Of a stretch of DNA of 29,438 nt, positions 1 through 29,438 are shown in pieces; the stretch's first letter is position 1; every line of letters starts with the position of its first letter. The DNA is from a virus (taxonomy: Duplodnaviria > Caudoviricetes), in the IMG/VR virus record IMGVR_UViG_3300030372_003823, positions 1-29,438 of that record. The stretch is one strand, 5' to 3'. A program made the translations under genes and the position numbers. The notes under the pieces are model-generated. The model worked only from the letters and a program-made list of their open reading frames with translations. It did not search any database and was not told the origin of the DNA.

Positions 1-1
1 T

Positions 2-1150
2 AAAACTTCTTGTCTTTTCGTTGTATGCCCGATGATACTGCCGTAGGGATTCCAATCCCGTGTGGCAGGCGGCCTTATCAAACCAGCAGCGCGGTATCAG
101 CAGCTGCGCGGCATGAATACCATCTTCAAGGGGCAGCTTCGGAACAACCCGAAAATTTAATCCTAAATCCCAGGCAATCTCTCTTCTCGATTTACCACTA
201 CCCAATTCACGAACATCTATGTCGTGCGGTGCATTGTGTGTACCGTATAGGTATCCTTTTTGGTTGAGAACGGAACAGTAGTGGGGTAAGCCCTCATTCC
301 TATTCTCATAATAATCCATTACCTGGACGGCTCTCCCTACGGTCTGTGTAAACCAGATCGCGGTACTATCTCCAATTCCTAAATCCCACCAGGTATCTAC
401 CTTAACTGAGGGATCATAGGGAACCTTCGTAATTCTTCCAGCATCCAGAGCATCTTGCATTTCCTTACCAAAGATCGCGCCAGGCACATTCGCATTCCAG
501 CTACACTCAAACTCCTGGGCATACTGATCCGCAGACATCATCTTCTGCGCGGCCTCAAGTTCCTCTTTTGCTACTATCCCCGTTTCGCTGGCTTTGTAGA
601 CTGCCGTGATCCAATCGGTCTGCCCCTTCGCTTCTTCGTAGAGGTCAAAGAATGCGTTATGTCCTTTTGGGGTTCCGATGAAGACACACCAAGTCTTCCT
701 ATCAGCCGTTGAACGATCCGATAAGGCAGGCCTAATAACCTCAGGAAATAAGCTCTCAGGCATCTGAGAGTACTCATCAAGTATTGCACCATCTAAAAAT
801 ATTCCTCTTAAACTGTCAGGTGTCTCACCACCCAGTAAATTAATCCGCGCACCATTTGGAAGATCACACCGCAATTCAGTTTCGTGAAATCTCACTCCTG
901 GTATCTTTCCAGAAAAATCCTTTAGGTAATCCCAAGCTACACTTTTGGCCTGCCGATAGGTGGGGGCGATATATGCGTATCTGGGGTTCTTCTTCTGGTT
1001 AAGAATAGCGTCCCGTAAGACATGATTTATGGCCCATACAGTCTTGCCAAACCTTCTGTGTGCTACAACGACACCCCATCGCTTTTGCATCATCTGGTGG
1101 TGCAGTTTCGCTTGTATAGGGCGAGGTGCGTAAGGTATCTCTATTTTCAT
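2..1150 (-). CDS. terL: Terminase large subunit (3' end runs off the window; absent from the supplied ORF track)
   Basis: Hand translation from ATG at 1150: MKIEIPYAPRPIQAKLH... It contains Walker A (AHRRFGKT), YIAPTYRQAK, Walker B (LRGIFLDGAILDEY), motif III (FIGTPKG) and the nuclease-domain motif WDLGIGDSTAIWF. No stop codon before the window edge. Confidence 0.95.
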   Translation of the reverse strand, partial: MKIEIPYAPRPIQAKLHHQMMQKRWGVVVAHRRFGKTVWAINHVLRDAILNQKKNPRYAYIAPTYRQAKSVAWDYLKDFSGKIPGVRFHETELRCDLPNGARINLLGGETPDSLRGIFLDGAILDEYSQMPESLFPEVIRPALSDRSTADRKTWCVFIGTPKGHNAFFDLYEEAKGQTDWITAVYKASETGIVAKEELEAAQKMMSADQYAQEFECSWNANVPGAIFGKEMQDALDAGRITKVPYDPSVKVDTWWDLGIGDSTAIWFTQTVGRAVQVMDYYENRNEGLPHYCSVLNQKGYLYGTHNAPHDIDVRELGSGKSRREIAWDLGLNFRVVPKLPLEDGIHAAQLLIPRCWFDKAACHTGLESLRQYHRAYNEKTRSF

Positions 1151-1276
1151 GGTATCCTAAGTGTGTGAGTGTAAGACACTCTCCTCAGAGTATATAAACG
1201 ATATAAGAATCGCGCTCGAATTGGGGCTGGGTGGGGTATGACTTCCCCCTAAAAAAACAAAGTATTTATCTTAAAC

Positions 1277-1373
1277 GTAGCACAAAAAGTAGCACAATCC
1301 CTGGGTGCATTACATAATCTCCAACAATACTTGAGCCTGCTGGATTGCACGCACTAGAATAAAGATCTAGTGG
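1277..1373. other. Second att-like recombination site (arm-type pair plus core with a different 7-bp overlap)
   Basis: GTAGCACAA at 1277-1285 and 1289-1297; ACGCACTAGA-ATAAAGA-TCTAGTGG at 1349-1373. Both elements match attP (10931-10951 and 11048-11072) apart from the spacer and one base between the arm repeats. Confidence 0.75.
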
Positions 1374-1438
1374 GTGGTATGCCTGGTCAGCCTGCCTCGC
1401 GCACGAAGTTGCCGACAGACAGTACACATTATATATAT

Positions 1439-1528
1439 CTATCCCTCTTCCTTAGCTTCACAATCCACACATACTATCTCATCACCCTTACGCGTTCTGC
1501 CTTCCTTCTCACCACAACGATAGCACAT
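1439..1528 (-). CDS. Small zinc-ribbon-like protein (CxxC...CxxC); start uncertain
   Basis: MCYRCGEKEGRTRKGDEIVCVDCEAKEEG, the 3' part of ORF 1439..1627, directly after terS. Confidence 0.4.
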   Translation of the reverse strand: MCYRCGEKEGRTRKGDEIVCVDCEAKEEG

Positions 1529-1556
1529 TGTGAATGACACAAAGTTCACATTACGA

Positions 1557-1973
1557 TCACTCTGCCGCAACTGCTCCGTCAGCCCAGGTAATGACAATCG
1601 ATTTGTCCTTCTCGACATCTTCTCCACGATTAGTTAATCCTCTCGGTGACATCCTAGCGATCACCCATTTCAATGTATCTATCTTCAGCCTTCTCCTCTG
1701 CACCTCTGCATTGAGGAAACGACTATCCATATTCTCTGGCAAATCCTCATCAACTATATCCAAGCAATCATCCAGCAGCTTCTCCATCTGCATAATCCTG
1801 GCATTGGAATACAAATCCTTTATCTCTTCATTATCTCCCTGGAGAACTGCCTTAGACACAGTATCCCTATGAGGCATATCTGCTGCCTTACAGATAGCAT
1901 TGAGGCTCTCACCATCAGCTAGTCTGAAGGCGATCTTCTCCATGATCTCTTTAGTAACTGTAATTCTTGCCAT
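1557..1973 (-). CDS. terS: Terminase small subunit (Sf6 gp1/P22 gp3-like)
   Basis: N-terminal HTH (IAFRLADGESLNAICKAADMP), RRRLKIDTLKW motif and a C-terminal beta-strand (IVITW). Lies upstream of terL; GAGG RBS. Confidence 0.88.
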   Translation of the reverse strand: MARITVTKEIMEKIAFRLADGESLNAICKAADMPHRDTVSKAVLQGDNEEIKDLYSNARIMQMEKLLDDCLDIVDEDLPENMDSRFLNAEVQRRRLKIDTLKWVIARMSPRGLTNRGEDVEKDKSIVITWADGAVAAE

Positions 1974-1981
1974 GTGACCTC

Positions 1982-2008
1982 AAAAAAATAGGCTGCCCGA
2001 AAGCAGCC
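1982..2008 (-). terminator. Intrinsic terminator immediately upstream of terS (tR'-like)
   Basis: Minus strand reads GGCTGC-TTTCGG-GCAGCC followed by TATTTTTTT. Confidence 0.75.
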
Positions 2009-2081
2009 CAAGTTGTAGGGAAAATAATATGAACTCGTACTAATCTATGAAAGATGTGAATAGATCAGGGAGGTTGTCTGT

Positions 2082-2097
2082 CAACTATATGTTGTGG
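2082..2097. promoter_or_regulatory. NrdR-box-like motif in the terS leader
   Basis: Minus strand CCACAACATATAGTTG against the NrdR consensus acaCwAtATaTwGtgt; overlaps a minus-strand TTGACA at 2079-2084. Confidence 0.4.
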
Positions 2098-2138
2098 AAG
2101 CAACCATCAGTAGGAGATAACTCCCCGATCATATACAA

Positions 2139-2167
2139 AATGTATGGTGTTTCGATTAATTGGTAAA
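2139..2167 (-). promoter_or_regulatory. Putative late promoter (pR'-like)
   Basis: TTTACC-N17-TACATT; 20/29 identical to 22681-22709. Confidence 0.55.
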
Positions 2168-2195
2168 GCATTATTTACAATTTAACGCATTTTTT

Positions 2196-2651
2196 TTAAT
2201 GCAATGAATCATTATGTTGATTTGCTCGCTCAAATCCAATCCTGGCCCACTCTGGCATTCTGTCAGCTATGATGAGTGATAACCGTACCAATGCTGAAAT
2301 ATATTCTTGTTTGGTAATATGCACAGATCTTCCAATCATCTTAGATATCTTTGTCCATTTCGGGCCTCTCTCTCTGAATGCTGCTGAATGAGCCACTGCC
2401 CAGATCAGTCTCCTATCCTCTACAGTTGTCAAAAGTGCAAACCCTAGTGCTACGTCATGCCTGGTAACTTCTCTTGTTGTTGGTGAAATAAGTTTAACTG
2501 GTGCATCCTTATCCCAGCCATATGCCTGCCAGGTCAGCTTGTATTGAGGCCAGGATGCCATCTTCTGCTTTCTGAATGGTGAAGGCAGCTTCCTCTCGGT
2601 TTCAGCTGCCTCCATAAAGAGATCGTCTAATGTTGATGCAGACCAGTTCAT
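2196..2651 (-). CDS. DUF6362-like protein, putative late-gene regulator/antiterminator
   Basis: W...L...F.EAA.T.R.LP...SWP N-terminus and a C-terminal HTH-like segment (KWTKISKMIGRS). Occupies the lambda Q position, upstream of a promoter-terminator-terS unit. Confidence 0.6.
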   Translation of the reverse strand: MNWSASTLDDLFMEAAETERKLPSPFRKQKMASWPQYKLTWQAYGWDKDAPVKLISPTTREVTRHDVALGFALLTTVEDRRLIWAVAHSAAFRERGPKWTKISKMIGRSVHITKQEYISALVRLSLIIADRMPEWARIGFERANQHNDSLH

Positions 2652-2652
2652 A

Positions 2653-2776
2653 TACAGATTGTAGTATTACAATTTGTAGTCTTACAGATTGTAGTACTTC
2701 TTTTTTTAAGATATTTGTTTTTTTGATTTTCAACTAAGTGAATACAATTTGTAGTCTTACAGATTGTAGTACTACA
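2653..2776. repeat. 15-bp iteron-like repeats with a palindromic TACA-N3-TGTA core flanking an AT-rich spacer
   Basis: Units start at 2653, 2668, 2683, 2743 and 2758 (TACAGATTGTAGT../TACAATTTGTAGT..); T-rich spacer at 2698-2742. Confidence 0.85.
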
Positions 2777-2796
2777 GTGAAAATGACCTGCGGCCA

Positions 2797-2824
2797 ATTC
2801 TAAAAAACTGATTATTTCTGTCAA
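2797..2824 (-). promoter_or_regulatory. Sigma70-type promoter overlapped by a 17-bp operator
   Basis: TTGACA-N16-TAGAAT on the minus strand; operator-like CTGATTATTTCTGTCAA at 2808-2824. Confidence 0.6.
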
Positions 2825-2841
2825 GCACTTAATCATAAAAA

Positions 2842-3111
2842 TCAATATTTTTCTAAAGAACCAGCCAAAAAGATGTAATTTGCTGCATCTATTGCATGGT
2901 CTTCCTGGTATCCAGAGTTCTCCCAGCGCGCTAATTTCATCTCAGCAAGCAGCCTACAGACCATCGATGGACTGATCTCCATCTCCAGGGTGTTTGACCA
3001 TCTGTGGGCAATTTTACGGTACAGAGGCCTATAATCTCCATAGGACTGCCCACGGCTCTCCAATATAGCCTTTGCCTTCTCAGCAAGTTCTTTTGGGTCA
3101 CTCATATCCAT
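2842..3111 (-). CDS. DUF6378-like protein (all-alpha nucleotide-hydrolase-like family)
   Basis: RGQSYGD...IAHRWS...MKLAR...DHAIDAANY pattern. Confidence 0.75.
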   Translation of the reverse strand: MDMSDPKELAEKAKAILESRGQSYGDYRPLYRKIAHRWSNTLEMEISPSMVCRLLAEMKLARWENSGYQEDHAIDAANYIFLAGSLEKY

Positions 3112-3641
3112 CCTATCCTTGGTTGCTCATTATTACCCTGCTCCCAGACAAACCATGCCAGTGCCATCATGCCTCCAGAGTACGGGGTGCCATTCTTCAT
3201 CAGTGATTGTCGTTGTGAAAATACCCACACTGTTTTTGGTGGATGTTCTTTAAAGAATTTGTGCCGTGCTACTCCCTCAAGGAAGTTCAGCTTCAATAGC
3301 AATGCGACTTTTCTTTTTGATAAAGTAATAGCCTGCTCTGCAAAATCCAAAGCATTCTTGTATGGAGGGTTTGTAACAATATTATCTCTCTTTGTGCGCT
3401 CCATGAGGAAATCAATCCTCGGTGTGCCATATCCTCTATCAATGAGATCTGAAGCCTCTACCTCATAACCTTCATCCTCTAGTACTGTAGCTATATGACC
3501 CTGACCGCAACACGGTTCATAGATACCGCCAACAAACTCTTCTACATTAAGCAATGCCGAAGTCGATTCTGACGGTGTTGCGTAGAAGTCATCCTTCTCA
3601 CGGGTGTCGCTATTACCTACAATCTGTTGAACATTACCCAT
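3102..3641 (-). CDS. Phage DNA N6-adenine methyltransferase
   Basis: DFYATP N-terminus, SAM-binding motif I (EPCCGQG) and catalytic motif IV (TNPPY). Confidence 0.85.
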   Translation of the reverse strand: MGNVQQIVGNSDTREKDDFYATPSESTSALLNVEEFVGGIYEPCCGQGHIATVLEDEGYEVEASDLIDRGYGTPRIDFLMERTKRDNIVTNPPYKNALDFAEQAITLSKRKVALLLKLNFLEGVARHKFFKEHPPKTVWVFSQRQSLMKNGTPYSGGMMALAWFVWEQGNNEQPRIGWI

Positions 3642-3777
3642 ATTTGGACTTCCCCAATTTTCTTGGGCTTGTTTTTTTATTCTTCATTTTGTTTGAAATT
3701 CTGTAGGACTGCATTTTATCCCGTTTAATCGGCTTTAAAGCAAATTCCTCTGCTATTGATTTTCTTTTATTATCCAT
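3634..3777 (-). CDS. Small basic hypothetical protein, 47 aa (not in track)
   Basis: MDNKRKSIAEEFALKPIKRDKMQSYRISNKMKNKKTSPRKLGKSKYG. GAGGGA upstream; fills the operon gap and overlaps both neighbours. Confidence 0.5.
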   Translation of the reverse strand: MDNKRKSIAEEFALKPIKRDKMQSYRISNKMKNKKTSPRKLGKSKYG

Positions 3778-3944
3778 CCTGATCCCTCACATTCTTCGCA
3801 TTTGTCTTGATATGTTTTGAGGTAACCGCCTTCTTCATAATCTATTACGGGCCTCTCAATCATTACTTCACCAGTTCCCTGGCAATCCTTACAGTCCTCA
3901 AGATCCTCATCATCCACCCACCGATCTACAATGAAAATCTTCAA
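3753..3944 (-). CDS. Small DnaJ-type zinc-finger protein
   Basis: Two CxxCxGxG motifs (CKDCQGTG, CEECEGSG). TTG start overlaps the upstream stop codon. Confidence 0.7.
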   Translation of the reverse strand: MKIFIVDRWVDDEDLEDCKDCQGTGEVMIERPVIDYEEGGYLKTYQDKCEECEGSGWIIKENQ

Positions 3945-4108
3945 CCGTACCTACAACGATATGCAGTTATAAACATTAGGATATCGAACCAATCGCCAGT
4001 GATGCCAAAATCCTTACAGATATCTTCCTCTGTACTGCCTTGGTCCTGCAAAACTTTGACTGTCTTAATGGAATCCAGATGGTATTCTAAATATTGGATA
4101 TCGATCAT
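3941..4108 (-). CDS. Small HTH-like hypothetical protein, 55 aa (not in track)
   Basis: MIDIQYLEYHLDSIKTVKVLQDQGSTEEDICKDFGITGDWFDILMFITAYRCRYG. ATGA overlap with the VRR-NUC stop and TTGA overlap with the next gene. Confidence 0.6.
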   Translation of the reverse strand: MIDIQYLEYHLDSIKTVKVLQDQGSTEEDICKDFGITGDWFDILMFITAYRCRYG

Positions 4109-4524
4109 ATTACATTCTCCCTAATTCTAATCGTGATAAGTTTTTTGAGTTCGTTCTCGATTTGGCTTGCCTGGTGACAGACAAAGATATGGCAGTCAGC
4201 CTCTTGGAGGGCGGTGCCTATCTCTCTCTGGTTTTTACTGATGCGCCCCTTGGTCACTGGGTTCTTGAGTTCAAAGAATATTGGCGCAAATAAACTTGGA
4301 TCTAGCCAGTGTCTCCTGGGTATGAATAACTCCAGGTCAGGCCAACCAAAGTTGGTGCCCAAGGTCTTCAGCTTACGCATGAAGTTCATCTTCCTCATGC
4401 CTTCGTTTGGAGAGTGATGAACCACAGATCCCTTTGGCAAAGTGATTCGCAACCAATCGACTGTCCACTTATGAAATTGCTCTTCATTCATGGAATTTAT
4501 AGAAGTCATTTGGCTGCACCGCAC
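4105..4524 (-). CDS. VRR-NUC nuclease (Holliday junction resolvase-like); true start probably at MNEEQ
   Basis: E..F...V...HSPNEG, GWPDL, FFELK...GRIS.NQ PD-(D/E)XK signature. Confidence 0.85.
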   Translation of the reverse strand: MRCSQMTSINSMNEEQFHKWTVDWLRITLPKGSVVHHSPNEGMRKMNFMRKLKTLGTNFGWPDLELFIPRRHWLDPSLFAPIFFELKNPVTKGRISKNQREIGTALQEADCHIFVCHQASQIENELKKLITIRIRENVI

Positions 4525-4696
4525 CGTCCGTCATATTGACGATGTTTCGCATAAATTCTTGATTTGGAATCGTATAGTATTGATGCTTTGGATCAAGGCA
4601 CCACCGCCTTACTACTCCAGCATGAGAGGCTCCCAGCTTCAATGCCAGCTGAACATAGCTTAATTTCTTAACCGTTCTCCACTCGTTTAACTTCAA
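4484..4696 (-). CDS. Cro-like HTH regulator
   Basis: 70 aa; MKLNEWR..KKLSYVQLALKLG HTH and GAVQPNDFY tail. First gene of the leftward operon; GAGGT RBS. Confidence 0.82.
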   Translation of the reverse strand: MKLNEWRTVKKLSYVQLALKLGASHAGVVRRWCLDPKHQYYTIPNQEFMRNIVNMTDGAVQPNDFYKFHE

Positions 4697-4758
4697 ACTT
4701 ACCTCATTTTAGTCAGGATTAAACTTGATTCTATATTGATTCAAAATTGATCTTAAAT

Positions 4759-4826
4759 AGGATAACATCTTGATTAATTCAGTCAATATTAAATTATTTG
4801 ACAGTTAATTTACCTTGGCATATGAT
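4759..4826. promoter_or_regulatory. Divergent promoter pair with operator (genetic switch)
   Basis: Rightward TTGACA(4798)-N17-TATGAT(4821). Leftward TTGACT(4786)-N16-TATCCT with an extended TG. Operator TTGATTAATTCAGTCAA at 4770-4786 covers the leftward -35. Confidence 0.7.
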
Positions 4827-4861
4827 CAAGGTTTGGAAGCAATTTGATATAGGAGAGCATT

Positions 4862-5506
4862 ATGCCTGATAAATCTAAATTTTTTGTTGTTAAGGAAACT
4901 AACACTGAGGTAGGTGAGTATGAATCAGATGCTCCAAATTTAATGGCTCCGTTTCTTCGGGTGATGGACGAAAGATTTATTAATATGTGTAAGGCCATCG
5001 TCACAGATGACATACAGATGATTGAGGAAGCGCAAAAGAGAAAATGGGATCCAAGTAGCACAGTGGCACGAAAGTTCTGGCTTCAGTCTCCAGTATATCG
5101 CCATGTATTGAATTATGCAGTCATTTCCGCACTGACGGGTACTTCCGTTCCAATAAGTTACATGGTAACGAAACTGGGCAGCACCTATACCACTATTCAA
5201 AGGATTGTTAACGAAGCCGAAGCTGAAGGATATATAGACGTATATAACAAAGGCGATTCTAAATCTAAAACAACTATAGCGTGTAAACCTAATCTCCTTC
5301 TGAATTTTATGATGTGTTATTGCATTGAACGAGCAGAAGGCTGGAATGCAGTGCTGAATGATTTTGATACAAACAATTTCCACATTTGGTATGAGAGCAT
5401 GAAGGATGATCCCAAGAAAGCAGAAATGTTTAAAGAAAGTTTTGGGAAGGCTTTGGAAGAAGCAGAAGCACTGAAAGTAAAGTTCACTGAAAGTAAAGTT
5501 CAGTGA
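4862..5506 (+). CDS. Winged-helix (MarR-like) domain protein
   Basis: ISYMVTKLGSTYTTIQRIVNEAEAEGYI...DSKSKTTI winged-HTH pattern; AGGAG RBS. Confidence 0.6.
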   Translation: MPDKSKFFVVKETNTEVGEYESDAPNLMAPFLRVMDERFINMCKAIVTDDIQMIEEAQKRKWDPSSTVARKFWLQSPVYRHVLNYAVISALTGTSVPISYMVTKLGSTYTTIQRIVNEAEAEGYIDVYNKGDSKSKTTIACKPNLLLNFMMCYCIERAEGWNAVLNDFDTNNFHIWYESMKDDPKKAEMFKESFGKALEEAEALKVKFTESKVQ

Positions 5507-5534
5507 AAGTAAAGTACTGTAAGTTGCTTTCACT
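5469..5534 (+). repeat. Three 16-bp tandem repeats plus one inverted copy
   Basis: CACTGAAAGTAAAGTT at 5469 and 5485, CAGTGAAAGTAAAGTA at 5501; TTGCTTTCACT (5524-5534) pairs with AGTGAAAGTAA (5502-5512). Confidence 0.8.
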
Positions 5535-5605
5535 ACTAATTAAATACGAATCATTTATTCTAATGGGAGGAAGCAATTAAATAATTAAGTCAGGAGGATA
5601 TATTA

Positions 5606-5740
5606 ATGCTTACAAATTCAATTAACGGAAAAACGAATTACTGGCTGGATGTTCCACCCACAGTTTTTAAATGGATAAATGTTTCAAACAATGTAACCAC
5701 GGCTCCACCAAACGGAGGTGCAGCATGGTTAAGAACATAA
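5606..5740 (+). CDS. Small ORF, 44 aa (not in track)
   Basis: AGGAGG 8 nt upstream; MLTNSINGKTNYWLDVPPTVFKWINVSNNVTTAPPNGGAAWLRT. Confidence 0.55.
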   Translation: MLTNSINGKTNYWLDVPPTVFKWINVSNNVTTAPPNGGAAWLRT

Positions 5741-5850
5741 GAATAGGAACTCTCCAGGAACAATTATCGTTTTGGAAGGGTCAGAAAAGAAGGCTTTGTT
5801 CTTTGACTAATTTAGCCAACCACTGTAAATATGGGGGGCAGAATCAATGA
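5725..5850 (+). CDS. Small ORF, 41 aa, coupled to the repressor (not in track)
   Basis: GGAGGT RBS; MVKNIRIGTLQEQLSFWKGQKRRLCSLTNLANHCKYGGQNQ; stop overlaps the repressor start (ATGA). Confidence 0.5.
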   Translation: MVKNIRIGTLQEQLSFWKGQKRRLCSLTNLANHCKYGGQNQ

Positions 5851-6530
5851 ACGTAATACATCTAAACAACAAGTCGAATAAGCTAATGGGAATAGGAAAT
5901 AACTTAAAAAAGATAGTGAGGGAGAAGGGTGTAGTTGGCAAAAAACTTGCCGATGAAATGAACCTTGCGGCAGAAACGGTGAGCCGCCACATGAACCCTA
6001 AAACCCAAATCTCTATGAAATATGCCCATGAGTATGCTGAAGTTCTGGGAGTAGAGCCAGAGGATATTTATCGTACTCAGGTGCCTCTGGAACTGATTGG
6101 ATCGCTGCAAGAGGATATGCACATAGATTTGTATTCCAAGAGAGAACGATTTGAGTTAGTTGGGCCTATTAACTATCCAGCGCATTACCAGGGAATTCGG
6201 ATTTTCAATTACTTTGCACCGCATGAAGAATCAGTTCTTATCTTTGATGGCGAAACAAAGGCCATTAAGCGCATGGGTGTTATAAGTATTTTGCGTTACC
6301 GAATGAAGAACGGTAAAGAGAATACGGTATTAGGATTTCCATTTGAGCAGGGCTGGGGAGAATATAATATTCGTGTTTCTCAGGCTATGTTTCAGCGAGT
6401 GCAATGGGAAGGCAAAAGAAAGAAGTTAGCGGAGATGTGGATCAAGGATATTGAATTGCTTTGGGCCTCTCCAATATTAACCTCTGTTTATCTGCCATCT
6501 GACATGGATTGTGAGATCATAGAACAATAA
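5847..6530 (+). CDS. CI-like XRE-family repressor
   Basis: N-terminal HTH (NNLKKIVREKG...LADEMNLAAETVSRHMN...YAEVLGVEPEDI) plus a C-terminal beta domain; divergent from cro. Confidence 0.75.
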   Translation: MNVIHLNNKSNKLMGIGNNLKKIVREKGVVGKKLADEMNLAAETVSRHMNPKTQISMKYAHEYAEVLGVEPEDIYRTQVPLELIGSLQEDMHIDLYSKRERFELVGPINYPAHYQGIRIFNYFAPHEESVLIFDGETKAIKRMGVISILRYRMKNGKENTVLGFPFEQGWGEYNIRVSQAMFQRVQWEGKRKKLAEMWIKDIELLWASPILTSVYLPSDMDCEIIEQ

Positions 6531-6554
6531 AAAAAAGGGCGGTGAAAACCGCCC
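6529..6554 (-). terminator. Intrinsic terminator between convergent genes
   Basis: GGGCGGT-N4-ACCGCCC stem; T8 tract on the minus strand. Confidence 0.8.
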
Positions 6555-6574
6555 CTTCATCTATGTCTTAACGA

Positions 6575-6883
6575 TCAGTATCTATTTACATCCGTAGTAG
6601 GTTCATACTCCAGGGGGCCATCTTCATCAAGTGACTTGAGACGGTTCTTTTTCTCATAATATTTTGGATATCTAATTCTGTCTGTAAAGTTCATAAATGT
6701 TTTGTCTCCCATAAATTTGTCCTCTTCAAGGCTATCAAATATTTTTTTCATGCGTGTTACTACATCTGCCCATTCATCATCTGTCATGTTTTTAAATTCA
6801 TCGTGATCTTGAAATTTCGGGCCATCCTTGGTCTGCGTGTTTTTAATAAACTTTATTATTCTATCCAAACTATCTTGGGTCAT
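6575..6883 (-). CDS. Hypothetical standalone (moron-like) protein
   Basis: Part of ORF 6575..6925; AAGGAG precedes MTQDS at 6883. Has its own terminator and is opposite in orientation to its neighbours. Confidence 0.6.
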   Translation of the reverse strand: MTQDSLDRIIKFIKNTQTKDGPKFQDHDEFKNMTDDEWADVVTRMKKIFDSLEEDKFMGDKTFMNFTDRIRYPKYYEKKNRLKSLDEDGPLEYEPTTDVNRY

Positions 6884-6929
6884 TATATGCTCCTTTGTTA
6901 CTTCCATCTTAATATTTATAATCATTAAA

Positions 6930-6968
6930 TTGATTATTTCAAGTCAAGCTATTGATTATTTTAGTCAA
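6930..6968. promoter_or_regulatory. Tandem operators upstream of the recombination operon
   Basis: TTGATTATTTCAAGTCAA (6930-6947, one extra base) and TTGATTATTTTAGTCAA (6952-6968). Confidence 0.7.
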
Positions 6969-7007
6969 TAAGTTTTTAATAGGGAATCGGAATCAAAAGG
7001 AATCAGA

Positions 7008-7994
7008 ATGGGATTTGACCTGGATAAAAAATCTAAAGGGTTTGCTGACTTCAAGCATCACTCTAACCCAAATAGACCTGACGGTGTAATCCTTTTTGAT
7101 AAGCTAGTTATGAGGCCTGAGAGGAACAGAGCATGGGAGTTGATAAAGGCTGGTGATAGTGAGCGAGGCTTCGATATTCTGAGAGATCACGGATACTATA
7201 AAGATCATCTTGGTAACACAATCTACAACGATGCCCCCGTAATGCTCTTTGGTAGGGCAGTTCAGTATTACTGTGACCTGGTTCTCCTAGAGGATCAGAA
7301 CCAAAATGAAGCCTATCGAGAGGCCATTAACATGATCCAGGGTTATCAGTCACCCCATTGGAGAAACGCAGCTGACGAGAAAGATCGCATCGATGATGTG
7401 GTTAATGGGGTCTATTATGATGATAAGGGCCGCAAGCCTACCAAGAAGGATGAGAAGGCGAACGTAACCAAAACTTTATTTCAGCTGGTGGCAGATAATG
7501 CTTTGGCTGGAATGCAAGAGGCCATGACGGGTGCCAACCAAATTACTGGTGAAGAAAAACTGGAAGGAAAGCTGGAAGGGTGCAGGCTCCCTTATATTGG
7601 ATTTGGAGATTATAATGCTGGAACAGTCGAATTAAAAACCAAATGGGGTGAAAATATTTTCGACACAGAAGGTAACCCAAAAAGATTACAGAAAAATTAT
7701 CGGAAACAAATTGCCGGGTACTGGCATCTCACGGGAAATATGCCCAAATTGGTGATGTCAGGCCGAAATGGTTACCATATCTACCGCCCAACTGCTGAAG
7801 AATTGGAGAATGCTCTGAGACTCGTAAAAACGGACTGTCAGCGGCTGGAAGAGAATTTATATAGTAGGACAACCAAAGAGGCCGTTCTTCGGTCTTGTGA
7901 GGTAGATTTCGAGGTCAAATTTTACTGGGGTGACATCCATCCACGGCATCGGGCATTAGCAGAGAAAATGTGGGGGGTAGCTGATGGGTTTTGA
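7008..7994 (+). CDS. PD-(D/E)XK exonuclease-like protein
   Basis: FGRAVQ, PYIGFGDY...VELKTKW and QIAGY motifs of RecB/Cas4-like phage exonucleases; lies near the SSAP gene. Confidence 0.7.
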   Translation: MGFDLDKKSKGFADFKHHSNPNRPDGVILFDKLVMRPERNRAWELIKAGDSERGFDILRDHGYYKDHLGNTIYNDAPVMLFGRAVQYYCDLVLLEDQNQNEAYREAINMIQGYQSPHWRNAADEKDRIDDVVNGVYYDDKGRKPTKKDEKANVTKTLFQLVADNALAGMQEAMTGANQITGEEKLEGKLEGCRLPYIGFGDYNAGTVELKTKWGENIFDTEGNPKRLQKNYRKQIAGYWHLTGNMPKLVMSGRNGYHIYRPTAEELENALRLVKTDCQRLEENLYSRTTKEAVLRSCEVDFEVKFYWGDIHPRHRALAEKMWGVADGF

Positions 7995-8292
7995 TTATAT
8001 TCCACCTCATCAGCGGCATTCTGCAACATCCAGGGCGAGTGCCTTGAAGGTAGACTTCAATAAAAATCAGACAATCGTAATTCAAACAATTCCTGATGGC
8101 GGTCTGACCGATCTTGAGGGTCAGGAGAAATCAGGGATGTCTGGAGATAGCTGGAGGCCTGCACGGGTCTTCCTCTGGAAAAATGATTTCTTAGAAAATT
8201 CTGGAGAAACTAGAATTACCAGTTCTGGCAGGCAAGCGACTATTTGGAAATTAACTCACAAGGGAAGGGAACATAAAATTGAACAAAATTGA
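7984..8292 (+). CDS. Small winged-helix DNA-binding protein
   Basis: HSATSRASA...GLTD.E...RPAR..L...SG.TR.TSSGR.A.IW pattern common in phages. Confidence 0.6.
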   Translation: MGFDYIPPHQRHSATSRASALKVDFNKNQTIVIQTIPDGGLTDLEGQEKSGMSGDSWRPARVFLWKNDFLENSGETRITSSGRQATIWKLTHKGREHKIEQN

Positions 8293-8986
8293 AATTGATT
8301 ACAACGAGCCGTTACGAAATCGGCTTACTGAGGCGATGCACAACCTTAGTGAAAAGAACAGAACCCACGGGGTGATCCAGAAGGGCGGTAAAAAGTATAC
8401 TGAAGTTTTTGTTCGTGTAGAGGAATTTAGGAAAGCCTTCGGCACAGAACTTGGCATCCAGACAGAGATCCTAAAAGACGAGGGAGGTATAGTTCAAGTC
8501 AAAGCAAATATTATTGATAAGAGTAATAATGCCATTCTTGGATCTGGATTAGCAGAAGAGGTGAGGGGTTCTTCAAATGTAAACAAAACTTCCGCGCTTG
8601 AGAATTGTGAAACATCTGCCATAGGCCGCGCCTTGGCATCTCTCGGATTGCATGGTGGTCAGTATGCAAGTGCAAATGAAATTGATCGGGCAGAAGCCAA
8701 ATCAGAAATTATTGAAGAGAAAAAGAAAGAGCCACAACAACCAGAACCACAACCAGAACCAGAGGCTCCCAAGGAAGCTGCACCTGGTGAGGATAGGGCG
8801 ATTGAATTTGCCACTGAACTGTCACGCAAAATGATCGCTTGTTCGTCAGCTAAAGATTTGAAAATTCTGGAAGCAAAGAACGATAAAGGTATCGATATGC
8901 TGAAGGAAAAGTTCCCTAGCATCTACAATCCAATCAAAGAAAAATTTGTCGAACTACTAGATGGATTTGGCGAAGCACCATTTTAA
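8279..8986 (+). CDS. Rad52/Sak-like single-strand annealing protein
   Basis: KKYTEV..RV..FR and G.AEE.R...N.TSALENCETSAIGRAL..LG; Pro/Glu linker; C-terminal ...EAPF. Confidence 0.65.
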   Translation: MNKIEIDYNEPLRNRLTEAMHNLSEKNRTHGVIQKGGKKYTEVFVRVEEFRKAFGTELGIQTEILKDEGGIVQVKANIIDKSNNAILGSGLAEEVRGSSNVNKTSALENCETSAIGRALASLGLHGGQYASANEIDRAEAKSEIIEEKKKEPQQPEPQPEPEAPKEAAPGEDRAIEFATELSRKMIACSSAKDLKILEAKNDKGIDMLKEKFPSIYNPIKEKFVELLDGFGEAPF

Positions 8987-9002
8987 AACGAAAGGAAAAC
9001 TA

Positions 9003-9368
9003 ATGCAAAATACAAACCCAAAACCACCACTTCAGAATGGCAAAGTCCAGATACCCGAAACTACTGGGCCAGAGCATCGAGCAACTGCCTGGGTGAATAC
9101 TAAGTATGGTGATGAGTCTCAGGAAGCGAAGATGGCGGTTCTTGAAGTTATTCGATTAATCGAAAAGCACGACCTTAATATTAAGATAGAATTGAAAAAG
9201 AAAAGTGCCGATGTTCAGCCAAGTGATTGGCCTCGAATTGGATACTTTGGTTTGTTTCGAAATAAGTTTCGGATGGAAGGTTTGCAGCCAGTTTCAGAGG
9301 TTACCAGGGAACCCCAATTTCAACCGTCAGCACCAGCTGCCGATGATGATCCATTTACAGTCCGATGA
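9003..9368 (+). CDS. Putative ssDNA-binding protein
   Basis: Follows the SSAP; acidic DDDPF near the C-terminus; AAGGA RBS before MQNT (track ORF starts at 8961). Confidence 0.45.
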   Translation: MQNTNPKPPLQNGKVQIPETTGPEHRATAWVNTKYGDESQEAKMAVLEVIRLIEKHDLNIKIELKKKSADVQPSDWPRIGYFGLFRNKFRMEGLQPVSEVTREPQFQPSAPAADDDPFTVR

Positions 9369-9490
9369 GGTGTGCCGTGCGCCCCATTCTGTGGATCGAT
9401 TTGTGGGTTGAGAGAAAGAGAATTGAAAGATTAAGTAAGACGAAATTTGGAAGGATTTGGTTATGGTTCAGAAGTTACTTTATACGTTAA
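9365..9490 (+). CDS. Small Trp/Arg-rich ORF, 41 aa (not in track)
   Basis: MRCAVRPILWIDLWVERKRIERLSKTKFGRIWLWFRSYFIR; ATGA overlap with the upstream stop. Confidence 0.4.
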   Translation: MRCAVRPILWIDLWVERKRIERLSKTKFGRIWLWFRSYFIR

Positions 9491-9651
9491 GAGAAACCGC
9501 ATCTTTATTTTTTGGAGATGGTAACAACCATTACCAGGTCAAGGTAAAGGAGATGATAACTGAAGGTGAAATTCGAGGGGTGAAAGTTGGCAAGCGACTG
9601 TATGTGCCTGCCAACGAGATTGAAAAACTTAGGATGCAACTAGATGTATAG
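9457..9651 (+). CDS. xis: Excisionase (HTH_17-type)
   Basis: LLYTLRETA...I..GEI.GVKVGKRLYVP..EIE; adjacent to int. Confidence 0.8.
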   Translation: MVMVQKLLYTLRETASLFFGDGNNHYQVKVKEMITEGEIRGVKVGKRLYVPANEIEKLRMQLDV

Positions 9652-10843
9652 GAACTGCGCCAGCCTCTCTCAGTTCTTGCTCATGCTTCACATTTTTTAC
9701 TGGCTGGGCATACTGGGTTCTAGTAAATTCTATAGATGTATGGCCTAGAGTGTTAGCTGCTCTTTCAAAATTCTGATTAAGGTTTGCGATAGCATATGAC
9801 GCATAAAAATGTCTTAATGCTGACCAGGTAATATGTTTAACTCCAGACCTCTTAACAAGTCTTTTCATTAAATCCCTAAAGAAACCTTTACTCAATGCGT
9901 CATGCACAAAGCCAGGAAACACGATGTCGTTTTCAGACACTTTTGGACTAGCTGCTTTATGCAGTCTAAGGAGCCTAACGGCCTCTGGATCGATAGGAAT
10001 TTCTCGCTCTCCCTTATCTGTTTTAGTCCCCTTTTGTCGAATGCGTAGACCACTCTCCTTGTTAGGATCTTTCTCTGTAATGATAGCTTCTTCAACAAAA
10101 ATGTTTGAAGTTTCAAGATCAACATTACCCCAACGAAGGCCTCTTATTTCGGACTGTCGGACACCCGTATTCAGGCCAAGGTGAAAAATTGTTTTGTTGA
10201 AAGGTGTCTCTGTTTCGAGTGCCTGGTAGATATTTGGGAAATCATTTTCTACACAAATATGAAGGTAAGATGTATCGCGATTTACTGCCTTATCTTTGAG
10301 TGCTAATGTGAGGTCTTTGCAAGTCAACGGGTTAGCAGTTCCCCATCCTTTTCTAATCACATATCTGAGAAAAACTTCACAGTAATGCTTCTTCTGTTTT
10401 CTGGTAGAATAGGCAGCATGATCGCGCTTACAATGGGCCTTAAATTCTGTTTGGAAATCCTCAATATTATAGCGGTTAAAAATCTCTGAGCACCGATGAG
10501 AAGAAAGTTTCTGAGAACTAATTTTAAGTGACAGAAACCAGGTAAGAGCATTTAAAGTATTTTCATGGGTGGAGATTGTAATCTCCTCATTATCAAACTT
10601 CTTTTTGAGATTTAATTTATACTGGTGAAAAGCATCTTCGACAGTTACCTTGTCAAACTCATTGACTTTAGTTTTTGCATAATTGCCAGTAAGATAATTT
10701 GCTAAGAGAATAGCAGCTGCTTTCTGAGCCTCTCCTTTTGTTGGGTAGTTTCCATGCCTTATTCCAAGACCAATTCTTTTACCATTTATTACAAAATAAT
10801 CTCTATATTTTTTCACATTTAAGGGTGCGGTTTCTCTCGTCAT
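9629..10843 (-). CDS. int: Tyrosine integrase
   Basis: TGVRQSEIRGLRW (R), TKT (K), SALRH (H-x-x-R with His replaced by Ser), LGH...TRTQY (H, Y). Confidence 0.95.
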   Translation of the reverse strand: MTRETAPLNVKKYRDYFVINGKRIGLGIRHGNYPTKGEAQKAAAILLANYLTGNYAKTKVNEFDKVTVEDAFHQYKLNLKKKFDNEEITISTHENTLNALTWFLSLKISSQKLSSHRCSEIFNRYNIEDFQTEFKAHCKRDHAAYSTRKQKKHYCEVFLRYVIRKGWGTANPLTCKDLTLALKDKAVNRDTSYLHICVENDFPNIYQALETETPFNKTIFHLGLNTGVRQSEIRGLRWGNVDLETSNIFVEEAIITEKDPNKESGLRIRQKGTKTDKGEREIPIDPEAVRLLRLHKAASPKVSENDIVFPGFVHDALSKGFFRDLMKRLVKRSGVKHITWSALRHFYASYAIANLNQNFERAANTLGHTSIEFTRTQYAQPVKNVKHEQELREAGAVPIHLVAS

Positions 10844-10866
10844 TTCGATTGCTTCCTTCTAAATAA

Positions 10867-10913
10867 TTAACTCTTATAGTCAATAATATAGTGTGGAATA
10901 ATCAATAATTCAA
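10867..10913 (-). promoter_or_regulatory. int promoter with operator near +1
   Basis: TTGAAT(10913-10908)-N17-TATATT(10890-10885); operator-like TTAACTCTTATAGTCAA at 10867-10883. Confidence 0.65.
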
Positions 10914-11025
10914 TAGCTGTGCTATTAAAAGTAGCACAAAAGGTAGCACAAATTAAAAAAATTAGGGGAGGGGTATTGCACTATTTTTCTATAAAGTTAT
11001 AGATAACAAGGAGATATAAACGAAT

Positions 11026-11071
11026 GCGGGTGTGGCGGAATTGGTAGACGCACTAGATTTAGGTTCTAGTG
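11026..11071 (+). pseudogene. 5' half of tRNA-Leu(TAG) (attP identity block, not a complete tRNA)
   Basis: GCGGGTGTGGCGGAATTGGTAGACGCACTAGATTTAGGTTCTAG gives the 5' acceptor strand, D-arm and anticodon arm (TAG). No T-arm or 3' acceptor strand follows. Confidence 0.88.
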
Positions 11072-11084
11072 GAAAGCACTGATC

Positions 11085-11143
11085 CTATACGATTTCTTAG
11101 GTTTTTATACGATTTTATACTATACTATACGATCCTATATGCT
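11085..11143 (+). repeat. 10-bp-phased YTATACGAT repeats (putative Xis sites)
   Basis: Copies at 11085, 11105, 11115, 11125 and 11135, between the core and the right arm. Confidence 0.7.
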
Positions 11144-11200
11144 TTAAAAGGTAGCACAAGGGTAGCACACGATTCTATGCTTTTACCTTGACTTTGAAAG

Positions 11201-11335
11201 TCAACGATAAGTCTTCATCAGAGACTTTTTCTTTGAACCCATTTCAACCTTCTTGCCCGTCTTTGCAGCTGCCTTTTTCGCAGCGGCTTTGCCTGCTTTA
11301 GAATATGAATAATGTTTGTTTCCTACCTTCGGCAT
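11201..11335 (-). CDS. Small Lys/Ala-rich basic protein, 44 aa (not in track)
   Basis: MPKVGNKHYSYSKAGKAAAKKAAAKTGKKVEMGSKKKSLMKTYR; start overlaps the lysozyme stop. Confidence 0.7.
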   Translation of the reverse strand: MPKVGNKHYSYSKAGKAAAKKAAAKTGKKVEMGSKKKSLMKTYR

Positions 11336-11778
11336 CATTGAATTCCTTCCATTCGGTTAACTAAACGATCAGCCCGATTTTTTACCTGGACATACCACTT
11401 CGAGTTCTTCATCTGGTTTGCGGCTTCACGAAAATTCTTCTGGTCAACTGCGGCTTTCATCATCTTAAATTTAGACAATCTTGGCAGTCCCATATTAAAC
11501 ATCATATTACTAATTATCTGTTGCGCTTCCTCTGGGAGTTCATCAAAATACGGGTACAATTTTCTACAATCTCCAAGCACGATTTCGACATCTTTTTCGA
11601 AGAGTTCATTGACCCTTTCGTCAGTGATTTCTTCGCCAACTTCCATCCCAAATTCTGGCTCCCCATCAAGGCATAAATGACCGATTCCACAAGTCTTCAA
11701 TCCCAGATGATCTAGGTACACTTCATGCTTAATACCCTCATCAATTTTCAGTTGCTCACGCAGCTTATCTATGTCCAT
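11335..11778 (-). CDS. Endolysin, GH24 (T4-lysozyme-like)
   Basis: E-x8-D-x5-T catalytic triad (DEGIKHEVYLDHLGLKTCGIGH), NMMFNMG, SKWYVQV.NRA.RL. Confidence 0.92.
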   Translation of the reverse strand: MDIDKLREQLKIDEGIKHEVYLDHLGLKTCGIGHLCLDGEPEFGMEVGEEITDERVNELFEKDVEIVLGDCRKLYPYFDELPEEAQQIISNMMFNMGLPRLSKFKMMKAAVDQKNFREAANQMKNSKWYVQVKNRADRLVNRMEGIQ

Positions 11779-11781
11779 AAT

Positions 11782-12246
11782 TTATCCTTTCCTTTGCCGT
11801 ATTTTTTCGAAGGCTCTATGCCCAAACCAAAAGCTAATAATTCCACTAAAAAGAATTTGAGTATCCTGATCCCAGATAATCGGCATCGCGTCATTCAATG
11901 TTTGGCCTGCCTTCATTGCAGTTACCAGGGCGGTAATTTTTACTGTGAGAAATATACCTACGAACAAGTAGGTTACGATTGGTCTGACTGACCCTGATAG
12001 GGCAGCTGCAAAGGTAGAGTTACTGACTGCCGCTGCCTGGCTTTTATGAATTCCCTCTATTTCAGAGATGTCGCTTTTAGACCTTAACTCATCTATCTTG
12101 AGTTCCGATAATTCCTTTGCATAACGAGCCTTTGCCTGCAACATTGCCAACTCTTGTTTGTCTTGTTGCCTCTGCTTGAAGAGATCAATGACACTCGGAA
12201 TTATGCTTGTGCCAAATCCTAAAGCACTACCTAATAATGACAACAT
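11782..12246 (-). CDS. Putative 3-TM holin (GTA-holin-like)
   Basis: MLSLLGSALGFG...SVRPIVTY...IISFWFG.R with a basic tail; directly upstream of the endolysin (track ORF starts at 12273). Confidence 0.7.
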   Translation of the reverse strand: MLSLLGSALGFGTSIIPSVIDLFKQRQQDKQELAMLQAKARYAKELSELKIDELRSKSDISEIEGIHKSQAAAVSNSTFAAALSGSVRPIVTYLFVGIFLTVKITALVTAMKAGQTLNDAMPIIWDQDTQILFSGIISFWFGHRAFEKIRQRKG

Positions 12247-12572
12247 TATGATTTTCCATTCTTGGACATCCAAGCAGAAACACCCATATAGGCTCCCACA
12301 ATTCCTGCCCCAGTGATGAAGAAAATATTTGATAGATCGACTAGTAGTTCAATCCTCTCATCAGCGATAAATGGCATGAACATCATAAAGGTAAACATCC
12401 CCATTCCTATAAGTGTCCACCTTGCAATTCGTAATTGTGCTAGGTGCTTTCTAGACTGATCTTCAAACTCACGGATCTCCTTGGACTTATCTATTTCGTC
12501 ATCAGAGACAATCCCATCGCCATCCAAATCGTATGGATCTAGGACACTATTCTCTTGCAGTTTTTTAGCCAT
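12246..12572 (-). CDS. Two-TM membrane protein with an EF-hand-like loop
   Basis: DLDGDGIVSDDE, then two hydrophobic helices ending GIVGAYMG. Confidence 0.7.
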   Translation of the reverse strand: MAKKLQENSVLDPYDLDGDGIVSDDEIDKSKEIREFEDQSRKHLAQLRIARWTLIGMGMFTFMMFMPFIADERIELLVDLSNIFFITGAGIVGAYMGVSAWMSKNGKS

Positions 12573-12918
12573 TTTCTTTGTACTCGTTAATGATTTCTTG
12601 GATTGCTTTTCTGGTGGGAGAGGGGTTCACTTTACATGAATATTCTACCTGGCAACTACTGGTAGGTGAGTACTCAATTATAGCCGTTTCAACGGTGTTT
12701 TTGGAGCCGTAGTATATACACAATACATCGCGAGTTTGATGCGCTCCAGGGTTCCTAATTAGGACTGCTACACGGTGTAATCTACAGATAGTATTCTCAT
12801 CAACTGTCGAGGAGTTTAAGTCCCCAGGCAAGACCAATGAGTAGACCCACACCCACAACACCAACGACAGTGAGTATAACCACAAATTGTATCTTTTCTT
12901 TTCTGGCTTCTCTCTCAT
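12565..12918 (-). CDS. Membrane-anchored four-Cys protein
   Basis: N-terminal hydrophobic segment, then CRL...CIY...C.VEY.C; overlaps the upstream gene by 119 nt. Confidence 0.55.
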   Translation of the reverse strand: MREKPEKKRYNLWLYSLSLVLWVWVYSLVLPGDLNSSTVDENTICRLHRVAVLIRNPGAHQTRDVLCIYYGSKNTVETAIIEYSPTSSCQVEYSCKVNPSPTRKAIQEIINEYKENG

Positions 12919-13279
12919 ATTTATCTTTCTTTCGCTGAATACGAATTTGCCTTTCTGTCTCCAGAAGGTTGTCCCAGCCCTTTTGGCCTAATCCTAAAGT
13001 CCAGATAATATCATGCTTTAACTGATCTCTTTGTTTCTCAATAGCGGCCTTGTGTTGAACCAACTGGAAGGCTTCCTCGGAGATCGATTTGCCCTTTTTG
13101 AGTTTGGTTAAGAGGGTGGGGTTTTTTAGTTTTTTATGCTCATGTTCAAGGTCTGAGCAGGCACCCATCCATTTACCAATTTGCTGGGAAACATCTTCAA
13201 ATTCTTTCCCTGCGTTTACTAACTTACGGACGAGTTGGAAGCTCGAAGTGCAAGCAGCGAATATTGTCATTGGATCCAT
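12800..13279 (-). CDS. Hypothetical helical protein with a C-terminal TM
   Basis: MDPMT... start, AAGGTG RBS, coiled-coil-like body and hydrophobic C-terminus. Confidence 0.7.
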   Translation of the reverse strand: MDPMTIFAACTSSFQLVRKLVNAGKEFEDVSQQIGKWMGACSDLEHEHKKLKNPTLLTKLKKGKSISEEAFQLVQHKAAIEKQRDQLKHDIIWTLGLGQKGWDNLLETERQIRIQRKKDKYEREARKEKIQFVVILTVVGVVGVGLLIGLAWGLKLLDS

Positions 13280-13349
13280 AATATCACCTTGAAATCGGCA
13301 GCCTCTGAGGCTCGGTAATATATGTCCGATTAATAAATTTTAAGTTTGT

Positions 13350-13541
13350 TTAGAGGTTAAATGCTATTCCTAAAAGAATAACAATAATTGTAGCAGCAAC
13401 AGAAATAAAGATAGTTTCAAGACGCTTAACACGATTAAAAAGATCTTTGAACTGAATAGTTGTCTGAACTTCGAGGCGATGCGAACGTGTATCAAGGGAA
13501 TGAAGTTGTTCTGTGACAGAGGTTAAAGTTGGCTTACTCAC
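13350..13541 (-). CDS. Small coiled-coil plus C-terminal TM protein (XhlA-like architecture)
   Basis: GTG start overlaps the upstream gene end; ...FNRVKRLETIFISVAATIIVILLGIAFNL (track ORF starts at 13643). Confidence 0.6.
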   Translation of the reverse strand: MSKPTLTSVTEQLHSLDTRSHRLEVQTTIQFKDLFNRVKRLETIFISVAATIIVILLGIAFNL

Positions 13542-14097
13542 TCTTCGGCCAATCATATATTGGAGCGTTGCCAGTAGGGTTTCCATCACTATCGACTGGA
13601 GTATCAAACAATGCTTTAAAAGCGGATAAATTAGAACACCCATTTATTTTATCTTCAATCGTTTTTGATGCCGTTCTGACCTTCGTTCTGTAGGTAGAAG
13701 TCGCACTAGGGATAGCCGTTCCAGCTTCTGATTTTCTGGTGACATACCAATCTGTTGATTGAAGATTTCCGTTTGCTGACTCTTTTGTTTTGCGAACCCA
13801 GATAGTTTTTAATCCTTCATTAATAACTTGGTTACCATCTTCATCTTTTAATTTATTTCCGTCCTCACCAACAGCATCTTCATCAGCTAACTTTCTTTCA
13901 ATAAGAGTTTTGCCATCTGCTGACCAACCCCAATAGAATTTGTTATCAAAGGGAGCAGGGTCATCTGTCCATGCTAAACCTTTGGCTTTCTTTGTAGCAT
14001 CATCCCAAGTCATCCAGTTGTAAGGATGTGTAAAACCATCATCATCCTTCCAAGGTCTGCCACCTGATATTTCTTTGGATTTATATTTCCAAACCAT
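13534..14097 (-). CDS. Tail fibre assembly chaperone-like protein
   Basis: L..TDWYV.R and terminal WP motifs; directly after the fibre gene; GGAG RBS. Confidence 0.65.
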   Translation of the reverse strand: MVWKYKSKEISGGRPWKDDDGFTHPYNWMTWDDATKKAKGLAWTDDPAPFDNKFYWGWSADGKTLIERKLADEDAVGEDGNKLKDEDGNQVINEGLKTIWVRKTKESANGNLQSTDWYVTRKSEAGTAIPSATSTYRTKVRTASKTIEDKINGCSNLSAFKALFDTPVDSDGNPTGNAPIYDWPKSE

Positions 14098-14106
14098 GTT
14101 TATCTC

Positions 14107-16581
14107 CTATCTTGCATTGGCATATTTGAAGGGCATCTCAGCAAAGGCCATGTAGATATATGTAGCACTCGATGTGTTAAATGCTGTTCCACGATGCTTA
14201 AATCCGTTTGATAATAAATCAAGCCAATCTCCGATGCTGTATTCAGCATTATTTAAGTCTGGATATAATCTATCTTTCAAAGGATTAATAGGTGACCTAG
14301 TTGAATCCCCCATACCCCACGACTCTGTACCTGTTGAGTTTTTGACTATAACAAAAGCTGGTCTAAATCCAGTATAGACAAACGGACCATCTGCATCTCC
14401 ATTTCCAGTAAAGCTACCAAACTTTGAATAACCCTCAACCTCTGCAAAACAATATGCAACATACGTATCTGTACTATAATGAGTATAGTTATGTTTAATA
14501 CCAAATACACTTGAAGTTGGGTTACTAGTTGTAAAAATATCATAATCTCTTGTAGCCGCGTTTGTGAATATAAGTGTATTTTCGACACTACCAGTTCCCA
14601 CATGGTATATATCCCAATTAAACGCTGATATTCTATTTTTTGCTATAATCACTTTTGGCACTGCACCCAAGCCATGACCTACTGTTTGGTCACTTGTATT
14701 ATTTGGCGAGGTATAAGTTACAATGCTAAACCCTGCCTTTGTATTGGCTGAAACTGTACTTGTTATTGAACCATCTGAATTGCTTGCTGTGCTGTTTGCT
14801 CCTAGCCAGTTCCATCCCACATACGCATTACTACTTGTATTCCATGAGTGTCCTACTGATACATCTGAAAGTCTAAACCCATCTGTCTGAAAAGGTCCAA
14901 AATAATCACTATACGCATACTCTGCGTCAGTAGCATTCGAAAATAAAGTTGCTCCTGCTCCTCTAACAGCATCATGTAATGCATGCCATCCTGACGTACT
15001 AGACCTATTTTTAATCCACACAAAATCTGGCTGAAACCCAACGCCACTTATATCATGGTCTGTACTTCCGTTTCCACTCCAAAGAACTGTATTAAAATGG
15101 TCTGATGGTTGCTCCCCATTTAAAGGACTGATTGTTGGCTCTGGAAGATTTGCTGTGCATAAAGCGAGATAACCAGACGGAGGCGAATAGTAAAAATCAC
15201 CATGCCCATTTTGGTCTGCGTTATTCTGTGCCGTCACATTCCCTGCAAAAGAACTATCTTGCCCTGCATTTATATTAACGTGTTGAGAAGCATTATTGAC
15301 TACATCACAAAAGAAAAACATTCCAGTTGGAACTGAAGATGCACATTCATTAGCACCAGTTGCAGGATTTCCGTCTGTTCCACCATCTGCCGCATACCAA
15401 GTATTCGCAACTCCAACCCACATCTTTCCGTTATCTACGTCATACGCAATTTGGATTACTGTATCAGGAGACGTAATTGATAGAGAACCAATAACTTCCG
15501 CTCCGTTTGCTATGACTTGCCCTGCCGTTGATTGATATATTCCCCATGCTCCAGAAGATGACCCAACTGGGTGAGTATTTGTTACGGCATAGGCTTCAGT
15601 ACAAATTCCCATTGCTGTAGCCGTTGAACCTCCTAATGCCGCTGTATGAATAAACTCAGCATACCATTTCCCTGAGTTCATTTGTATTGTGCCTTTAATA
15701 TTACTGTGACTGCCTGATGTGCTACTTGTCGCAGAAGTGTTTCCCTCTTTTGTCGAAATGTCTGAATCTTTATTTAAAACATTCCATGTACAAAAATTAT
15801 TGGTGGGTGAGTCAGGTATATTTGAATCTGTTGATGCAAATCCTGATGTTGTATAATGATTATTATTTCCAGAACTGTCTGCTCCAATCGTTGATGCTGA
15901 TGCTGTGCCAGTTCCAGTTTGGTCAAACTTTAAATAATACCCATTAGTTCCATGTGACCCAGTATAGGCTTTTGGAATCCAGACACCTTCTTTAGTTTCA
16001 CCAAAAGCACTAGGAGCATTCGAAACCCCATCTGTAAAATGAACCTCTGCTAAATACCCATTTAACAAATTTCCATTGACTTGGTTACAGCCAACATAGT
16101 GAGCCACAGTATCATTAATGCCTGTTTCAAAATCTTCAGCAAATGAACTTGACCTTGCATCCGTTGCATAGTCTGCTTCAGTTCCATTAATATAAAATTT
16201 TAATCTATTTGAAGCTGTACTTTGAGTCGTGTCGCACCTACACATTATATGATACCATGAGGCAGTATCACGCAAATCTGCTGATGCTTTTAAAATAACT
16301 GCATTATTACTATAGAATTGTAAGTGCTGTTCATCTCCAGACACCATAAAAGCCGTGAGTTCTGCACTAGCCCCATTGGCTGTAAAAAAATCAAAATCTG
16401 ATGTCATATCTCCAGTATTTTTTAACCACCCACTCCATGTCCAAGTTCTCTGATTTGTCGCTGAACTAGGGGTTTTGGTAAGATACGCTGAACTTGCTTT
16501 ATCAAAACGAGCAGATTGGTCTATTTCATGCGGATAGAAACCAGAGTCGGTAAACCATTTCTCTGAGGAAAAGTTAACCAT
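14107..16581 (-). CDS. Receptor-binding/tail fibre protein with LamG (ConA-like) and SPRY domains
   Basis: TWTWSGW...WYHI...FYING...GYLAEVHF.DG (LamG); SGKWYAEF...PPSGYLALC (SPRY); GFQPDFVWIK, HGLG..P and GFRPAFVIVK C-terminal region. Confidence 0.75.
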   Translation of the reverse strand: MVNFSSEKWFTDSGFYPHEIDQSARFDKASSAYLTKTPSSATNQRTWTWSGWLKNTGDMTSDFDFFTANGASAELTAFMVSGDEQHLQFYSNNAVILKASADLRDTASWYHIMCRCDTTQSTASNRLKFYINGTEADYATDARSSSFAEDFETGINDTVAHYVGCNQVNGNLLNGYLAEVHFTDGVSNAPSAFGETKEGVWIPKAYTGSHGTNGYYLKFDQTGTGTASASTIGADSSGNNNHYTTSGFASTDSNIPDSPTNNFCTWNVLNKDSDISTKEGNTSATSSTSGSHSNIKGTIQMNSGKWYAEFIHTAALGGSTATAMGICTEAYAVTNTHPVGSSSGAWGIYQSTAGQVIANGAEVIGSLSITSPDTVIQIAYDVDNGKMWVGVANTWYAADGGTDGNPATGANECASSVPTGMFFFCDVVNNASQHVNINAGQDSSFAGNVTAQNNADQNGHGDFYYSPPSGYLALCTANLPEPTISPLNGEQPSDHFNTVLWSGNGSTDHDISGVGFQPDFVWIKNRSSTSGWHALHDAVRGAGATLFSNATDAEYAYSDYFGPFQTDGFRLSDVSVGHSWNTSSNAYVGWNWLGANSTASNSDGSITSTVSANTKAGFSIVTYTSPNNTSDQTVGHGLGAVPKVIIAKNRISAFNWDIYHVGTGSVENTLIFTNAATRDYDIFTTSNPTSSVFGIKHNYTHYSTDTYVAYCFAEVEGYSKFGSFTGNGDADGPFVYTGFRPAFVIVKNSTGTESWGMGDSTRSPINPLKDRLYPDLNNAEYSIGDWLDLLSNGFKHRGTAFNTSSATYIYMAFAEMPFKYANAR

Positions 16582-19250
16582 TATGAAAAAGCCTTTGAAG
16601 GACTGCCAAGCAAGACACTATTGTCTGCCTTTATAAAATAAGGAACGACATCATATTGATTGTTGGTTGAAGATAAAGTTAAGCCACCACCATTAATGCT
16701 TTCGTAGTCACCATGAAGACTAACAGTGCCTGCCGAAGATGATGAAGGTTGAATGAATACAATTACTCCAGTTTGTCCAATCTGTGATGCTTCTGTCGTA
16801 GGAGCCGCTAGAGTGTTAGAGCCACTCGCTAGGGTAATGATAAAATTTTGGTAGGTATCATAGTCTAATACTCCACTTGTTGCAGATAAAGCCGCAGTAT
16901 AAGTGCTAGGTAATTGTGCTTTTGTAAATGTATTCTGTTCATCTGTTTTAACAACGGCAGCCTCTAAACTTACAGCACCACTTGATACTGTAAAATCAGC
17001 AGATGCAAAAGATGCTATACCTTTGTTAGATGTTGTAGCATCCTCACCAGCTATCGTAAGTGTATCTGTCGCTGAAACCGTTGCATCAATACCTTCGCCT
17101 GATGTGACAGTAAGAGTGTTTCCTGATGAAACTGTCTCAGAGGTTGATCCATCGGTTATCGTAAATCCAGTACCATCTGCACCAGATTGAACAAACTGAA
17201 CCCCAACCCCGTCAGTATTCGAAAATGAACCATTGGACACCACATGAGTTACGGGAACCTTTGTATATCCAGATGCGTCTGTTACGGCTCCAGATACCTT
17301 AAAAAGAGCATAGGTTCCAGTGGCACCCTCTTTTGTAACTTGAACATATCCTCTTGCTACAGTATTTGAAACATCATCCCATGACTGCACAAAACCAGAG
17401 ATATCAGCACCAGCATCATCTACATCATCTACATATAAAATTGAAACTGAACTTAGGGTTCCATGATTAAACGCAATCTTGCCTGCCCCAGGATCTGCGT
17501 CAGATGTCGAACTACTCCAAGTCATTGAAAGGCCAGATGTGCCTGCCGTGCTACCCGTGGCTCCCGTAGCCCCAGTGTCACCTTTTAGACCCGTCATTGT
17601 AAAATGGACGGAGAGGATATCACCAGCAGTGAATGTATTGTTACTTACTAAATGCGTAACCGCCAGTTTTACATAACCACTTGCATCGGTGCTTGCTCCA
17701 GAAATCTTAAATCTTGCATAGGTACTAGGATCGTCAGTATCGACTATATGAAGGTATCCTCTAATGGTTGAGGTGCTATCATCCCAAGTTAAGAGATCGG
17801 CAGAGACATCAACTCCATTGGAGTCATTGTCATCAATGTAAATAGCCGTTGCTGACGCATAGGTTCCGTTATTAAATCTTATGTCTCCAGATCCAGGGTC
17901 TGCATCCGAAGTTCCGTTATCGAATGTAAATGTATATCCAGGAACGGCACCATCATTACCACTAGCTGTAAAATGAACTGACAGTTCATCAGCAGCTGAA
18001 AAGGTATTGTTCGATACAATATGAGTAACTGCTAATTTATTATACCCACTTGCATCTGTAGCTGCTCCCGTGATCTTGAATTTTGCATAGGTTGTTTTGT
18101 CGTTAATATCGACAATCTGCAAATATCCCTTTGTACCAGCCGTACTGTCATCCCAGGTAATTGTATCAGCTTGTGTTGAAACTCCGTGCTGGTCTGCATC
18201 ATCAATATAGATTGCAGTCACACTTGAATATGTTCCGTGGTTAAAGGAAATCTCCCCTGCTCCAGGATCGGCATCACTTGTGCCAGTGTCGAATTTATAA
18301 AAATAACCTGGAGAAACTCCATCTTCGCCACTTGCTGCAAAACTTACCCAGACTTTATCATCCGCTGCAAGAGTTCCAGAACCATCGATATAAGTCAGAT
18401 TAACTTTCGTATATCCACTAGCATCGACCAATGCTGAACTTATTTTAAATGTATGCCATGTATCAAGGACACCAGCCTTTGTTAATCTTATCCTTCCTCT
18501 GTTCGTGGGGTTCGCTGAAACATCATCCCATGACTGCACCCAAGCTGAAACATCGGTTCCGTTAAATTCAAGGTCATCAATATACGCGATTGTACTCGAA
18601 CTGATTGTTGCATGGTTGAGTCGAAGGTAACCGCTACCAGGATCGGAATCCGTGGTTGTTGTGCTAAACTTAAACATCGCTGCATCACCGCCTGCTGGGA
18701 GAAAATCAGCAATAGTTGTGAGGTCACCAGAACTATCGAAACCAAGGGTCTTACTTGCTCTAGTTGAAGCATTGTCCACAAATTCAGATGATGAAATCTC
18801 ATTTGTCTTTGAAACCTTAAATGTTCTACCTAATGTTTCTTCATGTTGCTGAACCATAAAAGTTAGCTTATCTAAACTGTTTTCAAATCCAGCGGCTGGG
18901 AAGGGATCGTTGGCAACCATATCCAGACTTTGGGTGAGAGGTTGTTCTCTGAGAAGAATAACTGTTTCACCACTTGCAGGCCGATAGTCCGTTGCTGAAT
19001 AGTGAGCATCGGATGTAGAACCGCCTGCTGAAGTTGTATTGTATTTAAATAAAACCGTGCCGCCCGAAGCCTCACCAGCCCCCGTAACCACATACTCTGT
19101 GTTGAGAGTCTTTGTCGTTTCTGACCCAGTGGAGGCTCTTACAATAACTGTCAGATCTGTATCGGCAAAGATCTTGAAACCATAGGCAAAGCTATGTGTG
19201 CTGCCATCTCCGCTTGCTGATGCTCTGTTTGTCGTACTAGAAACTGTCAT
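16581..19250 (-). CDS. Tail fibre with T7 gp17-like N-terminal adaptor and four ~124-aa repeats
   Basis: GDGST.SF...F.I...DL.V...LDKLT..VQQ adaptor; repeats marked by D.DPG.G, WDD and DASGY.K. Confidence 0.8.
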
Positions 19251-19261
19251 TTTCTATTTCC

Positions 19262-22200
19262 TTATTGAGGGGTATTTCCTATAATTCTTCGTTTTGCTTC
19301 ATCTAAATTAGCAAAAAGTTTTCGTAGTTCTGAGTATTCTGGCTGCCTTAATAACTGTTCCCAAGCCGCTTCTTTAAAATCTTTATCGGCTTTTCTAATC
19401 ATCGATAGCTTTTGGTAATCATTTGCTCGATCATACTTTTCACCAATCTTAGAGGTTGGCCTTAATAGATCTTCTAAATATTGTTTAAAGGTTACAGACT
19501 CATTCAGTGTTTTTATTTTTATGCCGAACTCTTCGGATTTTGCTAAAGCCATCCAATCTGAAATTATCCCTTTAGTTAGTTTTACTCCATCTTTCTGTTT
19601 AGGGTTGGAAAAGGGCCATGCTTCACCTGGCAAAACCGACTGCAATCGCATTACTTCAAGGAGTGGTTTAGAAGGTTCTTCCCCTGGTTGTATTCTTAAT
19701 CCTGATAGCATTGATAAAATGCTTAGTATTGGATTAGCACTTAGGCTAACATTTTCTGCGCCCATAACATTGCCCATTGTGTCATACCTTGGGGCTACCA
19801 ATTCATCTCTATCTTTCCATACTGATGCTACGGCTGATACTGGTTGTATGCGGTTTTTCTCTGTAAGCTGCACTAAGTGAGTTCCGTAATACTCCATACT
19901 TTCCAATGTTTTTGCAAACGTACCTTCTGCCTGCTTTGGTGTACCTACCTTGGAATAGTCAGGCTGACCATTTGGCAGAGTAAACAAAAACCTATTATTA
20001 GGCTGGTCTGGATTAATTACTTGAGTGATATCGCCTATAGTATAGAAATTACTTAATTGCCCACGGGCATCCATTGTTGTTGGATCTATGGCTCTGTTAA
20101 TAGATCTGCTTAGTCCTGAGAAAATAAAAGGGAAATTTTCCGCTGGGCCTTCTGCAATACCTTTTAAAAATCCCCAATCATCTGCGTCTTTGCCTCTTTC
20201 CAAAACATCAATGGTATCTGCTAAACCTTGCAGCATTGGCATTTCTTCTAGGTACGGTGCTACTGATACTATCATTGCGTGCATAAAATCCGCGTGCCTT
20301 TCAAGTAAACCATCAGAGGCCGTCAATCCTTTATAGTATTCTTGGTATGCGTTTGCAGTAACACCAAAGACACCGCCAACTGGTTCCATACCCATGTAAC
20401 TTACATAGGTTAATTTACCATTTGGTCTGCCATATTCGTCATAAAGTGGCTTGCCTTCTGGAAAGTCCTCTCCCTTAAAAACAAATGAATAGGGCATCCA
20501 ACCTGGAGGGAGGTTTTCTCTTTCTCTTTTATCGTTGGGATAACCGCCCGTCATACGACCACGGGACACCATCTCGCCAACATATGTTGCCATGCCCGTA
20601 GCTAAGCCAATTTTACCAACTGCATTTTGATGGGCCGCTGCACCATTTTTACCCAAAAGATTAGCCATGAATTTTGGATGAAACATTTGGAGATACGGCA
20701 TATTTTCTGCGGCATTAATAATAGAATTTGTTGGTGCTACGGAAAATGGAATAATAAATCTTCCAAGCCATGTATTTTGTACGGCCCTAGTTGCTTTACC
20801 TAAAAACCCTAAATCGGACTGCATTGTATTATGTAGAGCCGTTGTTTCTAAATCTGTGGCAAAACTAACGGGATCTAACAAAACCATTTGGGCATTTGCT
20901 ACCGCTTCTTCATGGGTCTTACCTTGGTTAAGAGAATGTCTGTAGCGATGGTGTGCTTTTACATTTAACTCCCCTCTTGTGGATATTGTTTTAAACCATT
21001 CATCAGCCGCCAGTAACAACGAAAATGGTGTTCGAATAACTTTGCCTAACCAGTTTATGCCCTGCCCAAATCGAGTAGATTCATCCATACTTTTAATAGC
21101 CGCCATATCTTCGACTTCTATCTTTGTACCTCTGGTTGGCATCCCAGTTACAAATGCGTGTTTTGCAGCAACCCATGCGTCTGCAAAAGAACCTATTTGA
21201 CCATGTACTCTTACTAATACATCTTTAGTATACATTTGGTCTTCAGTTAAGTTTGCCTTTAATCCAGGGTTAATAGCCCTTAAAGTATCACCATAAATAC
21301 CACCCAGAAGTTCGGACGGGTACTGATACATAATGTAAGTAGCATTGCCGAAAAAGTTTCTGAACTGGGTAGCAGGGCCACTTAATATACTTGTTAAAAA
21401 AAGTTCGTGAACAACTCGTCTGGATTTCGCGTACCAACCATCTTGGGATAATCTGTTAACAGAAGCTAAACCGCCAATATTATTAGCCTTTATAAGACCT
21501 TTAGCAAGTGATTTAGTTACATTATCCGAATGCCCTTCCATAGCTAAATTAACCAGCTTGCCCATTTCTGCTTCATCAAAATTGCCAACGGGTATTTTAA
21601 AGCTATTTAAGGCTCTGGCTATTTCCGTTTGCGCTCCTTTAACTTGCATTTGTATGGCAGAATGTACCGCCATTTGCCTTCTAAATTTTAACTTATCGAC
21701 ATCAGTAGCCGTTCCGTTTTCTATTTTGTTAGCAAGTGTAAGTAATTTTTTTGCACTGTTTGCCAGCAACTCTCTGGCGGCAACCATCATTTCTGCGGAA
21801 AAACCTTCGCCTTCTCTGCGCTTTAAGATCTTAGCCGTTATACCAATTTCATCTTGGAGAAGATTAACCGCCTTATATTTAGTTTCCTCATGGCTCATCT
21901 CTCCCCGTTTAAAAAGATTGGTTTCCCCTTTAAACACTTGTGATGTTGCCTCAATAGCTTTTAAAACATCTTCTTCAGTTTCAATGTTTTCGAAATTAAA
22001 ATCTGTCCCTTTTGTTTTTAAATCAGATGCGCCTTTTTTTAACTCTTCAAAGAACTGTTCTGATTTCGGTGATGTAATATCGTAGCTTTCACCAACTTGG
22101 ATGTTAGCACCCCTTCGTTGCCGATTTAAGGCCGTAGAGGCTTGTTGCTTAACCCCTTTCATTGTTTGTAGGTCTTCGGCTATTTGCAGTTCTGTATCGT

Positions 22201-22636
22201 CTAGTGCTTTAAGTGCATCCTCTTGAGCCGCTAAATCTTCTAATGAAGTTGCTTTAAAATTCTGTTTTTTAAATTGCTCAAAACCTTCTGGTGTCATTAT
22301 ACTTTGCGACAACAGTTCTTTTGCTTTTCTCTCGCTATATTCTCCTTTATCTGGAACTATGCCTCTTTCCTGAGTTGTGGGAATACGGCTCGGTTGTAAA
22401 GAATTATCACCTATAGTTTCGGATACTTTTGTACCTTTCAGTACCGAATTGATTATGTCGAAAATACCTTCCTTATTGCCTGACTTAAATAAATTAAGAA
22501 GTTTTGAGGAACCGAAGCCAGAGGCAAGCTGAATATTAGGGTTATCTGCGAACTCAGTCGGTTGTCCTTGTGCCAGGTTGTTCTGAGAACGAATGTTACT
22601 CTCAGCTATTTCGCCAGGGTCTTTTGGTAGTGCCAT
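19262..22636 (-). CDS. Large internal virion (ejection) protein
   Basis: 1124 aa in the podovirus gp16-like position between the other internal proteins and the tail fibre; GWMPYS and YVSY.G.EP motifs. Confidence 0.6.
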   Translation of the reverse strand: MALPKDPGEIAESNIRSQNNLAQGQPTEFADNPNIQLASGFGSSKLLNLFKSGNKEGIFDIINSVLKGTKVSETIGDNSLQPSRIPTTQERGIVPDKGEYSERKAKELLSQSIMTPEGFEQFKKQNFKATSLEDLAAQEDALKALDDTELQIAEDLQTMKGVKQQASTALNRQRRGANIQVGESYDITSPKSEQFFEELKKGASDLKTKGTDFNFENIETEEDVLKAIEATSQVFKGETNLFKRGEMSHEETKYKAVNLLQDEIGITAKILKRREGEGFSAEMMVAARELLANSAKKLLTLANKIENGTATDVDKLKFRRQMAVHSAIQMQVKGAQTEIARALNSFKIPVGNFDEAEMGKLVNLAMEGHSDNVTKSLAKGLIKANNIGGLASVNRLSQDGWYAKSRRVVHELFLTSILSGPATQFRNFFGNATYIMYQYPSELLGGIYGDTLRAINPGLKANLTEDQMYTKDVLVRVHGQIGSFADAWVAAKHAFVTGMPTRGTKIEVEDMAAIKSMDESTRFGQGINWLGKVIRTPFSLLLAADEWFKTISTRGELNVKAHHRYRHSLNQGKTHEEAVANAQMVLLDPVSFATDLETTALHNTMQSDLGFLGKATRAVQNTWLGRFIIPFSVAPTNSIINAAENMPYLQMFHPKFMANLLGKNGAAAHQNAVGKIGLATGMATYVGEMVSRGRMTGGYPNDKRERENLPPGWMPYSFVFKGEDFPEGKPLYDEYGRPNGKLTYVSYMGMEPVGGVFGVTANAYQEYYKGLTASDGLLERHADFMHAMIVSVAPYLEEMPMLQGLADTIDVLERGKDADDWGFLKGIAEGPAENFPFIFSGLSRSINRAIDPTTMDARGQLSNFYTIGDITQVINPDQPNNRFLFTLPNGQPDYSKVGTPKQAEGTFAKTLESMEYYGTHLVQLTEKNRIQPVSAVASVWKDRDELVAPRYDTMGNVMGAENVSLSANPILSILSMLSGLRIQPGEEPSKPLLEVMRLQSVLPGEAWPFSNPKQKDGVKLTKGIISDWMALAKSEEFGIKIKTLNESVTFKQYLEDLLRPTSKIGEKYDRANDYQKLSMIRKADKDFKEAAWEQLLRQPEYSELRKLFANLDEAKRRIIGNTPQ

Positions 22637-22644
22637 ATATCCAT

Positions 22645-22669
22645 AAAAAAAGGGCAGTCACTGCTGCCC
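22645..22669 (-). terminator. Intrinsic terminator just upstream of the 1124-aa gene
   Basis: GGGCAG-CAGTGA-CTGCCC-TTTTTTT on the minus strand. Confidence 0.75.
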
Positions 22670-22680
22670 ATCTTAATTAA

Positions 22681-22709
22681 TTTATACTGTGTTTTAGTTA
22701 ATTCGTAAA
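22681..22709 (-). promoter_or_regulatory. Second copy of the putative late promoter
   Basis: TTTACG-N17-TATAAA with the same AATTAA-N3-AAACAC spacer as 2139-2167. Confidence 0.55.
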
Positions 22710-22922
22710 CTAATTTCTAAACATTTCTGGTAAGTCAGCCTCAAGTTCTGAAGGAAACGGAGAAGGGACTTCACCCAAATATGCTAAATCTAAATAATTT
22801 TCTCTTGTAAGAGGTACGTTTGCCTCTTTCATCATCGCAATAACGGGATCATCATTCTGCCCATTCTGGGAGGTTGATACCTCCTGATCGTTCTTTGACA
22901 AGGTTTCTGGCTTCGGTTTCAT
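22710..22922 (-). CDS. Small acidic protein overlapping the end of the upstream effector-like gene
   Basis: GGAG precedes MKPK at 22922 (track start 22934); core DPVIAMMKEANVPLTRENYLDLAYLGEVP...ELEADLPE. Confidence 0.6.
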   Translation of the reverse strand: MKPKPETLSKNDQEVSTSQNGQNDDPVIAMMKEANVPLTRENYLDLAYLGEVPSPFPSELEADLPEMFRN

Positions 22923-25023
22923 CAATATCTCCATTTTTAAAACGATACCATATTTTGTTTATTTCTTCAACATTTTTAGCATTACCTTTAAAGGTTGGAG
23001 TGAACAGTCCCCGTGATGCTTCCCAAGTTATACTTTGCATTTCTCTTGGCAATACTCCCCGTTCTCTAGCTGCTCTTTGGTATGCTTCAACATACAAAGG
23101 ATAGTTACCGTATATACCAGATAATGCTGATCCTTTTGTCGTACCACGGCCCTTGACTGTCTGGTTTTTAAAGTTGTGATCTACTTCTAAAGATTTTCCA
23201 GATAAAGGTCTTAACAGTCCTCCAGCCACTGCGTGTGTATCTACAGTAACATCCCCTGACGGATTGTTAGGATCTGAAATATTATTAAAGAAATTTCTTA
23301 CTTTATGACGCATTCCCATAGTTTCTGAAATTTTATTAATATCACCATTAGCCATAATACTGTTTAATGCTTTACTTATTTCAACCAAACTACCCCACGA
23401 CACTTCTGCGTTTTCGCCTTTAATTGTTTTTGCATTATCTAAAAACTTACCTTCTGGAGATAGAATTTTGTACGATTTGTCGTTGTATGTTTCATCATAA
23501 ATACGAACCCATATACTTCTTAGATTTGATTGTATCTTAGGGTCAGGGTGCATTACCTCACCCAATTTTTTACCTTCAAGCATTTTAAGAAATGGTGCGT
23601 ATGCAGGCTTATTTAAAGCCTTAATAGACTTAAATGTTGAAACCATCTTAGGATCAAATACTTCGTTTGCTTTCTCTTTTACGATATCAATTGTTCTGAT
23701 ACCTAGTGAGGCATTTTGATACCAATCTTTTTGAGGAGATAAGGATGCCATCACACCAGAAACAGAAGTGTCCGCTATCCCGTATCTAGCTGCCATATCG
23801 TTAACAACCTTGTTTGCACCAACGTACCATTGCTTTGATCTATTCCTAATCACTTCTGGAGTTTCGTCATACAAATATAACAAATTGTTTTTGACATGAT
23901 CTACAAATTGCTCTGATAATTCATTTCCTTGATTTCCAAGATTTTGCATATTTGGGTAATCCTGAGTAATTCCCACATTAAAATTAAATAATCTTTCATC
24001 TTGTTTTAAATCGTCAAGGTTAACGGATAACTTAGTAGCAAAAGGATCTTCCGTCTTATTTACGGCAGTGGGTAATCGTGATGATATAACTTTGCCCAGT
24101 TTAACCATTGAAGATAACCCAGCTGCTTCCGCTTCCTCACCAGATGCAAAGGTTCCAATAGCTGCACCTCCAGCCATAAACTTAACTTTGTTGGCCTTCA
24201 TTATTCTAAAGGCATAGGGCAAAGCTAATAGCAGTCCACTAAAAGCACCTTCTTCCATTACGTTTTTTGTACGCAGCAGCAGCCTCTCAAACCCCACTTC
24301 CTCATCTTCTGGGCGGCTGCTTAAATATTCTATAACATCGTTTTGCATACCCAAGTCTTTGAGGAACGTAGCAATGTTGCCATCTTCCAGATCTAGTGTT
24401 GCGGATGCTAATGCAGCACCTTGCATACCCTTTTCAAAAAACATTCTTTCAAAAGAGGTGTTAACTCCTTTCTGCATTTTTGTTGTTCTTAATGCAGGGA
24501 TAAACATCGTTACTAGAAATGAAGCCATCGGCTCCAATGCTTCTTCAAGAACATTGGGATCGCCAATACGCATAAGTTCCATATCGCTAGTGGCATCACC
24601 TAATTTTGCCTGCTTTTCTCTTTCTGCCAATCCTTCTTCGGCAGACATCCACATTCCTTCTGATGCCCCAGGTATTACGGATTTTTGTCTATTAAACTTA
24701 AAATAAGGAATAGGAAGTCCAGCCTGACGAATGGCATCACCAATATCAGCACCTAACTTCATTACATTTTCGCCAACATCCAGTGCTACGTTCCCAGCAA
24801 ATTCACCTATGCCTTTTATCTTATCTGCCGTCTGCTCTGGCTTTGTAATAGCCTTTTCGACCATATTCATAGGGCCAACATTACCTAAATCAGACTCCAC
24901 AAAGTTAGCTAATCCTGACATAAGACTGCCAAACATACTTTGTTCATCAGCAATCTGATCGGCTGACTTATCCTGATAGATTTCGTTTTCTACCACTGGC
25001 CTCATTTCTGCTTCAATATCCAT
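22852..25023 (-). CDS. Internal virion protein with a C-terminal HhH-GPD/DUF7178-like domain
   Basis: Position in the ejection-protein block; C-terminal WY...ASLSPQ.DW..N, KVRNF..NI, VTVDTHA and Y..AA...G..P.EMQSITW motifs. Confidence 0.65.
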   Translation of the reverse strand: MDIEAEMRPVVENEIYQDKSADQIADEQSMFGSLMSGLANFVESDLGNVGPMNMVEKAITKPEQTADKIKGIGEFAGNVALDVGENVMKLGADIGDAIRQAGLPIPYFKFNRQKSVIPGASEGMWMSAEEGLAEREKQAKLGDATSDMELMRIGDPNVLEEALEPMASFLVTMFIPALRTTKMQKGVNTSFERMFFEKGMQGAALASATLDLEDGNIATFLKDLGMQNDVIEYLSSRPEDEEVGFERLLLRTKNVMEEGAFSGLLLALPYAFRIMKANKVKFMAGGAAIGTFASGEEAEAAGLSSMVKLGKVISSRLPTAVNKTEDPFATKLSVNLDDLKQDERLFNFNVGITQDYPNMQNLGNQGNELSEQFVDHVKNNLLYLYDETPEVIRNRSKQWYVGANKVVNDMAARYGIADTSVSGVMASLSPQKDWYQNASLGIRTIDIVKEKANEVFDPKMVSTFKSIKALNKPAYAPFLKMLEGKKLGEVMHPDPKIQSNLRSIWVRIYDETYNDKSYKILSPEGKFLDNAKTIKGENAEVSWGSLVEISKALNSIMANGDINKISETMGMRHKVRNFFNNISDPNNPSGDVTVDTHAVAGGLLRPLSGKSLEVDHNFKNQTVKGRGTTKGSALSGIYGNYPLYVEAYQRAARERGVLPREMQSITWEASRGLFTPTFKGNAKNVEEINKIWYRFKNGDIDETEARNLVKERSGGINLPEWAE

Positions 25024-25024
25024 A

Positions 25025-26902
25025 TCAATCTGCCATTATGTCTTCAATAAATTCTATATAGGGAATTAAATCCCTTCTCATTTCGTCACCATTTTTAGAG
25101 TCAACCTTCATATTTTGTTTTATCTGTTCTCTAAGGGCTTCCAGATTTGTAGACAAATTTGGGTCAAGAGAAATAGTAACACCAAATTCTATATTGTTTA
25201 TATTTATGTTTTCAATTTGATCTCGTAACGATTTACGGGCATTTGCAACAATTTCTACTTTATTTTCCTCCATTATGCGGTTCATTTCGTTGTGTAGAAA
25301 TGTTCTTGTTTGGGTGGACTTATCTGTTGTATTGACCACCTCAAGAAAGTCTCTACTTACAGAATAATATGAATTACGTTTCATTAATTGAAATTCATTA
25401 GAGGTATCGGGATCATCACTTGTTTTATAGTGAAACTGTGCAAATTTTAATGCATTGCTAACGGCTTCATCTAGCCGACTTTCAGCCAATGAGTTTAGAA
25501 ATTTATAACCCGTTTCTGTTATAAAACTCTCTTTTTTTAGGAGTTGTTGCTGAATATCGCTCAATTTTAATGAGCCATTTACCAATCCGATTTGTAGAGT
25601 TATTAGGTTTTGTTCTGCAACTGGGTCACCCGTTTTGGCAAAAAAGGGTTTAGGAGCATCAAAGAAAAATGCCTCCATAGTGTCTAACTCAACTTGCGTA
25701 GCATTCGCAGTTTCTTTTAAAACTGTATGTAATAATTTCTGCGCCTCTAAACCAGATATTTCATCCTCTTCTCCAAAGTCATACTCATCAATAATGTATT
25801 TTGCAAAACTGTCTGTTCGATAAATTGGCATCAGGTTTTTTATTTCACTGCTACTATATGTATCTGTTTCATCAATCGTTACGAAGTTGTTATGTGTAGC
25901 TTCTTTAAATTCTGTATTAAGTTCTTCCTGACGATCAATAAATTTATTTACGTTGTCTTCGTATGAAATAGCCTCCTTAAATATTTTAGTCGCTATATCA
26001 TTTCTGTCACCCTCTGGTAGTTGCATTAATGTATACAACATATATTCCGCACCATTCCCGTAATTGGCTTGAAATTGTCCTATTGTTAGCGAAGTCTCTT
26101 CAACATTTTTAACGATAGTTGCAATATCGGATTCTGATAGTTGTGAATAATCAAGTGAGCCATCTTCTTTTCCATAGGCTTTTCGCAACTGTTCAATATA
26201 CATCATTGCATCTAATGTCGTTTCTAATTCTATTGCAGCCGCACTATCATTGCTGATAAAACTTCTTGTTACATTTTCAGCTATATTTCTTTGTGCGTTA
26301 TAGAGTTTTATTTTAAATTCATCTGTTTCACTTCTTGCACCTTCTTCGGCAAGGAACAAAGCAACCTTTTGGTTGTAATCATCTACTGTATTATAAGTAT
26401 TATTCAGATCGTTTTCTAAAGAAGTAAATTTTGCAGCACTTACAGTCTCAGATTCTGTTATGTTTGTCTGTGCTATTGCCCCTCTCAATGCAAATTTATT
26501 ATCGCTTTCACTAGCAAGAAAAGTTGCTTCAAATTTTTGCAAAGCATTTTTATTTTTACCAAGCCTGCTAAGAATATCCTTTTTTATTCTTTGCGTTTCT
26601 GAATTCCATTCTGGTTTATCACCATCAAGAATACCGCTTGTGTCTTGCCTTTGCGATAAATCAAACCTTAAATTTCGAAGCCTATCTTTTGCCTCAATGC
26701 TAAGTTTATCAAGTTTAAGCTGCTCTGCCATGTTGTAGCGATAGAGGGCATAATCCCCAATGCTGCTTGTTAATGCCTGACCGACTTTACCCTTGTCTAT
26801 TGCCGCCTGGACAAATGGCTGCGCTCTCTTTCGGGTCTGGAATGCACGACCAGGAGCCTCATTGGTTGCTTGAATACGCGATCTGTAAACTGGTATTCTC
26901 AT
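25025..26902 (-). CDS. Internal virion protein (gp15-position)
   Basis: 625 aa, acidic and helical, MRIPVY start; ATGA-coupled to the upstream gene. Confidence 0.55.
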   Translation of the reverse strand: MRIPVYRSRIQATNEAPGRAFQTRKRAQPFVQAAIDKGKVGQALTSSIGDYALYRYNMAEQLKLDKLSIEAKDRLRNLRFDLSQRQDTSGILDGDKPEWNSETQRIKKDILSRLGKNKNALQKFEATFLASESDNKFALRGAIAQTNITESETVSAAKFTSLENDLNNTYNTVDDYNQKVALFLAEEGARSETDEFKIKLYNAQRNIAENVTRSFISNDSAAAIELETTLDAMMYIEQLRKAYGKEDGSLDYSQLSESDIATIVKNVEETSLTIGQFQANYGNGAEYMLYTLMQLPEGDRNDIATKIFKEAISYEDNVNKFIDRQEELNTEFKEATHNNFVTIDETDTYSSSEIKNLMPIYRTDSFAKYIIDEYDFGEEDEISGLEAQKLLHTVLKETANATQVELDTMEAFFFDAPKPFFAKTGDPVAEQNLITLQIGLVNGSLKLSDIQQQLLKKESFITETGYKFLNSLAESRLDEAVSNALKFAQFHYKTSDDPDTSNEFQLMKRNSYYSVSRDFLEVVNTTDKSTQTRTFLHNEMNRIMEENKVEIVANARKSLRDQIENININNIEFGVTISLDPNLSTNLEALREQIKQNMKVDSKNGDEMRRDLIPYIEFIEDIMAD

Positions 26903-27426
26903 GCAAATACTCCCATCTGATCTGCCATCTTGGCGGTATCACCAAAAGATTTAATAAGAGAAGCGGTGCCTTGTGCCTGGAGAGAGGCTGCTTGTGCCCC
27001 ACCTTCCATCCGTGATAGTTCTGCCTGCAATCGACTATCCTCCTGGGCATCGGCTATCTGCATTTGCGTAATGGCATTGTTATAATCCATAACCTTCTGC
27101 TCGTACTCAAATTCCCTGGCATTCTGCTCTAAATTCATCTGCGTGGTGCCACTAGACATATCTATGCCAGCATAGGCGGTGTTTGCTCTTACCTCTCCTT
27201 GTATGGCTTCAAATGCGGATTTACCGCGTTGTTTCTCCATAGCCAGGTTCTGATTAATAAGATCGGACTGTTTTCCTAGAAGATCAACATTTCGCTCTAT
27301 GATGTCAGCATTAAACTCACCAACTTCTCTGGCTGCTTTAGCTGCACTGTCAGCAGCTGCTTTCTCTTGCAGACCACCAATAAGGTTCATTCCTAGAGAT
27401 ATTATTTCAAATGGGCCAAGTGCCAT
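26899..27426 (-). CDS. Small internal virion protein (gp14/P22 gp7-position)
   Basis: Hydrophobic N-terminus, Ala/Gln-rich helices, G...A..A..GID..SGT motif; follows tail tubular B. Confidence 0.65.
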   Translation of the reverse strand: MALGPFEIISLGMNLIGGLQEKAAADSAAKAAREVGEFNADIIERNVDLLGKQSDLINQNLAMEKQRGKSAFEAIQGEVRANTAYAGIDMSSGTTQMNLEQNAREFEYEQKVMDYNNAITQMQIADAQEDSRLQAELSRMEGGAQAASLQAQGTASLIKSFGDTAKMADQMGVFA

Positions 27427-27433
27427 TTCTCAC

Positions 27434-29437
27434 CTATATGTCAAATGTATTTAATCGCGGAAATAAGGCCAGAACCGTAAGAGGTAAAGCCTGCGTTTGC
27501 TGAAGATAGATCCTATCCTGGTCATCAAAACCGCCCGTAAATTCTATGTCTTTGTCACCCGTAAAAAGAGACACTGCGGTATCCATAGCCATTGAACTGT
27601 CTCTAAATGGTATACGTTCTACGGAACTTGAACTGGTGCCGACTTCAACACCTACGGTTTCAAATAACCTAACAGTCACCGCATGAATTCTCTTCGGCTT
27701 ACCTTGACTAGTTCCGTCAACCGATCCGCTTTCCAACCGTAATGTCTTCATACTGCTAGTAAAACCTAATCCCACGGCTGCCGTTGTTACACTAAAGTCC
27801 GTAGTAATACCGCCATCTGATACGGTTTTTGTTGCATGAGAGGCTCCATTACCCAACACCGAAGCCGTCTGCCCCTGGAGATGATATAATCCCGTTAGTG
27901 AAGTTGTTGCCGATCCAGAATAACTTAATCCGCTATCTACAAAGAATGATCCCGTTGCAGCTGAACCAAAGTCAAATGGTTTTAGTTTCTCCACATATCT
28001 TTTTGTAGCAGAATTTACTGTTCTCTTGACGATCATATAGAGATCATCTTCACCCGTATCTGTAGGTAATGTTGCTATACTTTCGACAACCGCGTTTCCA
28101 GAACTAAAGGCACCACCTAAAGTATGTTTATGCCAGGCGACAACTTGTTCTTCTCGTCTATATGTAAGACCTAGTAATGTGCCATCTGACCTAACGCACC
28201 ATACAATAGAGTCTGGTTCTTGTTGAAAGGCCAACACCTCAATACCGCCATCTGTTATATGCTCTGCCAGGATAGTCATGTCAGGAGCCTGATAGCCTGA
28301 CGCATCGACATCTCCGACATACTTAAATTCTCTTAACTTTCTGCCACCTCTTTGAAGGAATAGTGTAACATCGGCAACTTGAACGGGTGGAACTTGAGCC
28401 GATCCGTAGTTTGAATATTTACGAATAAGTGTAGTCGTTGGTGTAACTGGGCCGTCATTACTGGCAGTCACCACATATTCTCCACCTGATGTTCCGACAG
28501 TTAGCACCCTGGTAGCTGAGAGCCATCTGATACTATCCACTGTATTAGAGGCGATGGTGTAGATCAGTGAATCGTTGGCTCCAGTACCTACTGTAAAGTT
28601 TAAATAGTCTGCGTTTTTACTAAACCACAATGTCTGTGGATTATTGTTTGTGTTTCCGAATACCAACCTTTGCTCAAAGAAAGACACCACACTCGGATAA
28701 TTGTCACTACTTGCTAACCCAGGGGAGGGACTGCCAGATATACTGGCGGTGGCAAAAGTCCAATTATTGTGAGCAGAGCGTGTTAATGTCCTTATCGCAT
28801 AACTTGGATGTACTAAATACATCGTATCAGCAGATTGAGCGAAATTGACATTCGGAAGATGGGCTTCTGTGTAGGGTGACGCAACTTCATATATTTCTGT
28901 TGCCGTACCTCCAGAGGTATAAGTCGTGAAATCTGTTGTATTGATTGCCGTGCCGAATAGGTCAGTCAATGTAAAAGTATTTGTTGTGGAATTCGCTACA
29001 AGATAATTTCTCGCGTTTAATTCTGTCATACCGCCAACAGAGGCAATATAAATTTCATCGCCATTTGAAAAACCATGTGAATTTGAAGTAATTACACCAG
29101 GGTTCGCTTTGGTTGCAGCCGTAATATTCTTTGCCGAACTATTTAAAACCTGAGATCCGTTTCGAATAACTCGCATCGTCTGGTCTCCGAATACCAGAAT
29201 ATAGGTGTCCGTAGTTTTGAATTGAAAAGGTATTAGTCTGTTTTTAACAGAACTGGACTTTACTTCTCCAATAAATTCCGTGCCTGGTCTTCTTGTTGCA
29301 CCTCCTTGAGGCAATACAATCATATTTGTGAGGTCTGCTAATCCCGTCTGGTACTTCTCCAGGGTTACCCGTCCTTCCAATCGTGGAGATAATTCCCCAC
29401 TTACGAAGGCAGATATGGATGGCGCAGATCGTGCCAT
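27434..29437 (-). CDS. Tail tubular protein B / head stabilisation protein (T7 gp12, P22 gp10-like) with an inserted beta domain
   Basis: F.SGELSP.L.GR, N.IV..QGG..RRPGT, AQSAD, YPS.V.FFEQRL, QVVAWH.H. The inserted ITA.T.ANP.V...HG...GD segment is a phage beta-sandwich module. Confidence 0.88.
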   Translation of the reverse strand: MARSAPSISAFVSGELSPRLEGRVTLEKYQTGLADLTNMIVLPQGGATRRPGTEFIGEVKSSSVKNRLIPFQFKTTDTYILVFGDQTMRVIRNGSQVLNSSAKNITAATKANPGVITSNSHGFSNGDEIYIASVGGMTELNARNYLVANSTTNTFTLTDLFGTAINTTDFTTYTSGGTATEIYEVASPYTEAHLPNVNFAQSADTMYLVHPSYAIRTLTRSAHNNWTFATASISGSPSPGLASSDNYPSVVSFFEQRLVFGNTNNNPQTLWFSKNADYLNFTVGTGANDSLIYTIASNTVDSIRWLSATRVLTVGTSGGEYVVTASNDGPVTPTTTLIRKYSNYGSAQVPPVQVADVTLFLQRGGRKLREFKYVGDVDASGYQAPDMTILAEHITDGGIEVLAFQQEPDSIVWCVRSDGTLLGLTYRREEQVVAWHKHTLGGAFSSGNAVVESIATLPTDTGEDDLYMIVKRTVNSATKRYVEKLKPFDFGSAATGSFFVDSGLSYSGSATTSLTGLYHLQGQTASVLGNGASHATKTVSDGGITTDFSVTTAAVGLGFTSSMKTLRLESGSVDGTSQGKPKRIHAVTVRLFETVGVEVGTSSSSVERIPFRDSSMAMDTAVSLFTGDKDIEFTGGFDDQDRIYLQQTQALPLTVLALFPRLNTFDI

Positions 29438-29438
29438 A

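Follow-up and report, generated by a model that had tools for sequence, protein, structure and literature searches.

The stretch of DNA analysed here, hereafter the window, is 29,438 nucleotides long and comes from a temperate podovirus whose record is 85% complete. On its minus strand lie the large terminase gene terL (2..1150, truncated by the window end; Pfam Terminase_6N, PHROG 2; 55% to HTVC010P-type TerL) and the small terminase gene terS (1557..1973; PF20901, E 4e-25), which belongs to an Sf6-like family. With a TerS of family PF20901, headful packaging of the Sf6/P22 type, with pac in terS and permuted, redundant ends, is a possibility; we found no termini data for close relatives in the literature. 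A CI-like repressor gene on the plus strand (5847..6530; PHROG repressor families) provides the temperate context, and the minus strand carries the gene of a tyrosine integrase (Int; 9629..10843; PF00589), convergent with a probable excisionase gene on the plus strand (9457..9651) that shows a weak HTH_17 match under the cut-off (E 4e-4). The phage also has an endolysin gene. Two repeat regions were observed: a 31-base repeat made of shorter units occurs three times at 2653-2773, upstream of a DUF6362 gene, and is a possible replication origin or late-control region, and a tail protein gene at 17458-18281 contains internal repeats of 369–405 bases. Rfam searches gave no family at its gathering score, and no whole tRNA was detected by ARAGORN.

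The attachment site attP lies next to int. On the plus strand it comprises a left arm pair (10931..10951), an identity block corresponding to the 5' part of a tRNA-Leu gene (11024..11072, matching annotated tRNA-Leu), a core within this fragment (11048-11072) with the anticodon loop (11058-11064) as the overlap, and a right arm pair (11151..11170); by our own reading, the fragment would carry a TAG anticodon, and further anticodon loops were read in the same way as Leu-CAA, Asp, Ala and Glu. An inverted copy of the arm 7-mer at 10918-10924, just left of the left pair, changes with the arm type in relatives. This layout is the same as that described for the attP of HTVC028P (PMC8477408), a subgroup II pelagiphage of the HTVC010P type, and the window resembles this subgroup in its gene order, in a TerL identity of 50–55% and in having a tRNA 5' fragment as attP beside int. 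It is unlike the published description in GC content (41% versus 29–36%), which indicates that the host is probably not SAR11, and in its second site, which is not mentioned in the consulted passages of PMC8477408.

The integrase residues R229, R344/H345, H368 and Y378 are invariant across the family and, together with a separate N-terminal domain that is predicted to bind arm sites, place the window Int among heterobivalent (lambda-type) integrases; the first histidine of the HxxR motif of tyrosine integrases is not retained. In the predicted structure, the N-terminal segment forms three strands and a helix and is followed by a flexible linker. The top fold match is the Tn1549 Int, and lambda integrase is also alike.

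A second site for this integrase lies between terS and terL. It consists of a tandem arm-type pair (1277..1297, plus strand; two 9-mers with a period of 12) and a core of inverted half-sites (1349..1373, plus strand) around a 7-bp spacer (1359-1365) that starts 62 bp past the last base (1296) of the second 8-mer arm unit. The palindrome profile permits a spacer of 5, 7 or 9, and 7 was chosen from the anticodon loop at attP. The initial annotation had described this as a second integrase site with identical core flanks, a different spacer and a nearly identical arm pair, and each of these statements was borne out: all 18 flanking bases (10+8) at 1349-1373 equal those at 11048-11072, only 3/7 spacer bases are shared with the attP overlap, and 1277-1297 matches 10931-10951 at 20/21 positions. 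Shuffling the window by triplets 500 times yielded core matches of 15/18 and arm matches of 17/21 at best, with an analytic chance expectation of ~5e-7 for each of the observed matches, confirming that the resemblance to attP is far above chance. Contigs from public marine runs also cover the second site, one spanning 1-1592 with 6 differences (X1) and one spanning 710-1592 with 0 differences (X2); either run may be the sample from which the window itself derives.

Inverted core sites around a 7-bp overlap are a feature of att sites used by heterobivalent integrases. Rather than the shape of an attP, in which arms flank the core on either side and the overlap equals that of host attB, the second site has an attL-like shape, with one arm pair and one core. 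It is bracketed on the terL side by a G-rich tract (1222..1236, limits approximate), a candidate packaging signal, and on the terS side by a CG-rich motif (1398..1408), both on the plus strand and both common to integrase-less relatives. No consistent IHF motif, taken as the known consensus, was found between arm and core, which counts against the reading preferred below. In some strains an insert of ~347 bp separates the arm pair from terL (L004:1768-2114; the starts of L015 and L016; run X5), and in other relatives insertions flank the cassette on one side or the other, with none inside it.

Co-variation of the second site with the integrase and attP

Co-variation of the second site with the cognate int and attP, which the initial annotation had named as support for its claim, was found in relatives and proceeds domain by domain. 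Over terS–terL the relative L001 shares 94% identity with the window, but its Int is only 39% identical and its attP is different; at its second site, arms and core are both switched to L001's own type. Differences between the two phages fall at 14/46 motif positions versus 14/360 positions outside (Fisher p 1e-7). The Int of a third phage, L098, is a chimera in which a window-type N-terminus precedes L001-type sequence, and the attP of L098 correspondingly combines window-type arms with an L001-type core. On the same contig (L003), where the arm is cut off, the second-site core is L001-type; L004, 99.9% identical across an overlap of 698 bp, joins this core type to window-type arms at its second site. 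In L006, joined to L097 by 96.5% identity over 2.6 kb, a third arm type is matched.

In a comparison of 17 integrases, sharing an arm motif went with at least 93% identity over about 28 N-terminal residues (12 pairs), even at 36% elsewhere, and pairs with different arms are at most 79% identical over this segment; the arm motif follows Int residues ~7–34. This putative arm-binding segment of ~28 residues was seen to be freely swapped among near-identical or very different integrases (L011-L012, L094-L126), each time with its own arm motif. One exception counts against the general pattern: in L123 the Int is L001-type and the attP core window-type. The lone 7-mer that the initial annotation had pointed out at 1521 is present; however, it occurs in 14 copies in the window and is unchanged in the arm-switched L001, and we rejected it as an arm site because it does not co-vary.

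A profile search for more distant relatives yielded 80 loci, and 16 contigs, window and L001 included, contain both attP and the terS–terL interval. In 14 of these the arm pair at the second site matches the phage's own attP arms (14–16/16 bases; 8 arm types). The other two count against the reading preferred below: L207 shows a partial match, and L193 has a site that is non-cognate yet well formed. (We had considered L207 as a phage without attP; this was rejected when its attP was located at the contig ends.) In a permutation test on 12 representatives, misses included, 0/100,000 permutations reached the observed arm-match score.

An inverted core was present in 25/25 intervals read, with the spacer starting 62 bp past the arm pair in the window clade and 63 bp past it elsewhere, a distance of about six helical turns across DNA that is unrelated between phages. 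A palindromy profile blind to attP, computed on 17 representatives, peaks at an offset of 62–63 bp; it was preferred as a test because a scan for the best inverted repeat broke ties toward 63. The second-site spacers are variable and mostly A/T-rich, have 1–4/7 bases in common with the attP overlap and are never identical to it. The cores of the distant clades match the attP halves more loosely (~8–10/12), a further point against the preferred reading.

The cassette adjoins two dissimilar terminase pairs, in both orientations relative to attP. In a second clade (L193, L200, L206, L210, L221 and L240, with L211 duplicating L210), the terS/terL pair was undetected by the window's queries and the cassette begins at the stop codon of terS and is inverted with respect to attP; the location by terS is therefore conserved and the orientation is not.

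Three phages have an integrase and lack a normal attP. Compared with relatives such as L208, the attP of L212, L214 and L215 has shrunk: a single arm unit is left, together with a half-core-like motif, and the tRNA piece and the arm pair are gone. The second site is retained in L214 and L215, while the L212 contig ends before the slot; in the L215 record (98% complete), the sole arm pair is the one at the second site. The integrases of L214 and L215 are intact with all catalytic motifs (dN 0.155 and dS 0.94 between them), and the shared loss of attP in the three phages is assumed to be older than their divergence. In the remnants (L214:3142-3373, L215:5943-6157, L212:2152-2366), the half-core-like motif is conserved ~50 bp from the single arm, one turn shorter than the arm–core distance at the second site. 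Such a remnant could be an Int operator or a minimal attP, which counts against the idea that Int is kept for the second site. In L208 (10001-11116) the int frame is seemingly broken near its start, and attP has expanded arm arrays.

A dif-like site in integrase-less relatives

Among 80 TerL loci, 73 (L019-L091, about 76% identity; most are partial contigs) have no integrase match; they form 23 clusters at 95% identity. PF00589 was found in 0/8 whole records (89–100% complete) of this group, with both controls positive, and a PHROG scan of 66/120 ORFs from four loci found no integrase, with a 67-residue repressor-like protein in two as the only repressor-like hit. We defined an inner dif motif from PMC3025954 and PMC2731167 and found a dif-like XerC/D site in 66/66 full intervals of these relatives, exact to the motif in 43 and one mismatch away in the remainder, with a XerD arm matching at 9–10/10 positions. 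The same site occurs in 0/23 intervals of the integrase group, against a background of 2 exact sites in 710 kb. With a stricter motif, the site is single-copy in 70/73 loci, the 3 misses starting ≤225 bp from terL, and none was found in 89 integrase-group loci (934 kb). The sites in these relatives thus show the features of XerC/D dif-like sites: a conserved XerD arm, a variable XerC arm, a 6-bp centre, single copy number and a non-coding position.

The dif-like site lies between the G-tract and the CG-rich motif in 66/66 intervals, and the same anchors flank arm and core in 14/14 Int intervals of direct orientation. Of all the evidence that the slot serves recombination, the strongest is that a host recombination site takes the place of a phage one there. 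The dif-like sites occur in both orientations (42 and 24) and have 20 different centres, which vary even inside 95% clusters. XerCD normally requires FtsK or an activator (PMC9226527); no such factor was identified, which counts against the reading preferred below, and a KOPS-like octamer, by its commonly known consensus, occurs in 7/66 integrase-less intervals only. No dif-like site turned up near terL in Venkman, P26218, vB_OspP_OH, Mvi-Yong1342-1 or two spring-water genomes. In the TerL tree, Int-site and dif lineages meet in an unresolved fork, and we therefore claim no number of switches.

A similar arm pair is present in the cultured temperate phage HTVC028P, for which integration was demonstrated by PCR (PMC8477408). 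Its two overlapping 8-mer arm motifs are confined to attP, with 3 and 4 copies, and the terS–terL interval, with 2 of each; a core half-site occurs twice at attP and once between terS and terL. None of these arm and core motifs is present in the lytic HTVC010P, and the arm–core spacing in HTVC028P is not 62–63 bp, a point against the preferred reading. The exact dif inner motif was found in neither phage, and P. ubique is described as lacking dif/Xer (PMC2731167). In six lytic SAR11 phages, an imperfect palindrome whose inner bases resemble dif and whose centre has 6 or 7 bases was observed upstream of the C-tract that precedes terL: HTVC106P (L284:1511-1538), HTVC035P (L285:179-205), Greip (L288 ~1160-1185), Lederberg (L286 ~1197-1222), Skadi-4 (L287 ~1165-1190) and HTVC010P (L093 ~460-490). 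This palindrome could serve a Xer-like enzyme of SAR11 as a target, and we offer it as a lead only. A 125-bp repeat reported for Skadi (PMC10504331) was not taken as evidence on termini, because the ends of the records lie at different genes and the repeat looks like an assembly overlap.

Function of the slot

The sequence comparisons suggest, with a probability of roughly 70%, that the second site is a self-by-self recombination site that would work like P1 loxP. This reading had been put forward in the initial annotation, and it gained from the co-variation, the flip in orientation, the swap for a dif-like site and the persistence of Int and second site beyond attP; the motif at 1521 is the part that fell away. 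As to its role, circularisation of a terminally redundant genome falls just short of an even chance on this evidence, and dimer or concatemer resolution would be unlikely. One chemistry could do both, as that of P1 Cre does. Circularisation is favoured because multimer resolution needs no fixed place, yet three recombinase targets stay just past terS.

In the mechanism we propose, Int would link arm and core at the second site in the manner of lambda attL, and two copies of the site in direct repeat would synapse and cross over within their identical spacers, the distinct spacer separating this reaction from integration and excision. Assuming that the region is duplicated, a site located just past terS would be present at each redundant end of the packaged genome, and the injected linear DNA would then be closed into a circle by site-by-site recombination. 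Processive headful packaging would place two site copies in the first headful only, and we count this against the proposal.

An improbable alternative is that the second site is a non-catalytic dock for Int, acting as a roadblock or switch through which the Int level would govern terL expression or the initiation of packaging, for example by delaying packaging until excision. The terS–terL location in every case would suit such a dock, and co-variation demonstrates binding specificity only; mere binding, however, would require neither an inverted core in fixed phase nor a constant spacer length. Nor does a dock explain why the slot is filled by a dif-like site in relatives without a detected integrase or large CI, or why catalytic motifs are retained in attP-less phages, and promoter-like matches in the terS–terL region occur only at chance level.

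Use of the slot for alternative integration, as a second attP for another host sequence or, in dif carriers, as an IMEX-type attP for host dif, appears quite improbable. Phages do integrate at dif via XerCD (PMC3025954, PMC7062461), and dif centres vary by host species (PMC2731167), which could account for some of the variety, but here the centres differ even among members of one 95%-identity cluster. The XerD arm is canonical in these phages, whereas it is described as degenerate in phage integration sites (PMC3025954), and arms lie on one side only, against pairs on both sides at the attP sites read. A scan with a 17-base core gave 14 viral-contig matches (5 from the family with normal flanks and 9 unrelated) and 0 hybrid junctions. 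In a prophage search, alignment of Int to contigs representing one genome per species retrieved distant integrases only (best 31% over a part) and no host, attL or attR, and a metagenome scan found extra attP regions, with 0/27 checked loci having a contig that reaches terS.

Recombination of the second site with attP, attL or attR across mismatched spacers, by which the 9.7-kb early module would be deleted or inverted, is very improbable. The two sites are in direct orientation in the window, and the closest fold is a Tn1549-type integrase. Tn1549 Int tolerates mismatched overlaps and acts independently of homology; because of this tolerance, its rank as top fold match also counts against the preferred reading. 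Against recombination with attP, the clade-dependent orientation would give products different in kind, the second site outlasts attP, and no joint between the two sites was seen among the 15 listed, with the proviso that contigs drop rare forms. That the site is a functionless relic of duplication or module exchange is hardly credible: the non-cognate L193 and the partial L207 do represent existing mismatched phages or assemblies, but block changes are restricted to the motifs, spacing is fixed across unrelated intervening DNA, and a mutually exclusive dif-like site occupies the slot.

Relation to known systems and implications

The nearest analogue of the second site as a proposed self-recombining site is P1 loxP, whose natural roles lie near pac and in dimer resolution. 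Both systems would use a tyrosine recombinase with two sites of identical spacer. Cre, however, is a dedicated, monovalent recombinase acting on an arm-less site, whereas here a tRNA-targeting integrase that also has attP meets a site with an arm pair and a 7-bp spacer. By this analogy the second site would work like P1 Cre/loxP, yet it is outside that family. The likeness extends to reported activities, in that Cre circularises linear DNA delivered from a phage head between lox sites with identical spacers, recombination between non-identical spacers being restricted (PMC2841073).

Like lambda attL, the second site has one core and two arm sites for a heterobivalent Int, with a 7-bp overlap (PMC4880445). 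On lambda DNA, Int connects core sites with arm sites; two of these bridges form on attL, and recombining partners share the 7-bp overlap (PMC4880445, PMC1807965). Lambda attL is a prophage junction that shares its overlap with attP, whereas the site described here is permanent and additional, lies beside the packaging genes and has a spacer of its own. A reaction between two lambda attL sites (bent-L and straight-L) has reportedly been described in papers by Segall.

The 11-6-11 site of the integrase-less relatives, with its canonical XerD arm, is like XerCD/dif, plasmid Xer sites and the sites of IMEX phages. In the literature consulted, phage dif sites serve filamentous, tailless or ssDNA phages for integration; here, in contrast, the site belongs to a tailed podovirus, lies beside terS and is interchangeable with an Int site. 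In the open literature, covered as titles and the beginnings of abstracts, we found no second integrase site or dif site at tailed-phage terminase genes. What is new here is one slot with a mutually exclusive Int site or dif-like site, together with attP-less integrases.

Taken more widely, the data point tentatively, at slightly less than even odds, to a group of marine podoviruses that reserves a recombination slot at the packaging start to circularise every incoming genome. Temperate members would fill it with a private Int site, so that a single enzyme carries out circle closure followed by integration; in lytic members the slot would hold host dif, and in lytic SAR11 phages possibly a related palindrome. 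Lineages without attP would keep Int for this alone, an intermediate on the way from a lambda-type Int to a Cre-like recombinase.

In temperate phages without cohesive ends, circularisation before integration is usually credited to homologous recombination, with P1 Cre as the textbook exception. The family offers a natural library of swappable arm domains and matching sites, with at least 11 arm motifs, and HTVC028P on HTCC1062 is a cultured phage–host pair in which the idea is directly testable. If true, it would give a phage integrase a second natural job, host XerCD would gain a role in lytic tailed phages, and a route for the origin of Cre-like enzymes would be suggested.
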